Source of the DNA: a virus | Taxonomy: Duplodnaviria; Caudoviricetes | IMG/VR virus record: IMGVR_UViG_3300049024_000030 | Coordinates: 1 to 59,508 of that record | Direction: 5' to 3' (one strand) | Length of the DNA: 59,508 nucleotides | Shown here: in pieces, positions 1-59,508 of the stretch | Layout of the letters: each line of letters opens with the position of its first letter | Numbering within the stretch: position 1 is the stretch's first letter | Made by a program: the position numbers and the translations under genes | Notes under the pieces: model-generated | Seen by the model: the letters and a program-made list of their open reading frames with translations, nothing else | The model's database searches: none | What the model was told of the DNA's origin: nothing

Positions 1-127
1 TGCGCGCGGAAGGGGGAAGAAAGGGGAATATGAGCGAAGAGATAAAAGCACCAACTCTAGATTTAACGCTACTGGACCAGGCCGAACGATTACAAACCGG
101 AGCGAATGTCCATCGTATTGGAGAGGC
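1..127. repeat. 127-bp terminal direct repeat (copy at 59382-59508); circular assembly overlap
   Basis: Bases 1-127 are identical to 59382-59508. The length matches a common assembler k-mer, and the repeat cuts through an ORF. Confidence 0.92.
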
Positions 128-269
128 CATCGGTCTATATCGTAGCGAGCATATGCTAGCGAATTGGAAAGGTTGGACCGATATCAAGAGGGCGCGCTTC
201 GAGCGGTACGAGCGGCAATTGCGAGAACTTGTTCTCAAGATAGTTCAGGAAAAGGCGAGCGCGAAATAA
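30..269 (+). CDS. hypothetical protein
   Basis: Purine-rich RBS (AAGGGGAA) before ATG; co-oriented with the accessory arm across the circular junction. Confidence 0.7.
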   Translation: MSEEIKAPTLDLTLLDQAERLQTGANVHRIGEAIGLYRSEHMLANWKGWTDIKRARFERYERQLRELVLKIVQEKASAK

Positions 270-288
270 CCGGAATTATAACAACCAT

Positions 289-1134
289 ATGGACACTGAA
301 AACATTGGACTTGGCGACCTGGATTTCTGGCTGGCCGAATGGCTGAAACCGACCGGACGGCGAAGGAGCGAGCATACCGCAACCGCCTATCGGTTCGACG
401 TGAAGGCGTTTTTGAAGCGCGCGGGCAAGCCGTTCAATCAGATCGAAGTGCCTGACCTGCTCGACTATCAATCATTCCTGGCCGACGAGTACGGCGCCGA
501 GAAGACGCGGGCGCGCAAGATGGCGAGCGTGTGTAGCTTCTATCGGTTTCTGAACAATCGCGAAGTGACGGAGATAAATTTGGCTAGAATCGAAAGGGCG
601 AAGATTGATAGATCTATCAATCACGACCTACTACTGACGCCTGAGCAGGTTCGCGCGATCATTGCGGCAACTGCTGCCAATCCCCTTCACCACGCCTTGC
701 TGAAGTTTTTGTATTTAACCGGCGCGCGTATCAGTGAAGTTCTGAATCTGCGATGGCGCGATCTCCAGCCATTTTCCGACGGCGGCGAGGCGCATATATT
801 GGGTAAGGGTAATAAGAGGCGGACAGTGTTCTTACGCGCCGATCTGTGGGCGGATTTGATGGCGCTGCGTGGCGCCGCTGGCGATCTGGATCATCCCTTC
901 CCTTTTACGTCACAGAACGCCTGGAAGACCGTGAATAAGGCTGGCATTGCCGCTGGCATTGACGGCGTTCACCCGCACCAGTTCCGCCACGCCTTTGTAT
1001 CGCATACGCTGGCCGCTGGCGAGCCGCTGGCCGACGTGAGCGAGGTTGTTGGACACGCCAATATCGCGACGACTGGACTCTACGCTCACCCGACGAAGGG
1101 GCGGAATCTGGCATCTAGATTAACGGCTGTATAA
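289..1134 (+). CDS. XerC/D-like tyrosine recombinase
   Basis: SAM-like N-domain (TATAYRFDV...RKMASVCSFYRFL) and the full catalytic set: TGARISE (R), GKGNK (K), HPHQFRH, GH, TTGLY (Y). Confidence 0.92.
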   Translation: MDTENIGLGDLDFWLAEWLKPTGRRRSEHTATAYRFDVKAFLKRAGKPFNQIEVPDLLDYQSFLADEYGAEKTRARKMASVCSFYRFLNNREVTEINLARIERAKIDRSINHDLLLTPEQVRAIIAATAANPLHHALLKFLYLTGARISEVLNLRWRDLQPFSDGGEAHILGKGNKRRTVFLRADLWADLMALRGAAGDLDHPFPFTSQNAWKTVNKAGIAAGIDGVHPHQFRHAFVSHTLAAGEPLADVSEVVGHANIATTGLYAHPTKGRNLASRLTAV

Positions 1135-1168
1135 AGCCTGGCTTATAGGCGGTAGAGAAAGGAAAAGT

Positions 1169-1435
1169 ATGGAAATTACAGCAGAACAACGAAGCTATTT
1201 AACTCATATGCTCGGCGCGGAATCCCATATCAGAAAATCCAACTGGGGCTATCGCAATTACTATTGCGCCGAGGTTGGCGGCAAGGATGAGCGCAACCTG
1301 GCGGAAATGGCCACGCTGGGACTCGTTCGCCGCGGCCACACGATCAATGAAGGCACGGACGTTTATTTCTTCGCAACCGAGCAGGGCATGGATGCGATCG
1401 GCTTGACGGCTAAGCAAAAGGCGAACGCCGCCTGA
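1169..1435 (+). CDS. hypothetical phage protein, possible winged-helix
   Basis: RBS AAGGA; LAEMATLGLV...YFFATEQG resembles a winged-helix wing. Confidence 0.7.
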   Translation: MEITAEQRSYLTHMLGAESHIRKSNWGYRNYYCAEVGGKDERNLAEMATLGLVRRGHTINEGTDVYFFATEQGMDAIGLTAKQKANAA

Positions 1436-1436
1436 C

Positions 1437-1990
1437 CTTCCCCGCCCCGGCGCGGAGAAACGAGAAAGGAAAAGAGATAATGAGCGAAATCAATAACACC
1501 TACAGCAGCAACAGCAACGCGCCGAGAAGGTTCTACATGGAAAGAATCAAGGATGAAACAGGCGTGAGTCGGACAGGTAGAGTTTTAGAAGGCGTCCTGT
1601 GGCAGAACGGCGAGGTCACAGTCCAATGGCGACCACCGCATTCAACCTTCGGCTTTTATCATTCACTGAAAGAGTTTGAAACCATCCACGTTGACTGTCA
1701 CCCGTCCTGCAATGTCATCCACTGGCTTGAACGCTCAGACGGCTGGCACTGCTTTGACTGCGGCGCTCACGGATGGATGCAAAATTTCTGCGGTCAATGC
1801 GGCTCGCCATCCACAGGTTTTCACCCGGCATTTGAAAGCTGGAAAGATCGGACGCCAGAGCAATCTGAGCGTTACGAGGTCGAGCGGGAGATTGAGCAAT
1901 TGAATCGCAGGAAGGCTGAGTTGATGGAGCGGCTGACGAAGATGAAGCCGGAATAACCGCTTCCCCGCCCCGGCGCGGGAAACGAGAAAG
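1437..1990 (+). repeat. 31/32-bp direct repeat CTTCCCCGCCCCGGCGCGG(A)GAAACGAGAAAG at 1437-1468 and 1960-1990, flanking gene 1480-1956
   Basis: The two copies differ by one inserted A. Each sits just after a stop codon and can form a GC hairpin. Confidence 0.85.
1480..1956 (+). CDS. hypothetical protein with Zn-ribbon and C-terminal coiled coil
   Basis: CFDC...CGQC motif; good RBS. Confidence 0.75.
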   Translation: MSEINNTYSSNSNAPRRFYMERIKDETGVSRTGRVLEGVLWQNGEVTVQWRPPHSTFGFYHSLKEFETIHVDCHPSCNVIHWLERSDGWHCFDCGAHGWMQNFCGQCGSPSTGFHPAFESWKDRTPEQSERYEVEREIEQLNRRKAELMERLTKMKPE

Positions 1991-2046
1991 TCCGCCACGA
2001 CGATTAACCAGTGGACAATCGTACGCCAGCCAGCGATACTCAGCGT

Positions 2047-2325
2047 ATGAATCTCTACACCTACTCACAAGCAGCGGAATTACTCAATCTGGCCGGTCGC
2101 TCGGCGGTGGCGCGACGTATTCTTTCACTCACCAGGCGCGGCGTCCCCCTAACAATCGAGGCTGGCGAATTGCAGCAAGTCGGAGCCAGAAAGCTGATCA
2201 CCGATGCGGGTATGGCTCGACTGCGCGAGTTTTTACCTGGAAAATCTGGCAGACCTGTAAAAGAAATTTTGCAAACTGCTGATTTTAAAGAAAATAAACC
2301 TGTTGACAATTGTTCACAGATATAG
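2047..2325 (+). CDS. small HTH (Xis/MerR-like) DNA-binding protein
   Basis: LYTYSQAAELLNL helix pattern and a C-terminal GRP (AT-hook-like) motif; the ATG at 2047 was chosen over GTG 2011. Confidence 0.65.
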   Translation: MNLYTYSQAAELLNLAGRSAVARRILSLTRRGVPLTIEAGELQQVGARKLITDAGMARLREFLPGKSGRPVKEILQTADFKENKPVDNCSQI

Positions 2326-2330
2326 ATAAT
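2303..2330 (+). promoter_or_regulatory. sigma70-type promoter
   Basis: TTGACA-N16-GATAAT with an A-rich UP element, upstream of the small-gene cluster 2410-4168. Confidence 0.7.
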
Positions 2331-2409
2331 TACATCATCGAGAGCGGCAATCACGCCGCAGCGAGCCGGACGCGATTCCGGCGCGAAGAACGAACGTCAA
2401 AGGAGAAAC

Positions 2410-2616
2410 ATGAAACTCACACCTAAAGAAGAATTCAACCTTCAGGCTGAAACAGTAGCTCAAGGGTTTGAGGCCGAATATCCCGGCGAGAAACTGGACC
2501 CCGAATACACTGAGACGGGATATTCGGATTTGCCGAGAGAAGCGCGTGAGGCCGGGTCGTGGACAGAGTTTCACGCCAAGGTGGCGAAGAAACTCGAAGC
2601 GATGCGCGGCGAGTAG
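2410..2616 (+). CDS. hypothetical protein
   Basis: Strong RBS AAGGAG; acidic 68-aa ORF. Confidence 0.75.
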   Translation: MKLTPKEEFNLQAETVAQGFEAEYPGEKLDPEYTETGYSDLPREAREAGSWTEFHAKVAKKLEAMRGE

Positions 2617-2709
2617 TGGTTTCACCAAATTTCCTTTGATGCCGTAAGGCGATGGCTGCCGGTGGGGGCCACCGGCGCGGGCGAACAGAAAAAAAACAGG
2701 AGACAAGAA

Positions 2710-2934
2710 ATGAAATCGAAATGGAACACCAACCGCAAGGACGGCGATACGGTCAAAATCAACGATGGCACGCTCACGTATTACGCCAATTTCGACCGCG
2801 AGATTTACGACTTGAGCGAAATTGCAGACGACTTTGCCGATAGCTACGACCACAACGGCGAGGTTGGCGAGGTAAATTGCATCGCCGAAGACCTGAGCAG
2901 CGGCGAGACCCGCAAATTTACTTGCGCGGAATAG
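2710..2934 (+). CDS. hypothetical acidic protein
   Basis: RBS AGGAG before ATG 2710 (MKSKWNT). Confidence 0.7.
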   Translation: MKSKWNTNRKDGDTVKINDGTLTYYANFDREIYDLSEIADDFADSYDHNGEVGEVNCIAEDLSSGETRKFTCAE

Positions 2935-2987
2935 CGCAATCAACCAACGCGGCGGCTCCGGTCGCCGCTCACCACAATGGAGGGAAT

Positions 2988-3416
2988 ATGGCCGAAATAA
3001 AAGTCTCACGACGGGCGCCGTTCCGCGTTCGAGGGACTTTGCCGACTTTGACCAAGTGGTCTTTATTCGGCTTTGATAATCGCGAGGAAGCCCTACAGTT
3101 AATCGGAGCAATGGCGCGTGAGGGCTGGACCGTCGATTCGCGTGGAGTCAACAGCCCGATCACGGAAGACTGGCACAGAGAATATACTGCCGAAGAGCCC
3201 GCCTCCCGCCGCTGGGAGGCTTTTTCGATCGTGACCCAAATCAAAACCACACTCTCACAAACCGACCTGATCGCGCTCTATATCGCCGCCGGGGAACGGT
3301 TGTTGGCTGCGGGTATGGAGCGTTCTAAAATCGACGCTTACCTTCAATCGCTCACGACGGCGGATCTGTTGCGCGTCGCGGCGGGGTTGAGGGTTGTGGA
3401 GCTGGAGAGGGTATGA
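2988..3416 (+). CDS. hypothetical protein, N-terminal domain paralogous to 47847-48074
   Basis: RBS GGAGGG; MAEIKVSRRAPFRVRGTLPTLTKWS aligns with MAEVKISHTAPFRVRATLPTLTKWS. Confidence 0.8.
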   Translation: MAEIKVSRRAPFRVRGTLPTLTKWSLFGFDNREEALQLIGAMAREGWTVDSRGVNSPITEDWHREYTAEEPASRRWEAFSIVTQIKTTLSQTDLIALYIAAGERLLAAGMERSKIDAYLQSLTTADLLRVAAGLRVVELERV

Positions 3417-3925
3417 GCGAAGAGAAGCCGAACAATCCCGCCGACGTGGCCGACGCGCTTGTCAGAAAAATAGCAGCAGGCTCTGGCCTTGAATTAGCCG
3501 AGGACTACGAGGAGCGCATCAAGGAAATGCGCGATTGGATGATGGCAGAGTTCGAGGTGGGCACGGAGGCCGATAAGCTGATAAAACAAGCGCCGGGCCT
3601 GACAGAATACGACGCGCGCCTGCTCGCCCGCGCAATGGGCAGCAACATCGAAAGCCGCGAGATAGCCGACGGCGTATATCAACACGTCGCAAAGGAGACG
3701 CCTATGAGATGGACAAGCGAATTCCCGACGAAGCCGGGGCTTTATTGGGCGAGAAACGAATTGATCAAAATAGATCAAGAGCACGGATATCAACCCGATC
3801 CCGAAGCGGGCATCGTGCGAGTATATGAAGACTCTTCATTTTGCTATCCGGGTAGCGAGGTACCGACTTATCTCGACGATCTTGTTTCAGCCGAATGGTT
3901 CGGCCCGATCGAGCCGCCGGAATAA
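3413..3925 (+). CDS. hypothetical phage protein
   Basis: ATGA overlap with the previous gene; WTSEFPTKPGLYW...WFGPIEPP small phage domain pattern. Confidence 0.75.
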   Translation: MSEEKPNNPADVADALVRKIAAGSGLELAEDYEERIKEMRDWMMAEFEVGTEADKLIKQAPGLTEYDARLLARAMGSNIESREIADGVYQHVAKETPMRWTSEFPTKPGLYWARNELIKIDQEHGYQPDPEAGIVRVYEDSSFCYPGSEVPTYLDDLVSAEWFGPIEPPE

Positions 3926-3940
3926 GAGAAGGAGACAAGA

Positions 3941-4168
3941 ATGCAGCGGAGATACATTACCGTATATTACAAAGACAACGCCCTTTTCCTTTTCCCCGAG
4001 ATTGCCGAGCAATTCAACCTATATAACGGCGCTCGTCTGCGTAATCAGGATCAGTTTTATGCCGTGCTAGGAGCCAATGCGGAATGCGGAATTGCACAGT
4101 GCGAGCTTCAGCTCGCGATGGATAAAGATTTTGATTCTCAGCCTGTACCTGACTCCTTGCCCGAATAA
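3941..4168 (+). CDS. hypothetical protein
   Basis: RBS AAGGAG. Confidence 0.7.
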   Translation: MQRRYITVYYKDNALFLFPEIAEQFNLYNGARLRNQDQFYAVLGANAECGIAQCELQLAMDKDFDSQPVPDSLPE

Positions 4169-4171
4169 ACG

Positions 4172-4215
4172 AAAAGGCCGATCAGCGCTACCGTCGCCGG
4201 TCGGCCCATTCCCCT
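4172..4215. terminator. hairpin between convergent accessory and tail operons
   Basis: GGCCGATC...GGTCGGCC stem preceded by AAAA (a U-tract on the minus strand). Confidence 0.5.
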
Positions 4216-4298
4216 TTCGACGACCGTTTCCAGTCCCCGTTCCGCGACGCTAAAGTCTCAGCCAGAGTAGAAGCGCCGCGAGTTGAAGCAATTATATC

Positions 4299-4574
4299 TC
4301 ACTTCCCTATTATCTCCGTCCCCTTCGCGTGATTCCCTGCCGGCGGATCGCGACGAATCACAGTCTCTTTCTGATTCAACCCTCCCGTTCGCGTCTGCGT
4401 CATTACCTCGCCTTCGCAGGTAATAAACACGGCGTCGCCTACTATCTCGATAATCCAACCGTCGAAAACCAGGCGCGCGGCCTTACCCGGCGCGGAACAT
4501 GGCGTGACGATTTGCCGGGTTGACGGAATCTCTCTTGGCGCGACCGCGTAAATATGCCCGCCTTCGTCCATCAA
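4299..4574 (-). CDS. small tail-tip associated protein
   Basis: Last gene of the tail operon; overlaps the stop of 4571-6616. Confidence 0.55.
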   Translation of the reverse strand: MMDEGGHIYAVAPREIPSTRQIVTPCSAPGKAARLVFDGWIIEIVGDAVFITCEGEVMTQTRTGGLNQKETVIRRDPPAGNHAKGTEIIGK

Positions 4575-6616
4575 TCAACCCTCGCTTCCTTGAAGCGAAA
4601 CGACAGATCGTAGGCGCATTGGCCGCTGCCCTCGTGGTGAATTACCGAATCAAACCTTCCCGCCTTTCTGACGCCGCGGTTGGAGTCCACGAGAATAAAC
4701 ACCTTGCCGAATCCGTGCGCGTCGAAGAAGGCGTCAACGGTGTCGCATTCGGTTAATGTCCGCGCGGCGAAGCGAACCTCATAGGAATCGTACGGCGGCG
4801 CTTTTTCGCGAGTAACGAAACTTGTTCTGTCTTCGGATTCGCTTATCAGCGCGTTAAGATTTCTATCCCAGCTAATCGGCAGAATTGGGTTAGTGAGCGG
4901 GAATAGCTCGGCGATCAATATATCCCGCGTCGCTGTGAAAGTTCCGTTCGTCGCCTGAATCCGCACCTTCGCGCCGGGAGTATTCGGAAAGGTTATAATC
5001 CCCGTACTACCATTGATTCCGCTCGGGACTGATGTCCATGTTGGGCTTGTGATATTCGTATTGAAATCCACCTGCTCCAATGGCCCCGCGTACAAGATCG
5101 CGGGCGTGATCACTGCCGGAACATTGATCGTCGCGTCCATCGCCTGATTCCCCGTCGAGGACGCGCGGACGACCGTTGTCCCCGGCGCGCTCGGCGCTGT
5201 GAATTCATTCCCTGAAAACGATCCGCCACCGCTGACTACAGACCATGTGACCAGTCCCGGCGTCTGAGCGTCGTCGTAGTTGGCTTGGAATCGCGCCTTC
5301 GCGCTCGGCTGAATTGTCTGCGTGAGATCGCTTAGGATTTTCAGGGCTGGAATATTTATGATCGCTTCGGCCAGTTGAAGCCGGCCCGGATACTTGCCTA
5401 TAAAATCAAAACTGCATACGCCGTCAAAAATCCTCAGAGCCATTCCATTCAGCGTGCGGCCTTCGAGGTCTACTAGATTGGCTGGAATCTCCAGCAATAC
5501 CCATTGATTCGTCGCTGGTAAATTTCCAATCCGCCACCTGCTCGGCGTGCCGTCCGTGCCGTAAACGATCGAGTTCGCGCCCCAGTAAGCCCCGTGCGCG
5601 TTGCCGGTGGCATCCGTCGCGGTGAAGCCTAAAAGGATTTCAGTCGGCGGATTCGTCGCGTCAAGGAACACGCGGCATATGAGCACGTCGTCTTTATCGA
5701 TCTGCAGTGTGTCGGAGGCGCCAGAAATGACATAACCGTGGTCCCCCGCCGCAAGTGGAGATTTTAGCCGGGCCGAGCCGGAAAATGGCGTAGGGCTGCC
5801 AGTGCCCCAAACCCATGACCCGCCGCTTGTGCTTACGCTCGACCCCGCCGGCTTATCGTCTTCGATCCAGATATATACGCCAGGCTGAATCGTTGCTTTC
5901 AGACTGTATCTGCCTGGCACGGTTCCGCCGCTGTAGATTTTTTCGAGCGGAGTAGCTCCCGCGCCAAGCGACCCATGCTCAACGCTGAAAGCTACGACGT
6001 TGAACCCTAAGAAATCGGTCCCCAGCAGCCTCCAATCGCCCGATATCCTTGGCGGGGCAACGGTCGCGGGCGGGGATTGCACAAAGGGATCGGAGCCCGA
6101 GGCGCGAACGGCGTAGGAGCCTGGATAGAGAATTGCGGAAGCGAACGTCAGGCGTTCATGGCGTAAGACATCATCAATATAGGCCCGGAAATTTCCGTTC
6201 ATCTCGATGCGGATTTTCATCCCTGAGACCGGCGTAATCGGGAGGGTGGCTAGAGTCGAGCCTGCTTCGTCAACAATCAGAATACTGGTCAGTTGAAGCC
6301 GGACAATATACTGCCAGAACGTCCCCGCGGTGGCCTTCTGCATTATGCCTATGAAATCTATATTCGCGCCTGAAATTGGCAGGGATTGAGGCGTAAGCGT
6401 CCATTCCATCGAGCCTGCTCCCTGCGCCAGCCTGAAGGCGCCGCTGGCCTGTATCGTCCCGCCCGATTGATTGCCTGGAGTCCTAACTGAGCCGTCTGGC
6501 AGAATCAGCCCCGCGTTCATCCTCCAGTATAGCGGCGGATGCGAGGCACGCGCGGTGAATAGCTGCACGTCGCTGGGATAAAGGTCGATGATTGGTGGGA
6601 AAATATCGAATCCCAT
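4571..6616 (-). CDS. tail tip / receptor-binding protein with beta-sandwich and Ig-like domains and a C-terminal Dit(gpM)-like domain
   Basis: Beta-rich; VTWSVVSGGGS Ig-like motif; C-terminal EVRF...VDAFFDAHGFGKVF resembles distal tail proteins; position after the hub gene. Confidence 0.7.
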   Translation of the reverse strand: MGFDIFPPIIDLYPSDVQLFTARASHPPLYWRMNAGLILPDGSVRTPGNQSGGTIQASGAFRLAQGAGSMEWTLTPQSLPISGANIDFIGIMQKATAGTFWQYIVRLQLTSILIVDEAGSTLATLPITPVSGMKIRIEMNGNFRAYIDDVLRHERLTFASAILYPGSYAVRASGSDPFVQSPPATVAPPRISGDWRLLGTDFLGFNVVAFSVEHGSLGAGATPLEKIYSGGTVPGRYSLKATIQPGVYIWIEDDKPAGSSVSTSGGSWVWGTGSPTPFSGSARLKSPLAAGDHGYVISGASDTLQIDKDDVLICRVFLDATNPPTEILLGFTATDATGNAHGAYWGANSIVYGTDGTPSRWRIGNLPATNQWVLLEIPANLVDLEGRTLNGMALRIFDGVCSFDFIGKYPGRLQLAEAIINIPALKILSDLTQTIQPSAKARFQANYDDAQTPGLVTWSVVSGGGSFSGNEFTAPSAPGTTVVRASSTGNQAMDATINVPAVITPAILYAGPLEQVDFNTNITSPTWTSVPSGINGSTGIITFPNTPGAKVRIQATNGTFTATRDILIAELFPLTNPILPISWDRNLNALISESEDRTSFVTREKAPPYDSYEVRFAARTLTECDTVDAFFDAHGFGKVFILVDSNRGVRKAGRFDSVIHHEGSGQCAYDLSFRFKEARVD

Positions 6617-8622
6617 TACAGTGTCAGCGCCTCCTGTCGCGGCTTGTGCGCGGAATCGGAATACAACTCACCGGATATCGCTTGCAGCGTAAATTCGCAC
6701 TCGTCGGCTGAGTCTTCGCCGGGCCTAACGTGCGCTTCTCGCACCAGACACAATTGATACGTCCAGCCGAGCACCGGATGAGAGACCGTCACGAAATCCC
6801 ACGGCAGGACGTGAAGCGAGTCGGCCATACCGACGAGAGCCACTTTCGTTGGGTTATCGTCTTCCAGCCTCGCAATATATTCAGTCAATCGGCACGCCTG
6901 CGATTGCGTCATTCCGCCTAAAGCGTGCTCGCTGCGCACTTCCCCGACGCGGGAAATAGAATCCTCTCTTAACAGCGCCTGCGCTGTGTCGTCTCGCGGC
7001 TCGATTGAGGTAGGCTCGTGGAATTCGCCTTCAACGTCGCGGAAGTATCCGATTATTCGGTTCGGGCGTGCGTCAAGGCTTTCTGTTGAACGCTGCGGTT
7101 CGCCGCCCTTAGCGATATTGCCGGGGTGGAAATGTTGGACGGGGACTGGTGGCCATTTCGGCGGAACGAAGATTATCTGCTCTCCATCGTCCTGCCAGCC
7201 GGTCGCGGAGTTTCCGCACAGTTCGTCAAAAGCCTGCGCGAGCGTGGTTTTCCCGGCAAGGCCGCCATGGTATTCAAATCTCGGCACAAACACGTTCACG
7301 CCGTCGCCTTCGCGATCCCAGGGAATCTGGCCGTCGTTGTTATTGGCCCAATCAACGACGCTTGGCCAATAGAAGCGGCGCCGAAAACGATCCTGCGCAA
7401 TATCAAGGCGGCTTCTGAAACGTCTCTGGAAAAAGAACAGCGCCCTGTCCATTGCTTCCCATGCGGGATTGGCTGAGTAGCCGTATTGGTCTATTAGCTC
7501 TGAACCCGTCGCGTCGTATTTTGGCAGTCTTCTACATTCGGCCAACACCTTCACGGCGTCGGGTCGCGCAGCCTGCGTGGCGAGGTTTGAGACGATATCA
7601 TTTCTTAGATTGACCGTGACGCCCGCCGAGCCGTTATAGGCCAAGCCGGAAGGCCATGCGCCGGCGAAGTCTTTGTTTTGCACATGGTCTGTCGCGTTGT
7701 GCGCGATTGTGCCGGGCCGGAATTTATAGCCAGAATTGCCACTCGTCGTATTCTGCGCCACGAGGACCGGCCCCCAGGTCGCGGCGCCACCAAAGAGCGT
7801 GAAGGCCATGCCGTTAATCGTTGTCCCCACCAACCCGACTTGACTCGCGTCGACATCTAATCTCACCCATTGGCCGGTTGAGGGAATGGACGCGCTGATC
7901 TGCCGGCGGCTGTTCGTGCCGTTCGTCCCGAGGGCAATACTATTCGCGCCCCAGTAGGCCCGATGTTCGAAGTCTGCATCAATCGCAAATTGCAGCATTA
8001 TCTCTGTCGGCGTGTTTATAGGATCGATATAGATCCAGCAGCAAATAAAATCGCCTGACGCGATTGGAAGACCTTGGGTTGCAAAGGAGAAAAAGTGCTG
8101 ATGTTGTCCAGTCCTATTAGGCGATTGGTGAGAATATTTGCCGAGGAACGGGATAGGGTCTTTCGTTACCCAGTTCCAGCCGTCCGTATCAGGATTCGCA
8201 AAAGCGCCCGCCGGCAATCGGTCGCGAAAATATTCAGTGAGAGTGAAACGGTTTATCAATTCCTGCCCCGCGTACCAGACCTTTACCGCGCGCTCCCATT
8301 CACCGCGCTGGCCCAATCCGCCCCAGCCCTCGCCTAATAAGCCCGTGAATGTGTGCTCCGGGGTGATGGGATCATATTTATTTGACACCAGCTTTAAGCT
8401 GAATAAATTCCTGCCGAAATAAATCCCCAGCGGCACGCCTTCGGCCACTTCAAACTTGGCGGCGCGGTCGAGTTGTTCCAATGTAAACCCGTTCGCCACC
8501 GACAATGCGGCGTCTGTCGGAGAGATTATCTTCTTCGGCAATGCCCCAATAGGATCGAGGTTGATCTGAAGATTGCCCCCGCCAGAAAAACCGTCATCAA
8601 GCTGTATGTCGTCAAGTCTCAT
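6616..8622 (-). CDS. tail hub / central tail (gpJ-like) protein with an inserted beta-sandwich domain
   Basis: YSANPAWEAMD and LHVLPWDFVTVSHPVLGW motifs typical of gpJ/putative phage tail proteins. Confidence 0.8.
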   Translation of the reverse strand: MRLDDIQLDDGFSGGGNLQINLDPIGALPKKIISPTDAALSVANGFTLEQLDRAAKFEVAEGVPLGIYFGRNLFSLKLVSNKYDPITPEHTFTGLLGEGWGGLGQRGEWERAVKVWYAGQELINRFTLTEYFRDRLPAGAFANPDTDGWNWVTKDPIPFLGKYSHQSPNRTGQHQHFFSFATQGLPIASGDFICCWIYIDPINTPTEIMLQFAIDADFEHRAYWGANSIALGTNGTNSRRQISASIPSTGQWVRLDVDASQVGLVGTTINGMAFTLFGGAATWGPVLVAQNTTSGNSGYKFRPGTIAHNATDHVQNKDFAGAWPSGLAYNGSAGVTVNLRNDIVSNLATQAARPDAVKVLAECRRLPKYDATGSELIDQYGYSANPAWEAMDRALFFFQRRFRSRLDIAQDRFRRRFYWPSVVDWANNNDGQIPWDREGDGVNVFVPRFEYHGGLAGKTTLAQAFDELCGNSATGWQDDGEQIIFVPPKWPPVPVQHFHPGNIAKGGEPQRSTESLDARPNRIIGYFRDVEGEFHEPTSIEPRDDTAQALLREDSISRVGEVRSEHALGGMTQSQACRLTEYIARLEDDNPTKVALVGMADSLHVLPWDFVTVSHPVLGWTYQLCLVREAHVRPGEDSADECEFTLQAISGELYSDSAHKPRQEALTL

Positions 8623-9257
8623 TCCGGTATCGCCACCCTCACGTCACCCGGCAAAAACGGCGCGCCCATATGTCGAATGAAATGATCGTTCGTCGGATGG
8701 CGCAGTTCACAATCGGCCAATCTTCGCGGACACGTCGGCAGATCGGACGTAGATCCACATTCAAAACCTTTATATTCCGGCGCCTGACAGAGTCCGCGAA
8801 TGAAGCGCGACGGCCCTACTGAAACGGGCGCGTAAACGTCGGAGACGACCTTGAGTTGGGCCGTCAACTGGTTATCGCTCGGCGCCTTGACGAAACCCGT
8901 CAAGAAGACTTTATATCCCTGCCATCCGTCGTCGGGGTCCGTCCAGTAGCGGCCCACTTTGGCTTCCGCGCCGTAGAGATATCTTTCGAGTCCCGCAAAC
9001 TCATTGCCGAGAATCGTATCAACGTTTTGCATCTCGACTATCGCACCGTCCGCCTCGCCGGTGATCGTGGAAGTGATCGCGGGCGTCTTGCGTAATTGAG
9101 GTTGCCACGTCACGCCGTTGAAGGTTAAAGAAGCGGTGGCGAAATAATAAGAGCGTACTTCGGAGCCGATAAGGATAACCAACTCCAGCGTCCCGTAAGA
9201 CCTGAGCCGCCCCTTGCGCGCTCTTTCTGTATACCCCGCTGGCATTATTCGAGCCAT
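8619..9257 (-). CDS. minor tail protein (gpL-like, C-terminal Cys cluster)
   Basis: Follows the tape measure gene; C..YKGFECG..CPRRLADC four-Cys motif as in lambda gpL. Confidence 0.75.
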   Translation of the reverse strand: MARIMPAGYTERARKGRLRSYGTLELVILIGSEVRSYYFATASLTFNGVTWQPQLRKTPAITSTITGEADGAIVEMQNVDTILGNEFAGLERYLYGAEAKVGRYWTDPDDGWQGYKVFLTGFVKAPSDNQLTAQLKVVSDVYAPVSVGPSRFIRGLCQAPEYKGFECGSTSDLPTCPRRLADCELRHPTNDHFIRHMGAPFLPGDVRVAIPE

Positions 9258-12200
9258 TTAAACCGCCCTCCCGTCGCCGCGCGCGTCCTGCACGGCGTTG
9301 ACGATGATTTTCTTCCCCGTTCGGCCATTCGTGGCGGATGCAAGTATCTGCTGCGCGTCGTTTTGAGTGACGCCGACCCGCACGACGAGATTGATAGCGG
9401 CAGGGGCGGACGATGACGCCGTGCTTGAGCCGGCGTAAATCCCGCCGCTATCGAACACGCCACTCGGCTTGTAGCCAGGCACGCCGACGCGGTTGAATAT
9501 GTCCGGACCTGCCAATGCGCGGATTGACGCCTGGTGTGTAGGCGTCAAAACCATTTCGTCGCGGTGCAATATCGCGGGACCACCGCGAGTCAGACCGCCA
9601 CTGTCAAACTGCGGGACTAATCTCGAATCAATCGCCGAAAACCTTGCCGCGTCGCGTCGCTGTTGGATTTGTTTGGCTATGGCAGGCTCAACCAGATCGT
9701 TGTAAACCTTCTGCAGATCGCGCGCCTGATTCGTCAATCGCGACTCGCGAACGCTGGCGGTTTTCAATCCCGAAATCTGCTGCTTGAACGTCCCTAAAAT
9801 CTGACTGTCGAAGATTGACCTGGCCTGACTGTAGTCAATCGAACCGCTCGAGACGCCGAGCGCGAGTTGTTCGATGGATTGGATAGCTTGGGTTAAGAAC
9901 TGGCCAGAGGCTTCCTCGTCTTTTCGTCTCTGAGCCGCTTTACCCGCGAATATCGCGCCAACCAATAACGGCGCGCCTATCAACGCAATCGGCCCTAATG
10001 CCGCCAATGCGGCCGGCCCGAGCGCCCCGAGCCCGCCTCCCGCCGCCGAGAATACTGACGCCCCGAAGGATAAGCCGAGCCCCACGGCCCCGCCGCCGAC
10101 AGCGCCGAGAATGTTTCCGAATGTGGATTGTCCGCCGAGGCCGGCGCCGAGACCTGCGCCCAATAGCGGCGCCGCGGAAGCCAATCCGCCGAATAGGCCG
10201 CCAAGGGAGAAGCCGCTGCGCGCAACCGTGCCGACGGTTCCGGCAGTTCCACCACTTCCGCCACCGCTCACAGCGCTGATGAAATTGCCGAGCGCCGATT
10301 GCTGCTGCGCCTGTTGAGTGACGGAAGCCGGAAAGGTGGACGGCGTTCGGAAAAGATCGCCGAAGATGCCGCCGATGCCACCAGATTGGCCACCGCCGCC
10401 GCCGAACAATCCAACCAATGGCGCGAGCGCCTGACGGGCGACGTTTTGTAATGAGCGCCCGAGTAGATCGTTGAAGAACCCCAGCACGGCGGATTTCAGC
10501 CCGTTCAACAGGTCGCGGGTGTTGAGTAATGCTTGAGAAACGTTCTGGCCGAATCTTTCAAAAGCGTCGCCGACGCTGATCGTCGCGGCATTGAAGCCGC
10601 GCATAAAGCGCTCGGTGTCGCTGATAGCGGTCCCTAACTGCGTCATCAGATTTACTTCGTCGCGCAGGTTCTGGATATCGTCTTTATCAATAAATTTCGC
10701 ATTAGGACCGCCCAGATTCGCATTGATCGCCGAGGCCCGGCCCAACGCGGCTTGCTGGCGAAGCGCATCGGCCTGCTCCGGAGTGAGAGCGCCCCTGTTG
10801 AACAGCTCGTCTATATTCCGCAACCGAAGATTGTAGGATCTGCTCGAATCCCTGTTCGCGTCGTTAAATTCTCGCCGCCCTCCGCTGATAAGGCTTGAAA
10901 ATCCTCTCCCAATCGCTGAACTGGTAGCGTCCCCGAGTTTCTGAAGAGAATCGGCGTATCTCTCACGCGCCTTTATTTCTACCTTATAGCTTTTAATCAG
11001 TTCATCGGTCGCGGTATCCAGATCGCGTAATCGCGTCTCTACATTGTCCTGCAATGCGGATATATTGATCCTCGCAATGGCGCGCTCAGCCTGGTCTCTC
11101 GCCGATGCACGGCGTGAAGCGGTAAGACCTCCCCCACTTGAAGCATCGCTTAATCTTTTAGCCCGCGCGTCCCCGACGTTGACACCGGGCGAGCCGGGTA
11201 ATCCCGGCAACAGTCCCAATGCCATTCTCGCCGCTGGATCGCCGACTCCGTACAGGTTGTAGGCTGACGCGCCGTTTAACGGTACGCGGCTTGTCGGCGG
11301 GACGCTGGGCAGCGCATTCGGATCGACGCCGCGAATGATTCCGTCGATGTTGCGCAGTTGGCGCTGAAGTTGGTCGATGATGGCCGTGACCGGATTCAGA
11401 AAATCAGAAATGCGGCCCAGGAAACCGATCAGTCCGGTTTTACTTTCGAGTCCGGTGATCAGGGTTACAAAGCGCTCTGTTACGTCCACTAAAACCAGCA
11501 TCCGGCTCGCAGAGCGGTCTATCTCGTCGCCCAAACTGGCGAGAACGGCGGCGATCTTCGGCCCGTCCTTCTCAAGTAGTTGGACCAACTTTTCCATTTG
11601 CGGCAGGATCGTTTTGATCAGCGCATCGCCGATTGGCGCGAGCGCAACCGTGATCCTGTCCTTCATCTTCTCGAACTGCCCCGCAAGCGTTTCCTGCGCG
11701 TTCTTGAGCGCCGAGTTCGTCTCCGCCGCCTTGACGAGCTCTTCGGCCAATCTCTCGACTGTGTTGACGCCCAGATTCTTCGCCGCTTTTCTGATCGCCT
11801 CGGCGTTCGTCGGATTGTCGACGTTGAAGATTTGCGCGATTAGCTTGCCCGCAATCGGCGATTGGCCAACGAGTTCTTTCAAATCGGCCCGCTCGAAGTT
11901 CTGAGAGATCAATTGCGTCAGGTTGTTGACGAATTGCTTAGGGTCGCCGAGCGGCGAAATCGCATTGAGGCGGCCCACGACAGGGAGAAGGCGATTGATT
12001 GTTTGCTGGGTGACGTTGAAAACGCGCAACTGGGTATCGAGCGTCGCCGCGAGTGACGTTGTTAGTCCCGGCGTCTGCTGCGCGAGTTGGAATAGTTCGC
12101 GAAATCGCGCCGTCGCGGCCTGCGCGCTGCCTGTGAAAGCACGAAGCGCCGCGACCTGGCGATCAATCGCGACGGCGGCCTGAATCGCGTCGGAAGCGAT

Positions 12201-12437
12201 CTGTTTGAACACGCGCAGTCCACCAATCGCCGCGAGCGCGGTGCTCAATGCCGCGACTTCCGAACGCGCGCGTCGAGTCCCGCTCTCGACGCCAAGAGAA
12301 ATCGCGTCGCCAACCTTCTTGCCCGCGACTTGCGCCCCCTGCGCGGCGTCGTTGACGGCCTTCACCAGATCGTCCTTCAGTTTCTTCGACGCTTCGCTGT
12401 TGTCGAGTTTTATCTTGATTACGATTTCCTGCGCCAT
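9258..12437 (-). CDS. tape measure protein
   Basis: 1059 aa, Ala/Gly-rich and helical; follows the chaperones; C-terminal FDSGG...AILHRDEMVLT motif. Confidence 0.92.
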   Translation of the reverse strand: MAQEIVIKIKLDNSEASKKLKDDLVKAVNDAAQGAQVAGKKVGDAISLGVESGTRRARSEVAALSTALAAIGGLRVFKQIASDAIQAAVAIDRQVAALRAFTGSAQAATARFRELFQLAQQTPGLTTSLAATLDTQLRVFNVTQQTINRLLPVVGRLNAISPLGDPKQFVNNLTQLISQNFERADLKELVGQSPIAGKLIAQIFNVDNPTNAEAIRKAAKNLGVNTVERLAEELVKAAETNSALKNAQETLAGQFEKMKDRITVALAPIGDALIKTILPQMEKLVQLLEKDGPKIAAVLASLGDEIDRSASRMLVLVDVTERFVTLITGLESKTGLIGFLGRISDFLNPVTAIIDQLQRQLRNIDGIIRGVDPNALPSVPPTSRVPLNGASAYNLYGVGDPAARMALGLLPGLPGSPGVNVGDARAKRLSDASSGGGLTASRRASARDQAERAIARINISALQDNVETRLRDLDTATDELIKSYKVEIKARERYADSLQKLGDATSSAIGRGFSSLISGGRREFNDANRDSSRSYNLRLRNIDELFNRGALTPEQADALRQQAALGRASAINANLGGPNAKFIDKDDIQNLRDEVNLMTQLGTAISDTERFMRGFNAATISVGDAFERFGQNVSQALLNTRDLLNGLKSAVLGFFNDLLGRSLQNVARQALAPLVGLFGGGGGQSGGIGGIFGDLFRTPSTFPASVTQQAQQQSALGNFISAVSGGGSGGTAGTVGTVARSGFSLGGLFGGLASAAPLLGAGLGAGLGGQSTFGNILGAVGGGAVGLGLSFGASVFSAAGGGLGALGPAALAALGPIALIGAPLLVGAIFAGKAAQRRKDEEASGQFLTQAIQSIEQLALGVSSGSIDYSQARSIFDSQILGTFKQQISGLKTASVRESRLTNQARDLQKVYNDLVEPAIAKQIQQRRDAARFSAIDSRLVPQFDSGGLTRGGPAILHRDEMVLTPTHQASIRALAGPDIFNRVGVPGYKPSGVFDSGGIYAGSSTASSSAPAAINLVVRVGVTQNDAQQILASATNGRTGKKIIVNAVQDARGDGRAV

Positions 12438-12438
12438 A

Positions 12439-12888
12439 TCAATAGCCCTTAGACAATCGTTGCAGGTGCTGCGAGTGCGCCGGCGTGATCGACGCCTGCG
12501 GTTCCTTCTGCGGATTGGTGGCCTTGTTCTCGCTCGCCTTCCGCGCGTGCTTTATCGCCGCAATGCAGGCCCATTCAAGCGGGTCAAGGTGATCGAGGAT
12601 CGCCGGATAGTCGAAACCGCCACAGATCATGTCGTCTTCTTCGAGTTCATAGGCGACCTGCAGCGCGTGTAACAGATGCGACGGTTCGCTGCCCGGCTTC
12701 GTTTCCTTGAACCTGCAGCCGGCGCAAATCTGTTCAATCTGCGCGTCCGGCTGTAACTCGCGAATCTGATAAATCCTATGCGGCGGTACAGATTCGGCCT
12801 TCGGCTTCGACTCGCATTCTTCCTCACCGGGACACGTCTCGTAATTCAAGGAGCGCACCAGATCGAACTGGCGAGTCAGGCGCTCCAT
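12439..12888 (-). CDS. tail assembly chaperone C-terminal part (gpT-like, reached by -1 frameshift)
   Basis: Lies in the -1 frame relative to 12888-13670, just after the A AAA AAG heptamer. Confidence 0.75.
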   Translation of the reverse strand: MERLTRQFDLVRSLNYETCPGEEECESKPKAESVPPHRIYQIRELQPDAQIEQICAGCRFKETKPGSEPSHLLHALQVAYELEEDDMICGGFDYPAILDHLDPLEWACIAAIKHARKASENKATNPQKEPQASITPAHSQHLQRLSKGY

Positions 12889-13670
12889 CAGGACTTTTTT
12901 AAGTCCCGCCTGCTCGCGTCGAAATAGTCCATCAGCGCGCCGATTGCGCCCTGCTTCCAGATCGCGTTGACTAAATCCTTGCGCTGCGAATTCCCTTCCG
13001 TCACGCCTTCGAGGCCCGCAAACAACTTGTCATAGAGCGTCACGTAAGGTTTCAGGTGCGTGTAGATCGTTCCCTTGACCTTCGCCGTTCCGGATTGATA
13101 TTGCGTCTCGCGTGACTTGCGCGCGAGTTCGCGGCGCTCAGCTTCAGACGGCTTGTTGAAGATGTGGACGATCATAAAAGGCCCGTAGGTTTGTTTGACG
13201 CGGAACGTCTGCGCGCCAAGTACGAAGCCTTTACCCTTCGGCCTTTCGACATCGAATTCGGCGGCGAACATCGCGACGACCGCCTCTGATTTGTGCTCTG
13301 AGGGAATTTCGGCGGCAAGTTCCGGCGTGACGATCACCCACTCGTCGGGAGCAACGTCGCCGAACGAATAACCCCTTACCTGGTTCCTGAACCTGTCCCA
13401 AAGTTTCGCGTTCGCCATTACGCCGTCGGCGGTCTGAACGCGATTGCGACTCGCGCCAAGCTGCTCGGTTTCCTGCGGCGTCTGCTGCTCGCGTTCGATA
13501 AGCGCCTGCGTTGTCGGCCATTTGATTCTGTGACCGAGCGTAAAGGCGTCGTCACCGTCTCCGACTTCAATTTCAACTGTGACTTCAGGCTGATCGAGCG
13601 GGTAAAGGTTCGCGTCGCTCTGGGATTCGGCGATCAGGTTATCGAGTTTTTCAACTGCTACTGCTTCCAT
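12888..13670 (-). CDS. tail assembly chaperone (gpG-like)
   Basis: Between the tail tube and tape measure genes; RBS AAGGGGG before ATG 13670; ends in a slippery site. Confidence 0.75.
   Translation of the reverse strand: MEAVAVEKLDNLIAESQSDANLYPLDQPEVTVEIEVGDGDDAFTLGHRIKWPTTQALIEREQQTPQETEQLGASRNRVQTADGVMANAKLWDRFRNQVRGYSFGDVAPDEWVIVTPELAAEIPSEHKSEAVVAMFAAEFDVERPKGKGFVLGAQTFRVKQTYGPFMIVHIFNKPSEAERRELARKSRETQYQSGTAKVKGTIYTHLKPYVTLYDKLFAGLEGVTEGNSQRKDLVNAIWKQGAIGALMDYFDASRRDLKKS
12894..12900 (-). promoter_or_regulatory. programmed -1 frameshift site A AAA AAG
   Basis: TTA AAA AAG TCC TGA; the -1 frame reads AAA AAA GTC CTG ATG GAG into the next ORF. A GGAGCGC/GCGCTCC stem starts 7 nt downstream. 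Confidence 0.85.
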
Positions 13671-13778
13671 ATGCCCCCTTGCGGCAATCCTTGATGAGTG
13701 GTATCGGCCCGCGCGGCGCGTCAAGGAATCGCGCCCTGACTCGCGGTAGCAACGCGCGAGCGAGCGGGCCGATGGGTA

Positions 13779-14072
13779 TTAAGAGATTGGCAGTATTTCG
13801 GACGGAACATCCTTATATAGCCATTGGCAGCGCTTGGACGATTCAATGGGAAGCGTGGATGGGTCAACGTCGTCGCCGCGGTGAAAACTGAGCGCACGGT
13901 AGAAGCCGTAATCCTCTTCGCCGTAATTGCTCATTGACGCGATCACGCTCGCCCATGACGAGGCGTCCACGGTAATATCGAAGACCGTTCCCGCATCATC
14001 GGACTTCTTCAGAATCCGCACGGCGCCATCAGGCAGTTTTTCAAAATACAAATTGTCAGTTAAATGAAACAT
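13779..14072 (-). CDS. hypothetical protein
   Basis: Co-oriented ORF within the tail operon. Confidence 0.6.
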   Translation of the reverse strand: MFHLTDNLYFEKLPDGAVRILKKSDDAGTVFDITVDASSWASVIASMSNYGEEDYGFYRALSFHRGDDVDPSTLPIESSKRCQWLYKDVPSEILPIS

Positions 14073-14076
14073 AGGA

Positions 14077-14313
14077 TTACCATTTATCGTCCGGACATTT
14101 CAGCGCCGGCATCAATCGTTTCAATCGCATATCCGCCAACCCCCATTCCGGACATTTACAGGCTGTGCAGAATTCGTTCTGAAGCGTCAGTTTTAGCGCG
14201 GGACATTTCATGCATTGCTCTGTCCGGTAACTGTAAGTCGCCAGCGAGACCGGCCCGCGGCGAAGCAACGACCAGACGGCAACGACGAAACTCTTCGCCT
14301 TCAAAAACAGCAT
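14077..14313 (-). CDS. small Cys-rich protein
   Basis: CMKC...CTACKC...CPDDKW. Confidence 0.65.
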   Translation of the reverse strand: MLFLKAKSFVVAVWSLLRRGPVSLATYSYRTEQCMKCPALKLTLQNEFCTACKCPEWGLADMRLKRLMPALKCPDDKW

Positions 14314-14555
14314 CGCTGATTCACAGCCGCGTCAGGGTCCATAGAAAACGGCTCGTCAGGCGCCAAAACACCGTTACGGCGCATAATCGCCTCGCGCTCG
14401 CGTATTGCTTCCAGGTTGCGCCGCTGGTAATCTTCCAGTCGCAGCCGCGCGTCGCGCTCTTCGTAGGTCTCCACAATTTCAGCCTTGTGGACGACTTCAA
14501 CGAGCGCGGATTCGGTTGAAATCTCTTCGACGTTTTCTTTCTTCTCTCTCACCAT
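14301..14555 (-). CDS. hypothetical protein
   Basis: RBS AAGGGGTG directly after the tail tube stop. Confidence 0.65.
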   Translation of the reverse strand: MVREKKENVEEISTESALVEVVHKAEIVETYEERDARLRLEDYQRRNLEAIREREAIMRRNGVLAPDEPFSMDPDAAVNQRCCF

Positions 14556-14565
14556 TGATCACCCC

Positions 14566-16005
14566 TTAGTTGAACACCGGCGTTACACCGTCCAACCCGT
14601 TCACGACATCAACTCTTGCGCCAATCGTCGCGGCGTCGAATTCAGTCGCGAACGAGAAGCGAAACGCGGCGTAACCGTCGATGTTTTCCCCTCTTACCCC
14701 GTTGAATTTGGCTTTGGGGATTACCCAGCTCAATTCTTCATAGGTTGGCCCGGCGGCGTCGAGAATCGCGCCGCGAGCGCCGAATTTGACGTTGGTGAGT
14801 TGGATGCTGTCACACATCTTTTCCCACTCAGAAACGCGGCTGCCGACGAGATAAGTGATTTCGGCCGTGATTGTCCGATCACCGCGCACGCTCTTATTCG
14901 CGTATGCGCCAACACCGGTCCCCGGCGTGGTGATCGAATAGTCGCCGCGCTTCTGGACGGGATCGCCGCCGCACCTTGCCAACTGCGTGTTGTGGTTGTT
15001 GGAAAACGCGAAATTCCACGCGCGCCAGCGGCAGTCTGACGCAAGGTCGCGCAACCCCACGTCATCGGTGAATTCGAGAAACGGTTTCGGGTTGAGACAG
15101 GCGAACGCAGGCGGATCAGGCAGCGTGTAACTACCCGGCGTGGTGTTCGTTGACGTTGGCGCGTCGGTGATTCCGGTGCCGTTGGCCGCAATCGCGATAT
15201 TCATTGTCGTGTCGTTCGGCGCGGTGTGGCGCGGTGTGAGGGTGATTGACGTTGACGCGCCGCCGACGATGAAGAAATCGGAAATTACAGGGTCGTTCGA
15301 AAGAGCGGTTCTTACCTTCCCGGCCCAGACGGCCGCCGTGTCGGCATTCGTGACGGTGACGGCAACCAACCTTGGCGAGCCGGCCATATTCGCCGCTGTG
15401 ATAGTGACGTTGATAGGGGTGGCGCCGCTTGAGACCGTGCCGGCGGCCGTTGCGGTTTCCACCTGTTGAACACCGATTAAATGGGGGATGCGGTGCTTGC
15501 CTGAGCAGAGGAGCGAGAACGCGATTTGCACGTCGTCATCGCCGGATTGCGACATTGAGAAGTCGTTGACGACGGTGCCAGGGTAAAGCACTGACGCGCC
15601 GCCCGCTTCGACAATGGCGTTGAAACTGGGAAGCTGTAACCCGGCGGCGGGTGGCAATAGAGACGCACTATGCCGCCACGCGATGCCGCCAACGACGACG
15701 GCCGGCGCGGCGGGTGTTCCGCCGGCGGCGCGCATCGCCACCTTGCCATACAGTCTGAAATTGGCGCGATCAGCGCAGCCGATTGTCGCCTGGCCGAAAC
15801 GCTTTAGGCACTGGCCTGTCTGGAATTCTGAACTATTCCCGGCTCTGCCAGCGTCCGTGCTGAACTCTGGCTCGGGCATATACACCGCCCCATTCTGCCA
15901 GCCGGCGCGCTCGTAATCCGTGCCGACCGTGACGGGGGTGTTAAACGCGCCCTCACGTTTGGATATGAACAGTTTTGCGTCACGTATCAGGTTGTCATTA
16001 GGCAT
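14566..16005 (-). CDS. major tail tube protein with an inserted Thr/Ala-rich domain
   Basis: Follows the terminator gene; tube-like motifs (YPGTVVNDFSMS, WNFAFSNN, RTITAEIT, WVIPKAKF) interrupted by a ~100-aa VETATAAG...ITLTPR insert. Confidence 0.8.
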   Translation of the reverse strand: MPNDNLIRDAKLFISKREGAFNTPVTVGTDYERAGWQNGAVYMPEPEFSTDAGRAGNSSEFQTGQCLKRFGQATIGCADRANFRLYGKVAMRAAGGTPAAPAVVVGGIAWRHSASLLPPAAGLQLPSFNAIVEAGGASVLYPGTVVNDFSMSQSGDDDVQIAFSLLCSGKHRIPHLIGVQQVETATAAGTVSSGATPINVTITAANMAGSPRLVAVTVTNADTAAVWAGKVRTALSNDPVISDFFIVGGASTSITLTPRHTAPNDTTMNIAIAANGTGITDAPTSTNTTPGSYTLPDPPAFACLNPKPFLEFTDDVGLRDLASDCRWRAWNFAFSNNHNTQLARCGGDPVQKRGDYSITTPGTGVGAYANKSVRGDRTITAEITYLVGSRVSEWEKMCDSIQLTNVKFGARGAILDAAGPTYEELSWVIPKAKFNGVRGENIDGYAAFRFSFATEFDAATIGARVDVVNGLDGVTPVFN

Positions 16006-16020
16006 TGATTGCTTACCTCG

Positions 16021-16491
16021 CTAACATTGCTCAATCGTTATCTGGCCGATTGATCGGTGTAACAACTGGCCGCCGTACAGGTTTAAATTGATTCGGAAAT
16101 CCAATTCGCCGCCTTCAGCGATTCGCATAATGGATCGCGGCAGGTTCGGTTTATTCGCGAACCGCTGGCAGATCGCGGTCAGTTCGGCGGTGTAGGCCAG
16201 ATCGGAATTCGCCGCGCGCGTCCCCGCGTCGTCATACCAGCGCAGGCCGCGAATCTCATAAGTAAAAAACTGTCTCAGGCAATTCGGGTTTTCGCGCACG
16301 CTATAAGTCCGATTCGGCGTGATCACGTAACCGTGGACAAGGTTATTGTCGGCGGGGGAAACCAGCTTTCCCGGCCACGTCCGCTCGTCACCCCCCAAAG
16401 CCCACCATGGAAAAACCACGGCGAGCGGCGCCGCGAGTTTGATTTCGCCTTCTAAATCTGCCCGCATTTGCGCTTCGGTGAAGGTCGGCAT
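16021..16491 (-). CDS. tail terminator-like protein
   Basis: Size and synteny between the HK97-gp10-like and tube genes. Confidence 0.6.
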   Translation of the reverse strand: MPTFTEAQMRADLEGEIKLAAPLAVVFPWWALGGDERTWPGKLVSPADNNLVHGYVITPNRTYSVRENPNCLRQFFTYEIRGLRWYDDAGTRAANSDLAYTAELTAICQRFANKPNLPRSIMRIAEGGELDFRINLNLYGGQLLHRSIGQITIEQC

Positions 16492-16878
16492 TTATGTTTC
16501 CACCCCTAAAAATCCGCCGCTGTCAAAACGCTTCAACACGCTGTCGATTGCTGGCCTTACAAACGGACGCGCCGCCATATTCTCAGTTCCGAATTCAAGC
16601 GCTTCCGCATATTCAGCCGCGATTGTGACCACGGTTTCGGTGTCCGACTTCACGTCCGTCTGAATCGAGTTAATCAAGAAGCCGGTGTCTACAGCGGGAC
16701 TCTCACCCGGGGCGGACGCAATGTGAATGCGGCCCCTGCGTCTATATTCCCGCCCCGTCTTAACCCCGGTCATCAGCAACTTCGCCTCGGCCTCGATCGC
16801 GAAGCCGATATTGCTTAAGATTCGGCGGAAATCCTTGTTGTTGTCGCCCTTGATCTGGACTTGAAACGTAAGATTCAT
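16492..16878 (-). CDS. HK97 gp10-like neck / tail-completion protein
   Basis: ASAPGESPAVDTGFLINSI and YAEALEFGTENMAARPFVRPA signature motifs. Confidence 0.92.
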   Translation of the reverse strand: MNLTFQVQIKGDNNKDFRRILSNIGFAIEAEAKLLMTGVKTGREYRRRGRIHIASAPGESPAVDTGFLINSIQTDVKSDTETVVTIAAEYAEALEFGTENMAARPFVRPAIDSVLKRFDSGGFLGVET

Positions 16879-17234
16879 TGCGTCGCCCCCGTCGTTGGCT
16901 TTAATCGCAACACATACCCGGCCCCGATCTGCTGCTGTGGTAACAGCTCGTCAATCGCATACTTCGACTCTCTTCCATCAATCACCAGCGCCATTGCCGC
17001 GCCGGTTTTCAGCAAGTCGCGATCAACGGCGCCTTCAACCAGCCAGAATTTGACTTTGCCGTTCTCGCCGTCATTCGATCTTTCGCGGACGAAAGTGAAC
17101 CCGCTGCTTATCCGCGCGCTCTCGGTTTCCCCGGCTTCCGGAGTGATCCCATAAAACACGGCTTCGACGTTGCGCCCGTAGAGAGCGCGGCGCATTTTGT
17201 CGAGCGTGGATTTTGAGAGAAGAGGTTTAACCAC
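16875..17234 (-). CDS. head closure protein (putative)
   Basis: Synteny; small beta-rich protein. Confidence 0.6.
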   Translation of the reverse strand: MVKPLLSKSTLDKMRRALYGRNVEAVFYGITPEAGETESARISSGFTFVRERSNDGENGKVKFWLVEGAVDRDLLKTGAAMALVIDGRESKYAIDELLPQQQIGAGYVLRLKPTTGATQ

Positions 17235-17763
17235 GGATCAATACGTTCCCAGCAACCAACCCCGCGATTAACCGCGCCACCTTCGGCGGCAGAAGCCCGT
17301 CAGGCCGTGATTGCCTGTGTTTCACGCTCACACCGTCGGCGCTGAATGAATCAATAGCGTCATCGCCGCCGTCGTCGAAGCCGCCTAAATATTCGAGCGC
17401 CAATTCGCACTGCGCGTCCTTGATAACCTGCGGGATTTCGGTTGATAAATACTGCTCGCCGTATCCCCAGCCCCAACCGTAACTGTAAAAGCCGCCGTAG
17501 AAGCTACTCACGCCGTCTACCTTCGCGACGCCGATTCGCGGCCACGCGAGGCGTTGCGTGATATTCACGCGCTCACCGAGCCAGGTTTCGCGGTCAAGGC
17601 GTTGAGCGGCCATTAAGAGCGCGCGGGTTTTATCGTCGGCGATAGCGTTCATCCAGGCGTCGCTATTCAGTCTGGCGTCCAGATAACTCTGGGCGTCAGT
17701 CTCAAGCACATATGAATTAGCGGACGCGCCGCCGATTGTGTTGTCGAGCGCGGGGATTGGCAT
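17227..17763 (-). CDS. head-tail adaptor (DnaT-like annotated family)
   Basis: ANSYV..DAQSY, QRLAWPR and IPQVIKDAQCELAL motifs. Confidence 0.85.
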   Translation of the reverse strand: MPIPALDNTIGGASANSYVLETDAQSYLDARLNSDAWMNAIADDKTRALLMAAQRLDRETWLGERVNITQRLAWPRIGVAKVDGVSSFYGGFYSYGWGWGYGEQYLSTEIPQVIKDAQCELALEYLGGFDDGGDDAIDSFSADGVSVKHRQSRPDGLLPPKVARLIAGLVAGNVLIRG

Positions 17764-17764
17764 A

Positions 17765-18286
17765 TCAACCTATGCCCAAAGAGGCCAATGACTTTTTGAA
17801 TCCGGCGTCGCCACTGGCCCCGAGTTCACGTGATCCCGTGATGGCAGCATACGCCTGACCGAGAACTTGCTCGGCGACCTGTATCTCAGCTTTCATTGTG
17901 GCGAGTTCGAGCTCGACCTCGCGTTGACGATCCTCAAACGCGGCCTTAAGTTTGTCGCGCAGGAGTTCGGCGGCCTCAAGCCGCTTTAGATTGGCCGAAT
18001 CCTCGGCGTTGAAAATCTCATGCCGCACGGTAGATTCAGCCATTGAGGCGGCAATGAAGAGTTTGGGCAGTTCGCTTTTGCGGGCCGACAGGCTCTCCAG
18101 CAGCGCCAGGTCGCCATTGTCAATCGCCGCACGGAGTTTGCCGTCGATTGCGCCCAGTTCTCTCTCCAGCGCGCGCCTTTCGTCTCGCAGTGTGCTGTGG
18201 CGTTCATGCAAGTCGGCGATTGCCGGCTGATCGGGCTGGATGATTTCCGGCTGATCGCTCACCTGCTGACCATTCTTTTTAGCCAT
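17765..18286 (-). CDS. coiled-coil hypothetical protein
   Basis: RBS GCGGGG before ATG 18286; heptad-rich; lies between the capsid and adaptor genes. Confidence 0.7.
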   Translation of the reverse strand: MAKKNGQQVSDQPEIIQPDQPAIADLHERHSTLRDERRALERELGAIDGKLRAAIDNGDLALLESLSARKSELPKLFIAASMAESTVRHEIFNAEDSANLKRLEAAELLRDKLKAAFEDRQREVELELATMKAEIQVAEQVLGQAYAAITGSRELGASGDAGFKKSLASLGIG

Positions 18287-18338
18287 CTGATTTCCCCGCT
18301 TAATGGGCGCCCGACCCGCGCCAGGCGCCCATAGCCTT

Positions 18339-19499
18339 TTAGTTCGCAGCCCCAAGCAGGACGGCGGTGTGCTCGGGCTTGATACCCTTGACGCCCCAAG
18401 CGAGTGAGACTTCAAGGAAATGAGCGTGATATCCGTCGTAACGCGCGACTTCGAACGTGATCCCCGTATTCGGGTCAGTGATCATCGTGCGATCCGAGGC
18501 CATATCTCGCCCGCCCGGCAGATAAGGAGCGCGAGCCAGAAGAATCAGCGCCGAACGCTGGAAGGCCAAATTTTGCGCGTTAGTGGCGCCCACGGTGATC
18601 GCGGTAGCCGATGTGGGAATGGCGACGCGAAGGCCGGGCTCGTTCAGGACAATCGTTCCTGGCGCAGCGATGCCGGTTTTGACGACATAGACGTTGGTAT
18701 CGCCCGCGAAGGTCACGCGATCGCCGGCAAGAATGGTGCCGGTTCCGGTAATGAGAGTGATTGATGTGGCGCCGACCGCATAGCCGGCGGTATTGGTGGT
18801 GTAGGCCGAGCCCGTGCCCTTAGTGGCGCTCTTGATCTGAGCGGATTCGCGGATGCTAAAACCGTGGAGATCCAACAGCGTGCCCCGACGCAGCGTCGCG
18901 TCGGTCGCGGCCTCGTTGGCCTTGGTGAGCTGAGTCTGAGTGCGCAGATTAACGCCGGCGGCGGTGTTGATGACCAACTGCCGATCGAACAGCGGTGCGC
19001 CGTTGTCGTCGAGAATCTTGCGAACCTTCGCGGAGTCGCCCAGGTCCGTCCCCGAAAAGGGACCGTTCGCCGGGGCGCCGACCGCGCGCGAGGCGTTAAT
19101 AAACAGTCCGGCCAGATCGGTTTCGACCTCGTTGGCCAGCGTCCTCATGGCCTGCGCGACCTGATCGCGGACGACGTTGTCAACGCCCGGCCCGTTCTCG
19201 TTGATGCTCTGCTTCTCTTCACCACTCCACGGAACCTGCACGGCCCGCGATTTGGTGATGGACATATCCACCGAACCCATGGCCACGCTGTCAGGCGTCG
19301 GCGGGGTCATCGCCGGGGTAATGTCGCTCGCGGTAAGTTTCGGCGTGATATGAACGCGGACAATCTGATCCTTCGCGGCGCGCGATGCGCCGGCGTCAAT
19401 CGTAACGGCGGGAATCAGCCCGGTTAGTTCGCGGGAGACAACGTCCCTCGCGGCGTACAGAGTAGGGATAAGACCCGTAAGGGTATTAGCTAATGCCAT
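18339..19499 (-). CDS. major capsid protein (P22 coat / gp5-like)
   Basis: MALANTLTGLIP start, QAMRTLANEVETDL, NLAFQRSALILLAR, LAWGVKGIKPEH; follows the scaffold gene; RBS TAGGAG. Confidence 0.92.
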   Translation of the reverse strand: MALANTLTGLIPTLYAARDVVSRELTGLIPAVTIDAGASRAAKDQIVRVHITPKLTASDITPAMTPPTPDSVAMGSVDMSITKSRAVQVPWSGEEKQSINENGPGVDNVVRDQVAQAMRTLANEVETDLAGLFINASRAVGAPANGPFSGTDLGDSAKVRKILDDNGAPLFDRQLVINTAAGVNLRTQTQLTKANEAATDATLRRGTLLDLHGFSIRESAQIKSATKGTGSAYTTNTAGYAVGATSITLITGTGTILAGDRVTFAGDTNVYVVKTGIAAPGTIVLNEPGLRVAIPTSATAITVGATNAQNLAFQRSALILLARAPYLPGGRDMASDRTMITDPNTGITFEVARYDGYHAHFLEVSLAWGVKGIKPEHTAVLLGAAN

Positions 19500-19538
19500 A
19501 TTTTCTCCTAAAAATCCCCACTCGATTTAGAGCGGGAG

Positions 19539-20186
19539 TTAATCAACAAGCCTGGCCCCTTCATTGATGGCCTTGCTCTTTTCCGCCTCGGTCATCTGAT
19601 CGAAGCTCTCGCGCGTAATCACTCGACCGCCGCCAGCCTTGGCGCCGTTCTTTGCGCCGCTGCCGCCCGTCTGAGAGGCCGCGAAGGCCCAGGGCATTTC
19701 TTCCTTCAAGTAGTACTCGAAAGCCCGCTCGGGCTTTATCGCCGTCTCGTCGCCGTACTTGTCCTTGAAGATCAGCTTGCCTTCATCGTTCTGGTCGAAG
19801 CGGTCTTGAGCGCGAAGCACGGTCATAACGTGCTCCAACCTGTCCGGCATTACGCCGTGCTTAACGGCGAGCTGCTGGACCGGCGCCCAGATCGAGCTTT
19901 CGCGCAACTGCCGTTTGAGGCCCGCGATCTCCTGATCTTTCTGCGCGGCGACCTTCTCTACGTCGGTCTCGGCAGAGCCTTTGACCTTCTCAAGCGTTTT
20001 AACCGTCTCGCTGAGCGTCTTTTGCTTGCCGATCAGTTCCTTGTTTTTTGCGATTAAAGGCTTAGCCTTTAGTTCGTGGTATTTGTCGGGGTCGAATCGA
20101 AACTTGCCGTCCTTCTCGACGTATGCCTCGCGTATTTCTTCCTCGACCGCCTCAAGGTTCTCTATTTCAAATTGGATATCCGCCAT
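19539..20186 (-). CDS. capsid scaffolding protein
   Basis: YVEKDGKFRFD N-terminus, coiled coil, GGSGA linker and ITRESFDQMT..K C-terminal motif. Confidence 0.85.
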   Translation of the reverse strand: MADIQFEIENLEAVEEEIREAYVEKDGKFRFDPDKYHELKAKPLIAKNKELIGKQKTLSETVKTLEKVKGSAETDVEKVAAQKDQEIAGLKRQLRESSIWAPVQQLAVKHGVMPDRLEHVMTVLRAQDRFDQNDEGKLIFKDKYGDETAIKPERAFEYYLKEEMPWAFAASQTGGSGAKNGAKAGGGRVITRESFDQMTEAEKSKAINEGARLVD

Positions 20187-20197
20187 TGATTTCCCCT

Positions 20198-20251
20198 CTG
20201 CTTAGCTTCGGAGTTTCCGGCTTAGCCGGTAAATTGCGGGCTTAGCCCGCG
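20198..20251 (-). promoter_or_regulatory. three GCTAAGC motifs, two in perfect hairpins, in the scaffold 5' UTR
   Basis: Minus strand: GCGGGC-TAA-GCCCGC, CCGGC-TAA-GCCGG, then GCTAAGC adjacent to the RBS. Confidence 0.7.
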
Positions 20252-20260
20252 ACGACTCGA

Positions 20261-20287
20261 ATTATTCCGCAGCGCCAGGATTTATTT
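20261..20287 (-). promoter_or_regulatory. putative late promoter AAATAAA-N14-AATAAT
   Basis: One of five copies of the motif. Confidence 0.7.
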
Positions 20288-20294
20288 TTTGGCG

Positions 20295-21794
20295 CTATTC
20301 TTCAGCGGCCCCGCCGCGATCAAAATTACGGCTTATCGCATCCTGCATTGCGATTTCCGCTTCCCGTTTCAGTTGCGCCTCCGCCTCAAGCGCGACCTTC
20401 TCTTTCTTCGGGTCGAAGTCACTCGGCAACTTGCCGCCCGACTTGAATACTTTCCACATCGTTTCAACCGTGAACTGACCCGCGGCGACCTCATTGCTCC
20501 AGGCGGTCATCTCTTCCGGCGTCAGTTCCTGCGCGTCCAGGCTCGCCCCGACTTCGATATTGCCACCTGTCGTGGCGCCCGGGCTTCGATATTGAACGTG
20601 AAACTTGAGGGCGAGTTCTATGGCGTCTTTCAGGCCGCGCGCCCATGTAGCAAGATCGCTGGATTCTTCAATCTCGTCGCCGCGCTCTTCTGTGGCCGTA
20701 ATCGGCCCACCCGTGCGCTTGACGAGTAGCGAGAGACCGAGGATTGACATTCGCTCCTCAAGATCTTTGATATCCTGGCTCGCGGCTGCCAGCGCCGCGC
20801 CCGTCGTCTCGGCGTACCAGACATCACCTTCGGGAGCCACGTCAAAGATCGTATAAGGCCCAATTGTCGTGATTGGATTATTCGGATCAGCGCCCTTGCG
20901 ACAGAGCACCGGACGTGATGCGATATGCAGATAAATGGAAAAGTCGGAATATTTCTGATAATGAGCAATATTCGTATAGGCCAGATCAATCAGCGGCGGC
21001 TGCGATTCGAGGACATTGCATTTACGCGAGTAGACGATAGCGACCGGAATCTCAGTCAGATTGGTGACCCCGCCCGGATTGTCGGGGTCGGGCACGATCT
21101 GTGTCTGCAGGTTCTCGCCCTTGACCTCTTTGTAAAGCTCCCAACTGCCAGGCTTCAATACTCGATAGCGCGTGACTTCTTTCTCGCCGTACTCGCCGTC
21201 AGGTTCTTTGGAACATTCCTTGAAAACGATCAGATCAAGCATCGTCTGGCCGTTCACGATCTTCGTGCGCCAGTTGATAATTTGATCGGCAGAGTAGGAA
21301 ACCCAATATGGCCGGCGTCCTGCCGTTTTCTCCTCAGCCATCGTCGCGCCCTCTTGGAGCGGCGGAGGCATATCAACGAGGATCGCAGCGTGACCGTCGC
21401 GCACGGCGTTCTTAAAGACCTCTTTGCAAAACACGACGCCATGCGTTCCAGCGTTATCTATATTTTCCCATTCACCTTCAATCTGAACATTTTCACCTTC
21501 CGATTCCCTGCCTCTGATCACCTCCGGAACATTGTCGGAGAGTTCTGGATCGTTGCGGAAAACCATCCCAACCAACCCAGCCAATGTCAGATCGACGGCG
21601 TTAAAGAAAATGGCGCGATTGAGACGGTAAGTGTAGGGACCAGGCTGCTCGGCGGGCTCTTTGGGTAGATATGCCACGCCCTTCCTGCGTAGCTCCGGCG
21701 TCCCGATACAGGTGTCGCGCATGATCTCCCACGAGCCCTTCATGCACTCGTAAGCGCCACATAGGTAATTGGGTTGGTTCTTATCTCCGGCCAC
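20295..21794 (-). CDS. portal protein (DUF4055 / SPP1-like)
   Basis: YLPKEPAE...YTYRLNRAIFFN, PPLIDLAYTNIAHYQ, TATE; follows TerL; probable GTG start at 21794. Confidence 0.92.
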   Translation of the reverse strand: MAGDKNQPNYLCGAYECMKGSWEIMRDTCIGTPELRRKGVAYLPKEPAEQPGPYTYRLNRAIFFNAVDLTLAGLVGMVFRNDPELSDNVPEVIRGRESEGENVQIEGEWENIDNAGTHGVVFCKEVFKNAVRDGHAAILVDMPPPLQEGATMAEEKTAGRRPYWVSYSADQIINWRTKIVNGQTMLDLIVFKECSKEPDGEYGEKEVTRYRVLKPGSWELYKEVKGENLQTQIVPDPDNPGGVTNLTEIPVAIVYSRKCNVLESQPPLIDLAYTNIAHYQKYSDFSIYLHIASRPVLCRKGADPNNPITTIGPYTIFDVAPEGDVWYAETTGAALAAASQDIKDLEERMSILGLSLLVKRTGGPITATEERGDEIEESSDLATWARGLKDAIELALKFHVQYRSPGATTGGNIEVGASLDAQELTPEEMTAWSNEVAAGQFTVETMWKVFKSGGKLPSDFDPKKEKVALEAEAQLKREAEIAMQDAISRNFDRGGAAEE

Positions 21795-21800
21795 GGCGCA

Positions 21801-21827
21801 AGATTGCCGCAAGACTGGAATTTATTT
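21801..21827 (-). promoter_or_regulatory. putative late promoter AAATAAA-N14-CAATCT, leaderless to the portal GTG
   Basis: The -10 element ends 6 nt before the GTG; no SD sequence. Confidence 0.7.
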
Positions 21828-21838
21828 TTTGCGAGGAT

Positions 21839-21888
21839 AAAAAGAGGCGGTCGCGGCGACTAAGCCAGTCACGCCAACCGCGACCGCT
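21839..21888 (-). terminator. intrinsic terminator after terL
   Basis: GCGGTCGCGG/CCGCGACCGC stem followed by a T-tract on the minus strand. Confidence 0.65.
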
Positions 21889-21943
21889 CAACAGGAGGTT
21901 CACCCGTGGAGAGAGTATAGACTTGGCGCTGAGCTTATTTTGA

Positions 21944-23434
21944 TTACCGGAAGAAGTCCCATTGCGCGAATTGGCCGCCCAGCGCCAATTCGTTGAAGGC
22001 GTCGGATGAACTGTCAACCTGATCCGCATACTTTCCGCGTGGGAATTGGCGCAATTCTTCGATAAAAGTTTTACTCCACGGCGCCTTGACGACTTTGACG
22101 TTTCCGATATTGACTTGAGCCGAGAAGGCAAAGGCGCGGGATTCCTTTGAACCTGTGACAGGTTCGACTTTGACCTGAAATCCCGCCAACATCCGCGCCA
22201 ATGAAATACCCTGCTTCTTTCCAGCCTGCCCAGGATCTTGTGGAAGGTGAATTTTCACGCCGGTTCCATCGCGGCGTGCGATTGATAATAACTGCGTCTC
22301 TACGTCGTCACTTGACCACTGTCCGCGCTCAACGTCCACCACGTACCAGACGCCCTTAGAATCCCTCCCAATCAACACGCCCGCCGTAAACGCGCCGCCG
22401 CCTTCGGTGCTCGCCAGGTCCCAGCCCCGGCACAGGCGTAAATCAGGCGGCGCGGCGTCAACCGTTTCGATTTTGGAGACTTTGAAAAACTCGCCTTCTC
22501 TTGCCGTGGGCCGTTGCTGAAACAGCGCGTCGAAGAAATAGTCGGAAATGCGGTTGCGGATTTTGACGAGCTTTTCGATTGGCCTTCGCTCCGGACATAG
22601 AGCCTCGCCGGGTTGTCGCCAATCCGGTTCCACCGTGCAACTTGGCGGAAATTGATCCGGTTGCGCCTCTTCCGCTATCGCCGGCAGGTTGACGATATGC
22701 CAGCGTTCCCGGTCCTCATCGTCTTCGGCTTCGCGCTCCTCGTCGAGAAGCCAGCCGGCGAGGTCTGCTTCGTGCCAGCGTGTCTGAACGACAATCATGG
22801 CGCCGTGCGGGTCGGTGTCGGACCAGGGTTCCTCGCGCGTGTACCACGTCGAATTCCACCAGTCTTGCAGCTTCGCGCGGATCGTTTCCGACGCGGCTTC
22901 TTCGGCGTTTTTTAGCGGATCATCTACCAATCCAAGGTGAAAACCCTTGCCTGTCGCCGGGCCGCCAGCGCCACAGGCCCACAATCCCCCACCCTGCCCG
23001 GTTTCCCATTGTTTGACCGCGCTCGCCTGCTCGCTCACGGCGCCGACAGCGCGGAGGTAGTTTTCGCGGGCGTTGCGGGAAAGGGTGTAGGCCAGATCAG
23101 CGGCGTAACTCGCTAATCCAATCCAGTATTGCGGATGGCGGTAAAGGAAATAGGCGGTAAATAATCGTGAGACAGTTTCGGATTTACCGTGGCGAGGTGG
23201 CGTAAAAATCAATAACCGTTTGATTTCCCCGTCGGCGACGCGCTGAAGGACGGCGATTAAGGCTTCGACGTGTCTATAGAACTTATATTGCGGATTCGCC
23301 TGTTTGATGAATTGGCGGAAGGTCAGCGGCGCGACCTGTTGGCGCTCTTTCTGCCTACGGCGCCGCTCACGTTCAGCCTTCGCCTTCAGAATCAATAATG
23401 GCGTCGAGTTCCTGGTCCGATAGTTTACTGACAT
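21944..23434 (-). CDS. terL: terminase large subunit
   Basis: Walker A PPRHGKS, Walker B LVDDPLK, QTRWHEADLAG, RGWDLAS nuclease motif, FPRGKYADQVD. Confidence 0.95.
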   Translation of the reverse strand: MSVNYRTRNSTPLLILKAKAERERRRRQKERQQVAPLTFRQFIKQANPQYKFYRHVEALIAVLQRVADGEIKRLLIFTPPRHGKSETVSRLFTAYFLYRHPQYWIGLASYAADLAYTLSRNARENYLRAVGAVSEQASAVKQWETGQGGGLWACGAGGPATGKGFHLGLVDDPLKNAEEAASETIRAKLQDWWNSTWYTREEPWSDTDPHGAMIVVQTRWHEADLAGWLLDEEREAEDDEDRERWHIVNLPAIAEEAQPDQFPPSCTVEPDWRQPGEALCPERRPIEKLVKIRNRISDYFFDALFQQRPTAREGEFFKVSKIETVDAAPPDLRLCRGWDLASTEGGGAFTAGVLIGRDSKGVWYVVDVERGQWSSDDVETQLLSIARRDGTGVKIHLPQDPGQAGKKQGISLARMLAGFQVKVEPVTGSKESRAFAFSAQVNIGNVKVVKAPWSKTFIEELRQFPRGKYADQVDSSSDAFNELALGGQFAQWDFFR

Positions 23435-23741
23435 CGATCTTACCGCTGTGCTCAATCTGCCGCTTCTCTACATACCCGCGATCCTTGCCGAGCGTCTTCA
23501 ATGCGAAACAGACCGCCCAACCTTCGCCGGACAATACGGCACGCTTTAACGCAAGTTCGCAGGTGTCAACGAAATGGCCGCGCTCGTCATTGATCGCTTC
23601 TTGAACTGATTGATAGCGTTTGGCGTAGGTGTAAACAGTTGTGGGAGAGCAGTTTAACTCGCGAGCGGCGAGATAGACCATGCCCTGCGTTTTCTTCAGG
23701 GCGTCGATCATATCTTTAGCTGTCCATTTCTCCTTTTTCAT
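23373..23741 (-). CDS. terS: terminase small subunit (HTH)
   Basis: AARELNCSPTTVY HTH, LKTLGKDRGYVEK, C-terminal DVSKLSDQEL; directly upstream of terL. Confidence 0.8.
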   Translation of the reverse strand: MKKEKWTAKDMIDALKKTQGMVYLAARELNCSPTTVYTYAKRYQSVQEAINDERGHFVDTCELALKRAVLSGEGWAVCFALKTLGKDRGYVEKRQIEHSGKIDVSKLSDQELDAIIDSEGEG

Positions 23742-23757
23742 GTGTTCAGTTATCCAG

Positions 23758-25014
23758 TTATTGCCGCTCCAGCAGTTGCGCCTGCTTGCCCGTCTCGGCC
23801 TCCCATCGGGACAAGATCACATTGACATATTTCGGCTCCAGTTCGAGTCCGTAGCACTTGCGCCCTTCGCGCTCAGCCGCAATGAATTGCGACCCGCTCC
23901 CGGCGAACGGCTCATAGACGACATCGCCCGGCTTTGTGTGGTTGCGGATCGGAATCACGAATAATTCGACCGGCTTCTGCGTGGGATGAACTTTGTCATT
24001 TTCCCGGCCCACTTCCCATATTGTTGTCTGATTGCGCTCTCCGTAAAACTCGGGCCTGAAGCCGCGACGCCATCCGTAAAAGCACAATTCATGCCGCCAG
24101 TGATAATCGCCGCGCCCAAACACCAGTGATGGCTTCACCCATATAATTTGCCGATGGATGAGAATATCCGCCGCCGCCGCCGCCGCAAAAAACGTGCCTT
24201 GCGTCAGCATGGGATGCCAGAGATAAAAGGCCGTCCGCTCAAGCAAGTAAGGGACAGCAACACGAATAACAGTTTCGAGAAAGGATTGCAGCCTCTCGCC
24301 GTCCAAATCATCATTCTCAATCTCCGTGTAATCCTCGCCCTGCCCCTTAGATTGCGCATTACTGACATAAGCGATCCCATAGGGCGGGTCGGTATTCATC
24401 AAGGCCGCCCTCTCTCCCGCCATCACCCTTTCCACATCTTCAGCCTTCGTCGAATCCCCGCACAAAACCCGATGCTCGCCGCACGCCCACAAATCCCCAT
24501 ACACCACCCGCGTCTGCGTCTCTTCCGGCGTCGTATCAAAATCGTCGCCGCCTGCGCCCGGCGCGTTGCTTCCCATCGGCGGCACAATCCCCGCATCTTC
24601 CGCCTGCTTCGTGAGCAGGTTCATCAGATCCTCATTCCCGGTCGAAACTTCGCGCAGCAACTCATCCAGCTTCACCCTGCTCTGCTCAGCCTGCCATCCG
24701 ATTGGATCGAACGTGGCGACGGCGAGATCGGCTTCGCTATCCGTCAAATCGTAAATATCAACATCCCATTCCTGATCAGGATCGAGCGATTGGCGGCCGT
24801 GACCGTCGAAGAAGACCAGCGCCCCGCCCGCGCGCTCGCTGCGATACGCCTTCAGATCGTCTAACTTGCCGACGGTTTCCAGCAGCCCCCGCAGCGGCGC
24901 TAATTGGCTTTCCGGATGAATCTTCGGATTCATCGGATGCGGTAATACATCGCCGACGCGCATCCGGACGGTTTCAATCTTCCTATCCTTCCATTGTGAT
25001 TTTGCTTTACTCAC
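23758..25014 (-). CDS. ParB-N domain plus N6/N4 DNA methyltransferase
   Basis: PHPMNPKIH N-terminus; GEHRVLCGDST, TDPPY, HPTQKPV, YEPFAGSGS. Confidence 0.92.
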   Translation of the reverse strand: MSKAKSQWKDRKIETVRMRVGDVLPHPMNPKIHPESQLAPLRGLLETVGKLDDLKAYRSERAGGALVFFDGHGRQSLDPDQEWDVDIYDLTDSEADLAVATFDPIGWQAEQSRVKLDELLREVSTGNEDLMNLLTKQAEDAGIVPPMGSNAPGAGGDDFDTTPEETQTRVVYGDLWACGEHRVLCGDSTKAEDVERVMAGERAALMNTDPPYGIAYVSNAQSKGQGEDYTEIENDDLDGERLQSFLETVIRVAVPYLLERTAFYLWHPMLTQGTFFAAAAAADILIHRQIIWVKPSLVFGRGDYHWRHELCFYGWRRGFRPEFYGERNQTTIWEVGRENDKVHPTQKPVELFVIPIRNHTKPGDVVYEPFAGSGSQFIAAEREGRKCYGLELEPKYVNVILSRWEAETGKQAQLLERQ

Positions 25015-25020
25015 GCGAGA

Positions 25021-25047
25021 ATATTAAAGTCTTTACCTAGTTTATTT
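25021..25047 (-). promoter_or_regulatory. putative late promoter AAATAAA-N14-TAATAT, leaderless to GTG 25014
   Basis: Same motif; the -10 element ends 6 nt before the start codon. Confidence 0.7.
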
Positions 25048-26059
25048 GCACAGGAAACGCGCCCTCACCCGCCATCGCCCGCTTCACCCCAATCTGCACA
25101 TAACTCTCGCCCCAGCGTCCGCCCTGCTGAATTCCCACTAAGTCCTGCAACTTCAAATCGCCGCGCTTCACCGCTTCATACGCTTTGTCGGTTCCCAAAA
25201 TGGCGCGCTGCGTTTCCGCGTCCTGCTTTTCAAACCAGTCAACGCCTTTATCAACCGTAACGCCTTTGACGGCCGGAATTGGACTGCATCGACATCTTAC
25301 GTGACTTCTGAACGGCTCGCTCAATGGGTGAAATGTGCCATCGAGCGCCGTACATGCGGCACATTGGCGCCGCGACCTTGATGATCGCCAATACCAGCCG
25401 CGCACGACCTCAGAATTCGCGCGGTAATTAGCCAAAGAAGCAGCCTTGTATGATCGTAAAATTTCAGTCCGACCGATCGTCAGCGCCCGCGTCATATTCC
25501 CGCCAAGCCCCGCGCGGATTTGTCTGGCAATCTTCGTTGGATTCCACCCTAATGCAATCCCCTCAATCAATCCCTGTTCGACGATCTGGCGCGCGGATGG
25601 CCCGAGTTGATTTAAGAGAGATCGAAGCGGCGATCCGTCGCCTAAGAATCCCACAAGGTTTTCGACGGCGGCGGTTGGAAGTTTGTTGAATGTGACGGAT
25701 ATGTTGGCGGTTTCCACCGCAGCGTCCATTAAGGCAGCAGAGTCTTTCAAGCCGGCTTTCACGGCCTTCTCCTGCCCTTTCGTGATCGTCGTTTCAGCAG
25801 TGTCAGAGAACTTCCGCATTTCGTCGTTCACCTGCCGCAAGAGAATCAAATATCTCTCTTGCCTGATCAGCCAAAACTGATTGACCGCTTCGCCTTTGGC
25901 GCGCGCCGCCGCAATGTCCGCCGTCAATTTATCCAGATTCTTCTTCAGCCGCTTCCACGCCAATCCATAGGCTTCTATCAGGCGTAAGCTGGCCTTGCGC
26001 TCGCGAGCAAAAAGAGCGCGCCTGAATTGATCCGCGATTGTAAGAATGTCGTCCGGCAT
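25037..26059 (-). CDS. minor head protein (Mu gpF / SPP1 gp7-like)
   Basis: RALTIGRTE, C-x2-C..LDG and HVRCRC motifs. Confidence 0.9.
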   Translation of the reverse strand: MPDDILTIADQFRRALFARERKASLRLIEAYGLAWKRLKKNLDKLTADIAAARAKGEAVNQFWLIRQERYLILLRQVNDEMRKFSDTAETTITKGQEKAVKAGLKDSAALMDAAVETANISVTFNKLPTAAVENLVGFLGDGSPLRSLLNQLGPSARQIVEQGLIEGIALGWNPTKIARQIRAGLGGNMTRALTIGRTEILRSYKAASLANYRANSEVVRGWYWRSSRSRRQCAACTALDGTFHPLSEPFRSHVRCRCSPIPAVKGVTVDKGVDWFEKQDAETQRAILGTDKAYEAVKRGDLKLQDLVGIQQGGRWGESYVQIGVKRAMAGEGAFPVQIN

Positions 26060-26064
26060 TTAAC

Positions 26065-26090
26065 AAAAAGGCCCGGCGATTAACCGGGCC
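26065..26090 (-). terminator. intrinsic terminator
   Basis: GGCCCGG-N7-CCGGGCC-TTTTT on the minus strand. Confidence 0.7.
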
Positions 26091-26119
26091 GGAAGTTGGA
26101 GAGTGATGTTCAGCCTAAA

Positions 26120-26413
26120 TCAATCGAACTGGCTTTCAGCAACCTTGAACGCGCCGGGCTTCGCCGCTTTATTCGCGCCGGTCCCTATCCAGTTGTAGGA
26201 CCAGACGCCCTGCAAATCAGGCTGTAAATCCAGCGAGTATTTACCGAGATCGTCACGCACGATCTGACCTGATGTGACAACGTAGGATGTCTGGACGCCA
26301 AGAGGGTTTTTAACCGTCGCCGTCACCGTGGTCGGATCTACGAAATCGCCAGAAGTTTTGTCGGTGAATTCGGCGAAGATTGTAACTACATTGCCTGGAT
26401 CGTATACGTTCAT
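26120..26413 (-). CDS. small Ig-like (BppU-like) virion accessory protein
   Basis: All-beta pattern VDPTTVTATVKNP...GKYSLD...GVWSYNW. Confidence 0.65.
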   Translation of the reverse strand: MNVYDPGNVVTIFAEFTDKTSGDFVDPTTVTATVKNPLGVQTSYVVTSGQIVRDDLGKYSLDLQPDLQGVWSYNWIGTGANKAAKPGAFKVAESQFD

Positions 26414-26416
26414 TCG

Positions 26417-27109
26417 TCAGGAACCAGCCGCAAAAGAGATTTGCTCGTCTCCTTGAAGTGAATCGCTGCCTGCGGTGATTGGAACCGCTGTGAATAAATC
26501 TCTATCCAGCATTACGCCGCCACCCGTCGCTGCCTGATCGAATAATCCGTGTTCGGTGACGTTTATAGTTCCGCCACTGTCAGGCGAAAGCGTTGCCACG
26601 GTTTTATAAATATTCGCCGATGCGCCCTCTTCAGTCGTTCCGGTCGGTCGCACGTCGCCAACATATTGCGTGGTCAGTTCCGTTCCGAGCGCGGTATTAC
26701 CAGCCGCCTCAGCGCCGGCCCCTGTTCCCCAGCCATGGAACTTGAAATTCTCTAACTCTTTAGTGTTCTGGAAAGCGTCGACAATTGCATTGACGCCGGT
26801 GGTGGTAATAACGCGCAGTGAAGCCAGACCTAAATCGACAACCTGTCCGTTGCCGCGAATGATCGTCAGGGAAAGCTGGCCGTAAAAGTGCGGCAGGCCG
26901 AAGAAGCGCGCGATGGCTATTCGCCAGATTCCGCGCCAGAGATTGGGAATATTCCTAAATCGCCACCATGCGACCTCCCTGGAACAGCCGAAATTTGGGA
27001 AGCCGTACTTGACCATTTCCAGAATAGATAATTCCCGACCGCTCGGGACCCGCTGACGTTTGATTTTCCTCAATTTCAGCGTGCCGCCTATGCCTACTGC
27101 GTTTGCCAT
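26417..27109 (-). CDS. virion accessory / fibre-base protein
   Basis: VITTTG, HGWGTG...NTALGTE, VTEHGLF...MLDRDLF motifs typical of phage fibre-collar-like proteins. Confidence 0.65.
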   Translation of the reverse strand: MANAVGIGGTLKLRKIKRQRVPSGRELSILEMVKYGFPNFGCSREVAWWRFRNIPNLWRGIWRIAIARFFGLPHFYGQLSLTIIRGNGQVVDLGLASLRVITTTGVNAIVDAFQNTKELENFKFHGWGTGAGAEAAGNTALGTELTTQYVGDVRPTGTTEEGASANIYKTVATLSPDSGGTINVTEHGLFDQAATGGGVMLDRDLFTAVPITAGSDSLQGDEQISFAAGS

Positions 27110-27118
27110 TTTCGACTC

Positions 27119-29836
27119 CTAATTGCCTAATTCATCCGAGACTGTCACGTTGGTTTTTATTCGATCAGAAACCGCTACTTGCGTCTTCACTCTGTCGCTT
27201 ACCAGCGCCTGCGTCTTCAACCGGTCACCGACCACAACTTGCATTTTGTCAGCGACTCCGAAGAGTCCGCCGACGAACGATCCGACCGCTGTAATCACGC
27301 CGGTGAAGGATTTAAAGATCGTCTTGAACAGTGAGCCCGCTGGCGCAATGGTTCCGGTAAAACTCCGAATAAATGCCGCCGTCTTCGTCAGCGTCCCCGC
27401 CAGCGTAATCAAGCCTACAAAACTCTTGATATTTATTTTGCTAAAGACTCCTGCGGGCGTGATCGTGGCGACGAAGTTACGGACAATGACCTTAAATGCG
27501 ACGAAAGCTCCCACCGGCGTGATTGTTCCCGTATAGGTTCGCAGTCGAGTGGCGGCGCTTGATAGCAACCCCGCCGGAGTGATCGTCGCGGTGTAAGCGC
27601 GAATCAGGCTTGCCGCGCGGGACAATGCGCCAACCGGAGTAATGGTCGCCGTATAGGCGCGAATAATGCTCGCCGCCTTGCTGAGCGATCCGGCGGGAGT
27701 AATCGTCGCGGTGAAGAACCTGATAACCGCCTTGATATTGATAAGCGCGCCGGCGGGAGTGATGGTTGCCGTGAACGCTTTGAAGATTAGCTTTGTGGAC
27801 GCAAGCAGTCCTGACGGCGTAATGGTCGCCGTGAATGTCAGCAATCGGGTGACGGAGTTTGAAAGTAATCCCGATGGCGTAATCGTCGCTATATAGCTTC
27901 GAATAAGACTCGCGGCGCGGGACAATGCGCCCGCCGGGGTGATCGTTCCAGCGAAGGGTTTTTGCACCTGCCTTGCCAGCGCCCCCGCCGGAGTGATTGT
28001 CGCTGTAAAGTTCAGCGTTGTACCGCCACCCGCCGTCACCCCCGGAACCTGAAACTCCAACCACGACACCTGAGCGGCGACAGAGGGGAAAGGCTCAGGC
28101 TTGAGCGCGATCATTATCCCGGTGTTCACGCTGTTAGTGAAGGTTCCACCAGAAACGGTAGTAGAGGGATTTTCGCTGCCTGTGCCTGACAGCGCCTTAT
28201 GCCAGCCGCACAGCATCGCGTCGTTGCCGGTAGTAGTTCCAGAAACGCCGATAGCCGTATACCCGGTCGGCAGCGACGCGGTCGTCGGGTCATCTTCGTA
28301 TGCTCCGAAGAAGGCCACTCTACAATTCGCAACTGTTGTTGTGATGTTGCTGGATGCAATCGTCGCAGAAGCAGCATTCGCCGATCTGCTGTTCACATCC
28401 CAAGGATCGCCAGTAGTTATACAGCCACGAAAACCATATATACGAGCGATACGAACCGCAGTAGACGTGCTCGCTGTTATTGAGGGAGCGGTGTCCCCAA
28501 CCTGTGCCCTTCTCCACCAGACCACAACTCGTTGCGCAGACGTGTTATTACCGCTGAGCGCGGCTATTCTGGTCCAACCCGCGGGATCGTTGAAATCTGT
28601 GTTGCTCGAATGATGAGCAACCATTATGAAAATATCGTCAGCCTGGAAACTTGCGGGTAGACCGGGGCTGATTCCCGTACTCGCTGTGGCAGTATTTGCA
28701 GCAGTCCCTGCTGCGGTAAATGTTGGCGCCGTCGGCGTCTGGGTGTTTTGATTGGCGCGGATTTCGACGCGCAAATCCGAATAATCCGTGACCGCGTCCG
28801 CTTCGCCGCCGGTGAGCGTGCGAGTAACGATCTCGAACGCCGCGTCGCTGATATTCGTGTCATCCGTCCATGAAGCGATTTGGGTTGCGCCTTGAAGCAA
28901 CCGATATCGCATATCAATCTGATTCGATGAACTGGCGGATTTCTTGCGGCGGACACGAAGAACATGGCCGCCGGATGCGGATGGGTCGGTCAGGTTCGAT
29001 AACGACAATTCACAGATGTCATTACTTGGCCCGGACGCTGAGGTAATAAAATCGCTGTCGTCCGGCCCCGCCTCGTCCACCTTGCTGAAAAGCGTTGTAC
29101 TTGTCCAACCTCCCGCCGACACATCGCCGTCAGGCCGCGCTATCTGCGAAGGCGCGCCGGAGAGAATGAAGGTCCGCCTCGATCCCTGCTTCCACGGTAT
29201 GGGCGGGCCATCCTCGATAGTCAGCGCGCCGTTGATGGTGAGATTGCGGCCGTTACCGGAATAGTCAATGGCGCAGTCAGCGACTGCCTTATCCGCCATT
29301 GGATACCACGCCCAGAGATTAGCCAATCTCACCGGCGCAATCTGTCTTAGCTGCTGCTGTATTTCCGCGTCCGACAGCGCGGCCTCGTAGATCAGAAAGC
29401 TTGCTATCCTGCCGTTAAATGCGTTGCTGAAGTGGGAACTGCCAATGAAAAACCGCGTGGCTGTAAACGACCCGGATTTCGTAAATGACGCGTCAACCAC
29501 GCCGTCCAGATAGACAACAATATCGTTGCCGCTATGGACGAAAGCGACATGGCTCCAGGTGTCGAGCGAGATAGCCGAACCCGCATCGCTCGAATCAACA
29601 TCATTGTAGTTGGTTTCGACGTACACCAAACCATTGCCGCCGCTGGTTTGTATCCCGACTGAGTGATATTCGCCATCCACCGCGCCCGCAATCGCAAACC
29701 AATCGCCAAGGTTGAAGCCGCCAGCTCCGGTCAGTACGGCCTGATTGATCCACGCCATTGTGGTCAGCGTCGCCTGGCTGGGTAGACTGGCGGTGCGACT
29801 GAAGAAATCAGTTGAGTTATCGAAGCGGACGCTCAT
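27119..29836 (-). CDS. LamG/ConA-like domain fibre protein with C-terminal tandem repeats
   Basis: DTWSHVAFV...VYLDGV...FNGRIASFLIYEAALSDAEIQQ LamG signature; 13 repeats of 18-20 aa. Confidence 0.8.
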   Translation of the reverse strand: MSVRFDNSTDFFSRTASLPSQATLTTMAWINQAVLTGAGGFNLGDWFAIAGAVDGEYHSVGIQTSGGNGLVYVETNYNDVDSSDAGSAISLDTWSHVAFVHSGNDIVVYLDGVVDASFTKSGSFTATRFFIGSSHFSNAFNGRIASFLIYEAALSDAEIQQQLRQIAPVRLANLWAWYPMADKAVADCAIDYSGNGRNLTINGALTIEDGPPIPWKQGSRRTFILSGAPSQIARPDGDVSAGGWTSTTLFSKVDEAGPDDSDFITSASGPSNDICELSLSNLTDPSASGGHVLRVRRKKSASSSNQIDMRYRLLQGATQIASWTDDTNISDAAFEIVTRTLTGGEADAVTDYSDLRVEIRANQNTQTPTAPTFTAAGTAANTATASTGISPGLPASFQADDIFIMVAHHSSNTDFNDPAGWTRIAALSGNNTSAQRVVVWWRRAQVGDTAPSITASTSTAVRIARIYGFRGCITTGDPWDVNSRSANAASATIASSNITTTVANCRVAFFGAYEDDPTTASLPTGYTAIGVSGTTTGNDAMLCGWHKALSGTGSENPSTTVSGGTFTNSVNTGIMIALKPEPFPSVAAQVSWLEFQVPGVTAGGGTTLNFTATITPAGALARQVQKPFAGTITPAGALSRAASLIRSYIATITPSGLLSNSVTRLLTFTATITPSGLLASTKLIFKAFTATITPAGALINIKAVIRFFTATITPAGSLSKAASIIRAYTATITPVGALSRAASLIRAYTATITPAGLLSSAATRLRTYTGTITPVGAFVAFKVIVRNFVATITPAGVFSKINIKSFVGLITLAGTLTKTAAFIRSFTGTIAPAGSLFKTIFKSFTGVITAVGSFVGGLFGVADKMQVVVGDRLKTQALVSDRVKTQVAVSDRIKTNVTVSDELGN
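27140..28012 (-). repeat. coding tandem repeats: ~13 x [FY]TATITP[AVS]G (mostly 60 nt), then ~4 x VSDR.KT (30 nt)
   Basis: Read from the translation of 27119-29836. Confidence 0.85.
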
Positions 29837-29839
29837 CGA

Positions 29840-30343
29840 TTATGTATCGGAATAGGAAAGCCTTGCGGCGAGTAGAATCGCGTCCCCTGTCATCGTGTCG
29901 CCGCCGGCGTCCGCGTCGCGGTAGATTCGCAGGAAAACCACATCATCGGCCGCGAGTGAATCCAGGTTCGAAATGACGATATCGGCAGAGTGAACGCGCT
30001 GGCCGGTCGTGCCAAGGTGGGTATCGGTGAAAGTGTTCGCCGTGGCAAGAGAATCGGTTTCGACATCCTGCGTATCGGTGTTCGGCGTGATCGCCGCGAT
30101 TGCCGCGCCCCAAATGACATCCCCGCTACTGGCCGTGTCGGCGTACCAATATACCGTCAGCGTCAGATTTCCGCTGCCGTAATTTGTCGCAATAAACTTC
30201 CAGAATGCCGCCTCTTCCGTCGCTGCGTCGTATGCGAGGCCCGCCACGGGAAACGCGCTCCCATTCACCTTTGAAAGTTGTGGGAAGTTCGCGGCTAAAA
30301 ACTGCGCCTCTTCCGGCAGGAAAAGATTAAATATATTGGCCAT
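29840..30343 (-). CDS. beta-sandwich virion accessory protein
   Basis: Acidic beta-rich ORF (LRIYRDADAGGDTMTGDA); TAATG coupling to the previous gene. Confidence 0.65.
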   Translation of the reverse strand: MANIFNLFLPEEAQFLAANFPQLSKVNGSAFPVAGLAYDAATEEAAFWKFIATNYGSGNLTLTVYWYADTASSGDVIWGAAIAAITPNTDTQDVETDSLATANTFTDTHLGTTGQRVHSADIVISNLDSLAADDVVFLRIYRDADAGGDTMTGDAILLAARLSYSDT

Positions 30344-30597
30344 TACGCTCCCGCTCCCCAACGACGAAATACGACGTAATTCAGCAGCGCCGCTTTTTGC
30401 GCCGTGGATAGCGCTGTCCTTGCCGCCACCGGGAAGGCGTTGTTGATCGCCGTCGCGTTGTTGTTGAGAAAATCATCGATCGCGTTGACGGCGGCCTGTA
30501 AGTCTGCCTTCGTCAGCGCGCCGGTGATCGTCTCTTCGTTCTCCCGCATCCACTGCGCCCATACGGCGATGCGGTCATTTGTGGATAAAACAGCCAT
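30343..30597 (-). CDS. hypothetical protein
   Basis: RBS GGAGGT; translational coupling to the next gene. Confidence 0.7.
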   Translation of the reverse strand: MAVLSTNDRIAVWAQWMRENEETITGALTKADLQAAVNAIDDFLNNNATAINNAFPVAARTALSTAQKAALLNYVVFRRWGAGA

Positions 30598-30602
30598 ATG
30601 CT

Positions 30603-31052
30603 TTACCTCCTAACTCCGATTAGTATCGCGACTATTGCAGCGGTTCCCGCCACTACCGCGAATTTCTTATAGAAGCTAGCCTTCTTTTCTAAGCTTGCGA
30701 TTCTTTTCTTCTGGACTTCTATTTGCTCAACCGCCGCCGCTTTCGCCTCGCGTTCGGCTGAAATCACGGTTTCGAGTTCCTGTGCTTTCGCTTCGCTCAA
30801 CATTTGCAACTTCCGCAGCGAATCGAGTTGCTGTTGAGCGAGTTGAATTCGCGCGTCACTCGCGGCGATTTGTGATTCATAGCCAGCAATCAACTCCCGC
30901 GCCGCCTTCAGTTCGCGCGCGGCGGCGGTACAGGCCCGCGCCAATCCGTCGCATTTATTTGCATTCGTATCCGATTGCGGCCAGCTCGCGGCAAGCGGAT
31001 TCGACGGAAACAGGAGTAGCGGGATCAATAGGAACGTAGCGCACCGTTTCAT
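30603..31052 (-). CDS. secreted coiled-coil protein with C-terminal TM (spanin-like)
   Basis: Signal peptide, coiled coil and hydrophobic C-terminus ending GVRR; overlaps the 3' end of 30955-31401. Confidence 0.6.
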   Translation of the reverse strand: MKRCATFLLIPLLLFPSNPLAASWPQSDTNANKCDGLARACTAAARELKAARELIAGYESQIAASDARIQLAQQQLDSLRKLQMLSEAKAQELETVISAEREAKAAAVEQIEVQKKRIASLEKKASFYKKFAVVAGTAAIVAILIGVRR

Positions 31053-31401
31053 AGGTTTCCTTGAGAATTTTGGTTTTACCCTGCGCGGCCTTGAGCGCGG
31101 CGTCGAGAGTTTTGGCCTGCTTTTTCAGTTCTTCGCCCCTTGCCGTTTCCGCCGCCATTTCCTTTTCGAGTTCGGCCTTGCGCGCTTCAGCCGCGGCAGC
31201 CCTGTCTTCGGCGTCGCGGCGTTGCTTTTCGAGCGCCTGGACGCGCTTCTCGTATTGCCAGCTCTGTATCTTTTCGACGGCGGCGAAGATCAGCAAGACG
31301 GCGAGCAATATCGCGGCAAGGATCAGCGCGAAACGGATCAGCCTGGCGCGGTTTTCCCATGCCCATTGGCGGACGCGAAATAGAAAGTTACTCCACATCA
31401 T
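30955..31401 (-). CDS. i-spanin (Rz)-like membrane protein
   Basis: N-terminal TM, periplasmic coiled coil and Cys near the C-terminus. Confidence 0.65.
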   Translation of the reverse strand: MMWSNFLFRVRQWAWENRARLIRFALILAAILLAVLLIFAAVEKIQSWQYEKRVQALEKQRRDAEDRAAAAEARKAELEKEMAAETARGEELKKQAKTLDAALKAAQGKTKILKETYETVRYVPIDPATPVSVESACRELAAIGYECK

Positions 31402-31805
31402 GCGGCCTCCGACTTTGGCAGCGGGACGATTGTCAGAATCACGTACAGCCGATCCGATTTCTTGATCGGGAACAGCGTGATCGCTACCGGAAACTGATTG
31501 CCGCCGAGCGCTTGCGCCCGCAGTTTCATCTGCCCGTGGCCCATCGCGCGCGAATGCGGGTTTTTCTGATAACCGGCGACGTGCCTGGCGTGGCGCTCGC
31601 GGAGTTCGGACGGAATCAACCGTTCGAATGGCATCCCGCCTAATCCGTTCTCGACCTGGCATTCGAATAATTTTTCCGCGTGGCTCGTCGCGTAAATTAT
31701 TCTTCCCGTGGCCGTGTCGACCGCGAGCGCGGCCGTGCTGTCCGCCACCTTCTGCCTGAATTCACTCTCGCTCAGAAGTAATTGCGCGTTTAAAAAATCT
31801 TCCAC
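31398..31805 (-). CDS. stand-alone PAS domain protein (FixL-like)
   Basis: GRIIYATSHAEKLF, LIPSELRERHARHVAGY, RAMGHG..LRAQALGGNQFPVAITL; GTG start overlaps the previous TAG. Confidence 0.85.
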   Translation of the reverse strand: MEDFLNAQLLLSESEFRQKVADSTAALAVDTATGRIIYATSHAEKLFECQVENGLGGMPFERLIPSELRERHARHVAGYQKNPHSRAMGHGQMKLRAQALGGNQFPVAITLFPIKKSDRLYVILTIVPLPKSEAA

Positions 31806-32179
31806 TATTTGCCCCCCGTCAGTTGTACAACCGCGAGCCATATCCCCAGGATGAGCGAAACGAGGGTGAGCAGCGCCACAATCGCCTTAAGCTGCTTGAT
31901 TTGTCCTTCAAGCTCGCGTTCGACGATTTCAAGGCGCTTATCGTGCGCCTCGATCCTGGCGGGAAGATTGCGATCTATTTCAAGCGCCTGAGTTCGAATC
32001 ATATATTCCTTGAACGCCGCGATCTGCTTGCTCAGATCGTCGAACTTGGCGTTGAGATCGTCTCTAACCGACAGAACGACTTTGTACACAAGGTGCAGTT
32101 CGTCCACGTTGTCATCCTGAGTCACCATGTCCCGTAGGTCTCGGGGGAGTCGCTGGAACTGGTCATTTTTGGTGTTCAC
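31805..32179 (-). CDS. coiled-coil plus C-terminal TM protein (XhlA/holin-like)
   Basis: RIEAHDKRLEIVE coiled coil followed by one TM; start is GTG 32179 or ATG 32128. Confidence 0.6.
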   Translation of the reverse strand: MNTKNDQFQRLPRDLRDMVTQDDNVDELHLVYKVVLSVRDDLNAKFDDLSKQIAAFKEYMIRTQALEIDRNLPARIEAHDKRLEIVERELEGQIKQLKAIVALLTLVSLILGIWLAVVQLTGGK

Positions 32180-32187
32180 GAATCGGG

Positions 32188-32214
32188 AGCGTAAGGCAAA
32201 GAAAGGCTTTATTT
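32188..32214 (-). promoter_or_regulatory. putative late promoter AAATAAA-N14-TACGCT
   Basis: Same motif. Confidence 0.6.
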
Positions 32215-32496
32215 TGAGCGCATTTCTTCTTTTAACTGCTCGACAGTCGAACCGGCGGGAAGGTTCAGCGCGGTTATCAGCTTTTCCATGTGCAACTTGG
32301 CGATGATGAACTTTTCCACGAGCGACCACGCGATGGCCGCGACCGCGACAGGCAATAGCGCCACAACCTGGCTACTTGTGGATTCGTCAATCACCTTGCG
32401 AGATACGAGCCAGGTCAAGCCGGTCACCAATAGATTTCTGGCGACGCCGGAGAAGAGCGCGATCAATGAGGAACGGATGATTGAAGGAACGTCCAT
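32209..32496 (-). CDS. holin-like two-TM protein
   Basis: 95 aa, two hydrophobic segments, charged C-terminus; first gene of the late region. Confidence 0.65.
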   Translation of the reverse strand: MDVPSIIRSSLIALFSGVARNLLVTGLTWLVSRKVIDESTSSQVVALLPVAVAAIAWSLVEKFIIAKLHMEKLITALNLPAGSTVEQLKEEMRSK

Positions 32497-32502
32497 GGCG
32501 CG

Positions 32503-32528
32503 ATTATCTGGAAAGGCAGGGTTTATTT
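32503..32528 (-). promoter_or_regulatory. putative late promoter AAATAAA-N13-GATAAT, leaderless to ATG 32496
   Basis: The -10 element ends 6 nt before the ATG. Confidence 0.65.
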
Positions 32529-32533
32529 TGATG

Positions 32534-32563
32534 AAAAGGGCGCCGCTCAGCCTTCGGCGCCCT
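32534..32563 (-). terminator. intrinsic terminator at the early/late boundary
   Basis: AGGGCGCCG-N9-CGGCGCCCT-TTT on the minus strand. Confidence 0.7.
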
Positions 32564-32643
32564 ATCGTGTCAGTAATGGAGGTTATGAAGTAATGGCCGG
32601 CAATGGGTGAATGCTATACGAGTCCGAATGAATATTTACGCGA

Positions 32644-33558
32644 TCAGAAATCCGCCTCTCGATAACCCGTTCGCGCCTGCCCCCTTGCCCCTGGCGCGCG
32701 TTCCTTCTCGAATGATTCCAGCTTCCCGACTTCGCAAAGCCGATTAAGCCACACCTGAACATAAATCCGATCCCGCTTCATCCTGGCCGCGATCTGATCG
32801 CATTCGTCGTAACCCTGGCGAAGTAGTTCATAAATCGTCACTTCCACCGTCTGGGGCGGAAGGGTGAGTTCGTATTGAATTTCTTCGACATAGCCATTTA
32901 TTAAGTTTTGCAGTCGTGGCGCGGCGGTAATCATCTGGCGGCAGGCCACTTGAAAACCTTCCCACGCCGCGGTTACTTCAGGATCATCGCAGAGCGCCGG
33001 GACTGTCGTATCCAATGGCGGTGTTTTCTCTTCTTCAAGCATTCGTCGAGCATCCCTTGTCGAGAAGTAGGGATTGTCGGACTTTTGGCGAGCGAATTTT
33101 TCAATCGTCCCCCATGGATCATCGGTATGGTAGGCGAGCCGATAGAATTCCTTTTGGCGCAAGTGCTGAAGAGAGCCGTTTTCAATCTCTCTAGTCTTGG
33201 CGCCAAGACTAGAGAAAAACGTCTCGTGAATGCCCGCGTTCTCATATACCAGCTTCGGCGAAACGGCGCAGAGATCGGCGTATTCCTGCACGGCCCTTGC
33301 CACCTGCTGGCCCTCGAGATCGTATCGTCCCCTGGCGCCCCTTGGCTGCGAGCGCCGCGCAACTTCAGCGTCACAGGCGCACTCGACACGCCACGACATA
33401 TAGCCGAGCGATTCCACCTGCTGGCGAATTTCCAATACTCGGTCGTCCGCCGTCTCAGGCAGTTCGGAAATAAGCCTGTCCGCCATCGCTTCAACGCTAT
33501 TGAAAAATCCGATTGCCGTTGACGCAATCGCTTGTGAGGGAGTTGAAATTGCTGTCAT
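32644..33558 (-). CDS. DNA-binding protein with C-terminal winged HTH (candidate late activator)
   Basis: IAARMKRDRIYVQVWLNRLCEVGKLE wHTH; last early gene before the late promoters; RBS AGGAGA. Confidence 0.6.
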   Translation of the reverse strand: MTAISTPSQAIASTAIGFFNSVEAMADRLISELPETADDRVLEIRQQVESLGYMSWRVECACDAEVARRSQPRGARGRYDLEGQQVARAVQEYADLCAVSPKLVYENAGIHETFFSSLGAKTREIENGSLQHLRQKEFYRLAYHTDDPWGTIEKFARQKSDNPYFSTRDARRMLEEEKTPPLDTTVPALCDDPEVTAAWEGFQVACRQMITAAPRLQNLINGYVEEIQYELTLPPQTVEVTIYELLRQGYDECDQIAARMKRDRIYVQVWLNRLCEVGKLESFEKERAPGARGQARTGYREADF

Positions 33559-33635
33559 TGTTCTCCTGGTACTGCTGTTATGGGAAAGCGCCGGCGCGTC
33601 CGGCGCGTTAGGTGATACGTTGGGGCGCGCGGTAA

Positions 33636-33730
33636 AACGTTGCGTTGAATTGCGAAGCGCCGAGGCGCAGCGCGATGCCCGGCATGAAGTAGCCCTGCAT
33701 CGCCCGAAGATGCAGCGCGTTACCCGACAC
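33636..33730 (-). repeat. 5-nt periodic array D (19 units) with conserved tail; putative guide-like ncRNA
   Basis: tgt CG ggt AA cgc GC tgc AT ctt CG ggc GA tgc AG ggc TA ctt CA tgc CG ggc AT cgc GC tgc GC ctc GG cgc TT cgc AA ttc AA cgc AA cgt T. Confidence 0.85.
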
Positions 33731-34240
33731 TTAACCCGCCTTCCGCTTGCTCAATAGATCAATAATCCCGCCCGTCGAAAGCTTACCGTCATCCGGCGCG
33801 GCCTCGTGTATCTTCTTCGCCTCTTTCTCTCGCGCCCAATTCTTGAGAGTGTTGGCGAAGGCGCGGTTCGTATTAACCTCTTTCTGTTCCTCCTTGCCCA
33901 ATTTCTCAATTGGGACAAATCCCAGTTTCCTCTCGATGTCCCCGGCGGCTTTTCGAATCCGCTTTCTGCCAATCAACGGCACAGCCTTGCTGTAATCGGA
34001 TTCCGTGACGCGCTGAATGCCGGAAGTCCGCATTACACTGAAGAATATGCTTTCTTCGCGGGCTAGATACCTGACGGCACTATCGAGAACATGGCGCGCC
34101 TCTTTCTGAACATTGCGCCCGATCAGTTCAGACAATTCGCGATAAGTCGCGCTGGCGCTGTAGTCCAGTTCGCGAAGTTTTTCGATCAGCATTTGAGTGT
34201 CGAGACTAAGCTTGAATTCTGGCCTAATATTCTTTTCCAT
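33731..34240 (-). CDS. basic winged-helix protein, partner of the Cas7-like gene
   Basis: RBS AAGGAG before ATG 34240; TYRELSELIG...AVRYLAREESIFF..GIQRV wHTH-like; flanked by arrays on both sides. Confidence 0.75.
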   Translation of the reverse strand: MEKNIRPEFKLSLDTQMLIEKLRELDYSASATYRELSELIGRNVQKEARHVLDSAVRYLAREESIFFSVMRTSGIQRVTESDYSKAVPLIGRKRIRKAAGDIERKLGFVPIEKLGKEEQKEVNTNRAFANTLKNWAREKEAKKIHEAAPDDGKLSTGGIIDLLSKRKAG

Positions 34241-34257
34241 AAATCTCCTTAAAGTAG

Positions 34258-34332
34258 AAACGTTGCGTTGAAGAGCCTCGCGGGGCGGTGAGCAGCGACG
34301 TGATGTGCAGCGACGCGCAGCCCCACCGGGCA
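34258..34332 (-). repeat. 5-nt periodic array C (15 units)
   Basis: tgc CC ggt GG ggc TG cgc GT cgc TG cac AT cac GT cgc TG ctc AC cgc CC cgc GA ggc TC ttc AA cgc AA cgt TT. Confidence 0.85.
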
Positions 34333-34361
34333 TTGGCAAATCTAAAAATGTAAAAGAGCGA

Positions 34362-34446
34362 AAACGTTGCGTTGAAGTGCGTTACCGCGCCGGGCGCAAC
34401 AGCGCGCTGCACAGCCAAGCACTGCGGTGCGGGGCCTCGCGGCGCT
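34362..34446 (-). repeat. 5-nt periodic array B (17 units)
   Basis: agc GC cgc GA ggc CC cgc AC cgc AG tgc TT ggc TG tgc AG cgc GC tgt TG cgc CC ggc GC ggt AA cgc AC ttc AA cgc AA cgt TT. Confidence 0.88.
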
Positions 34447-35010
34447 CTAAGCCTCTTGCCAGTCCACCTTATTCACCTTGAACCGGCCATAAAATCCGTT
34501 TTGGCGCGGACGGAAACGCCCTAATCCGATCAAGTTCCCCGCCGCCTCCAGATGTGCCGTGAAAACATCCTGAGTAATCAGCTCGTCCACGATGTAGAAA
34601 ACCACTGTCACTTTCCATGCGGGAATCAGCGGGTAACACTTCCAAACCCTCTTACCTGATCCGCGCTTACCGTCGGCGGGCAAGAACAACCATTCGCCTT
34701 GGACTTCCTCTTTCTTGATGGGCAACACTGGCCCCTCAGTAACCAGAATCCCAGCCTCGAAGTTTTTGGTATATGTCGCCTTCCCTTTTCCCGGCACCTG
34801 AACGCTGAGAAATTTCGCGATCTCCGCTATACAATTTTTAAACGCCATCGGCGGCATAAATACGTAGCCATCAGCGTTGACGTGCAGCCGGTCGCGCCAT
34901 GTCCGCTCTTCGTAATCTTTCGGCAGTTCCCTATCCTTCTTCGGCGTCGTGTAATTCTTGGATTGTGAATACTGTGAAGTGCTTTCAAGTTCGCACGTTG
35001 CAATGATCAT
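34447..35010 (-). CDS. stand-alone Cas7/Csm3-like RAMP protein
   Basis: N-terminal beta strand (ATCELESTSQY), VFMPPMAFKNCI (compare the RAMP IPGSSLKG region) and a C-terminal G-rich loop GLGRFRPRQNGFYGRFKV; RBS AGGAGA. Confidence 0.8.
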   Translation of the reverse strand: MIIATCELESTSQYSQSKNYTTPKKDRELPKDYEERTWRDRLHVNADGYVFMPPMAFKNCIAEIAKFLSVQVPGKGKATYTKNFEAGILVTEGPVLPIKKEEVQGEWLFLPADGKRGSGKRVWKCYPLIPAWKVTVVFYIVDELITQDVFTAHLEAAGNLIGLGRFRPRQNGFYGRFKVNKVDWQEA

Positions 35011-35044
35011 ATCGGGTCTCCCTTTTGTTGGTTGTTAATAGTTA

Positions 35045-35109
35045 TAGCGTTGCGTTGAGCGGCGATGCCAAGCATTGCGCAGACGCGCGGTGCCATGCGA
35101 AGCACAACG
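35045..35109 (-). repeat. 5-nt periodic array A (13 units)
   Basis: cgt TG tgc TT cgc AT ggc AC cgc GC gtc TG cgc AA tgc TT ggc AT cgc CG ctc AA cgc AA cgc TA. Confidence 0.82.
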
Positions 35110-35112
35110 TGG

Positions 35113-35454
35113 TCAAGTCGTCGCCTCTCTGTATTTCTTTATCGCCGATTGCAATTCAATCCGCGCCAGGTGTTCTTTGCTTTTCAAAACATCGGCGCGC
35201 GGGTACTCGTGAACCGATCCGTTCTGATAGTCGTAAAGTTCAGTCGCCGCGTCGTCCCACTTCACGCCACTTTCGGCCAGCTTATGCAGCGCGTCGAGTT
35301 GGGCGACGGCGGGAACCTTGACGGCAGCGCGCAGCGAAATGATTTCCTGATCGCGGTTCCACACGTCGAGTTTCAGTTGCGTGATATCCGCCTTCAGCCG
35401 CTCAATTTCCCGGCTGCGTTCGGTTAATGGATCAAGAGTTTTAAGTCCGTTCAT
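35113..35454 (-). CDS. hypothetical protein
   Basis: ATG after a G10 tract; coiled-coil N-terminus. Confidence 0.7.
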   Translation of the reverse strand: MNGLKTLDPLTERSREIERLKADITQLKLDVWNRDQEIISLRAAVKVPAVAQLDALHKLAESGVKWDDAATELYDYQNGSVHEYPRADVLKSKEHLARIELQSAIKKYREATT

Positions 35455-35466
35455 AACCCCCCCCCC

Positions 35467-36147
35467 TTACTGAAACCTGAACCCCACAAATCCGCGCACC
35501 TCGCCCGCGCGCTTCCCTCGCGTCTCGTTGCCTTCGCGGTAATGGTGATAGCGGCCTTCGACGCCGAAGTGAAGGTGTAAATAGCCGCTGATCTTGCGCG
35601 TGTGACTGAATTCCCCGCCGAAACCGCGCAATCCTGAATAACTGTAGGTATCTGGGAAGTAGTAAGAAAAGATCGCTTCGCTGCCGCCGAGCCTAACACC
35701 CGCGACCGCCGTTGGATTGACTGACGAGTTGTACAGGCGATACGGCCCGCCGGAACGGTAGACGCCGGGTGATCTGTCGAAGAAGTGCCTTATCGTGCTC
35801 ACCCCGCCGCCGACGAAGACCTTGTTCAACGGTTCAACCGGCAGATAGCCGACCAATACCGCCTTGTATCTCAATTCCGACTCGGCGCGCGTCGGACCGT
35901 ATTCGCCGGTGAAGAGATTGGGAATGATTGGGTTGTTCAGATACGCGCCGGTGAATCGCGCCTGGAAGCCATGCCGTAGATCGTAGGCGCTGTCGACGTA
36001 GGCGCCGGTGATGGTTTGGGAACGTTCGGCGGTGGTTCCGGCAAAGGTAACGCCGCCGCCAATCCATGTGCGCGGCGATTGATCCTGCGCGACGGCGGTA
36101 ATGGTTGAAAGTGCTACTAAAGTGAAAATCAGTATTCGGTATTTCAT
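35467..36147 (-). CDS. outer-membrane beta-barrel protein (Lom/Ail-like function possible)
   Basis: Signal peptide ending AVA-Q, alternating amphipathic strands, C-terminal VRGFVGFRFQ; RBS AAGGAG. Confidence 0.75.
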   Translation of the reverse strand: MKYRILIFTLVALSTITAVAQDQSPRTWIGGGVTFAGTTAERSQTITGAYVDSAYDLRHGFQARFTGAYLNNPIIPNLFTGEYGPTRAESELRYKAVLVGYLPVEPLNKVFVGGGVSTIRHFFDRSPGVYRSGGPYRLYNSSVNPTAVAGVRLGGSEAIFSYYFPDTYSYSGLRGFGGEFSHTRKISGYLHLHFGVEGRYHHYREGNETRGKRAGEVRGFVGFRFQ

Positions 36148-36244
36148 AACTGCAATGCTCCTTGTTTGGTTTCTGCGTTTAAATCGTCCCTGCTGTCCCG
36201 CTGGTCAGTCAGAGCCTAAAAATCGAACCTAGCCCGGTTTCCGC

Positions 36245-36469
36245 TTAAATGCGCCCTATCTCAGCGGCGGCTTTCTTTCTCAAATACCGCTCGCGCTGGT
36301 ACTCAGCCCGCTTGCGGTTCTCCCGCGACCAGCGGCGCCGTGACGCGATTCTGATCGGACAGTGAGCGTCCCCGGTTCCACGGCAACGTCGGTATGGACA
36401 ATTCAGGCAAAGCGCGGTGGCTTCCGCTTGTGAAATCGAGATTGCTTTTGGTGGCCGTCCTCGCGTCAT
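36245..36469 (-). CDS. small basic Cys-containing protein
   Basis: RGRP motif, CLNCPYRRC..C; ATGA overlap. Confidence 0.65.
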   Translation of the reverse strand: MTRGRPPKAISISQAEATALCLNCPYRRCRGTGDAHCPIRIASRRRWSRENRKRAEYQRERYLRKKAAAEIGRI

Positions 36470-36750
36470 ACGTCCAGTTCTTCCTCAGTGAACTCGCCGC
36501 CGGAAATAAACGTCTCAACGTCCGCCGCCAATCGCCTGTCCGCTTCCCTGCGCGCGCGCACGTTCATTTCGTCCCGGCGCCGCAGTTCGGATAGTTCACC
36601 AATCAACTGGCCTTCTTTCAGCCCGTCGCGGCGAATCGTGTGGTAGAAATGCGCGAAGACAATCGAGAGCGCGACGGCGAGGATTGATAAGCCGACGGCA
36701 GTGAACATAATCACCATTGCGATTTCGCTCGGTGTCCAGCTAGAAGACAT
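36466..36750 (-). CDS. single-TM hypothetical protein
   Basis: N-terminal TM; RBS GGAGG. Confidence 0.7.
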   Translation of the reverse strand: MSSSWTPSEIAMVIMFTAVGLSILAVALSIVFAHFYHTIRRDGLKEGQLIGELSELRRRDEMNVRARREADRRLAADVETFISGGEFTEEELDV

Positions 36751-37084
36751 AAGCCGTATCCTCCAATCGCACTAAATCCGACTCGCCGAATATGCAAATC
36801 TCCCAGTTACGCTTGCGCTCGTACTCCTGTTCGAACCAGCGCCGGGTTGTTTCGATAGCCGTTAAGAGTTCGTCATAGTCCCAATCGCGGTGAGTCTTCG
36901 GTGCGCCGAAAGCGTTTTGCCCGCAACACCAGACATCAAAGCCGGTTTCACTCGGCAGTCCGGTGTCGGTGTAGCGCTCGTGAATATCCACAACCAGCGG
37001 CTTATCGCACACCGGACAACTCGGCGCATAGAACCTATCGCGCGGAATCGTAAAAACGTCGTCGCGCAGAATGTCCAAGTTCAC
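36740..37084 (-). CDS. hypothetical protein (CxxC)
   Basis: RBS AGGAGG before GTG; CPVC. Confidence 0.7.
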   Translation of the reverse strand: MNLDILRDDVFTIPRDRFYAPSCPVCDKPLVVDIHERYTDTGLPSETGFDVWCCGQNAFGAPKTHRDWDYDELLTAIETTRRWFEQEYERKRNWEICIFGESDLVRLEDTAYVF

Positions 37085-37233
37085 ATAGCCTCCTTTCTCG
37101 GTTTACTTCGTTTCGCAAACGACAAACTTATCGGCTTCCTTGCCGGACGCGGGTTGCGGATGCCGGATTTGATGGCGTCGCGTTTGGCCTTCAGCCGCGC
37201 GTAGGTGGTTTTGAATGATTCGTCTCGCTTCAT

Positions 37234-37605
37234 TTACACCGCCTCCATTACAACAATCTCGATCTCCGGCGCGTACCGCCACCTCCCGCCGGTTTGCTGT
37301 TCGATCCGCCCCAGGCGCAGCCATTTCTCCGAGTCGTCCGGCGTCAGCGCCTTCTTGAAAATGCCGTCTATGACGTGCTTCAAGCCGGCCCAGATATTGC
37401 CCTGATCCATCACCCGCCCGCGACGAACGATCACGTCGATCATCACCGGCCCGGCCGATTTCGGCTTGCCGGCGGCCAGCCATGCCTTGTAAGCCGTCTC
37501 TCTATGAAACTTCGTCACGCGCATTTTCTGGCGAAGCTTCTTGAGCCTGTTCGGATTGGCGTCGTTCACGTCCACAGGAATTGTTAATCGGCAAATTTCC
37601 GCCAT
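37234..37605 (-). CDS. rusA: RusA-like Holliday junction resolvase
   Basis: NPN motif and MDQGNIWAGLKHVIDG...PDDS, matching the D.DN..K...D..DD pattern with variation. Confidence 0.7.
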   Translation of the reverse strand: MAEICRLTIPVDVNDANPNRLKKLRQKMRVTKFHRETAYKAWLAAGKPKSAGPVMIDVIVRRGRVMDQGNIWAGLKHVIDGIFKKALTPDDSEKWLRLGRIEQQTGGRWRYAPEIEIVVMEAV

Positions 37606-37624
37606 ATCACACCACCCCCTCGCC

Positions 37625-37837
37625 CTAACTAAACGGGCAATCCCAATCGCAATATTCAGTTCCGGCAAGCGAGCAATAGCCATCACGGCCTTTGCCGCAC
37701 TCGCCCATCAATTCATCGATCGCGTCATCGTCGGTGAATTCTTCGTCGTCATCGAAGTCGTAATTACACTCGGCGTATTCCTTGCGATCTCTGATCGCGC
37801 GATTCAATCTCGCATCCGGTTTCATGTCTTTAGCCAT
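37625..37837 (-). CDS. small acidic Cys-rich protein
   Basis: ATG overlaps TGA after GGAGG; ECG...CSLAGTEYCDWDCPF. Confidence 0.65.
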   Translation of the reverse strand: MAKDMKPDARLNRAIRDRKEYAECNYDFDDDEEFTDDDAIDELMGECGKGRDGYCSLAGTEYCDWDCPFS

Positions 37838-38017
37838 CACGCCGCCTCCCCGATCTGCCGCAACACGTTCTCTATCGCTTCCAGCCGCGTCCGTGGAAGC
37901 GAACGGGATACGCTGTGCGGTTAGATACTCCTCGACGGCGGACTGAATCTCGCGGTGAGTCGCCTGATCACGCAGAATCTTGCGGCCTTCTTCGATTGAG
38001 ATTCGCTCTTGAATCAC
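37837..38017 (-). pseudogene. probable internally deleted, frameshifted gene (VRR-NUC-like remnant)
   Basis: N-terminus THREIQSAVEEYL is in one frame; a natural-looking end LEAIENVLRQIGEAA* is in another. Confidence 0.4.
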
Positions 38018-38397
38018 GCCGCCTCCAATAGTTCGATCTCTTGCGGGTGAACGTTCAATCGCCGGCCTGCGTACTTCGGCGCGTCGTCGTCAAATAGCAC
38101 GTCGAAGTTGGCGCTTGAGTTGTGGCCGACGATAACGCCGAGAGCGTTGCCGACCTTCACCCGCTGACCGCACTTCACCTCCGGCATTCCTCGATACTTC
38201 GCGTTGCGCTCGAACGCCTCAGACGTGCGCGGCGCTCCGATCTTGCGCGCCCTCATTGCAGTGATAGGCACGTCAGGCCACGACTCGGTAACGTCGCGCC
38301 AGTATTCGTATTTCGCCTTTCCGGCGCTGCGGTGGTTGATAACCTTTGTCCAGTCGGTTCCAGCGACGGACACCTCGAAAGCAAATACTTCGTTCAT
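38014..38397 (-). CDS. hypothetical protein with SH3/KOW-like C-terminus
   Basis: SAGKAKYEY and GQRVKVG..GVIVGHNSSANFDVLF; overlapping start/stop. Confidence 0.75.
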   Translation of the reverse strand: MNEVFAFEVSVAGTDWTKVINHRSAGKAKYEYWRDVTESWPDVPITAMRARKIGAPRTSEAFERNAKYRGMPEVKCGQRVKVGNALGVIVGHNSSANFDVLFDDDAPKYAGRRLNVHPQEIELLEAA

Positions 38398-38624
38398 ACC
38401 GTCACCTCCCCGATCTGCCGCAACACCGCTTCCACCGCTTCAACCGGCGTGGCGCCAAACGTGTACACCCCGTCCTCGGCGTTTCCCCACACCGCCAGCC
38501 AGCGGCCGGTGCGATTCGGCGGCGAGAGAGAGATTTGAAATTCTTCGACAGCCTGCCACGCTTCGCTGTCAGTAAGATTGCGTTCTGGTTTGATAGATTT
38601 TGCTTTTGCTGCAGCTGTGCTCAT
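38394..38624 (-). CDS. hypothetical protein
   Basis: RBS GGAGGT; GATPVEAV motif. Confidence 0.7.
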   Translation of the reverse strand: MSTAAAKAKSIKPERNLTDSEAWQAVEEFQISLSPPNRTGRWLAVWGNAEDGVYTFGATPVEAVEAVLRQIGEVTV

Positions 38625-38643
38625 TGTTCCACCTCCCGATTGA

Positions 38644-39021
38644 TTACGCTCCCGCTGTCTGGCGATATGTCACGGCTTCGGCCTCTGCGCGGACGGCGCC
38701 GAGCAAACTTTGTAGCGCGCTTATTTGCGTCTTCAAGCTTTTCACCAGTTCCCATGCGGCTTCGTGTTCAGCCTCTGCCAGTCTCACGCGATACATCGCC
38801 TTGTCCGTGGCAATATCCACCAACGCCGCTCTGTGCGCCTCAGTCAGCTTCTTGCCGTTCTCGTCGTTCAGGCCGCACACACGCACAAGCTCAACCGCGC
38901 GCGACTGCCGATAAGCGTGCTCGGCCAGGCCATGCTCTTTTGCGGCTTGTTCGTGCGCGTTATTGGCGTGTGCCAGTTTCACAATCCCGTCGAGAATTTG
39001 TTCTTGCAGTTGTTCCCTCAT
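38644..39021 (-). CDS. coiled-coil hypothetical protein
   Basis: ATGA overlap with 39018-39248. Confidence 0.7.
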   Translation of the reverse strand: MREQLQEQILDGIVKLAHANNAHEQAAKEHGLAEHAYRQSRAVELVRVCGLNDENGKKLTEAHRAALVDIATDKAMYRVRLAEAEHEAAWELVKSLKTQISALQSLLGAVRAEAEAVTYRQTAGA

Positions 39022-39248
39022 ACACTCATTGCCTCCGTCAGCCGCGCGATTGCGGCCTGATAGTCTTCGGTGGACAGGTTGAAGTCGCCGATTGCGCGCT
39101 TCGCCGGCTCGTATACGTCGCGCCAGACGTTTTCGATAGTTCTGTCGCGCGATAGCCGGGAGGACTGTTCGATGATGCGGTTGACAGCGATGGCGATTAG
39201 TTCTTCTTGTGTAGGCGCGTCCGTCTCTACTGTGATAGTTGATTCCAT
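39018..39248 (-). CDS. hypothetical protein
   Basis: Overlaps the end of dnaB. Confidence 0.65.
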   Translation of the reverse strand: MESTITVETDAPTQEELIAIAVNRIIEQSSRLSRDRTIENVWRDVYEPAKRAIGDFNLSTEDYQAAIARLTEAMSV

Positions 39249-40600
39249 TTGTCTTCAAACCTCATTACCTGTTTGAGAAACACCAGTTCAACCGTACAAA
39301 GCGGCCCGTTGCGGTTTTTGAGAAGAATCAGTTCGGCTATGTTCTGCGCTTCCGTTTCCGGGTTGTACACTTCGTCGCGGTAGAGTCCGATCAGCAGATA
39401 CGCGTCCTGCGCGATCTGGCCCGAGTCACGAAAGTCTGAAAGCATTGGCCGCTTGTTGGTTCGCTTTTCCAGTTCGCGATTGAGTTGCGAAATGGCGACG
39501 ACGACGCAGTTGAAATCCTTGGCGATCTGAACGAGTCCGCGACTGATCTTCGCCACTTCCGCTTCACGCGACTCCCCCTTACCGCGTTCGCCGTCGCCAA
39601 GCTGGATATAGTCCACGAAGACAATATCTACGTGGCCTTCGTCGTTCTTCAGCTTGCGCACCGCTTCCCGCATTTTGCGCGGTGACAGCGCGGCTCTATC
39701 GTCGAAGTGGACGCGCCAGCCGGCTATCTGCTGCATGGCTTGTCCAACGCGAACCCATTCGTCCTTGTCCAGATACCCGGTGCGTAAGCGTTTCATGTCC
39801 ACCCTGGCGACGGACGCCAACAGTCGCTGCGCTTGCTGCTTTACCGGCATTTCCATTGAGAACCAGCCGATAACAGGCGGACGGCCGTCAACGAAATTGT
39901 CCTGGCACTCGGACATATGCGTTGTCATAGACAGAGCCAACCCAGTTTTTCCCGCACCTGGCGCGGCGCCGATAACAACCACCGTTCCGCGTTCCAGGCC
40001 GTCCGTGACGTAATCCAGATCGCGAAAGCCGCTGCTGAAATCCAGCACGCTACGGCCGGAATTGCCGCGCTCTTCGGCTTCAACCATTACGTCGTAGGCG
40101 ACGCCGGCAATATCGCGCCAGTAGGTAAGATTCGAGTCGCTGCCGATCAGCGCCAGATCCTGCTCGGCTTGCCGCAACTGATCGTCCACCGACTCTTCAC
40201 CGTCGAACGCGCGCGCCGTCACAGCGGCGCCGTAGTGAATCAGCCGGCGTTCGCGCGCGGCGTTTTTCACCAGCCGGACGTAATTTTCGATATTCGAGAA
40301 ACGCGGTACGCCGTCAAAGAGACTGGCAATGTAGAACTGGCCGCCGATGCGTTCTAACTGGCCGGCGCGGCGCAATTCTTCCGCCAGCGTCAACGGATCA
40401 ATCGCTTCGCCGCGGCTGTGCAGCGCGAGCATTGCCGCGTAAGCGGCGCGGTTGGCGGTTGAAAAAAAGTCGTCTTCGACAAGCGTCCCAAGCGCTTGTT
40501 CAAAAACCGCGTTATCGAGAATCCCGCAGCCGAGAACCATTCGTTCGGCTTCCAGGTTCGTCGGCAATGGTTTTTCAAACGTTACGTCCGGTTCTCTCAC
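39227..40600 (-). CDS. dnaB: replicative DNA helicase
   Basis: LPTNLEAERMVLG, Walker A GAAPGAGKT, FSMEM, VDYIQL, SQLNR, RPMLSDFRDSGQIAQDA, KNRNGP. Confidence 0.97.
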   Translation of the reverse strand: MREPDVTFEKPLPTNLEAERMVLGCGILDNAVFEQALGTLVEDDFFSTANRAAYAAMLALHSRGEAIDPLTLAEELRRAGQLERIGGQFYIASLFDGVPRFSNIENYVRLVKNAARERRLIHYGAAVTARAFDGEESVDDQLRQAEQDLALIGSDSNLTYWRDIAGVAYDVMVEAEERGNSGRSVLDFSSGFRDLDYVTDGLERGTVVVIGAAPGAGKTGLALSMTTHMSECQDNFVDGRPPVIGWFSMEMPVKQQAQRLLASVARVDMKRLRTGYLDKDEWVRVGQAMQQIAGWRVHFDDRAALSPRKMREAVRKLKNDEGHVDIVFVDYIQLGDGERGKGESREAEVAKISRGLVQIAKDFNCVVVAISQLNRELEKRTNKRPMLSDFRDSGQIAQDAYLLIGLYRDEVYNPETEAQNIAELILLKNRNGPLCTVELVFLKQVMRFEDKWNQLSQ

Positions 40601-41499
40601 CGTTCACCCCCTTGCGTTTTCGGCCGGCGGTAGTCCGCCGGCGCCGACACCACGGGCGGCCGGGTTGACTCAACCACCGTGGCCGCGCCGTTCGCTTCCC
40701 CGCGCTTACGCTTACCCCGGACGAATCCCGGCAAATCGGCGCGAAGAATCTGCAGCGTCAGCGGATAGTTGCTTCCCTGCTTGGCCTTCCGGCGGTAATA
40801 GTCCGACTCGTAGTCGGCAACGTCGGCGGCTGTGGCGCCTATGTCCACGCACACTTGCGCCAGCTCGTGGAACGGCGCCGCAGAATCGCCTGCAGGGACG
40901 CAAGGTTCCCCAACGGCTTTGGCCACTACGTCCGCCATTTCGGCCAGCGGGTCGTGAAAGTCGTCGAGCGGGTTGCCGCTGCTGCTGGCGTTCGCGCGCT
41001 CGCGCGTCGCCTCCGCCTCCGCCTCCGAATACGCCTCCGCCTCTAGCGGTCGCGTGACGGTCGCGTGACGGTCATTTTGCGGCTTTATTGCGTTGACTGG
41101 ACTTAAGCCGCTTCGTGACGGTCGCGTGTCTGCCGTATGGCCGTCGTCCGGCAGGCTGCTGTCAGGTTTAGGCTTGTCCGGCGCCGGGAACCTGCTGGCC
41201 GTCTTCTGCCTCATCCGTTGTTGAAAGTTCTGGATCTCCAGAAACCGCCGGCTCTTGGCATCCACGTAACAGCGAATCAGTCCGGCCTTCTCGCACGCAG
41301 CGGTCCAGCGGGAAATGTCGGTTTCACGTATATCTGGCAAGAGCGGGAACAGGTTGGCTTTCAACAATCGGGGATCGGCATGAAAACGTCCGTAATCGTC
41401 CGCCTTCATAATCAACCGCACAAAGAAGCGTTCTTCCTGCGCGTCGAGTTCGTTGACGGCGAATGAATCAGTCCAATCTCTGAGAATGCGATTTGGCAC
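40597..41499 (-). CDS. phage replication initiator / replisome organiser
   Basis: MPNRILRD...FFVRLIMKADDYGRF N-domain; low-complexity linker with iterons; upstream of dnaB. Confidence 0.8.
   Translation of the reverse strand: MPNRILRDWTDSFAVNELDAQEERFFVRLIMKADDYGRFHADPRLLKANLFPLLPDIRETDISRWTAACEKAGLIRCYVDAKSRRFLEIQNFQQRMRQKTASRFPAPDKPKPDSSLPDDGHTADTRPSRSGLSPVNAIKPQNDRHATVTRPLEAEAYSEAEAEATRERANASSSGNPLDDFHDPLAEMADVVAKAVGEPCVPAGDSAAPFHELAQVCVDIGATAADVADYESDYYRRKAKQGSNYPLTLQILRADLPGFVRGKRKRGEANGAATVVESTRPPVVSAPADYRRPKTQGGER
41047..41130. repeat. iteron-like repeats (CGGTCGCGTGA) inside the initiator gene; putative origin
   Basis: CGGTCGCGTGA twice in tandem plus CGGTC at 41047-41073, and CGTGACGGTCGCGTGTC at 41114-41130. 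Confidence 0.6.
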
Positions 41500-41518
41500 T
41501 TATTTAACCTTGTCCGAG

Positions 41519-42226
41519 TTAGGCGATTAACCGTCCTTGTTTTTCTATGAGCTCTTGCGCGGTGGTGCGCTGCGCACGCTTAGCTTTTACGTTACTGCTC
41601 TCCGCGGCCTCATGGACGTTCCGAAAGATTTTCACGATTGGAGTAGCGCTCTCAGCGGCTAGCGGGTGCGTTGAAATGCGGTCCCACGGCACTGCTTTAA
41701 ATGTAGCGTTAGACGTTCGCTGGTCATAGCATTGCTTCTGAGTTGTTTCTGGATGGTCAATAATGCCGACAAGGTGCTTCGTTCTTATTGCGGCCAAGGA
41801 AAGCAATGGCCCTTCCCACCTCTCCAAGTAAGACTGAAAAGTGAGATGCGGGTATAGAAACTTCCCTTCTGACTGAATAGCTGCCCTTCTCTTCTCAAGT
41901 TCGGTTGGAGCCCCATTATCGCGCTTGTTGCGCACAGTGAACGTGTCATACGGGAACTTCCCTTTGGCGATCTTGCCGTCAATACCAATGCGGGGTTGAA
42001 TTCTACTTGCGATCCCCGCAACGCCCTCTGGATAAAACAATAAGCCATCGAATCCGGCATACAGGTCAAGAATCTTTGCGAGACCTGACTTGTAAGCCTC
42101 TTCAAGAGACATAAAGTCGCACTCGCCCAGCCATCTCAGGTCTCTGATGATTGGCCAGACAATTTCAACAAAGGCGCGCCCGCTATGGTCTAGATCCCGC
42201 CTGACATCGCTATCCATTGGTGACAC
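41519..42226 (-). CDS. hypothetical protein, possible PD-(D/E)xK-type nuclease
   Basis: LDLYAGFD...GIASRIQ...DTFTVR..TELEK; overlaps the end of the MTase gene. Confidence 0.55.
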   Translation of the reverse strand: MSPMDSDVRRDLDHSGRAFVEIVWPIIRDLRWLGECDFMSLEEAYKSGLAKILDLYAGFDGLLFYPEGVAGIASRIQPRIGIDGKIAKGKFPYDTFTVRNKRDNGAPTELEKRRAAIQSEGKFLYPHLTFQSYLERWEGPLLSLAAIRTKHLVGIIDHPETTQKQCYDQRTSNATFKAVPWDRISTHPLAAESATPIVKIFRNVHEAAESSNVKAKRAQRTTAQELIEKQGRLIA

Positions 42227-43712
42227 CTCGCTCTACTTGAATTGCGATCATCTGCGGATCGAGTTCGGACCCGACTGCGACGTGTCCCTGCTCCGTTGCC
42301 GCAAGTAGGAATGTCCCCGTGCCAGCGAACGGATCAATAACAAATGCTCCGGCCTGACTAAGCGCGTGCCTGACCAGCATCGAAGCTAACTCCATTGGCT
42401 TCTCCCATGCGTGCCAGCGTTTACCGTTGCGGCCATCGGGCGCGTTGATAACTTGCAGCGTGTTCTTTTCGGTAAGGACTGAAGTATTCAGCGCGGGCGC
42501 ATCCTGTTTATAGACGTGCCACACCATTTGAATGTTGGTCTTGTAGTCGTGTGTAGGCGCCGGGCCGACAGTGTTGTTGTAGCCCCATACCAGCGGGACG
42601 CCGACGGTTAGCCCGTCAATGGCCGTTAGCGCGGCAGCATAGGCGGCCAACTCTTCAGGATATGCGCCAGTGCAGATGTAAGCGCGTCCTGTCGGCTTGA
42701 GTTTTTGAATTGCCAGCGGTACCCACTCGGCGGCAAATGCGGCTATGTCTTCAACGTCGGTTGCATAGGGCGGGTCGGTGATAAGCAGATCAACGGATTC
42801 ATCCTCAATACTATGCAGAAATGAAACCGCGTCGGATTGGTGGACGGTTGCTTTTAGCTCGCGCAGAGCTTGGAGTTTGAGATTGATTTCGTGAGTTAGC
42901 TTTTCGATCTGGCGTATATCCCATACCCACTTGTCCGCCCAGTCTAAAGATGTTTCTTCTTCGAGTTCTTCGATGCGAAGTCTCAGCGTGAGCATTGCCG
43001 CAACGCATTCTTTCACGGCGCGCGGCGACATCCGCCCAGTGAAGACGCGCAGCGCCACATCAGCGGCGGGGTAAATGTCGGTTAGCTCTTCGGGTATAGT
43101 TTTAACGGCTTCGATTGCGGCTTTGACTGCCGCGTCCACATCGGCGGCGCTCATCTCGTAAATGCTCTGAGCGGCTTCTATCCAGCAGGCGCGGGGCAGG
43201 GCATGGATAGCGGCAAGGTGTTTCGCTTTCTCTAATAAAAAAGTGGCCTGAGCCACTTTTTTATTAGAGTGCTCGTACACCTCTCCCGCCATTCGCAGCA
43301 CGGTGATATAGCCTCGGTCTTTGCCTATCTTCTCTGCGTATGCCGTTAATCCGCCAGCCTTCTGCAATGGCACAGCCTTGAATGCGTGGATCCCAATTTC
43401 AAGCGGCGACAGTTCGCCTTGCGCATTACTGAGGACGAGTTGCATGAATGCTTCTTCGTCGCTCATCTCTTCGACCCAGCAAGGCACAGTCTTTATGTCG
43501 GCTCGCCTTGCCGCCTCGCGCCGGGTGTGTCCGCTGATCACTTGGTAATGGCCATTGAGGGGCCGCACGATTGGCGCATGCATTTCGCTGAACGCACCAG
43601 ACTCTTTCAACTGTGCGACGATCCCGTCAATCACGTCCTCGCGCAGCACCAAGCGCGGGTTGTCTGGGTGCGGCTGTAGTTTTTCGATTGGTATGTGTTT
43701 TAGTTCTGCCAT
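42210..43712 (-). CDS. ParB/Spo0J domain plus N6-adenine-type DNA methyltransferase
   Basis: PHPDNPR, YQVISGHTRREA, HTH; DLLITDPPY, HAWEKP, IDPFAGTGT. Confidence 0.92.
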   Translation of the reverse strand: MAELKHIPIEKLQPHPDNPRLVLREDVIDGIVAQLKESGAFSEMHAPIVRPLNGHYQVISGHTRREAARRADIKTVPCWVEEMSDEEAFMQLVLSNAQGELSPLEIGIHAFKAVPLQKAGGLTAYAEKIGKDRGYITVLRMAGEVYEHSNKKVAQATFLLEKAKHLAAIHALPRACWIEAAQSIYEMSAADVDAAVKAAIEAVKTIPEELTDIYPAADVALRVFTGRMSPRAVKECVAAMLTLRLRIEELEEETSLDWADKWVWDIRQIEKLTHEINLKLQALRELKATVHQSDAVSFLHSIEDESVDLLITDPPYATDVEDIAAFAAEWVPLAIQKLKPTGRAYICTGAYPEELAAYAAALTAIDGLTVGVPLVWGYNNTVGPAPTHDYKTNIQMVWHVYKQDAPALNTSVLTEKNTLQVINAPDGRNGKRWHAWEKPMELASMLVRHALSQAGAFVIDPFAGTGTFLLAATEQGHVAVGSELDPQMIAIQVERGVTNG

Positions 43713-43797
43713 GTCGTCATTGTATTACTCAATTGTGTAATATGCAATCGGGTAATATCAGATTGCGTATTTTCTTATTAGGTGGTACTGTGCTCGT
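43713..43797. promoter_or_regulatory. divergent leaderless sigma70 promoters
   Basis: Minus: TTGCAT...TACAAT-N6-ATG(43712). Plus: TTGCGT...TACTGT-N6-ATG(43798). Confidence 0.75.
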
Positions 43798-44022
43798 ATG
43801 AACGGCGTGATTACCGTCAAAATTGCAGAACTCGCGAAGAAGCGCGGCATCACCACCGCCTACCAGTTGCAGAAGGCGCTTGACGTGCCTCCGGCAATGG
43901 CGGCGAAGCTGTGGAAGGGTGAGTTCAAAATGATCGGCCTCGAAACCCTCAACAAGCTCTGTAATGTCCTGCGCTGTGAGCCTCATCAAATCCTCGCTTT
44001 CAAACCCGATCCGAAAGAATAA
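43798..44022 (+). CDS. XRE/Cro-C1 HTH regulator
   Basis: KKRGITTAYQLQKAL...IGLETLNKLCNVLRCEPHQIL. Confidence 0.9.
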   Translation: MNGVITVKIAELAKKRGITTAYQLQKALDVPPAMAAKLWKGEFKMIGLETLNKLCNVLRCEPHQILAFKPDPKE

Positions 44023-44060
44023 AAACGGGGCGAGTCCTCACCCGCCCCAACTCAGCTACA

Positions 44061-44480
44061 CTAAAATGGCACGTCGTCGTCCAGTTCCTGCCGGCTGCTC
44101 AGCGCTTCCCGCCGCGCTTGCCTGTCTTCCGAGTCCGCCGCGCGTCGTGGCGCGTCGTTGTCGCCGCTTCTGCCCAGGAACTGAATTTCGCGCGCGTTGA
44201 CCTCGACGCTGGCCCGGTTCTGGCCTTCTCTGTCGGTGTAGGTTTCCAGTCGTATGCGGCCTTCGATATAGACTTGCGAACCTTTATGCAGATACTCATT
44301 GCAGAGTTCGCCTTGCCGTCCCCACGCCGAGATACGAAACCACGTCGTCACTTCTTCGCTGCCGATCTTCTCAGTGGCCGCGACTGAGAAGTTGCAGACG
44401 GCGTTGCCGTTCGGCGTGTATTTAAGTTCGGGATCGCGGCCCAGATAGCCGATCAGCGCTACTTTCGCGTAGGAAGCCAT
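44061..44480 (-). CDS. ssb: single-stranded DNA-binding protein
   Basis: LIGYLGRDPELKYTPNG, KGSQVYIEGR, C-terminal DDDVPF. Confidence 0.97.
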   Translation of the reverse strand: MASYAKVALIGYLGRDPELKYTPNGNAVCNFSVAATEKIGSEEVTTWFRISAWGRQGELCNEYLHKGSQVYIEGRIRLETYTDREGQNRASVEVNAREIQFLGRSGDNDAPRRAADSEDRQARREALSSRQELDDDVPF

Positions 44481-45493
44481 TACTTCTTGCCCCCCTTCTG
44501 CTTGAGTTCTTCAAACCACTTCGTCAGCGCGTTCGCGGCCTTTGCGGCTTGCGCGTCGTCGAGTTCTTCGACGGCATAGATACCGCCGCACAGCGCGGCA
44601 ATCTTCGCGTTAATGGCGTCGTAGGTTTGTCCGGCTTCTTTCAGCGCTTCGGTAAGATCGATCACCTTGCCGTGATCAGGCCCGAGTGGCTTGGCTTCCA
44701 CCACTTCGCCTTCGGGTTCCGGCGCGGGTTCGGCTTTGGCCGCGAGCCTGGCGCGCATTCTCTCGAGCAACTGGCGCTTGTAGGCAGACGGCTTTCCGGT
44801 AACTTGCTTGCGTTCATATTCAAGCCATTCCGCTTCAGTCTTGCCGGCGGCGAAGAATGTCTCTTTGATTTCAGCGTCAATGCCGTCGTCTTCCGGCGCC
44901 ACGTCCGCAATCATGCCGTTTGACGCCTGCGCCATCTCTTCCTGCGTGTAGATACCGGCTAAGTCGCCGGGGAACGCCTTGCGCAGACTGAGCGCTTCGG
45001 CGCATTTGGCGAGCTGGTTCGCGGCCATCTTCTTCCACATCGCGTTAGGCTGGCCGTCCTTGCGCGTCTGGACGTATTCTTTGTAGAGCGCGACGGCCCA
45101 GAACGGCTCGCGGCAGCCGGCTTTGAGCGTGCCGACTTTGGCGGCGGCCGGCGGATCGCTGCTGAGCCATACGTCTTTCCATTCGCCATCGGCGCCGCAC
45201 CAGAACGGCCCGAGTTGGCCTTCGTACTTGCCGGTGCGCTCAGCCATCAGCCGATAGCCGTCAATACCCGTCTGCGGCTCCATGACTTCCTTCTGCAATT
45301 GGCTGTCGTAGCGCTTCACCAGGTGGATCTGGCGACTGAAGATATCCAGCCCCTTGCGCTGCGCGACTTCGACGAACAGCGCGAGTTCATTGTTCGATGC
45401 GCCTTTCGCGTAAACGTCCTTGATAAGTTGAACCTGTTCGGGGTTGTAAACGATTGCCCCCGGCGATTCCTGCTTTACCATTGCTGTGCTCAT
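44480..45493 (-). CDS. bet: Red-beta/RecT single-strand annealing protein
   Basis: GLDIFSRQIHLV, QTGIDGYRLMAERTG, WKKMAANQLAKCAEALSLRKAFP. Confidence 0.93.
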   Translation of the reverse strand: MSTAMVKQESPGAIVYNPEQVQLIKDVYAKGASNNELALFVEVAQRKGLDIFSRQIHLVKRYDSQLQKEVMEPQTGIDGYRLMAERTGKYEGQLGPFWCGADGEWKDVWLSSDPPAAAKVGTLKAGCREPFWAVALYKEYVQTRKDGQPNAMWKKMAANQLAKCAEALSLRKAFPGDLAGIYTQEEMAQASNGMIADVAPEDDGIDAEIKETFFAAGKTEAEWLEYERKQVTGKPSAYKRQLLERMRARLAAKAEPAPEPEGEVVEAKPLGPDHGKVIDLTEALKEAGQTYDAINAKIAALCGGIYAVEELDDAQAAKAANALTKWFEELKQKGGKK

Positions 45494-45631
45494 AACGTGC
45501 TTGTCTCCTTTTGCCGCCGACTAACCCCGGCGGTTGGGTTTCAGTACCTTAACGGCCAGCCTTTGGCCGCGTTGATCAGCTTGGCGACGGCGGCGATCCA
45601 GAGAACCGCAATGGCGCCGTAGACAACAAAT

Positions 45632-46033
45632 TCAAACCACATGCAAACCTCCTCGTAGCCGCCGTGTCTGGCGGACTTGCTCAATGCGTTGATTCGACTG
45701 TTCAACGCTTGCCGGTAACGATCCGAGATTCAAACTTCTCCTGATATCCCCCGCCCACTCTTTCGCCAGCGCGATAAAGCCGGCGTTATCGGCCAACCGC
45801 TTGCGCTGTTTTTCAATCGTCGCCAGGTGTTCCAGTTCCTGGCGTTTGGCGGCGCTGAGTTCGTGAACCAGCCGCGCGTTATCAAGCTCGGCTTCTGTTC
45901 TCGCCGCGATCTCGATATCTTTCTGCGCGCAGGCGGCGAAGAACGCGCGACGGATTTGGCGCGCGCGGAGCGCCTGGAAGGCAATTACCAGCGCCAGCGC
46001 TGCGATTACTGATAAATAGGTTCCGTGGACCAT
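45632..46033 (-). CDS. TM plus coiled-coil hypothetical protein
   Basis: N-terminal hydrophobic helix. Confidence 0.6.
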   Translation of the reverse strand: MVHGTYLSVIAALALVIAFQALRARQIRRAFFAACAQKDIEIAARTEAELDNARLVHELSAAKRQELEHLATIEKQRKRLADNAGFIALAKEWAGDIRRSLNLGSLPASVEQSNQRIEQVRQTRRLRGGLHVV

Positions 46034-46046
46034 TGCGAATCTCGGT

Positions 46047-46082
46047 AAAAAACGGGGCGGCGGTATCACTCACCGCCCCGTT
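46047..46082 (-). terminator. intrinsic terminator inside the early operon
   Basis: AACGGGGCGG-N12-CCGCCCCGTT followed by a T-tract on the minus strand. Confidence 0.75.
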
Positions 46083-46316
46083 GAGGTTTCACCCGTGCCG
46101 GTCTGTTCCCGGCTGTCAAATGCCAGCGCTTGCCGGCAATCTCGTTATTTCTTTTCCTGCGCCTTGCCTATCTCTGCCGATTTCCAGCCCCTATATTTCG
46201 CTATTCGTTCCGCCAACGCTTCAGCGGCGCTGTTGTTTGGCGCCTTGATCGGCAGTTCGTCAGGTTTGCGTCCAGGCCGTTTGACCGGGACGATAAAATC
46301 TTTCAGCGGCGGCTGA

Positions 46317-46730
46317 TCAGCCATCGTTGTTGTCTCCCATATCAGTCGCCGCGACGATCTCGCGGGCCAACTGATTCGCTTTTTTTACCGCTTCCCATTT
46401 GCGCATATGCGAGTTCTTGCCTTGAATGGATTGGCCCTTCGCCAATTCGTAATCGACTCTCTGCTGAACCTGCTCGGCGCGCGCCGGATCAATCGCATTC
46501 AGCGCGTCCATAAATTGCAGATAGTTGTGAACCGGACTTCGGCGGCCGTGCGGATCGCCCGGCTCGTCGTCGTAAGCGGCTGGATCTACGCGCCACTTGC
46601 GAACCGTTTGCTCACTGCATCCGTACAACAGCGCCACCCTGCGCAGCGTGTCGGTCTCGCGGTGAGGTATTACTTTTGCAATTAGTTCGAAAATCTCCAT
46701 CGCTTCGATTTCGTGAGGTGTACTACTCAT
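46317..46730 (-). CDS. CII-like HTH regulator
   Basis: VALLYGCSEQTVRKWR HTH and GRRSPV motif; early-operon position. Confidence 0.6.
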   Translation of the reverse strand: MSSTPHEIEAMEIFELIAKVIPHRETDTLRRVALLYGCSEQTVRKWRVDPAAYDDEPGDPHGRRSPVHNYLQFMDALNAIDPARAEQVQQRVDYELAKGQSIQGKNSHMRKWEAVKKANQLAREIVAATDMGDNNDG

Positions 46731-47084
46731 TATTCTTCCTGTGCTTGTTGGGTTGGCATTGGCACTTCATCGTGGGGTTGAAGCGCGGTAAGCTCTGGCC
46801 ATGATTCCAACGTGTCGCAGGGGTGGTCGATCATTGCGTTTCGCGCCGTATCTGATTTGGCGCAAACGGTATTGGCAAATTCGCTATGTCGGCTGCCGAT
46901 CGTAAAAGTTGCGATCATAAAAGTGCGGTTCTTTGAAAATTCAGCATCAATCGAATAGCGGTCGTTGGCGCGGCCGCTATTTGCGTATAAGGGCAGCCGG
47001 GGCGTCACGGACCTGCATAAACCGACCGCCCCGGCGTATTGGCGGCGTGGTGAATTGCGTGCAGTCAAATTCCACACCCGCCAA

Positions 47085-47319
47085 GGTTTTTACGAACTGG
47101 CTTTTCCGGACTTGGTGAATTGCGACTCTAAGCCGAGAGGAACAAACCACGCGGTCCCCTAACCAGCTCGTAACTGTTTTGGCCGTTGGCGGGTTCTCCC
47201 GCGCACGCCGCTTGAAGGGATTCATCCGGTATAGAGAGTCTGCCCTTGCGGGTAGCGTTCGATCGCACGGAACAGGTTCCCAACGGCGGGAGTTGCTAAA
47301 AAGCGTCCACGGCCAAACT
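47085..47319 (-). ncRNA. putative structured RNA (two multibranch domains) following the tRNA-like element
   Basis: Closing stems TTTGGCCGT/ACGGCCAAA and TTACGAGCTGGTT/AGCCAGTTCGTAA; inner CTCCCGC/GCGGGAG and a CCC-GCAA-GGG GNRA hairpin. Confidence 0.55.
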
Positions 47320-47501
47320 TGGTCAGACTGGAAGGAATCGAACCTTCTCCTTCGGCGCCCCCGCCGATGTGCTTCAGTGGTTGGTACCCCCGCTTCGGTC
47401 GTTTCGCGAATACCGTTAGATGGGTTTACATCGCGTATCCACGGAACCACCATCGCCACACGCAACGCTGCGCTTAATGCGAGCCGTTACACCACAGTCC
47501 G
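47320..47501 (-). ncRNA. tRNA-like RNA (182 nt) with a ~110-nt D-loop insertion and degenerate anticodon loop
   Basis: Acceptor CGGACTG/CAGTCTG + A-CCA; D stem GTGT/GCAC; TCGGC-GGGGGC-GCCGA arm; AGGA variable region; T arm GAAGG-TTCGATT-CCTTC. Confidence 0.75.
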
Positions 47502-47538
47502 AAATTGTTCAAAGATCAAATCAGCGCCGAAGAGAGTT

Positions 47539-47748
47539 TCACTCTTCAACCTGGTTTCGCTTATGGAACCTGGTTCGTAGCGAGCGCCGATGCCGTTTGA
47601 GCTTGAGGCGTTTCTCAAGCTCACCGGGGTGGCATTGAATAATGTGCATTGCCAGCCCTATGTCTCCGAAAAATCTATTGCGGCGCTTTGGACATCCGCG
47701 TACCGGGCATTGCCAGCCTTCCCGATTTGTTTGCGCCGCACATGGCAT
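47539..47748 (-). CDS. small C2H2 zinc-finger-like basic protein
   Basis: CPVRGC...F.....L..HIIQCH; start codon uncertain. Confidence 0.55.
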   Translation of the reverse strand: MPCAAQTNREGWQCPVRGCPKRRNRFFGDIGLAMHIIQCHPGELEKRLKLKRHRRSLRTRFHKRNQVEE

Positions 47749-47846
47749 TGATTTCTTCCCTACTTCTCAGGCGCGGTGGGACGATTTCACCTTGTCTCGT
47801 CCCATTGTCCCGGTAACATTCAGGCCAGGCACCGCGCTGATTCGTG

Positions 47847-48074
47847 CTAGTAGCGATCCAACTCGAACTGCGAAGTGTACTCGCGGCGCCAATCGCTTTC
47901 GACAGGGCTGTTCACGCCCCTGGATTCGACAGTCCAGTTGTCGCGCTTCATCGCGGCGATCAGCGACTCGGCCTCTTCGCGGGTGGTATAGCCAAATACT
48001 GACCACTTGGTGAGAGTCGGCAGCGTGGCCCGAACGCGGAATGGTGCGGTATGCGATATTTTGACTTCCGCCAT
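47847..48074 (-). CDS. hypothetical protein, paralog of 2988-3416
   Basis: RBS GGAGGTGGAG; clear similarity to the N-terminus of 2988-3416. Confidence 0.8.
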   Translation of the reverse strand: MAEVKISHTAPFRVRATLPTLTKWSVFGYTTREEAESLIAAMKRDNWTVESRGVNSPVESDWRREYTSQFELDRY

Positions 48075-48088
48075 AATCTCCACCTCCG

Positions 48089-48388
48089 TTAATAGCAGTC
48101 CAATTCGAACTGCTGAAGTTTCTCGTAATTCTTCGGCTCGTTGCGCCACTCGATCAGCGCGTCGAACAATTCTTTAGTGACTTGGTAGCGCGGATAATGG
48201 CCAGCCGGTAGCGTCTTGATAAGCCCCTTCTCGATCAACTTGTAGGTCGTCCGCCGCGCGCCATTGTGGATATTGTTCCGCTGCGGGAAGACCTCGCGCG
48301 GCTCGATGTGCGGCAAATCGTCCGAACCGTCCTGCAACCGATAAAGAGCGGCTGCGACTTCTGCTTGTGCTAAGGTAAGTTTGATCAT
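48089..48388 (-). CDS. winged-helix-like protein
   Basis: RBS GGAGG; RRTTYKLIEKGLIK...YQVTKE. Confidence 0.7.
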   Translation of the reverse strand: MIKLTLAQAEVAAALYRLQDGSDDLPHIEPREVFPQRNNIHNGARRTTYKLIEKGLIKTLPAGHYPRYQVTKELFDALIEWRNEPKNYEKLQQFELDCY

Positions 48389-48577
48389 TACGTCCTCCGT
48401 TGTTTCCCGTCGGCGCGGAGAGCATTCAAGCCCCCTTGCTCCCCGCGCCCGGTTTCAGCAGGCTCCCCGCTGCTGCTGAAGTTGAAAGAAAGATCAGCGG
48501 GCAGGACTCGACGCATCCATCTACCGCCCTGCCCGCGTTTCGGGACCGTTGCCCGGGTAGTCCCGAAAGTTGAAAGA

Positions 48578-48859
48578 TCAATGCCCACTTCTCAGTCGCT
48601 CGATCTGCTTCTGTTGATCCTTCACGATCCAGAGCAGTTCCGTGCAGGCTTCAATGAGCAGTGGAATCGCTTCCGTTGCCGTCTCCGTATCGCCTGAGGT
48701 CTGATAGATGTCGTATGCGCGACTAAGGCTTTCCTGCGCGTCTTTGATTCTGTTGTTCATCCCGTCTACGGGAATGGCCTTTTGCATAGCTGGCATGAGT
48801 TCTTCAATCTCAACCGCCTCCACCGACTCATTCAGTCCGTTGATTTCTACCGTTTCCAT
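48578..48859 (-). CDS. hypothetical protein
   Basis: RBS GGAG; IPLLIEACTEL...QQKQIERL coiled end. Confidence 0.7.
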   Translation of the reverse strand: METVEINGLNESVEAVEIEELMPAMQKAIPVDGMNNRIKDAQESLSRAYDIYQTSGDTETATEAIPLLIEACTELLWIVKDQQKQIERLRSGH

Positions 48860-48964
48860 TTCGCTTCTCCGTCGCAGGAAAGCCGCTTCCAACAACTTCC
48901 CCGCCCTTTTGCAGTTACGACCATCGTGGTCGCCGTTTCGACCGGCGCGCGCCGGCCAGAAGAT

Positions 48965-49336
48965 TCAGGCCGCACGGAGCGCTGCGGTTTTCGCGCTGCC
49001 CCGCTCGCGGCTATTCAGATAGTTTTCAATCGCGTCAGCGCGATACCGAACGTCGCCGCCTTCAAACAGAATGAATGGCAATCTCGCTGGACGTTCGCTT
49101 CGCCAGTTGCGCATCGTGCGCAGCGAGACGCGCAGCAGTTCGGCGGCTTCTTTTTCCGTCAACAGTTCCTTCGGTTGTTCGAGGCGCTTAAGGTTTTCTT
49201 CGAGAAATCGGACGAGGCTTTCCAAGCGCTCAATTCGCGCAGTGGCTCTGTCCAACTTTTCCTGCGCCGCAGCGATCTCTTCCTGCGCCATTACGGCGCG
49301 GCCATAGGCGGCGGCTGCGGTGTCGTTGGATTTCAT
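48965..49336 (-). CDS. excisionase-like HTH protein
   Basis: LLTEKEAAELLRVSLRTMRNWR...VRYRADAIENYL. Confidence 0.88.
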   Translation of the reverse strand: MKSNDTAAAAYGRAVMAQEEIAAAQEKLDRATARIERLESLVRFLEENLKRLEQPKELLTEKEAAELLRVSLRTMRNWRSERPARLPFILFEGGDVRYRADAIENYLNSRERGSAKTAALRAA

Positions 49337-49638
49337 GACGCCACCTCCACGTTGAGAAGTTCGTGGCGCGCGGTTATGACGGCCTTCCAATAGGCGCGGC
49401 GGTAATCGCGCTGAATCTCGTTAGCGCGGCGCTCAATGGCCATGTGAACCAGAGCGCGCGCGTGCGCGCCGGCGTTGTCGGAAGAAATGGGATTGAGAAT
49501 GGCCTCGATATGGAAATCGCACTTTGACGACCATTGTTCATCGGTCATCACCTTTATCGGCGCCGCCTTGCGCGTCCGTTTCGGCGCGGCTTGGCTTTCC
49601 TGGCGGCGGCGGATTGTGGCGGGTGAGTCGTAGATCAT
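49333..49638 (-). CDS. hypothetical early protein
   Basis: First gene after a strong promoter; ATGA overlap. Confidence 0.7.
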   Translation of the reverse strand: MIYDSPATIRRRQESQAAPKRTRKAAPIKVMTDEQWSSKCDFHIEAILNPISSDNAGAHARALVHMAIERRANEIQRDYRRAYWKAVITARHELLNVEVAS

Positions 49639-49674
49639 AAGGGCGTTCTCCGTTATTTTTCACTGACGGGGCGG

Positions 49675-49703
49675 AGTGTAACCTATTAGATTGCGACTGT
49701 CAA
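49675..49703 (-). promoter_or_regulatory. strong sigma70 early promoter TTGACA-N17-TACACT
   Basis: Read directly on the minus strand. Confidence 0.8.
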
Positions 49704-49711
49704 CGTGAAGA

Positions 49712-49948
49712 TTACGCGGCGCGCAAAAATTTTTCGGCGCTGATAATGTCTTTCAGGCCAACACCATAGAACAGGCAGAGCCTTATCAGGAGCGGCGCTG
49801 ACGGTTTGCGAGAGCCATTTTCGATTGCCCAAAGATGCTGCCGTTCAATGCCGAACAATTTAGCGACCTCGGACGGAGACCTGTCCCCACGTGCGGCTTT
49901 CAGCTTTGCGGGATCAATGTCCACATTGCGGATTGTTTCGATGTCCAT
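49712..49948 (-). CDS. Cro-like XRE regulator (leaderless)
   Basis: SEVAKLFGIERQHLWAIENGSRKPS; TAGACA-N17-TACATT-N6-ATG; divergent from the repressor. Confidence 0.85.
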   Translation of the reverse strand: MDIETIRNVDIDPAKLKAARGDRSPSEVAKLFGIERQHLWAIENGSRKPSAPLLIRLCLFYGVGLKDIISAEKFLRAA

Positions 49949-50047
49949 GGGCGAAATGTAACATGGCAGGTTGCAGATGTCTACCAACAGGTGACAAAAA
50001 ATCATTCTCGCAGATTGCAAAAGACTCGTAAACTTTCAGTTGACGCT

Positions 50048-50548
50048 ATGAAGGAAACTTTCGGACAAAAATTACAACGATGGCGCGAGGCGGCCCATGT
50101 GTCGCAAGCTGAATTAGCGCGCCGGATGGATGTTAGCCGTAATTACATCAGCAATCTTGAGAGGGACTTTTCGCCAACTGCCAAGGGTGGCAAGCCTCAG
50201 CCGAGTGTGGAGACATGCGATAAGATCGCCCGCGCACTGGGGGTTAAGATTGCCGAAGTCAGGCTAGCTGCAGGGTATGCACCGCCCGCAAAATCAGAGG
50301 AAGAGAGTGCAGAAATGAAACAAGAATCCGAACAGGCAGTCGACCGCGCGGCCGAAGGCGCCCGCACTATGGAAATGATTGAAAATTGGGCGATCATGAC
50401 ACCTGAAGAGCAGACGGCGGCGCTTGCGTTTCTCAAGTTTCTCAAAGCGGAAAATCCTGAAGCTCTCAGGATTTTAGGCCCCAGGTTCAAAGTAAAAGAC
50501 TCTTCGGACATCACTCAGTCCGAAGTTGAGGAAACACCAGATCGCTGA
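50048..50548 (+). CDS. CI-like XRE repressor
   Basis: FGQKLQRWRE..VSQAELARRMDVSRNYISNLE...PSVETCDKIARALGV; no S24 peptidase domain. Confidence 0.88.
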   Translation: MKETFGQKLQRWREAAHVSQAELARRMDVSRNYISNLERDFSPTAKGGKPQPSVETCDKIARALGVKIAEVRLAAGYAPPAKSEEESAEMKQESEQAVDRAAEGARTMEMIENWAIMTPEEQTAALAFLKFLKAENPEALRILGPRFKVKDSSDITQSEVEETPDR

Positions 50549-50821
50549 CCCACCAGCCCATCCAGACCCAGAAGAAAGGAGGGTCATCTTGCACGCGCCA
50601 CCCTGACGAAAATCCAACCTTAACCCCCCCCCCCAGGTCGCTATGCGGAACATCCCTGCATCTGTATGATCGACTACAACTATCACCAGTGAGCATTTTT
50701 GCGCGCTTGAACTGGAGGAGAGTTGGCGACAGAGACCGGGCCAAAAGAAAAATATACACCTGAACCAATTAACCAATAAAGCAAGCGGGCGCTTTGTTCT
50801 TTAAAACAAAGGAGTCCTCGC

Positions 50822-51067
50822 ATGGCCAATTTCATAGTCGTTGGCGTGCGCCTCGAATTGCCCAGGGGCGCGCGGTTTGTCTGTATAGGTCAAGTGTTCA
50901 GATCAGATGCGCTTTGTTTGATCAGTATCGACGGGCACAAAACTATCGGTCGTTATTTTCAGTCCCCCGACGGCTGCCGCTGGGTTGTCCAGCCGGGCTG
51001 TCTCGTGCGTATAGCCGATGACGCCGTCGTCACGGTTTTGGGTCCGGTTACGGTGTCATATCCGTGA
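50822..51067 (+). CDS. hypothetical protein
   Basis: RBS AAGGAG. Confidence 0.6.
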   Translation: MANFIVVGVRLELPRGARFVCIGQVFRSDALCLISIDGHKTIGRYFQSPDGCRWVVQPGCLVRIADDAVVTVLGPVTVSYP

Positions 51068-51176
51068 TTGAATCCAAATAGGTCTCGCGTCCCGGCCCGG
51101 GGCGCGAGACTGAAACCTCCCGCGCCTGGAACCATCCGGATGCCGGGCGCGGGCCGGGCCAATCAATCACATCCAC

Positions 51177-51514
51177 ATTGGGCGGCCTGGTCATGCTACC
51201 GCCCAATAAGCCCCACGCCTACTACTCGGGGGAGTCGGGGCGTGGGGGCGACAACTGAAGGGACACCTCAATGCGAGAAAACGACAAACCCGACTACAAC
51301 GAAAAGCCTCTGCGCGTCGTCGTCATCGACGCCGATATGAAATTTAGCTCGATGGTGATCTTTATGTTGAAGTGGGCGCTCGCCGCAATCCCCGCCATGC
51401 TGATGCTGATCGGCGTCCTGATCGTGGCGGGTTCAATGCTCGGGATACTGAGCCGGCTGGTTGCCGCCCTTCCCTAGTGCGACTTTGGGCGGACTGGTCA
51501 TGCTACCGCTCAGA
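51177..51514 (+). repeat. two hairpins with the same loop (C/A)CTGGTCATGCTA flanking gene 51271-51477
   Basis: ATTGGGCGG-loop-CCGCCCAAT (~51177-51207) and TTTGGGCGG-loop-CCGCTCAGA (~51484-51514). Confidence 0.8.
51271..51477 (+). CDS. small membrane protein
   Basis: VVVIDADMKFSSMVIFMLKWALAAIPA followed by a TM segment; lies in the lysogeny module. Confidence 0.75.
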   Translation: MRENDKPDYNEKPLRVVVIDADMKFSSMVIFMLKWALAAIPAMLMLIGVLIVAGSMLGILSRLVAALP

Positions 51515-51579
51515 CATCCGGCGCGTTGTTGTCCTGGGGGAGTACCGCGCCGGATCGATGTTTTTCACAAAGAGAAATT

Positions 51580-52746
51580 ATGCCGCGACGATACAAAGGC
51601 TATTCCGCCTATCCGTACAAAGAAAAAGCGAGTGGGAAATGGTATGGCCGGCTGGAACTGAAAAAGCCGGACGGAAAGATGAAAGTCTACTCGCGTCAGG
51701 CGAGGAACAAAACCCACGCCAGGCAGATCGCGGACGAACTGGAAGCCAGGTATATAACCGGCGGCACGGAAGCGCTCGACGCCGAGAATATGACGGTGGG
51801 TGAGTTGGCGGGAAGATATAGAAAGGCGAAAGTCGTCGACGCGGCATATGACGGCGGAATCAAGGTGTCTGGAATGATCGCGAAAGCATCAGCCGAAGAC
51901 GAGATAAAGGAACTGCTGGAGTACTGGAACCTGGCGCCGATTCAGAAGATCACCCATGCCGCGATTGAAGAGTATAAATCGCATATACTGAAAAAGCCGA
52001 CGTTTTGGCGCTGGCGCAAAGGCGATAAGATTGTTGAAAAGCCACGCGGGACGCCGCGCAAAATGTCGAGCGTCAATCATTTATTGCGCAGGCTTCGCGC
52101 TATGTTGAACTTCGCGATCCGCAATGGCTGGCTCGTCAAAAACCCGTTTAACGCCGGCGAGCCGTTGATCAGCGACGCCGCCGAGGTTCCGCGCAACCGC
52201 GCCGAACGCGTCGAAGAACTGGACAAGCTACTCGCCGCTTGCGTTGGCAGCCGCGCCTATCTGCGGCCTGTGATCCTGATTATGGCCGATTCGGCGTTGC
52301 GACTTACCGAAGCGAAGCGGCTCACGCGCGCCAATCTGGATTTGGATCGTAAAGTCGCCTATATCGAAGCGCGGAATACGAAGAAGAACAAACAACTGCG
52401 CATTATTCCGTTATCCGATCGGTTGATTGAAGAGCTGAAGGTGTGGGCTGAGAAGGCGAAGACGGACGACGTTCCGATCCTGCAGCAAGGCGACTATAAG
52501 AAGGCCTGGAAGGCGCTGAAGAAGGAAGCCAAAATATCCGACGATCTGCAGTTGAGAGACCTTCGCGGATGGGGAACGTCCAAGATCGCGCGCGCGCTTG
52601 CCGCCAACAATTTGCCGTGGCAGTGGGGCATGAAGGCGACGGGGCATACGCAAACCAAAACCTACGAGCGGTATTTGAAGACGGATGAGGAAATCGCGAG
52701 ACAAACGGGCGAGGCGCTGAAGAAAATTGAAAAAAAAGTTGCGTGA
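51580..52746 (+). CDS. int: tyrosine integrase
   Basis: N-terminal arm-binding domain, SSVNHLLRRLRAMLNFA, SALRLTE (R), TK (K), LRDLR, TGH, YERY; adjacent attP. Confidence 0.92.
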   Translation: MPRRYKGYSAYPYKEKASGKWYGRLELKKPDGKMKVYSRQARNKTHARQIADELEARYITGGTEALDAENMTVGELAGRYRKAKVVDAAYDGGIKVSGMIAKASAEDEIKELLEYWNLAPIQKITHAAIEEYKSHILKKPTFWRWRKGDKIVEKPRGTPRKMSSVNHLLRRLRAMLNFAIRNGWLVKNPFNAGEPLISDAAEVPRNRAERVEELDKLLAACVGSRAYLRPVILIMADSALRLTEAKRLTRANLDLDRKVAYIEARNTKKNKQLRIIPLSDRLIEELKVWAEKAKTDDVPILQQGDYKKAWKALKKEAKISDDLQLRDLRGWGTSKIARALAANNLPWQWGMKATGHTQTKTYERYLKTDEEIARQTGEALKKIEKKVA

Positions 52747-52840
52747 AAAACCACCGCAGCCACCAAAGTGGAAAAATTATGGCGGCCAGTGACAGGCCGC
52801 CATATCTCTTGTAACTCATTGTCTTTCTTCGGTTTCTTCA

Positions 52841-52885
52841 GAGCCGACTACCAGACTTGAACTGGTGACCTACTGATTACGAATC
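52841..52885 (-). other. attP core: 3' half of tRNA-Thr(CGT)
   Basis: Minus strand GA-TTCGTAA-TCAGT AGGTC ACCAG-TTCAAGT-CTGGT AGTCGGC TC; no 5' half; ~95 bp downstream of int. Confidence 0.88.
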
Positions 52886-53009
52886 GGGGCGAGAGATTGG
52901 CAGCTAGCGGCAATAAGCGGTAAAGTCATTTAGATTGAACGGGATTATTGAGATATCCATTCCCGCCACACCCGCTTAAACGTCAATAAAAGGCAACGAA
53001 AGGAAGGGA

Positions 53010-53032
53010 AACACTACCGTAACACTACAGTA
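53010..53032. repeat. tandem AACACTAC(C/A)GTA; putative integrase arm sites
   Basis: Direct repeat ~125 bp from the attP core. Confidence 0.55.
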
Positions 53033-53050
53033 GATCAGCCAACACACCCC

Positions 53051-53079
53051 TTGCATTCTGTTTTTTTCGTGCTATTCTG
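53051..53079 (+). promoter_or_regulatory. sigma70 promoter TTGCAT...TATTCT followed by a structured leader
   Basis: TG-extended -10; hairpins at ~53106-53131 and ~53156-53192. Confidence 0.6.
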
Positions 53080-53231
53080 CGCCCGCAGTTACGACCGTCC
53101 TTTAACGCTGACGTGCTTCCAACACTCAGCGCACAATCCAAACGACAATTAGCGCGCCTTTGCGTGGTGCAGATAAATCACTACGCAGGGCCACGTTCGA
53201 TGACTCAACGTCGCAGATTCAATACGAGCGA

Positions 53232-54428
53232 ATGAGCGATCTGACGATTTTACAAGGTGACTGCCGCGAGAAGTTGCGGGGACTGCCCGACGCCAGTGTT
53301 CATACCTGCGTCACGTCCCCGCCCTACTGGGGGCTCCGCAACTACAACGTTGATGGCCAAATCGGACTCGAGAAGTCGCCGGCGGAATACGTCGCGCAGT
53401 TGGTCGAAGTCTTTCGAGAAGTGCACCGCGTGCTAAGGGACGACGGGACGCTCTGGCTAAACTTAGGAGACTCCTACGCCGGATCGTGGGGCAACTACGG
53501 CGGTCAGAATCGTGGCAATGGGAAGCAGCGCAAGATTGAGAGCGGATCGCAGGCGCATCAGAAAGCATACGATGGACTTGATAACTGGCGTCCGCCAACT
53601 GCCGGAAATCTCGGATCGGGCCTGAAGCCGAAAGACCTGATCGGCATTCCCTGGCGGGTCGCCTTCGCGCTTCAGGAAGATGGCTGGTATTTGCGTCAGG
53701 ATATTATCTGGGCGAAGCCAAACCCGATGCCTGAGAGTGTCGAGGACCGATGCACCAAATCTCACGAATACATTTTCATGCTCAGCAAGAGCTCGATGTA
53801 TTTCTACGACCAGGAGGCCATTAAGGAGCCAGCGATATATGCGGATGACGACCGGATCGGGCGGGCCCAGGCGATCCACAAGAGCGCCCCAGATGGAACG
53901 GTAAACGGAATCCGAGCTCGATCAGATAAGCAGCGGGGGCATTCTCGCCGCCACGCTGGATTTAATGACCGATGGGATCAGATGAAGAAGTCTGAGCAGT
54001 GCTCAGGGATGCGCAATAAGCGGAGCGTCTGGAACGTTTCGACAGCGCCCTATCCCGATGCCCATTTCGCCACCTATCCGCCAGCGCTTATCAAGCCCTG
54101 CATCCTGGCCGGCAGTCCCGCAGGCGGAACCGTGCTTGACCCGTTCGGCGGATCTGGAACCACTGGCAAAGTCGCGCTCGAGCTTGGACGATCGGCTGTC
54201 CTGATCGAGTTAAACCCGGACTACGTGAAACTGATCGAAAAGCGTTGTCGGGTAAACCTGCCGCTGATGTTCGATCTTAACCATCAACCATTAACCACAA
54301 GGAGAACTATGGACATCACCGCATCAACTTCACAAACCGACTTACCAGTCGAACCGGAAACCCCGGCCGACGCCGACACTGCCGAACAGCCGACGGTGGA
54401 AGCGCCGCTCGGTGATCCCGAGGAATAG
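53232..54428 (+). CDS. N4-cytosine/N6 (beta-class) DNA methyltransferase
   Basis: ILQGDC, CVTSPPY, GTLWLNLGDSY, WAKPNPMPESV, HFATYP, VLDPFGGSGTT; ATG 53232. Confidence 0.93.
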   Translation: MSDLTILQGDCREKLRGLPDASVHTCVTSPPYWGLRNYNVDGQIGLEKSPAEYVAQLVEVFREVHRVLRDDGTLWLNLGDSYAGSWGNYGGQNRGNGKQRKIESGSQAHQKAYDGLDNWRPPTAGNLGSGLKPKDLIGIPWRVAFALQEDGWYLRQDIIWAKPNPMPESVEDRCTKSHEYIFMLSKSSMYFYDQEAIKEPAIYADDDRIGRAQAIHKSAPDGTVNGIRARSDKQRGHSRRHAGFNDRWDQMKKSEQCSGMRNKRSVWNVSTAPYPDAHFATYPPALIKPCILAGSPAGGTVLDPFGGSGTTGKVALELGRSAVLIELNPDYVKLIEKRCRVNLPLMFDLNHQPLTTRRTMDITASTSQTDLPVEPETPADADTAEQPTVEAPLGDPEE

Positions 54429-54562
54429 AAACGGCGGCGGCCGGTATGAATCACAACGACGATCCTCATACCGGCCGTTTACCGCGCCGAACGTTAATCC
54501 AGGACGCGGCGAACGGATTCTACCTTTCGCCGCTCCTTTCTTCCAAACAGGGAAGGGAGCAT

Positions 54563-55264
54563 ATGACTCAACAGGAAATCGAGAAGAAGCGGAAATATTT
54601 CTTCATGGGAATCGCCGCACTCGCAACCGCAATTACGCTGGCCAGCGCGAGCGCGACTTACGCGATCAACGAAAAGAGTTTTGTGGACTGGAAGGAATGG
54701 CAGAGCGTGCTGGCGTTTTTGGCCACGGTGGGAACTGAGGCGACTTTCAGTCTTTCCCTCTACGGCGTGACCTATGCCCTCACCGGCGCCACGGAAAAGA
54801 GACTTGGCGTTGCGCTGCTCTTAGGCACCGTCGCGGTAATGGCGGCCAATTACACGATCCACCACAAGCTGAACATTCACGCTTCACTGAGCGACTGGCA
54901 GGTGGCGTATGTGCAATGGATCGGGCCTTTAAGCCTGTTCGGGATTCTCTTGTTGATCGTGAGCATTATCGTCTTCAACCACGACGCGAAGAAAAGGGCA
55001 CAGGATAGAGAGTTCGCATTCGCCGCTGAGCGCAAAGCGATGGAGTGGCGGCAAAAGCAACTCGAATCCGCCGCCTTCGAACAGCACATGGAGCAGTATC
55101 AAGATCAGGTATTTGAGGAAGCTAGACGGTCTTTGAAGCTCTCTTCCCCGCAATCCTTACCGGGTCCGGCTTACGGATCGAGTCAACCGCCGCGTATCGG
55201 CTACCGTCCGGACGAGCGCGATGAGGTGGACTTATTCCCAAAAATTCAACCGAACCGGGACTGA
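54563..55264 (+). CDS. four-TM membrane protein with coiled-coil tail, ending at a -1 frameshift site
   Basis: Four hydrophobic helices; RBS AAGGGAG; C CCA AAA near the 3' end. Confidence 0.8.
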   Translation: MTQQEIEKKRKYFFMGIAALATAITLASASATYAINEKSFVDWKEWQSVLAFLATVGTEATFSLSLYGVTYALTGATEKRLGVALLLGTVAVMAANYTIHHKLNIHASLSDWQVAYVQWIGPLSLFGILLLIVSIIVFNHDAKKRAQDREFAFAAERKAMEWRQKQLESAAFEQHMEQYQDQVFEEARRSLKLSSPQSLPGPAYGSSQPPRIGYRPDERDEVDLFPKIQPNRD

Positions 55265-55281
55265 TTGCCGCGCCTGGTTCG
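55237..55281 (+). promoter_or_regulatory. putative programmed -1 frameshift C CCA AAA plus downstream stem
   Basis: In-frame X XXY YYZ heptamer; upstream GAGGTGG; CGAACCGGG/CCTGGTTCG stem 7 nt downstream; the -1 frame is open into 55285-55905. Confidence 0.75.
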
Positions 55282-55284
55282 AGG

Positions 55285-55905
55285 ATGAATCAGGCGGCGG
55301 AAATGGAGGCGAACCGTGGGAAACAAGAGCCGAGTATTGAATTGGGGAGTGGCGATCGAGATCGGGATTATGGCGGCGGCAATTTTGATTTTCGCGTGGC
55401 TGAAGGGCGGCAAGTGAATGAAGTTCTTGATTCTAGTATCCGACCTGCTGCTGCGCCTGTGGCCGTCAATTCGGTCGCTCCTGTGACCGAGAGTGAATAT
55501 TCACCAAAGGCGAAGAAAAACCGTTCACCGAAGGCGCCGAAGCCGCTCACTGCGCGCGAAATCGCAAGCGAGAAAGTTGTTGATATGACGGCGTTTAAGA
55601 CGGCTGGTGACTATTCACCACCGGCGGTTTTCGACGCCGACAAATGGAAGCGGAGCCGAGTCAAAAAGGGCTACTTAATTGCGCGAATTTCAGGCTATGA
55701 CGTGGTTGAGGGTGAATACGGCGTCCACTACTTGAAAGTCATTCACCGCGATCCAAAAACGGGCAAAAAAAAGACTTCAGGTGACTATTCACTTTATGAG
55801 CACGCCGGGTTCTCAACCTGGCAGACGATGCAGAAGACGGGAAAGCTAGTGAAGGAGAAAAAACGGAATGAGCGAATCAATGAGAACCGCGCTGACGCAT
55901 CTTGA
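55285..55905 (+). CDS. basic cytoplasmic domain, probable frameshift extension of 54563-55264
   Basis: Continuous open -1 frame from 55237; weak independent RBS. Confidence 0.7.
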   Translation: MNQAAEMEANRGKQEPSIELGSGDRDRDYGGGNFDFRVAEGRQVNEVLDSSIRPAAAPVAVNSVAPVTESEYSPKAKKNRSPKAPKPLTAREIASEKVVDMTAFKTAGDYSPPAVFDADKWKRSRVKKGYLIARISGYDVVEGEYGVHYLKVIHRDPKTGKKKTSGDYSLYEHAGFSTWQTMQKTGKLVKEKKRNERINENRADAS

Positions 55906-56122
55906 GATGATCTGCCAAGGCGCGACAGGTGAATATTCACTTAAGGCCGGTGAATTGGAGAAAAGACGCGCGGCGCTCGTGGCGTTCATATTCACTGGCC
56001 AGTGTCTCGCCGATGACTCGGATCGGGAACTGGCCGCGAAAGTGAGCGCAGTAGTGAATAGTCACTTTTTGACAGTGAATGAACAAACAGCCGCCCCGGC
56101 CGCCGAGTCGGACGCGGCGTGA
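55868..56122 (+). CDS. hypothetical protein
   Basis: RBS AAGGAG. Confidence 0.65.
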   Translation: MSESMRTALTHLEMICQGATGEYSLKAGELEKRRAALVAFIFTGQCLADDSDRELAAKVSAVVNSHFLTVNEQTAAPAAESDAA

Positions 56123-56134
56123 AGGAGGGAATCG

Positions 56135-56314
56135 ATGAAACGAGCACTCGTCTACGTCGCAATCGCGCTCGTGACTCTGATCATCCTGACCATGCTCTTC
56201 GACATGGAGCCGATGCCGGCGCGCCCGCTCGGGCCGACAGAAACGCCGCACAAACTGACGCCGGCCGAGCAACGCGATTTGCAGACGCACGGAAGGCGAA
56301 AAGGGAACGGTTAA
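56135..56314 (+). CDS. small membrane protein (59 aa, not in the ORF track)
   Basis: RBS AAGGAGG; MKRALVYVAIALVTLIILTMLF... Confidence 0.7.
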   Translation: MKRALVYVAIALVTLIILTMLFDMEPMPARPLGPTETPHKLTPAEQRDLQTHGRRKGNG

Positions 56315-56328
56315 ACAAGGAGAGGGAG

Positions 56329-56580
56329 ATGCAATCCGCTTTGCCCTTCGATGAAATCGGCACTCAGTACGATGGCGACTTCATCAGGAACAATCCAATC
56401 CCGGCGTGCTGTCTGAAGTGTAAGAGACGCTTCGAAGGCAGAGATGCCATCGGCGCGCCAACGCTGGAGATGTGTCGCTGTTTCTATTGTGGTGGAAATC
56501 TGAGGCCGATCGATAAGAAAGCCTATGCGCAGCGGCTTATAGAGTTGCCGAAATATATCGTGTGGCAAGGCTTTATTTAA
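56329..56580 (+). CDS. Zn-ribbon protein
   Basis: RBS AGGAGAGGGAG; CLKC...CFYC. Confidence 0.7.
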   Translation: MQSALPFDEIGTQYDGDFIRNNPIPACCLKCKRRFEGRDAIGAPTLEMCRCFYCGGNLRPIDKKAYAQRLIELPKYIVWQGFI

Positions 56581-56588
56581 GGAGACGT

Positions 56589-57179
56589 ATGCAGCAACTA
56601 TTTGTGACTTTAGGCCCAATTCTAGCCGTGGCGATTCCCGCGGCTCTTATAGCGCGATACATCGTCCGCGACCGGCGCGAGATGCGCGAACTCGAACAGC
56701 AGGCGCGCTGCGGTCCCGGCTGCATCTGCGGCGGGGAAAACGTGAGAGCGTATCAACACGCCGTGGCGAATCAACAGGCGGCATATATCCAGGCGCCGCC
56801 GCAGATGATTTACGTCCAGGCACCCGCGCCTGTGTATCTATCGGCGCCGCAACCGCAGGTGGTTTACCTGCCGTCGCCGCGATACATGCAAGATCAAGCG
56901 CAAATTCCAGTGCAAGCGCAACCGCGCTACCTACCGGCGGCGCGCCGCGTCCAACCGCCACAATATCAACCGCGCGAACACTACGCGCCGCCGCCGCAAC
57001 CGATGACTTATTACCCCGGCCCCGAGCCGGATTATCCGGAGTATCAGCAGCATTACCTGCCGCCGGCGCGGATTGTCGGTCAATTGCCGCCGGCGAGCGC
57101 GAGCGATATTGAAGAGGCAAGAAGAATGTTCGAGATAGAGAAAGAAGAGATGAAGCAGGGAAGGCAGGTAAGACGATGA
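56589..57179 (+). CDS. single-TM Pro/Gln/Tyr-rich protein
   Basis: RBS AAGGAG; N-terminal TM, CGPGCIC, then Y[LVI][QPS]AP-type repeats. Confidence 0.75.
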   Translation: MQQLFVTLGPILAVAIPAALIARYIVRDRREMRELEQQARCGPGCICGGENVRAYQHAVANQQAAYIQAPPQMIYVQAPAPVYLSAPQPQVVYLPSPRYMQDQAQIPVQAQPRYLPAARRVQPPQYQPREHYAPPPQPMTYYPGPEPDYPEYQQHYLPPARIVGQLPPASASDIEEARRMFEIEKEEMKQGRQVRR

Positions 57180-57511
57180 ATGGCGAAATAAGCGTAATCA
57201 TTAAACTTTGGGTGTTTCACAGCGAAGGCGAAAAGGTGTTTTGGGCCGCCGAAAACTGGCAAGGTTCAATGGCCGATGAATGCGAATACGACCCGCTGCT
57301 GCTGCAACGCGAGGACGACATATCGCCGGACGCTCACCAGTTATTCAAGCTCGAAGAAGTTTGTTTAGTTGCCGACAGCAAAACCGCCGTGTTCGAGCGC
57401 GTGCCAGTCCCGCGTGAAGGCTGGTTTTACAAGGCGCTGCCGAAGTGGGGTTTCAAGAAAATGAAAGAGGCGGCGTTTTTAAAGAAGCCGCTGGAAAGAG
57501 AGGGGAAATGA
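57176..57511 (+). CDS. hypothetical protein
   Basis: ATGA overlap. Confidence 0.65.
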   Translation: MNGEISVIIKLWVFHSEGEKVFWAAENWQGSMADECEYDPLLLQREDDISPDAHQLFKLEEVCLVADSKTAVFERVPVPREGWFYKALPKWGFKKMKEAAFLKKPLEREGK

Positions 57512-57699
57512 AAACGGATACATATTGCTGTATCTGGTGTCACAAAGCGCTGACGAAAGAAGAAACCTATGTCAACGAGCGAACCGGCTCAATCGTGTGC
57601 GATCAGCACAGAGGATTGGGAATCGTGTTGAACCAATGGAATAAACCCTGCAAACGGCGCCATTCTGTTGAGATAGCGCAAGAAAGTGAGAAGAAATGA
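57508..57699 (+). CDS. small Zn-finger protein
   Basis: CIWC...CDQH; ATGA overlaps. Confidence 0.6.
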   Translation: MKTDTYCCIWCHKALTKEETYVNERTGSIVCDQHRGLGIVLNQWNKPCKRRHSVEIAQESEKK

Positions 57700-58433
57700 A
57701 CGACACTCACAAAACGCCAGCCGACGAACTGCAAGCAGCGACCAATCCGACGCCGTGCAAAGCATGGTCTGAGCTGATCCGCTGTCCAGAATGCTCGACC
57801 GATCAATGGGCATTGGTGGAACACGAACATAACGCGCCATTCGCTTCCTATGTCCACGATTGTCAGCACTGCGGCCATGTGATTCTGGCGTCGGAATGGA
57901 ACAATGTGGGAGGAAGTGAGAAGGCCACCGCCCAACCCTGCGCCCATATCCGCACGTCCGGCGAAGGGACAAGCTACTGCGATCTGGCGGAAACCGCAGT
58001 GAAGACACTGGAGGCGAGGTTGGCGCGAGCGCATAACGCCATGCGGGTGGCTGAAGACCAGGCGCTGACTGTCGCCGCCGAACTCGACGAGGCCATAGCT
58101 CGCGCCGAATCCGCCGAAGCCCGGATTGCCGAACTGGAAGCGCAGTTAGGCGCCGAGAAGGAACGCGCATGGGCCTTTGAGCAAATGGCGAGCGAAACCA
58201 GTCTCGATAAAATCAAGAAATGGTTTTACGAGATTCACAGGACAAATGAGAACTTTAGTCAGGCGGTAATCTCTTGCCAGTTTAGAGCCGCCGAGGCCGA
58301 AGCCGAAGCGGCCAGATTGCGCGCGGCGCTGACAACTATCGCAGAATGGCCGTTCGACATTCGTGGAGACTGTGTAGCCGACGCGCGCAAACTCGCACGC
58401 GCTGCGCTCGCGCCGGGAAAGGAGCCGGAATGA
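57696..58433 (+). CDS. Zn-ribbon plus coiled-coil (Ead/Ea22-like mosaic) protein
   Basis: CPEC...CQHC; AEARIAELEAQL; ARAALAP. Confidence 0.7.
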   Translation: MNDTHKTPADELQAATNPTPCKAWSELIRCPECSTDQWALVEHEHNAPFASYVHDCQHCGHVILASEWNNVGGSEKATAQPCAHIRTSGEGTSYCDLAETAVKTLEARLARAHNAMRVAEDQALTVAAELDEAIARAESAEARIAELEAQLGAEKERAWAFEQMASETSLDKIKKWFYEIHRTNENFSQAVISCQFRAAEAEAEAARLRAALTTIAEWPFDIRGDCVADARKLARAALAPGKEPE

Positions 58434-58669
58434 CAGAACCAGAACTGTACACGCGCATCAGAGAACTAGAAGAAGAAAACGCCAAACTGCGCACGGCGCT
58501 GGAAGAGTACGCCAAAGAAGAGAATTGGTTCGAGTGCGACGATGACAACACCGGAGACCCGAAGACTAAATTCTTGCTCTACAGCACGGACAAGAAGGAA
58601 TTTCTGGCAGGCTGTGAAATCGCACAGGCGGCGCTGACACCGCGCCAGCCGGAGGAGGGTAAAGAATGA
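58430..58669 (+). CDS. hypothetical protein
   Basis: RBS AAGGAG; LRTALEEYA...AQAAL. Confidence 0.7.
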   Translation: MTEPELYTRIRELEEENAKLRTALEEYAKEENWFECDDDNTGDPKTKFLLYSTDKKEFLAGCEIAQAALTPRQPEEGKE

Positions 58670-58902
58670 ACAAGCAAATGGAAGAGCATTACAAATTAAC
58701 CTGCGACGTTGCGAGTCGGGCCATTATGTTCTGCGCCTGCAAAGCGGCGCTGAGCGAGGCATATAGAGTTGGCCATGCGGTGACGGGGCCGCACTGCGAG
58801 GAGTTACGCGGCCATATGCACGACGCCGAAAAGCGACTAGACAAGGCAGTGGAAGAACTAGAATCGTGGTTAAAAGAGCAGGGGGCGGGCAATGACGTTT
58901 GA
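58666..58902 (+). CDS. hypothetical protein
   Basis: RBS GGAGG; ATGA overlap. Confidence 0.65.
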   Translation: MNKQMEEHYKLTCDVASRAIMFCACKAALSEAYRVGHAVTGPHCEELRGHMHDAEKRLDKAVEELESWLKEQGAGNDV

Positions 58903-59371
58903 CGAATTTTGCGAGCGCCGAGGGGGGAGAGAGGGGAATATGACTGACGCTGAGTTTCAACGAGGGAAAGAATTGTGGAGGCGGTTTCGTCAGAAGTATC
59001 TCGAACTGAAAGAAATCGCCTTTGAAATCCAAGGTAAACAAGGCCGCGTTCGACGCGGCAGGAGGAAGAAAAAGACTATGCCGATTTATGAAGCAGCAAG
59101 CAGTTTGATTTTACATTTCGGCCACGGTGACATCGCGGTGTGCAACGGGCGAAATGTCGAGAAGGATTACGAGGATGAGATTGTCTTCGTCCGCCAGGAA
59201 CCGCACGAGATAGGCGCGAGCGGGGACGAGTTGATAGGCAAGGCAACCGAGGCAATTGATTGCCCGGTTCGATTTATCTTCGACAAGGTGGAATCGCTCG
59301 ACGTGGTAATGGATGAGTTAGGAAAATTACGCAAAAAGATGGTGGCGAGAAATAATCAAATGCCTTCATAA
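58892..59371 (+). CDS. hypothetical protein (possibly two fused small genes)
   Basis: Continuous ORF with internal ATGs at 58940 and 59078. Confidence 0.6.
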   Translation: MTFDEFCERRGGREGNMTDAEFQRGKELWRRFRQKYLELKEIAFEIQGKQGRVRRGRRKKKTMPIYEAASSLILHFGHGDIAVCNGRNVEKDYEDEIVFVRQEPHEIGASGDELIGKATEAIDCPVRFIFDKVESLDVVMDELGKLRKKMVARNNQMPS

Positions 59372-59508
59372 CGCCCACCTTTGCGCGCGGAAGGGGGAAG
59401 AAAGGGGAATATGAGCGAAGAGATAAAAGCACCAACTCTAGATTTAACGCTACTGGACCAGGCCGAACGATTACAAACCGGAGCGAATGTCCATCGTATT
59501 GGAGAGGC

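Follow-up and report, generated by a model that had tools for sequence, protein, structure and literature searches.

The window analysed in the current work (59,508 nucleotides) represents the entire record for the phage genome concerned, of 59.5 kb, and encodes integrases, a terminase, a portal protein, a capsid protein, DnaB, RecT and a repressor. The carrier of the locus is a temperate soil phage, the host of which is probably a soil acidobacterium, because the nearest named terminases originate from Blastocatellia MAGs. All parts of the locus are located on the minus strand and comprise, from 5′ to 3′ on that strand, a first tract of pentamers acting as candidate guide (vrRNA 1, 35045..35109), a gene specifying a 187-aa protein (vipr, 34447..35010), a second tract (vrRNA 2, 34362..34446), an A/T-rich spacer (34333..34361, sequence TCGCTCTTTTACATTTTTAG...), a third tract (vrRNA 3, 34258..34332), a gene for a small winged-helix protein (vap-like, 33731..34240) and a fourth tract (vrRNA 4, 33635..33729). 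When the PADLOC cas models were applied to the 76 ORFs of the whole 59.5-kb record, no match was obtained at E ≤ 1e-5, and Tandem Repeats Finder retrieved no CRISPR-like array from the same record, as the initial annotation had stated. The components with which a Class 1 effector is associated (cas5, cas6, a large subunit, cas1/cas2 and a CRISPR array) are thus absent from the full 59.5 kb, and the locus is a minimal one, with a vap-like accessory gene beside vipr and its candidate guides.

According to sequence profiles and a predicted structure, the 187-aa product of vipr, whose gene is preceded by a Shine-Dalgarno-like GGGAG, is a RAMP of the Vipr family, the family of the VIPR (Viral Interference Programmable Repeat) systems described in two preprints of 2026 (10.64898/2026.04.26.720920 and 10.64898/2026.04.26.720927). 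Seven VIPR types are published, the characterised examples being type II of Escherichia phage SUSP1 and the system of a Pseudomonas fulva prophage in the first preprint, and the second provides Vipr structures (PDB 36pp). A profile built from 77 family sequences and searched against the PDB returned as its sole match 36pp_D, named ‘SUSP1 Vipr protein’ (E 4.7e-13, profile positions 15-182), which was also the sole PDB match of the single sequence in a phmmer search (E 3.5e-4, residues 107-179); BLASTP against the SUSP1 gene product gave 27/83 identities, and the protein furthermore matches phrog_4652 (E 3e-13). Pfam yielded nothing above its cut-offs, and the Cas7 sequence models produced no match at the sequence level. 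The AF2 model (pLDDT 97.4) predicts a single RRM with the order b1-a1-b2-thumb hairpin-b3-a2-G-loop-b4, in which the thumb hairpin spans approximately residues 104-129 and the G-loop reads 162-GLGRFRPRQNGFYGR-176. The best Foldseek matches of this model are type VII Cas7, Csm3 and Cmr4 (E 9e-8 to 1e-5, probability 1.00, TM 0.5-0.6), with which it shares the RRM core, the thumb hairpin and the glycine-rich loop, so that the earlier assignment of the ORF as a Cas7-like RAMP is borne out both by the SUSP1 Vipr profile match and by the predicted fold. In SUSP1 Vipr, as described in 10.64898/2026.04.26.720927, W178 and R179 hold G2 and Y3 of the RNA handle and D177 reads G1. The aromatic residue and the arginine are retained in the window protein (W178 as F166, R179 as R167), whereas D177 of the SUSP1 G-loop is replaced by R165 and R138 of the SUSP1 thumb aligns with Y126.

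The vap-like gene encodes 169 aa from an ATG at 34240 preceded by AAGGAG. Its predicted product has an N-terminal winged helix (approximately residues 10-78) followed by a helical hairpin (79-138) in an AF2 model of pLDDT 89.7, and this model can be superimposed on the PurR winged helix (VIA Z 7.8, rmsd 2.4, 67 aligned). Comparison with vap1 of SUSP1 by hhalign gave a probability of 82% (E 1e-5), and homologues of the gene are found downstream of vipr in nine of the related loci (L001, L002, L005-L010 and L012). The Vap profile had no match below E 0.06 among PDB sequences, Foldseek gave none at E ≤ 0.001, and Pfam none above its cut-offs.

Each of the four tracts can be parsed, without indels, into 13-19 pentamers of the general form N-G-Y-N-N, a conserved handle alternating with a hypervariable dinucleotide as in vrRNA genes, and together they flank vipr. 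vrRNA 1 starts 4 bases past the stop of the upstream gene and contains 10 variable units followed by three tail-like units (CTCAA CGCAA CGCTA), with an NGY triplet in 11/13 units and a pyrimidine at position 3 in 13/13; at lag 5 its identity rises to 0.50, with lags 1-4 and 6-9 giving 0.15-0.29. vrRNA 2 begins directly 3′ of the vipr stop codon (14 variable units, NGY in 16/17 and Y3 in 17/17), and vrRNA 3 follows after the spacer (12 variable units, NGY in 11/15, Y3 in 15/15), the latter possessing the most degenerate handles of the four tracts (CAC twice and CTC). vrRNA 4, which starts 2 bases past the vap stop codon, has 16 variable units, with NGY in 15/19 and Y3 in 19/19, and vrRNAs 2, 3 and 4 all end in the tail TTCAA CGCAA CGTTT. 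As part of the terminal tail, the 11-mer TCAACGCAACG is present without mismatch in 4/4 tracts (at 35048-35058, 34365-34375, 34261-34271 and 33638-33648), always on the minus strand, and the window contains no fifth copy. The NGY counts previously proposed for the first three tracts were thereby reproduced exactly on the minus strand; that proposed for the fourth (15/19) is correct for the register 33635-33729, but not for the original coordinates 33636-33730, which are one base off and give 0/19.

When all units are pooled, the triplet is NGY in 53/64, position 2 is G in 53/64 and all 64/64 carry a pyrimidine at position 3, this last in agreement with the initial annotation, the corresponding binomial P values against strand composition being 4e-19 for the G at position 2 and 8e-21 for the pyrimidine at position 3. 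Unit entropy amounts to 0.78 bits at position 2 and 0.66 at position 3, compared with 1.92 and 1.99 at positions 4 and 5, where 15 of the 16 possible dinucleotides are used. Position 1 is intermediate (1.59 bits in the 52 core units), being C in 50%, G in 27% and T in 21% of these units with A nearly absent, and the commonest core triplets are CGC (19), GGC (10) and TGC (9). The period of 5 means that the tracts cannot be coding. In a sliding scan of 12 units along both strands of the whole contig, at least 10 units were reached at the four tracts only; one further place, at 38876-38935, reached 9 and was rejected as a fifth tract because it reads as ordinary sequence. Of 30 Markov shuffles, 24 peaked at 8 and 6 at 9, below the 10-12 of the tracts, and the period-5 signal is therefore both confined to the tracts and stronger than in shuffled DNA, as had been anticipated. 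A reading of the periodicity as a chance product of base composition in GC-rich intergenic DNA beside an unrelated small protein, which has the GC-richness of the tracts in its favour and nothing further, is hardly credible and can be regarded as already refuted by the shuffles, by the P value of about 1e-20 for the pyrimidine column and by the recurrence of the pattern beside a homologue in 89/89 other loci.

This recurrence became apparent among the 233 relatives of Vipr retrieved from viral contigs. Period-5 arrays were present in 90/90 loci scanned (the window and 89 relatives), and in the relatives they lie on the same strand as the vipr gene. The closest relative (L019, 72% identity) displays the same part order and the same tail as the window combined with wholly different NN strings, in line with the expectation that homologues would be flanked by period-5 arrays with divergent dinucleotides, and a sequence resembling the spacer, CGCTCTTTTAAAT, is also located 3′ of three of its arrays. 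These observations bear on whether the tracts could instead be DNA-level repeats (iterons), bound by the winged-helix or the RAMP-like protein to regulate the operon. A predicted DNA-binding protein is indeed encoded in the locus, neither a sigma-70-like promoter nor an intrinsic terminator was called between 33400 and 35600, and no RNA run containing the stretch was found, all of which would suit such repeats; the promoter, terminator and RNA-run results also count against a VIPR reading of the locus. The pattern is nevertheless strand-specific in the manner of an RNA handle, with its pyrimidine column complete on the gene strand and a constant 3′ end, and the arrays of the relatives likewise keep to the strand of the gene; close relatives differ strongly in the two free bases, as binding sites would not, and the homologous SUSP1 tracts are RNAs bound by Vipr according to 10.64898/2026.04.26.720920. 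Taken together, this renders the iteron explanation very improbable.

No fold better than that of shuffled sequences was predicted for the tracts (z -0.35 to +0.65), as expected for an RNA that is held extended by protein. No stable structure is predicted in the tail CAACGCAACG either, in contrast with the SUSP1 clade, which counts against a VIPR reading, and the Rfam families, the hammerhead included, gave no match at E ≤ 1 except for a chance miRNA row. Contigs from a second soil run hold only identical fragments of the locus, from which no natural variation can consequently be read.

From the above, the locus very probably represents a VIPR system of a temperate soil phage, composed of a Vipr RAMP, a winged-helix accessory protein and four pentamer guides sharing a 3′ tail. 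It shares with the SUSP1 and P. fulva systems a homologous RAMP that has one RRM, a thumb and a G-loop in about 190 aa; candidate pentamer guide RNAs in which the handle is fixed, the NN hypervariable and the 3′ end invariant; the placement of one of these guides upstream of vipr and of the rest downstream; an accessory gene for a small winged-helix-like protein; and its location on a phage lacking cas genes and a CRISPR array. The 13-19 units per tract can be set beside the approximately 9-16 described for published vrRNAs, which carry a GGY handle and a hypervariable NN, and which recognise targets, typically competing mobile elements, by an NNx rule in which one base is skipped. The locus differs from the SUSP1 and P. 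fulva systems in its handle, N-G-Y as opposed to the published GGY and thus changed at the first base only, and in having two guides between vipr and vap; its tail is short and repeat-like with no predicted pseudoknot, whereas that of the SUSP1 clade is a pseudoknot, and its probable acidobacterial host contrasts with the enterobacterial and Pseudomonas settings of the VIPR systems tested.

The canonical GGY handle is found in only 13/64 units, which still allows membership among VIPR systems, since 10.64898/2026.04.26.720920 admits YNNNG repeats. Its Methods list the alternative repeats NNNGG, YNNNG and NNNNG, and YNNNG is N-G-Y-N-N with the pyrimidine taken as starting point, since both keep G and Y fixed and leave the base before G free; for none of the three variants does the main text supply an example, a protein determinant or a targeting rule. 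In the window this base is not fully free but biased in the order C>G>T, with A nearly absent. The suggestion that the locus could be a distinct subtype is upheld only by half, YNNNG repeats being listed already: the locus belongs to the published VIPR kind and uses this listed variant. The initial annotation had also pointed to preprint-level reports on phage Cas7-like proteins with GGY/NN RNAs, and the two preprints do exist and describe exactly the RAMP-pentamer mechanism that had been proposed.

From homology with the SUSP1 system we infer coating of the RNA, filament formation and targeting at the window locus. Each tract would be transcribed into a vrRNA of approximately 65-95 nt, along which Vipr protomers would polymerise, one per pentamer, with the N-G-Y handle buried between the thumb, the G-loop and helix 1, and with the NN pairs exposed. 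The filament, assisted by the winged-helix Vap, would then bind double-stranded DNA matching NN-x-NN-x, one base being skipped per unit, and keep a competing mobile element, or some other gene, from being transcribed. Fixed-step polymerisation along a guide RNA and a thumb that periodically breaks the duplex are traits of the Cas7-family backbone subunits of Class 1 effectors as well; the expected step would be 5 nt, compared with 6 for Class 1 Cas7. The locus further differs from Class 1 effectors in the absence of a CRISPR array, Cas6, Cas5, a large or small subunit and adaptation genes, and its guides would be tandem repeats of which 2 of every 5 bases are read.

Large collections were scanned for targets by exact NNx matching, a rule established for GGY systems only. 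No exact match was retrieved from viral contigs for the full-length patterns of vrRNA 2, 3 and 4 or for 10-unit pieces of vrRNA 4 and vrRNA 3, and none from metagenomes for the 12 tail-proximal units of vrRNA 2. vrRNA 1 (10 units, 20 specified bases) has an exact match in the portal gene of a 10.9-kb viral contig, where the skipped base corresponds to codon position 1 and the flanking and tail units are unmatched, as well as exact matches in 4 metagenome contigs, all of which fall in one N6/N4 DNA methyltransferase gene family. About one chance match is expected for this pattern in so large a collection (an estimate, the collection size not being given), and the number of perfect matches lies near the chance level and is compatible with it. 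The other three guides fall clearly short of an 80% NN match on the same contigs and permuted guides do equally well; therefore, no target is claimed, neither the portal gene, with its unmatched flanks and tail, nor the methylase family, with its near-chance number of matches, and this too counts against the VIPR reading.

The methylase matches are nonetheless relevant to an alternative in which a genuine Vipr-vrRNA RNP, not directed at other mobile elements, regulates genes of its own phage or host, such as a restriction-modification methylase, or in which, the first handle base being partly free, the guide is read by a rule other than the one-base skip. At the methylase site, the only perfect metagenome match of vrRNA 1, the skipped base occupies the wobble position of 10/10 codons, the site in a diverged homologue differs at two skipped bases only, and handle position 1 has the intermediate entropy noted above. 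Against this stand the restriction of these matches to a single gene family at the chance level estimated for a 20-base pattern, and the outcome of self-target searches under six rules (NN pairs separated by 0-3 skipped bases, and three-base NNN codes with no skip or one), in which nothing but the match of each tract to itself rose above background and the best other sites in the phage matched at most 16/20 or 20/32 bases. The first handle base, moreover, when counted by hand, coincides with the skipped base in just 3/10 units at each of the two candidate sites, and in the relatives it is C in 63-85%, so that it looks like part of the handle and not of the code. Self- or host-gene regulation and non-standard reading thus appear unlikely, although less so than the iteron explanation. 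When 28 guides of relatives were compared with this phage, none scored above permuted controls.

The handle itself was compared across the clade (55-72% identity), whose handles include GGC, GAC, GTC, AGY, CGC, CTC and CAC; as read, GAC, GTC, AGY, CTC and CAC fit none of the repeats NNNGG, YNNNG and NNNNG listed in the Methods. Handle and thumb were tabulated for 90 loci, the window included, several rows being near-identical copies. Where the most frequent triplet begins with G or A, thumb residues 110 and 126 are V110/F126 in 67/68 loci and L/F in the remaining one, whereas the 22 C-first loci contain no V/F pair and have L/Y in 12, V/Y in 6, M/F in 2, L/M in 1 and A/M in 1; the window pair is L110/Y126. 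The G-loop residue R165 was rejected as the cause of the G/C switch, given that RFR is conserved in 80/80 loci with G as second handle base, whatever the first. In a tree computed without columns 110 and 126 the C-first rows need 9 changes, while an AU test on 68 rows did not reject their grouping as one clade (p 0.068), and the association between thumb and handle may be due to shared ancestry.

A thumb code can be proposed in which V110/F126 corresponds to a purine, and L or V110 with Y126 (or M at 110/126) to C.

The relaxation of the first base in the window is attributed, on the basis of residue covariation, to L110 and Y126, both of which switch with that base across the relatives. More speculatively, and with considerable doubt, it may be that the handle is unfixed within one Vipr clade, that its first base is set by the two thumb residues so as to give rival-proof, orthogonal protein-guide pairs, and that L110/Y126 is a relaxed reader of C, T or G.

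VIPR is a months-old discovery, which the preprints cast both as the likely ancestor of CRISPR effectors and as a programmable DNA binder of very small size. Taken alone, the window confirms a known kind and is no discovery, adding a clean and complete example from a soil phage in which the first handle base is relaxed, and the comparison of handle and thumb is possibly of practical use for orthogonal VIPR tools. Handle diversity within one clade that tracks two residues constitutes a testable guess as to how own guides are discriminated from foreign ones. If true, positions 110 and 126 would offer a simple lever for engineering such tools, and competing phages would evolve mutually orthogonal pairs, a rival Vipr being unable to load their guides.

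According to the available part of the preprint that defines seven types of VIPR (Viral Interference Programmable Repeat) systems, these comprise a RAMP protein (Vipr), usually one accessory gene (vap) and, on the flanks, vrRNA genes in which 9-16 YNNGG repeats precede an invariant 3' tail, NNNGG, YNNNG and NNNNG being listed in its Methods as alternative repeats (10.64898/2026.04.26.720920). The guides are described there as pairing with double-stranded DNA via the NN bases only, with one target base skipped per unit, and their binding as silencing transcription; most of the systems sit in phages or prophages, with rival mobile elements making up the bulk of their natural targets (10.64898/2026.04.26.720920). 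Judged by its sequence, the minus-strand locus from 35109 to 33635 is a VIPR system, and its naming as such in the initial annotation was correct, every sequence-testable defining feature being present except a literal GGY handle (the handle being the N-G-Y triplet of each N-G-Y-N-N pentamer). These features are a homologous protein, pentamer arrays with hypervariable NN, an invariant tail, a small, predicted winged-helix accessory gene, a phage context, and a 59,508-base window in which no cas genes or CRISPR arrays were found. The published YNNNG repeat corresponds to N-G-Y-N-N read from another start; as far as the accessible text of the preprint goes, VIPR (since April 2026) and this repeat were already known, and what is new is the soil-phage example.

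The vipr gene (34447-35010, minus strand) encodes a 187-aa protein, which matches no Pfam family above cut-off and falls into phrog_4652 (function unknown, E 3e-13). Its family is large, with 1674 of 1710 candidates reaching E<=1e-3 and 1119 representatives when clustered at 50% identity. Among all PDB sequences, its sole match in a single-sequence search was 36pp, 'SUSP1 Vipr protein' (E 3.5e-4), from an Escherichia phage with a characterised VIPR system, and a 77-sequence profile again retrieved this entry alone, over nearly the full length (E 4.7e-13). An AlphaFold model of very high confidence (pLDDT 97.4, pTM 0.90) gave 139 Foldseek matches at E<=0.001, searched against a PDB copy that ends on 2026-04-08 and showed no Vipr entry; the comparison with Cas7 and Csm3 that had been proposed yielded type VII Cas7, Csm3 and Cmr4 as neighbours (E 9e-8 to 1e-5, TM 0.5-0.6). 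The RAMP hallmarks pointed out earlier are real, PPMAFK lying at the start of helix 1 (residues 53-58) and GLGRFRPRQNGFYGR (162-176) representing the glycine-rich loop.

Flanking this gene, the NGY counts reported for vrRNA 1 (35045-35109), vrRNA 2 (34362-34446) and vrRNA 3 (34258-34332) were reproduced exactly (11/13, 16/17 and 11/15 units); for vrRNA 4 the count of 15/19 was borne out at 33635-33729, the coordinates originally assigned being one base off (0/19), which is no error of substance. The third handle base, said to be always a pyrimidine, is so in 64/64 units, while position 2 is G in 53/64 and position 1 is C in 35, G in 14, T in 14 and A in one; positions 4 and 5 are near random (1.92 and 1.99 bits), the four tracts together using 15 of the 16 possible NN dinucleotides. 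When both strands of the window were scanned with a sliding 12-unit frame, at least 10 matching units were reached only at the four tracts and the best score in 30 Markov shuffles never exceeded 9, the periodicity therefore being stronger than in shuffled DNA. The plus strand scores too, GC being identical to its reverse complement; the minus strand is taken as sense because of the invariant pyrimidine, the constant end at the 3' side and the agreement of array and gene strand in relatives. This constant end, TCAACGCAACG, closes each of the four tracts and has only four matches in the window. Predicted folding of the tracts does not surpass that of shuffles (z -0.35 to +0.65), no Rfam family matched the tracts, and neither a sigma-70-like promoter nor an intrinsic terminator was called at the locus. 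An A/T-rich element, CGCTCTTTTA[A/C]AT, follows the tail wherever another guide comes next, both in the window (34333-34361) and in the closest relative, L019 (after arrays ending at 3892, 3974 and about 4060); this conserved element between guides may serve as promoter, terminator or single-guide processing site. Mechanically called ORFs of 40-85 codons cross the tracts (33608-33730(-), 34224-34418(-), 33500-33757(+) and 34305-34481(+)) and could be taken for genes by automatic annotation; the 5-base period speaks against a coding role.

The vap-like ORF (169 aa, 33731-34240, minus strand, with its ATG at 34240 preceded by AAGGAG) is fast-evolving, only four word-based matches being found; phmmer detected homologues just 3' of vipr in L001, L002, L005-L010 and L012 (E 7e-13 to 4e-6) and none in L003 or L004. 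In its model (pLDDT 89.7), the N-terminal unit runs helix-strand-helix-helix-strand-strand and compares with the PurR winged helix (Z 7.8, rmsd 2.4, 67 residues) and with the NSE1 and ScpB winged-helix domains (Z 7.3), and Foldseek returned weak rows throughout (GntR/FadR, MarR and Z-alpha proteins, E>=0.037). A winged-helix fold is thus predicted with moderate confidence, the Z values lying in a range that the tool calls common. Profile comparison with SUSP1 vap1 gave 82% probability (E 1e-5, 97 columns), and plain BLASTP against the same protein gave no match. Directly 3' of vrRNA 4 lies a 304-aa ORF (32644-33558(-)) without Pfam or PHROG match.

The window, which is the complete record for its genome, represents either a temperate phage or an excised prophage and encodes a large terminase, portal, scaffold, major head protein and head-tail adaptors, a DnaB-like helicase, replication initiator, RecT and SSB, a repressor-like HTH protein, two tyrosine-integrase-like genes (289-1131 and 51526-52743) and three DNA methyltransferases (23761-25014, 42213-43712 and 53160-54425), one of them fused to a ParB-like N-terminal domain. 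The closest named terminase relatives are in Blastocatellia MAGs (77% and 68% identity), and the DNA occurs in two soil metagenome runs.

Under none of six decoding rules did a guide find a matching site in the phage itself, which agrees with the absence of self-targeting reported in the preprint (10.64898/2026.04.26.720920). Large collections were searched by exact matching only, and seven such scans with vrRNA 2, 3 and 4 patterns of 20-32 specified bases gave no match. vrRNA 1 (20 specified bases) had matches on one viral contig and on four metagenome contigs. The viral match is in a portal gene (L014:1001-1029) that shares a PHROG with the portal of the window (31% identity between the two), and the metagenome matches (L015-L018) are in one N6/N4 DNA-methylase gene family (full gene, L016:972-2411). 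In each of them all 10 variable units match perfectly under the one-base-skip rule; the skipped base is at codon position 1 in the portal site and at the wobble position in 10/10 codons of the methylase site, which in a diverged copy is changed at two skipped bases only. The number of matches is compatible with chance (by a rough estimate for a 20-base pattern, with collection sizes not stated, about 0.1 viral and about one metagenome match), and the other three guides did not converge on these contigs; the portal and methylase sites are accordingly regarded as leads, not targets. On L015, a metagenome contig of 68.9 kb, the methylase is reduced to its C-terminal 140 codons (1045-1467), which lie between two HigB/HigA-type toxin-antitoxin pairs.

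Arrays adjoin the vipr homologue in each of the ten viral loci examined first (44-70% identity), eight being detected by an NGY caller and two by reading (L001, with GAC/GGC handles, and L009). A second scan found 233 relatives, of which 80 were kept; with L011 and L013-L018 (non-family or duplicate) and L020 and L023 (duplicates) left out, a caller assuming no handle recovered period-5 arrays in 90/90 loci (89 plus the window), as had been anticipated for homologues. GGC predominates as handle in most of these loci and CGC in about twenty, with GAC (L001, L055, L056, L075), GTC (L071, L080, L082, L097), AGY (L027, L073), CTC (L060) or CAC leading in a handful; position 3 stays a pyrimidine. 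The GAC, GTC, AGY and CTC handles do not, as the formulas are read here, fit the NNNGG, YNNNG and NNNNG repeats in the Methods of the preprint. First and second handle bases both vary between loci of one Vipr clade, and mixed handles within a locus are common (L031: GGC 59, GAC 36, CGC 24). In L009 (44% identity; arrays 3565-3669 and 4165-4268) the fixed part is Y-A-C with no G at all (CAC 27 and TAC 9 among 64 units), and its G-loop reads QYRPQ versus RFRPR in others, with A/M at window positions 110/126. The closest relative (L019, 72% identity) shares the order of parts and the tail CTCAA CGCAA CGTTT, and its seven guides carry NN strings unrelated to those of the window. On the 3.3-kb viral contig L003 (1992-2600), the vipr homologue is frameshifted into 87- and 102-codon ORFs, with vap and a clean 12-unit GGC array retained.

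For SUSP1 Vipr, the available part of the structural preprint describes one protomer per repeat, G1 being read by H17 and D177, G2 by R138 and W178, and Y3 held in a pocket (E71, M72, R179, C173, T175) that shuts out purines (10.64898/2026.04.26.720927). In the alignment, the window protein retains both the aromatic residue and the arginine holding G2 and Y3 (F166, R167), and the G1-reading aspartate is replaced by R165; R165 does not account for the G-to-C handle difference, since both GGC- and CGC-type loci carry it. A mutual-information scan singled out window positions 110 and 126, the latter aligning with thumb residue R138 of SUSP1, and both were mapped by tblastn in all 90 loci. Among rows that include several near-copies, loci whose commonest triplet is G- or A-first carry V110/F126 in 67/68 cases (L/F in one), and C-first loci carry V/F in 0/22, having instead L/Y in 12 (including the window), V/Y in six, M/F in two, L/M in one and A/M in one. 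The first-base class takes nine changes on a tree of 68 intact proteins built with columns 110 and 126 removed; in the first tree 10/53 inner branches were well supported, and a single clade of C-type rows was not rejected by the AU test (p 0.068). The association is striking but may reflect shared ancestry, and we hypothesize that residues 110 and 126 set the first handle base; this clade-wide link between thumb and handle is the part most worth following up.

What the first reader, a model, noticed from the sequence alone, without database searches (positions are those of the whole stretch)
33636..35109. The variable dinucleotides may spell four gapped guide sequences
Seen: NN strings, tails excluded. 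A = TG TT AT AC GC TG AA TT AT CG. B = GC GA CC AC AG TT TG AG GC TG CC GC AA AC. C = CC GG TG GT TG AT GT TG AC CC GA TC. D = CG AA GC AT CG GA AG TA CA CG AT GC GC GG TT AA. The four strings are unrelated to each other, as spacers would be, and A is AT-rich in a GC-rich genome. Inference: they could pair with targets contiguously or with a skipped base (NNxNNx...). A skipped third base would make recognition blind to codon wobble; D read that way is compatible with a peptide like R-K-A-I-R-E-R-Y-Q-R-I-A-A-G-L. I could not find self-targets by eye.
Basis: inference. Interest (0 to 1): 0.88.

Follow-up and report, generated by a model that had tools for sequence, protein, structure and literature searches.

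The report
Phage VIPR guide-RNA locus, YGC-NN type

Summary
Four minus-strand intergenic tracts of 10, 14, 12 and 16 pentamers have the form N-G-Y + NN, and each ends in YTCAACGCAACG. Position 3 is a pyrimidine in 52 of 52 units. The NN positions carry 1.96-1.97 bits.

The 187-aa gene between the tracts (34447-35010, minus) is a Vipr homologue. A profile hits PDB 36pp 'SUSP1 Vipr protein' at E=3.5e-9, and the AF2 model matches Cas7-family RAMPs. Three 2026 preprints show that Vipr polymerises on GGY/NN vrRNAs and that the NN pairs read double-stranded DNA with one skipped base per pair.

It is not shown directly here. No gap model beat shuffles in the phage's own genome, as the first preprint also reports for its systems. 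Exact-seed scans of viral and metagenome contigs, and a mismatch scan of 406 genomes, gave only chance-level candidates.

All 10 viral relatives and 31 of 37 genomic relatives carry such arrays. Their scaffold triplets are lineage-specific (CGC, GGC, GAC, GTC, CTC, CAC, GTT).

This scan has met VIPR before on other DNA: 655 notes in at least 463 genomes, including a CGC-NN type. Verdict: a new member of a known kind, of modest interest.

The parts
It starts 3 nt after the stop codon of the upstream 113-aa gene.
35045..35059 (-). vrRNA-1 3' tail: CTCAACGCAACG plus CTA, i.e. two 'AA' units and then CG. It ends about 35 nt before the vipr start codon.
34447..35010 (-). vipr: 187-aa single-RRM RAMP (Cas7-like) with thumb and glycine-rich loop GLGRFRPR.
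   Evidence: Profile against PDB 36pp_D 'SUSP1 Vipr protein' E=3.5e-9; single sequence E=3.5e-4. AF2 pLDDT 89.9. Foldseek: 119 PDB chains at E<=1e-3, top hits from type VII and type III (Csm/Cmr) CRISPR effector complexes. phrog_4652; no Pfam family. 1674 database homologues.
34361..34376 (-). vrRNA-2 3' tail: TTCAACGCAACG plus TTTT.
34258..34272 (-). vrRNA-3 3' tail: TTCAACGCAACG plus TTT. It ends 14 nt before the start codon (34243) of the next gene, whose AAGGAG ribosome-binding site lies in that gap.
33731..34243 (-). vap-like accessory gene, 170 aa: N-terminal winged-helix-like topology (H-E-H-H-E-E) plus a helical C-terminal part.
   Evidence: Homologues sit directly downstream of vipr in 7 of 10 viral relatives. 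Only 4 database homologues. AF2 pLDDT 86.9. Foldseek found nothing at E<=1e-3; the best hit is E=0.03, and most of the weak top hits are winged-helix DNA binders (GntR/FadR, MarR, Zalpha). No Pfam or PHROG family.
33634..33649 (-). vrRNA-4 3' tail: TTCAACGCAACG plus TTTT.
33585..33606 (-). GC-rich hairpin (GCGCCGG-ACGCG-CCGGCGC) followed by UUU, between vrRNA-4 and the next gene. It may be the end of the VIPR transcription unit; this is unverified.
   Evidence: Fold (whole-segment z-score -0.38, not significant). Tandem 9-mer seen. Not picked up by the terminator scan.

Best explanation
This is a VIPR (Viral Interference Programmable Repeat) locus of a complete 59.5-kb phage genome. It holds vipr, a winged-helix-like accessory gene and four co-oriented vrRNA genes.

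By homology with the SUSP1 and P. fulva systems, each tract is transcribed and one Vipr protomer binds each pentamer. The thumb and glycine-rich loop sequester the N-G-Y triplet and present the two following bases. The 10-16 NN pairs then read double-stranded DNA in a gapped register (NN, skip 1, NN ...), starting from the tail-proximal 3' end, and form a protein-held R-loop that blocks transcription of a rival mobile element.

Shown here:
- the array anatomy;
- Vipr homology by sequence and fold;
- conservation of array plus vipr plus partner gene across relatives;
- hypervariable NN against a conserved triplet.

Inferred:
- transcription and processing of the four RNAs;
- the 1-nt skip rule in this clade;
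- DNA rather than RNA targets;
- silencing as the outcome.

The targets remain unknown.
For: (1) Vipr homology. Profile A1 against PDB 36pp_D gives E=3.5e-9 over the thumb and G-loop region. The AF2 model has pLDDT 89.9. Foldseek gives 119 chains at E<=1e-3, with the top hits from type VII and type III (Csm/Cmr) CRISPR effector complexes.

(2) Arrays. Period-5 GC is found only at the four tracts. Unit counts of 10, 14, 12 and 16 lie within the published 9-16. Position 3 is Y in 52 of 52 units. NN entropy is 1.96-1.97 bits. The 3' tail is invariant.

(3) Comparative. Arrays flank the homologue in 10 of 10 viral relatives: 8 by the GC-period test and L004 and L012 with other triplets. They are present in 31 of 37 genomic loci, against 0 clusters in 377,228 bases of unrelated control loci. 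Over 913 CGC-type units the entropies are 0.67, 0.85, 0.77, 1.92 and 1.99.

(4) The published mechanism covers alternative YNNNG repeats, which is this locus read from the Y.

(5) No self-target beyond shuffles, as the first preprint reports for its own systems.

(6) The location is viral: a record with direct terminal repeats, rated 100% complete.
Against: No natural target was found. D units 6-15 and B units 5-14 gave 0 exact 1-nt-skip matches in viral contigs and in metagenome contigs.

Eight-unit seeds gave 5 (D), 25 (B), 10 (C) and 10 (A) hits. Their unsearched units matched at chance level, with three exceptions:
- A matches 20 of 20 in the portal gene of L092. That is a cyanophage-like contig, the skip base falls on codon position 1, and about 0.04 such hits are expected by chance for this guide.
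- C matches 19-20 of 24 in a RusA-like gene in four GC 40-43% contigs.
- C matches 22 of 24 in a giant-virus bin (L048).

D units 1-15 with up to 3 mismatches gave 0 of 5 and 0 of 401 genomes.

The triplet here is N-G-Y, not GGY. The SUSP1 residues that read G1 and G2 (D177, R138) align to R165 and Y126. The tail is about 12-15 nt with no shared sequence beyond it, unlike the 40-60-nt pseudoknot tail of SUSP1. So rules learned on SUSP1 may not transfer in detail.
Confidence: 0.8

Rival explanations
1. A VIPR-like filament with a different code in this clade. The NN bases do guide, but with another skip length, against RNA rather than DNA, or with position 1 of the triplet also read. Position 1 is only loosely constrained here.
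For: Position 1 carries 1.59 bits in this phage. D177 and R138 of SUSP1 Vipr are replaced. The published Vipr can pair with ssRNA in vitro. No 1-nt-skip target was found.
Against: Position 1 almost never is A (1 of 52) and is mostly C in close relatives (0.67 bits over 913 units), so it behaves as scaffold. In the published structure the one-base skip pocket is formed by the thumb and the helical bundle, but I did not compare those elements in the model here. Gaps of 0, 2 and 3 nt did no better than 1 nt in anything I could scan.
Confidence: 0.1
2. The tracts are only protein-binding leaders, like the GAG-NN repeats bound by TRAP (a comparison I recall, not from a call). Vipr coats its own operon RNA to control translation or termination of vipr, the partner gene and the next gene, and NN are meaningless spacers.
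For: Three of the four tails end 14-75 nt upstream of a start codon on the same strand. A hairpin plus U-run follows tract 4. NN entropy near 2 bits is also what free spacers would show.
Against: The homologous protein has been shown to use NN for programmable DNA recognition. Arrays in relatives often stand in tandem, with no gene after each one (up to 9 arrays detected in a single locus, L075). An invariant tail after a variable tract is the published vrRNA architecture.
Confidence: 0.07
3. Double-stranded DNA iterons or operators bound by the winged-helix-like partner protein, such as partition or repressor sites.
For: The neighbouring 170-aa protein has a winged-helix-like topology. Arrays of short direct repeats upstream of genes occur in plasmid regulators (recalled, not from a call).
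Against: A 5-bp period puts successive sites on opposite faces of B-DNA (inference). The arrays follow the Vipr homologue in all relatives, whereas a partner-gene homologue was found in only 7 of 10. All arrays are co-oriented with vipr and strand-asymmetric. No sigma-70-like promoter was found in the region (0 found against 1.2 expected).
Confidence: 0.03

Closest known systems
Type II VIPR of Escherichia phage SUSP1 and the Pseudomonas fulva prophage (Vipr + vap1 + GGY/NN vrRNAs; bioRxiv 10.64898/2026.04.26.720920, .720927 and 2026.10.15.759431; PDB 36pp)
   Same: Phage-borne. One small single-RRM RAMP with thumb and G-loop, plus one small DNA-binding-like partner gene. Four co-oriented vrRNA genes of 10-16 pentamers flank the genes. 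The triplet ends in a pyrimidine and is followed by a hypervariable NN. The 3' tail is invariant. There is no self-target.
   Different: The triplet is N-G-Y (C26/G14/T11/A1 at position 1) rather than GGY. SUSP1 D177 and R138 align to R165 and Y126, while W178 and R179 align to F166 and R167. The tail is a short (Y)TC-AA CGC-AA CG motif with no conserved pseudoknot-sized extension. The arrays are interleaved with the genes (1 + 2 + 1) rather than 1 upstream and 3 downstream. Sequence similarity to SUSP1 Vipr is confined to residues 98-182. Targets are unknown.
VIPR systems with alternative repeats (NNNGG, YNNNG, NNNNG), mentioned in the methods of 10.64898/2026.04.26.720920
   Same: Read from the pyrimidine, this locus is C-NN-N-G, which is the YNNNG class.
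   Different: Which of the seven published types uses it, and whether this Vipr clade is among the 664-667 representatives, cannot be told. Fig. 5A, figs S16-S17 and data S4 were not visible to me (figures are not held and supplements are closed).
Class 1 CRISPR Cas7 backbone filaments (Cascade, Csm/Cmr, type VII)
   Same: RRM, thumb and G-loop fold. One protomer per repeat of guide RNA, with periodic base flipping (fold matches; mechanism as described).
   Different: 5-nt rather than 6-nt period. Three guide bases are sequestered and two are presented. There are no repeat-spacer array, no Cas6, Cas5, large subunit or adaptation genes, and the system is virus-encoded.
TRAP-type RNA-binding sites (triplet repeats with 2-3-nt spacers; recalled, not from a call)
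   Same: Triplet plus 2-nt spacer at a 5-nt period, bound by an oligomer at one subunit per repeat.
   Different: The protein fold is unrelated. In TRAP the spacers carry no information, whereas in VIPR they are the information.

Membership tests
VIPR system | Vipr protein: a stand-alone minimal RAMP (single RRM, thumb, glycine-rich loop) homologous to characterised Vipr | tested here: met
   Profile against PDB 36pp_D 'SUSP1 Vipr protein' E=3.5e-9, residues 98-182. Single sequence E=3.5e-4. AF2 pLDDT 89.9. Foldseek: 119 chains at E<=1e-3, top hits from type VII and type III CRISPR effector complexes.
VIPR system | vrRNA genes: tandem pentamers of a conserved triplet ending in a pyrimidine plus hypervariable NN, about 9-16 units, next to vipr | tested here: met
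   10, 14, 12 and 16 units. Y at position 3 in 52 of 52, G at position 2 in 45 of 52, NN 1.96-1.97 bits. Period-5 signal only at these four places in the window.
VIPR system | Canonical GGY triplet | tested here: not met
   Position 1 is C26/G14/T11/A1. This fits the published alternative class YNNNG, so it does not exclude membership of VIPR at large.
VIPR system | Invariant 3' tail after the variable tract | tested here: met
   YTCAACGCAACG closes all four tracts. Terminal AA units are family-wide: 106 of 117 arrays have an AA unit among the last four, against 137 of 1561 internal units.
VIPR system | Structured (pseudoknot) tail, as in the SUSP1 clade | tested here: inconclusive
   The four tails share no sequence beyond about 15 nt. 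The fold of the vrRNA-4 downstream region is not better than shuffles (z = -0.38). No dedicated covariation test was run. The first preprint ties the pseudoknot to the SUSP1 clade only.
VIPR system | Accessory vap gene beside vipr | tested here: inconclusive
   A conserved 170-aa partner lies downstream of vipr in 7 of 10 relatives. Its topology is winged-helix-like but Foldseek gives at best E=0.03. It could not be compared with vap1-6 because no sequences were on hand.
VIPR system | Encoded by a virus or provirus | tested here: met
   Virus record of 59,508 bases with direct terminal repeats, completeness 100. Portal (DUF4055) and other phage genes are present.
VIPR system | vrRNAs expressed as roughly 100-nt RNAs that co-purify with Vipr | not testable with these tools
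   No read data could be laid on the locus. Needs sRNA-seq and a pull-down.
VIPR system | NN read dsDNA by the 1-nt skip rule; natural targets lie in rival mobile elements | tested here: inconclusive
   No exact core matches for D or B. Seed hits for all four guides extend at chance level except three marginal candidates. 0 of 406 genomes for D.
VIPR system | No self-targeting | tested here: met
   In 16 guide-by-gap tests against 200 shuffles each, the best is A at gap 1 with 16 of 20 at 35135 on the + strand, reached by 6 of 200 shuffles. About 0.5 such results are expected over 16 tests.
CRISPR-Cas | Repeat-spacer array with cas1/cas2 or a multi-subunit effector operon | tested here: not met
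   Repeat search of 32-37 kb found only a 9-bp x 2 tandem. Neighbouring ORFs have no Cas families in Pfam.

The most novel reading that the evidence does not exclude
Within one Vipr clade (39-70% identical proteins) the sequestered scaffold triplet has diversified into private codes: CGC, GGC, GAC, GTC, CTC, CAC, GTT and possibly ATT, with a relaxed N-G-Y in this phage. The G-loop residue that aligns with SUSP1 D177 co-varies in part with the triplet: R with CGC and GGC, F or V in several GAC systems, S or T in several CTC systems, Q in CAC systems.

If this reflects selection, scaffold switching would be an arms-race move. It would stop rival elements' solo vrRNAs from loading onto a phage's Vipr, which is the hijack shown for SUSP1 satellites. 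It would also supply a ready-made set of orthogonal Vipr/scaffold pairs.
Probability: 0.25. Interest if true: 0.55.

Novelty: new member of a known kind. Interest (0 to 1): 0.27.

Why it matters
It adds a complete, uncultured 59.5-kb phage to the VIPR class. This member has a relaxed N-G-Y scaffold and a very short AA-AA tail. It also shows that this Vipr clade (1674 database proteins at E<=1e-3, none with a Pfam domain on record and the few named ones called hypothetical) spans many bacterial phyla with lineage-specific scaffold triplets.

For the scan, it shows that a tool-less reader can recover the gapped-guide logic from sequence alone. It does not open a new question. The mechanism is in print, and this scan has already logged hundreds of VIPR loci, including a CGC-NN one.

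Tried and rejected
My first reading was a TRAP-like binding site with meaningless spacers, which I put at about 50%. I dropped it once the PDB profile hit to SUSP1 Vipr appeared and the papers were read.

Rfam: 0 hits at gathering level on the whole window. One chance-level miRNA hit (E=0.23) at the lax threshold on 33400-35300.

Promoter and terminator scan of 33400-35600: 0 promoter-like sites. Two terminator-like sites were found, fewer than in shuffles, and neither is at the arrays.

GenBank phages, blastn of 32600-36200: no match.

RNA evidence: no RNA holder was listed.

I therefore could not fetch the 86-92% identical Vipr contigs (P0003, P0005) or the 77% one (P0012) to compare guides between near-identical systems.

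Target searches that led nowhere:
- Own genome, gaps 0-3.
- D and B ten-unit cores in viral and metagenome contigs.
- D eight-unit seed: 5 hits, with 2-5 of 16 outside-seed bases matched.
- B eight-unit seed: 25 hits, with 1-6 of 12 matched.
- D units 1-15 with up to 3 mismatches: 0 of 5 and 0 of 401 genomes.
- 111 guides from relatives plus this phage against 344 kb of held sequence: no gap model stands out.

Candidates weighed and not accepted:
(a) Guide A matches 20 of 20 in the L092 portal gene. About 0.04 such hits are expected by chance for this guide and about 0.2 over four guides. The skip base is on codon position 1. The L092 portal is 78% identical to that of a Synechococcus cyanophage, whereas this phage's portal is nearest (32%) to Variovorax, Xanthomonas and Stenotrophomonas phages. 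No other guide converges on L092.
(b) Guide C matches 19-20 of 24 in a RusA-like gene (my label from the motif, recalled, not run against Pfam) in L046 and L051-L053, in wobble register. These contigs are GC 0.40-0.43. At this database size 80% matches are expected by chance in large numbers (my estimate).
(c) Guide C matches 22 of 24 in L048, a GC 0.40 giant-virus bin, out of wobble register.
(d) An 8-unit guide of relative L005 matches 15 of 16 in this phage's DnaB-like gene, in codon register. It is reached by 4 of 1000 shuffles, but about 32 guides were tested.

VIPR type I-VII could not be assigned because the figures and supplements that define the types were not visible.
Full report
OBSERVATION. 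The window is a complete virus record of 59,508 bases with direct terminal repeats. Genes around the finding run on the minus strand.

Read on that strand, four intergenic tracts fall into an unbroken 5-nt register.
- A = 35060-35109, 10 units;
- B = 34377-34446, 14 units;
- C = 34273-34332, 12 units;
- D = 33650-33729, 16 units.

A scan for GC recurring at a 5-nt period (at least 7 of 10 units) finds four clusters in the whole window, all at these tracts. The same test at periods 3, 4, 7 and 8 finds nothing, and at periods 6, 9 and 10 it finds 1, 3 and 6 positions, against 26 for period 5.

Over the 52 units, position 3 is a pyrimidine in 52 of 52 and position 2 is G in 45 of 52. Position 1 is loosely constrained (C26, G14, T11, A1). 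Positions 4 and 5 carry 1.97 and 1.96 bits.

The four NN strings are no more alike than shuffled versions. Each tract ends in YTCAACGCAACG, which occurs nowhere else in the genome at 0-1 mismatch. The 'AT-rich A' remark rests on 20 bases and the peptide reading of D is trivially possible.

WHAT IT IS. The 187-aa gene between tracts A and B has no Pfam family and only an unannotated PHROG. A profile of it and 21 relatives hits one solved structure, PDB 36pp 'SUSP1 Vipr protein', at E=3.5e-9 over residues 98-182, the thumb and glycine-rich loop. The single sequence gives E=3.5e-4.

The AlphaFold model (pLDDT 89.9) matches 119 PDB chains at E<=1e-3 in Foldseek. The top hits are chains of type VII and type III (Csm/Cmr) CRISPR effector complexes.

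The 170-aa gene after tracts B and C has a winged-helix-like topology. Fold matches are weak (best E=0.03). Homologues sit in the same place in 7 of 10 viral relatives.

LITERATURE. A full-text search for the PDB molecule name found three 2026 preprints.

For 10.64898/2026.04.26.720920 I read the outline, the whole Results and methods sections 20, 26 and 27, plus passages by term search. It reports the following:
- VIPR systems are phage-borne.
- They consist of Vipr (a minimal RAMP), a vap accessory gene, and vrRNAs of 9-16 YNNGG (GGY/NN) repeats followed by an invariant 3' tail.
- The NN dinucleotides specify double-stranded DNA targets with one skipped base per pair.
- Skip bases fall mostly on codon wobble positions.
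- Targets lie in rival satellites and prophages.
- No self-target reaches 80% NN match.
- Alternative repeats NNNGG, YNNNG and NNNNG exist.

For 10.64898/2026.04.26.720927 I read the outline and the whole Results. It shows one protomer per repeat. The triplet is sequestered by thumb and G-loop (G1 by H17 and D177; G2 by R138 and W178; Y3 by a pocket that includes R179). R-loop formation proceeds from the 3' tail towards the 5' end.

For 10.64898/2026.10.15.759431 I saw the outline, the abstract and passages by term search. It shows satellites and phages carrying solo vrRNAs that hijack or target rivals' VIPR.

Supplementary files and figures were not visible to me.

COMPARATIVE EVIDENCE. The Vipr homologue family is large: 1674 proteins at E<=1e-3, none with a Pfam domain on record, and the few names given are 'hypothetical protein'.

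Ten viral contigs encode relatives at 44-70% identity. Eight have GC-period arrays beside the gene. The other two have arrays with G(A/G)C-NN (L004) and YAC-NN (L012) units.

Thirty-seven loci in genome assemblies from many phyla encode relatives. A composition-free period-5 detector finds arrays in 31 of them. It finds none in 377,228 bases of unrelated viral loci used as a control.

In the 127 arrays parsed, the triplet consensus is lineage-specific: CGC 51, GAC 24, CTC 14, GGC 13, GTC 6, CAC 4 and others. The triplet positions carry 0.2-1.0 bits and the NN positions 1.8-2.0 bits.

Terminal 'AA' units are a family-wide tail signature. An AA unit is among the last four in 106 of 117 arrays, against 137 of 1561 internal units.

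TARGET SEARCH.

Own genome. For 4 guides x 4 gap lengths, each against 200 unit-order shuffles, nothing stands out. The best is guide A at gap 1 with 16 of 20, reached by 6 of 200 shuffles. This agrees with the published absence of self-targets.

Public collections. These could only be scanned for exact patterns, so I searched with tail-proximal cores and used the unsearched units as an independent check.
- Ten-unit cores of D and B gave 0 hits in viral contigs and 0 in metagenome contigs.
- Eight-unit seeds gave 5 (D), 25 (B), 10 (C) and 10 (A) hits.
- The extra units matched at the 25% chance level, apart from the three candidates below.

Candidate 1. Guide A extends to 20 of 20 in L092, inside a DUF4055 portal gene.
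- That portal is 30% identical to this phage's own portal but 78% identical to that of a Synechococcus cyanophage.
- This phage's portal is nearest (32%) to Variovorax, Xanthomonas, Stenotrophomonas and Bordetella phages.
- The skip base falls on codon position 1.
- No other guide converges on L092.
- The expected number of such perfect hits is about 10/256 for this guide and about 0.2 over four guides.

Candidate 2. Guide C matches 19-20 of 24 (19 of 20 over units 3-12) in a RusA-like gene motif in four related contigs, in wobble register. These contigs are GC 0.40-0.43, and 80% matches are not rare in a collection of this size. This phage has no homologue of that gene.

Candidate 3. Guide C at 22 of 24 in L048 lies in a GC 0.40 giant-virus bin, out of wobble register.

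Genomes. Guide D (15 units, up to 3 mismatches) was not found in 5 genomes carrying relatives, nor in 401 genomes of the order of one of them.

Held sequence.

No natural target is established.

HOW IT DIFFERS FROM SUSP1.
- The scaffold is N-G-Y rather than GGY. Read from the pyrimidine it is the published YNNNG class.
- In the HMMER alignments, SUSP1 D177 (reads G1) aligns with R165 here and R138 (salt bridge to G2) with Y126. W178 and R179 align with F166 and R167. Loss of the aspartate fits the relaxed position 1, but this is inference.
- Across relatives, the residue at position 165 varies partly in step with the triplet.
- The tail is about 12-15 nt, and nothing is shared beyond it among the four copies. 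SUSP1 has a 40-60-nt pseudoknot tail.
- The arrays are interleaved with the genes, and three tails end 14-75 nt before a start codon. Processing of the vrRNAs might therefore also set the 5' ends of the mRNAs (inference).

RIVALS. A VIPR filament with a different code in this clade (0.10), a pure binding-leader role with meaningless NN (0.07) and dsDNA iterons (0.03) are not excluded by direct evidence. Each is disfavoured by the homology, by the tandem arrays without downstream genes in relatives, and by the strand asymmetry.

VERDICT. No target was found.

This is a new member of a known kind. The mechanism has been in print since April 2026. This scan has already logged VIPR loci on other DNA: 655 notes in at least 463 genomes, including a CGC-NN system.

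A later check recorded in those notes found that part of an earlier 'guides spell a conserved motif' claim fell. That is a further reason why I do not promote the portal and RusA-like matches. Interest is modest.

Noticed in passing
L004-L013 and L054-L087 (relatives); window 34447-35010: The scaffold triplet differs by lineage within one Vipr clade (CGC, GGC, GAC, GTC, CTC, CAC, GTT, possibly ATT in a Nanoarchaeia bin). The G-loop residue aligned with SUSP1 D177 co-varies in part: R with CGC and GGC; F or V in 5 of 8 GAC-majority loci; S or T in 3 of 5 CTC loci; Q in both CAC loci. I could not see the preprint's fig. S17 to check whether these scaffolds are already catalogued.
   Followed up: partly
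window 40446-40468 (+), inside the DnaB-like helicase gene 39227-40603 (-): An 8-unit guide upstream of vipr in relative L005 (3947-3986) matches this phage's helicase gene at 15 of 16 NN bases by the 1-nt skip rule, with skip bases on wobble positions (peptide FFSTANRA). It is reached by 4 of 1000 shuffles, but about 32 guides were tested, so it is not significant.
   Followed up: partly
L092 5471-5499 (+), portal gene 4363-5811: Guide A of this phage matches 20 of 20 NN bases in the DUF4055 portal gene of a cyanophage-like contig. This is probably chance: a different host group, and the skip base is on codon position 1.
   Followed up: yes
L046 3237-3602; also L051, L052, L053: The ten tail-proximal units of guide C spell, in reverse complement and wobble register, DSGVHTIQ(A)Q of a RusA-like 121-aa protein conserved in four low-GC viral contigs (19 of 20). 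The RusA label is recalled from the motif and was not run against Pfam.
   Followed up: partly
window 35135-35163 (+): The best self-match of any guide: guide A, 1-nt skip, 16 of 20. It lies 26 nt from array A, antisense to the upstream 113-aa gene. It is reached by 6 of 200 shuffles.
   Followed up: partly
window 33585-33606 (-): A seven-pair GC hairpin followed by UUU lies between the last vrRNA tail and the 304-aa gene. It may be the end of the VIPR transcription unit. The simple terminator scan did not call it.
   Followed up: partly
window 20397-21800 (-): The portal protein (DUF4055) is at most 32% identical to portals of cultured phages (Variovorax, Xanthomonas, Stenotrophomonas, Bordetella siphoviruses). 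This phage has no close cultured relative, and its host was not identified.
   Followed up: partly
L075, L009, L011, L068 (relatives): Some relatives carry many more arrays than this phage. Up to 9 were detected in 2.3 kb (L075), often in tandem with no gene between them.
   Followed up: no

What the first reader, a model, noticed from the sequence alone, without database searches (positions are those of the whole stretch)
47320..47501. tRNA-like RNA with a ~110-nt D-loop insertion and no usable anticodon
Seen on the minus strand: 7-bp acceptor CGGACTG/CAGTCTG, U8, D stem GTGT/GCAC, a TCGGC/GCCGA arm whose loop is GGGGGC (6 nt, no U33), a perfect T arm GAAGG-TTCGATT-CCTTC, and encoded ACCA. 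The D-loop contains about 110 extra nt that are themselves paired (GTGGTT/AACCAC, CGCGA/TCGCG). Known: bacterial tRNA introns sit in the anticodon loop, and tmRNA replaces the anticodon arm, so this matches neither. Inference: a tRNA-mimic scaffold, such as an RNase P/Z-released regulatory RNA, a decoy for anticodon nucleases, or a Y-RNA-like molecule.
Basis: partly seen in the sequence, partly recalled or inferred. Interest (0 to 1): 0.8.

Follow-up and report, generated by a model that had tools for sequence, protein, structure and literature searches.

The report
tRNA-shaped phage RNA without anticodon
A soil phage carries an RNA gene built like a transfer RNA, but with a 110-base folded domain added and a closed hairpin where the anticodon should be; a diverged relative keeps the same folds, so it is probably a working non-decoding RNA of a kind not yet catalogued.

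Summary
At 47320-47501 (minus strand) there is a 7-bp acceptor stem, U8, a canonical T arm and an encoded ACCA. A 110-nt insert lies between G19 and A21. ARAGORN and Rfam call nothing, but ARAGORN calls a tRNA at default settings once the insert is removed in silico. A fitting 5' half is rare: 4 of 118,980 genome 18-mers.

A soil-metagenome contig holds a homologue of the whole element, about 80% identical. Its listed differences are compensatory. The insert helix GUGGUU/AACCAC keeps all pairs. The "anticodon" arm is a 6-bp stem with a tetraloop in both copies, with 4 of 6 pairs changed on both sides. Chance would do this in 2 of 200,000 trials. So it is a selected structured RNA, not a decayed tRNA, and it cannot decode.

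It sits in an untranslated gap of the early operon, after a boxA-like motif and before a separately conserved 145-nt block. The closest relatives lack it.

My best reading is an RNase P/RNase E-released stable RNA in which the tRNA frame carries the insert as the working part. Function and expression are untested, and only one full homologue is known. The scan had not noted this element on other DNA.

The parts
47320..47501 (-). tRNA-shaped RNA, 182 nt, from C1 to the encoded CCA
   Evidence: Sequence. ARAGORN default call after in-silico removal of the insert. Control of 118,980 18-mers. Homologue covering 47313-47504 in run X2.
47495..47501 (-). Acceptor stem, 5' strand (CGGACUG); the base before it (position -1) is U
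47320..47330 (-). Acceptor stem 3' strand (CAGUCUG), discriminator A and CCA
   Evidence: A 33-nt stretch including this part is 30 of 33 identical in a contig of run X3.
47331..47347 (-). T arm GAAGG-UUCGAUU-CCUUC, with G53-C61 and the U54/A58 positions present
47352..47367 (-). Hairpin at the place of the anticodon arm: 6 bp plus tetraloop (UCGGCG-GGGG-CGCCGA)
   Evidence: In the X2 homologue 9 of 16 nt differ and it still folds as 6 bp plus tetraloop, with 4 of 6 pairs changed on both sides.
47374..47483 (-). 110-nt expansion domain (RNA 19-128)
   Evidence: Aligned throughout in the X2 homologue with only six 1-nt gaps, so it is an integral, conserved part. The six 1-nt indels rule out a conserved reading frame on either strand.
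47376..47382 (-). 3' strand of helix Pb (RNA 120-126); it pairs with 47445-47451 (RNA 51-57)
   Evidence: G-C>C-G, U-A>C-G and G.U>G-C in the homologue; all 7 pairs are kept.
47445..47451 (-). 5' strand of helix Pb (RNA 51-57)
47407..47423 (-). Longest stretch with no change between the two copies (17 nt, RNA 79-95), unpaired in the supported model
   Evidence: No listed difference. The two MFE helices that would pair it each lose a pair in the homologue.
47505..47518 (-). boxA-like motif UGAUCUUUGAACAA, 3 nt upstream of C1
   Evidence: Exact GATCTTTGAA at 47508-47517. The same motif stands in front of the variable domain in L058 and L002. The published gamma-proteobacterial consensus is GYTCTTTAANA (PMC5725501, passages). 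The motif is not enriched genome-wide (19 matches against 14 expected).
47313..47319 (-). Trailer AGUUUGG directly after the CCA
   Evidence: Shared by the X2 homologue, which diverges from 47313 downstream. The same CCA+AGTTTGG follows at least 119 tRNA T arms in viral contigs, and 90 of 100 non-redundant ones are canonical tRNAs.
47175..47321 (-). Separately conserved ~145-nt non-coding block downstream (context, not part of the tRNA-like RNA)
   Evidence: 89-90% identical in L002/L057 and L058, whose flanks are unrelated. The closing stem has one compensatory change.

Best explanation
The element is a conserved, non-decoding, tRNA-shaped RNA gene of a temperate soil phage.

Proposed mechanism:
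1. It is transcribed as part of the leftward early operon, through an untranslated stretch of about 420 nt that a boxA-type antitermination signal may protect from Rho (inferred).
2. The acceptor/T-arm minihelix with U at -1 and an encoded ACCA makes it a substrate for RNase P at the 5' end. RNase E cuts in the AGUUU trailer and exonucleases trim back to CCA at the 3' end (inferred from established tRNA processing).
3. This releases a stable RNA of about 182 nt.
4. The tRNA frame serves as a processing and stability chassis.
5. The 110-nt expansion domain is the working part. It is closed by helix Pb and shows a 17-nt invariant unpaired tract, which would bind a protein or another nucleic acid (inferred).
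6. It cannot read codons, because the anticodon arm is a closed 6-bp tetraloop hairpin in both known copies (shown).

Shown: the tRNA-like frame, conservation of the whole element including the insert, compensatory base changes, the non-coding nature, the operon context, and absence from the closest relatives.

Inferred: transcription, processing, stability and the trans function.
For: 1. Frame.
- ARAGORN at default calls a tRNA after in-silico removal of the insert, in 26 of 80 variants.
- Only 4 of 118,980 genome 18-mers can replace the 5' half.
- U8, A14, G18G19, A21, G53-C61 and U54/A58 are all present.

2. Selection on structure.
- The 249-nt contig of run X2 covers 47313-47504 with 32 substitutions and 6 one-nt gaps.
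- Pb keeps 7 of 7 pairs, with 2 double changes and 1 single change.
- The hairpin 135-150 keeps 6 bp plus a tetraloop, with 4 double changes.
- A100-U116 becomes G-C, and U61.G68 becomes U-A.
- With 13 random substitutions in these 26 paired positions, all 13 pairs survive in 2 of 200,000 trials.
- Competing MFE helices lose pairs in the homologue.

3. Strand. 5 of the 43 model pairs are G.U, which would be C.A on the plus strand.

4. Non-coding. Six 1-nt indels fall within 57 nt.

5. Divergence. The central 121 nt differ at 30 positions, the 71 nt of the two ends at 8, so the frame is the more constrained part.

6. Context.
- The element lies in a 460-nt gap between ORFs 47539-47748 and 46730-47077, in an operon whose neighbours all run on the minus strand.
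- A boxA-like motif lies 3 nt upstream and is conserved in L058 and L002.

5' and 3' processing rules: RNase E cuts 1-3 nt after an encoded CCA (PMC2190699, abstract seen). RNase P processes phage regulatory RNAs (PMC4919922, passage).
Against: - Only one full homologue is known, seen indirectly as a difference list from one low-depth (6.2) contig.
- Its differences in the acceptor, the D-stem 5' strand and the T-stem 3' strand (8 substitutions) were not listed, so the tRNA frame itself has no covariation test.
- No RNA run holds the region, so there is no evidence on expression, ends or stability.
- The folding energy is ordinary (z = -1.2).
- The element is absent from the closest relatives: L002's whole 68-kb genome, L181/L182, which share the upstream ORF, and L058. 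It is therefore dispensable.
- No complementarity of 14 nt or more to the rest of the phage genome was found; the best matches are two 13-mers at E 0.33.
- No sigma-70-like promoter or terminator flanks it.
- The central junction topology is unresolved.
Confidence: 0.5

Rival explanations
1. It is mainly a cis-acting processing signal ('tRNA punctuation'). The tRNA shape is there to have RNase P and RNase E cut the early transcript at this point. That would uncouple the upstream genes from the downstream conserved leader block and genes, and the released RNA itself would have no job.
For: - It lies exactly between an ORF and the conserved 145-nt block.
- In L058 the same slot holds an unrelated domain closed by a 7-bp stem followed by UCCA.
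- The CCA+AGUUUGG trailer is the usual phage tRNA trailer.
- RNase E cuts just after an encoded CCA (PMC2190699, abstract).
Against: - A cutting signal needs only the acceptor/T minihelix. It does not explain why a 110-nt insert with its own compensated helices and a 17-nt invariant tract is kept.
- In the X2 homologue the element is followed by unrelated sequence, so it travels without the block.
- L002 has no CCA at the slot end.
Confidence: 0.2
2. It is a sponge or decoy for a host factor that recognises the tRNA elbow, acceptor stem or CCA end. Candidates are a tRNA-directed defence toxin, a modification enzyme or the CCA-adding enzyme. The insert would serve as an extra handle.
For: - The frame (acceptor, T arm, CCA, elbow bases) is the best conserved part: 8 differences in 71 nt against 30 in 121 nt.
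- The gene sits in the early region, where counter-defence genes usually lie.
- Phage tRNAs that evade tRNA-targeting defences are described (PMC10264068, abstract seen).
Against: - The known tRNA-directed defences in that literature act on anticodon loops, and this RNA has none.
- No partner is identified.
- The closest relatives lack the element.
Confidence: 0.12
3. It is a decayed tRNA gene that picked up a random insertion: a pseudogene without function.
For: - ARAGORN and Rfam do not call it.
- The folding energy is ordinary.
- It is absent from the closest relatives.
Against: - Compensatory changes occur in two helices predicted before the homologue was seen (2 of 200,000 by chance).
- The insert is retained over about 20% divergence with only 1-nt indels.
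Confidence: 0.08
4. It is a decoding or aminoacylatable RNA after all. Either it is a class-II-like tRNA-Gln(CUG) with a 90-nt intron in the anticodon loop, or it is a small tmRNA-like molecule.
For: - ARAGORN -i at 95% of its threshold gives tRNA-Gln(ctg) with a 90-nt intron at 32/33.
- ARAGORN -m at 80% gives a permuted tmRNA with a 22-residue tag.
Against: - Neither is called at default settings.
- The 'anticodon' CUG (125-127) changes in the homologue, and the change compensates helix Pb.
- Position 33 would be A, and the anticodon stem would have 3 pairs and a mismatch.
- 90 nt is too short for a group I intron, and Rfam finds none.
- By my reading, 7 of the 9 substitutions in the putative tag frame change the amino acid.
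- G.U lies at 2:71, not 3:70.
Confidence: 0.03
5. It is an attP-type remnant: the part of a host tRNA gene that a temperate phage carries at its integration site.
For: The phage is temperate, with two tyrosine recombinases.
Against: - The element holds a full frame including the 5' half, not only a 3' part.
- The nearer integrase gene is 4 kb away (51526-52746).
- The 24-nt T-arm/acceptor string has 0 exact matches in one genome each of 185,579 species.
- The homologue shows selection on RNA pairing.
Confidence: 0.02

Closest known systems
tmRNA (tRNA-like domain)
   Same: A non-decoding RNA with a tRNA acceptor stem, T arm and encoded CCA, in which a large structured domain takes the place of the lower half of the tRNA. 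It is processed by RNase P (PMC4919922, passage).
   Different: - It has no conserved tag reading frame and no G3.U70.
- It is 182 nt rather than about 360.
- It has an extra tetraloop hairpin before the T arm.
- It is not called by ARAGORN at default settings or by Rfam.
YrlA / bacterial Y RNAs (Chen et al. 2014, PMC4201824; abstract and passages read)
   Same: Bacterial and phage non-coding RNAs with a domain that mimics the tRNA D arm, T arm and acceptor stem. M. smegmatis YrlA is cut by RNase P and receives CCA.
   Different: - YrlA genes lie next to a Ro60 gene, and the RNA ends form the Ro-binding stem.
- Here there is no TROVE gene, the ends lie in the acceptor stem with an encoded CCA, and Rfam gives no hit.
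C4 antisense RNA of phages P1/P7 (Hartmann et al. 1995). I saw only its reference entry and a one-line mention in PMC4919922; the details are recalled.
   Same: A regulatory RNA of a temperate phage, cut out of an operon transcript by RNase P.
   Different: - C4 is about 77 nt and acts by antisense pairing within its own operon (recalled).
- Here no complementarity above chance was found.
- The frame here is a full tRNA shape with a T loop.
Canonical bacterial/phage tRNA (Rfam RF00005)
   Same: Acceptor stem, U8, A14, G18G19, A21, T arm, 4-nt variable loop, discriminator and CCA, with the usual phage tRNA trailer.
   Different: - It carries a 110-nt insert.
- A 6-bp tetraloop hairpin replaces the 5-bp/7-nt anticodon arm.
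- RF00005 gives no hit at E<=10.
- No isotype signal: the best of 999 phage tRNAs matches 52 of 69 positions, and the top 40 spread over 16 labels (15 isotypes and one ambiguous call).
Engineered 'tRNA scaffold' for expressing RNAs in E. coli (Ponchon and Dardel; recalled, not looked up)
   Same: A cargo RNA embedded in a tRNA frame so that the cell processes and stabilises it like a tRNA. This is what I propose the element works like.
   Different: - The scaffold is man-made, with the cargo in the anticodon stem.
- Here the construct is natural, and the cargo enters at the D loop or the central junction.
Earlier scan finding e1-2167918: tRNA-like gene with an ~85-nt variable arm in Bacteroidota and their viruses
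   Same: A conserved tRNA-shaped gene with one loop grown into a folded domain.
   Different: - The expansion site differs (variable loop there).
- It keeps an anticodon loop, and some members are annotated as tRNA-Asp.
- It shares no sequence with this element.

Membership tests
Canonical tRNA (RF00005) | Cloverleaf detected by tRNA finders or the covariance model | tested here: not met
   ARAGORN finds 0 genes in the window. Rfam finds none at gathering score, nor at E<=10. A call comes only after in-silico deletion of the insert.
Canonical tRNA (RF00005) | 7-nt anticodon loop with U33 on a 5-bp stem | tested here: not met
   The arm is a 6-bp stem with a GGGG tetraloop; in the homologue it is 6 bp with GUGG.
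Canonical tRNA (RF00005) | 7-bp acceptor stem, 5-bp T stem with UUCRANY loop, NCCA end | tested here: met
tmRNA | Conserved tag reading frame with resume codon and stop | tested here: not met
   The frame appears only at ARAGORN -ps80. 7 of the 9 substitutions in it are non-synonymous (my reading).
tmRNA | G3.U70 alanine identity pair and detection by ARAGORN or Rfam | tested here: not met
   The G.U pair is at 2:71. There is no default call.
YrlA / Y RNA | Encoded next to a Ro60 (TROVE) gene | tested here: not met
   PF05731 has 0 matches in the complete phage genome, with 2 control genomes positive. A host-encoded Ro60 could not be tested.
YrlA / Y RNA | 5' and 3' ends form the Ro-binding stem, and the tRNA-like acceptor is a closed stem-loop | tested here: not met
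   Here the ends lie in the acceptor stem with an encoded CCA. The definition is taken from PMC4201824 passages.
RNase P-processed phage regulatory RNA (P1/P7 C4 type) | Cleavage of the precursor by RNase P | not testable with these tools
   Only the substrate features are seen: a 12-bp acceptor/T stack, U at -1 and ACCA.
RNase P-processed phage regulatory RNA (P1/P7 C4 type) | Antisense complementarity to sites in its own operon | tested here: not met
   blastn-short of 47080-47540 against the genome: the best non-self matches are two 13-mers at E 0.33, neither of them antisense nor within the early operon.
tRNA with group I intron | Intron in the anticodon loop with a group I core | tested here: not met
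   No Rfam intron hit. The insert is 90-110 nt. The putative anticodon is not conserved.
attP fragment of a host tRNA gene | Only the 3' part of a tRNA, identical to a host tRNA gene, next to the integrase | tested here: not met
   The full frame is present. There are 0 exact matches in genome contigs. The integrase gene is 4 kb away. The host is unknown, so this is not a complete test.
boxA antitermination signal (context) | Match to the consensus GYTCTTTAANA (PMC5725501) | tested here: inconclusive
   GATCTTTGAACA matches the TCTTT core but differs at 3 consensus positions (Y2, A8 and the final A). It is conserved at the same place in 3 phages. The host's own boxA is unknown.

The most novel reading that the evidence does not exclude
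A natural 'tRNA-chassis' RNA family in soil phages. A conserved acceptor/T-arm/CCA frame is used by the phage to have host tRNA enzymes cut out and stabilise exchangeable non-decoding modules. Examples are the 110-nt domain and tetraloop hairpin here, and a different hairpin on an almost identical frame in run X3. The released RNA would act in trans on a host or phage target during early infection or lysogeny. It would be a new class of phage non-coding RNA and the natural counterpart of engineered tRNA scaffolds.
Probability: 0.3. Interest if true: 0.8.

Novelty: new variant of a known kind. Interest (0 to 1): 0.6.

Why it matters
tRNA mimicry by non-coding RNAs is known from only a few bacterial cases: tmRNA, YrlA and a few phage RNAs cut by RNase P.

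This element adds a different design. It is a complete tRNA frame with an encoded CCA whose anticodon arm is sealed, and which carries a large conserved extra domain.

If it is released and stable, it would show that phages use the host tRNA maturation pathway as a general way to make regulatory RNAs from inside operons. It would also give a natural template for RNA-expression scaffolds.

Standard tRNA and Rfam tools miss it entirely, so similar genes may be overlooked in other phage genomes.

Tried and rejected
Searches for homologues, mostly blank:
- blastn of the element and of 15 kb around it against 50,697 phage records found no match. Plasmids gave no match.
- The exact T-arm/acceptor string had 0 matches in viral contigs and 0 in genome contigs.
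- The 17-nt invariant tract plus T loop had 0 matches in viral contigs.
- The frame pattern with a 16-18-nt arm had 0 matches.
- Covariance model R1 gave no match in L002's genome and nothing credible in 57 sources totalling 936 kb. The best non-self hit was window 12078-12222 at 18.9 bits, inside a tail gene, taken as spurious. It gave nothing in L181/L182.
- The second genome-contig scan returned 3 loci that share only the 20-mer.

Expression: the look-up of sequencing runs listed 10 soil DNA runs and no RNA holder. That says nothing about expression.

Rejected readings:
- Class-II tRNA with intron, tmRNA-like, attP remnant and Y RNA (see rivals and membership rows).
- 'CCAAGTTTGG as a special recombination junction'. 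It is a common phage tRNA trailer.
- 'GATCTTTKMA as a genome-wide promoter motif'. It has 19 matches against 14 expected.
- Ancestry by isotype gave no signal. One search was a faulty run of the same script, which parsed truncated sequences and crashed; I discarded it.

Not done:
- The host is unidentified.
- Paper supplements were closed, so the YrlA phage lists (supplementary tables of PMC4201824) could not be checked for this lineage.

Papers, and how much of each I saw:
- PMC4919922, PMC4201824, PMC5725501 and PMC11662646: passages only.
- PMC2190699 and PMC10264068: abstract starts only.
- Hartmann 1995, Ponchon and Dardel, the T4 stable RNAs, the RNase E motif, and the boxB-boxA order of rrn leaders: recalled, not read.
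- That no such RNA is in print rests on searches only.
Full report
**What the window is.** The window is a complete 59,508-bp viral genome with direct terminal repeats.
- Most genes from about 4.5 to 49.6 kb run on the minus strand.
- The region around the finding is the early region of a temperate phage. It holds an HTH_17/excisionase-like gene (48965-49390, minus), a divergent CI-like HTH gene (49835-50548, plus), a tyrosine integrase (51526-52746) and a RecT gene (44480-45493, minus). A ParB-methylase fusion lies downstream, and a second XerC-like recombinase lies at 289-1134.
- The terminase relatives, at about 40% identity, give no host.
- All sequencing runs that hold the region are labelled soil metagenomes.

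**The observation.**
- There is a 7-bp acceptor stem with one G.U, then U8.
- GUGU...GCAC can form a D stem, with A14, G18G19 and A21 in place.
- A hairpin sits at the place of the anticodon arm, followed by a 4-nt variable loop.
- A textbook T arm follows, then discriminator A and CCA.
- The stretch between G19 and A21 is 110 nt.
- ARAGORN finds no tRNA or tmRNA in the whole window. Rfam 15 finds nothing at gathering scores, nothing relevant at E<=10 in the local 551 nt, and RF00005 gives no match at E<=10.
- The frame is still tRNA-grade. When the insert is removed in a script, ARAGORN at default settings calls 'tRNA-???' with a 6-nt loop in 26 of 80 deletion variants.
- As a control I joined every 18-mer of the genome, on both strands, to the 3' part. 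4 of 118,980 gave a call, in 3 loci, one of them the real 5' half. A fitting 5' half within 300 nt upstream is therefore expected about once in 200 cases.
- The folding energy of the whole 182 nt is not unusual (z = -1.2).

**A homologue, and what it shows.** The collections gave no copy. The sequencing-run index listed ten soil DNA runs, and laying four of them on 46700-47900 gave three things.
- *Identical pieces.* 151-177-nt pieces with no differences cover the element in X2, X3, X4 and X5, so the sequence is not an assembly accident.
- *A diverged copy of the whole element.* One 249-nt contig of X2 (depth 6.2) aligns to 47313-47504 with 32 substitutions and six 1-nt gaps, about 80% identity. 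It runs into unrelated sequence 7 nt after the CCA.
- *A third frame.* A 151-nt contig of X3 matches 30 of 33 nt of the variable loop, T arm, acceptor 3' strand and ACCA. It is preceded by a different hairpin (5 bp with an 8-nt loop) at the place of the anticodon arm.

The tool lists differences only away from the ends of a piece, so I know 24 substitutions and 6 indels within 47347-47467. The other 8 substitutions lie in the 71 nt that hold the acceptor strands, the D-stem 5' strand and most of the T arm. I rebuilt the central part in a script and compared the helices.

| Helix (RNA positions) | Result in the homologue |
|---|---|
| Hairpin 135-150 | 9 of 16 nt differ; still 6 bp plus tetraloop; 4 of 6 pairs changed on both sides; loop GGGG>GUGG |
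| A100-U116 | becomes G-C |
| U61.G68, in local hairpin 59-62/67-70 | becomes U-A |
| Hairpin 29-33/38-42 | stem unchanged; loop changes to GAGA |
| MFE long-range helix 59-67/89-97 | one pair lost, one gapped |
| 70-73/80-83 | one pair lost |
| 12-17/35-40 | two pairs lost |

- Pb and the hairpin were proposed before the homologue was seen. If 13 substitutions are thrown at random into their 26 paired positions, all 13 pairs survive in 2 of 200,000 trials.
- Six 1-nt indels within 57 nt exclude a conserved reading frame on either strand.
- Five G.U pairs in the model favour the minus strand.
- The longest unchanged stretch, 17 nt (47407-47423), is unpaired in the supported model.

This is one homologue from one low-depth contig, and the frame's own stems could not be tested.

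**What it is not.**
- *Not a decoding tRNA.* Both copies have a sealed tetraloop hairpin.
- *Not a class-II tRNA with intron.* ARAGORN's sub-threshold alternative is tRNA-Gln(CUG) with a 90-nt intron at 32/33 and the hairpin as a long variable arm. It appears at 95% of threshold but not at default. It falls because its 'anticodon' bases are the ones that covary with Pb.
- *Not tmRNA-like.* That call appears only at 80% of threshold, and its tag frame takes mostly non-synonymous changes.
- *Not a YrlA-type Y RNA of the phage.* There is no TROVE and no RtcB gene, and the ends are placed differently from YrlA (PMC4201824, passages).
- *Not a plausible attP remnant.* It has a full frame, there is no host tRNA match, and the integrase is 4 kb away.
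- *No clear isotype ancestor.* Among 999 unique phage tRNAs the best match is 52 of 69, and the top 40 spread over 16 labels (15 isotypes and one ambiguous call).

**Topology.** Three arrangements of the central junction are possible.

| Model | Arrangement | Energy, kcal/mol |
|---|---|---|
| C | Local D arm 10-13/22-25, hairpin 29-42, and 43-45/131-133 closing the large domain, which would then replace the anticodon arm as in tmRNA | -60.2 |
| B | ARAGORN's intron reading | -55.3 |

The available differences do not separate A from C, because 130-133 is invariant and the 5' 34 nt of the homologue are unknown. I therefore confirm 'tRNA frame plus large extra domain', but not specifically 'D-loop insertion'.

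**Context.** The element fills part of a 460-nt gap without a credible ORF, between 47539-47748 (69 aa, zinc-finger-like) and 46730-47077.
- Three nt upstream lies UGAUCUUUGAACAA. The published gamma-proteobacterial consensus is GYTCTTTAANA (PMC5725501, passages). The motif shares the TCTTT core and differs at three consensus positions.
- Directly after the CCA begins a block of about 145 nt (47321-47175). It is 89-90% identical in two contigs whose flanks are otherwise unalignable: L002/L057 (a 68-kb viral genome whose RecT is 77% identical) and L058 (a 71-kb metagenome contig).
- Neither contig has the tRNA-like element. In each, the same boxA-like motif is followed by a different domain of about 115-130 nt with its own closing stem, and then the block. 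In L058 that stem is 7 bp and is followed by UCCA.
- Model R1 finds no copy anywhere in L002's genome.
- The upstream ORF has relatives at 81-83% identity, but their loci go straight on to other genes.
- So the tRNA-like RNA is an accessory module. Here it is placed between an antitermination-like signal and a conserved leader block, and in the X2 homologue it has a different downstream neighbour.
- The trailer AGUUUGG, which I first took for a recombination junction, is common. The pattern T loop-N-CCA-AGTTTGG hit at least 119 viral stretches, and 90 of 100 non-redundant ones are ordinary tRNAs, mostly in arrays. The module thus looks like a unit taken from a phage tRNA array, spacers included.

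**Mechanism.** What follows from established tRNA biology is that a 12-bp acceptor/T stack with U at -1 and an encoded ACCA is the substrate of bacterial RNase P. RNase E cuts 1-3 nt after an encoded CCA (PMC2190699, abstract), and phage regulatory RNAs are among the known RNase P substrates (PMC4919922, passage).
- I therefore propose that the early transcript is cut on both sides of the element, releasing a stable tRNA-shaped RNA of about 182 nt.
- The conserved insert, with its invariant unpaired tract, would be the functional part. The boxA-like signal would keep RNA polymerase going through the 420 nt of untranslated, structured RNA.
- None of these steps is shown. No RNA run holds the region, and I found no target by complementarity.
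- A purely cis 'punctuation' role and a decoy role for a factor that binds the tRNA elbow or end remain open. The first does not explain the conserved insert. The second has no identified partner.

**Novelty.** Searches of the open-access library found no description of a phage or bacterial tRNA-shaped RNA with a sealed anticodon arm and an expansion of about 110 nt. The nearest are tmRNA, YrlA and the RNase P-processed phage RNAs. The scan's own notes hold other expanded tRNA-like genes on other DNA, but none shares sequence with this one. I rate it a new variant of a known kind (tRNA mimics), with thin but positive evidence of selection.

Noticed in passing
window 47175-47321 (minus); L002 6504-6646; L058 6959-7106: A block of about 145 nt directly after the tRNA-like RNA is 89-90% identical in three phage contigs whose flanks do not align. 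Its closing stem UUUGGCCGU/ACGGCCAAA shows one compensatory change (U-A>C-G) and one C-G>U.G, and a GCAA loop becomes GAAA. Diverged pieces of it, with other flanks, also occur in runs X3 and X5. It looks like a conserved leader RNA or cis element of unknown role.
   Followed up: partly
window 47505-47518 (minus); L058 about 7230-7245 (minus); L002 about 6367-6382 and 6494-6503: A boxA-like motif GATCTTT(G/T)(A/C)A stands in front of the variable RNA domain in all three phages. In L002, and in an X3 contig, it also stands directly in front of the conserved block. It is not enriched genome-wide.
   Followed up: partly
window 47529-47547 (minus); L182 5201-5219: A hairpin spanning the stop codon of the 69-aa zinc-finger-like ORF keeps its loop (UGAAACU) while the stem changes GAAGAG/CUCUUC to GAGGGG/CCCCUC, that is two compensatory pairs. 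In the window it is followed by the boxA-like motif. This is the hairpin-then-boxA order that I recall from rrn leaders.
   Followed up: no
L058 7108-7235 (minus): In the slot that the tRNA-like RNA occupies in the window, L058 has an unrelated domain of about 130 nt. It is closed by a perfect 7-bp stem (AGGGAGC/GCUCCCU) followed by UCCA, so it could be another RNase P-type substrate. ARAGORN calls nothing there.
   Followed up: no
run X3, record 8: A contig with an almost identical T arm, acceptor 3' strand and ACCA (30 of 33) carries a different hairpin with an 8-nt loop at the anticodon-arm position. Only 15 nt after the CCA comes a second T-arm-like GUGG-UUCGAGU-CCAC. This may be an array of tRNA-like pieces.
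   Followed up: no
10 of 100 non-redundant cases were not called by ARAGORN, among them odd tRNA-like sequences in L141 and L179 and probable tmRNA 3' ends in L067, L076 and L078.
   Followed up: partly
window 47225 downstream (minus): An ATG inside the conserved block opens MNPF(K/E)RR... in the window and in L058 (31 codons there). In L002 the same frame stops after 7 codons, so the conservation is not protein-coding.
   Followed up: partly
window 12078-12222 (plus): Model R1 gives a weak match (18.9 bits, E 0.0056 with a rough calibration) inside the 1059-aa tail gene on the opposite strand. I take it as a G+C-rich chance hit.
   Followed up: no
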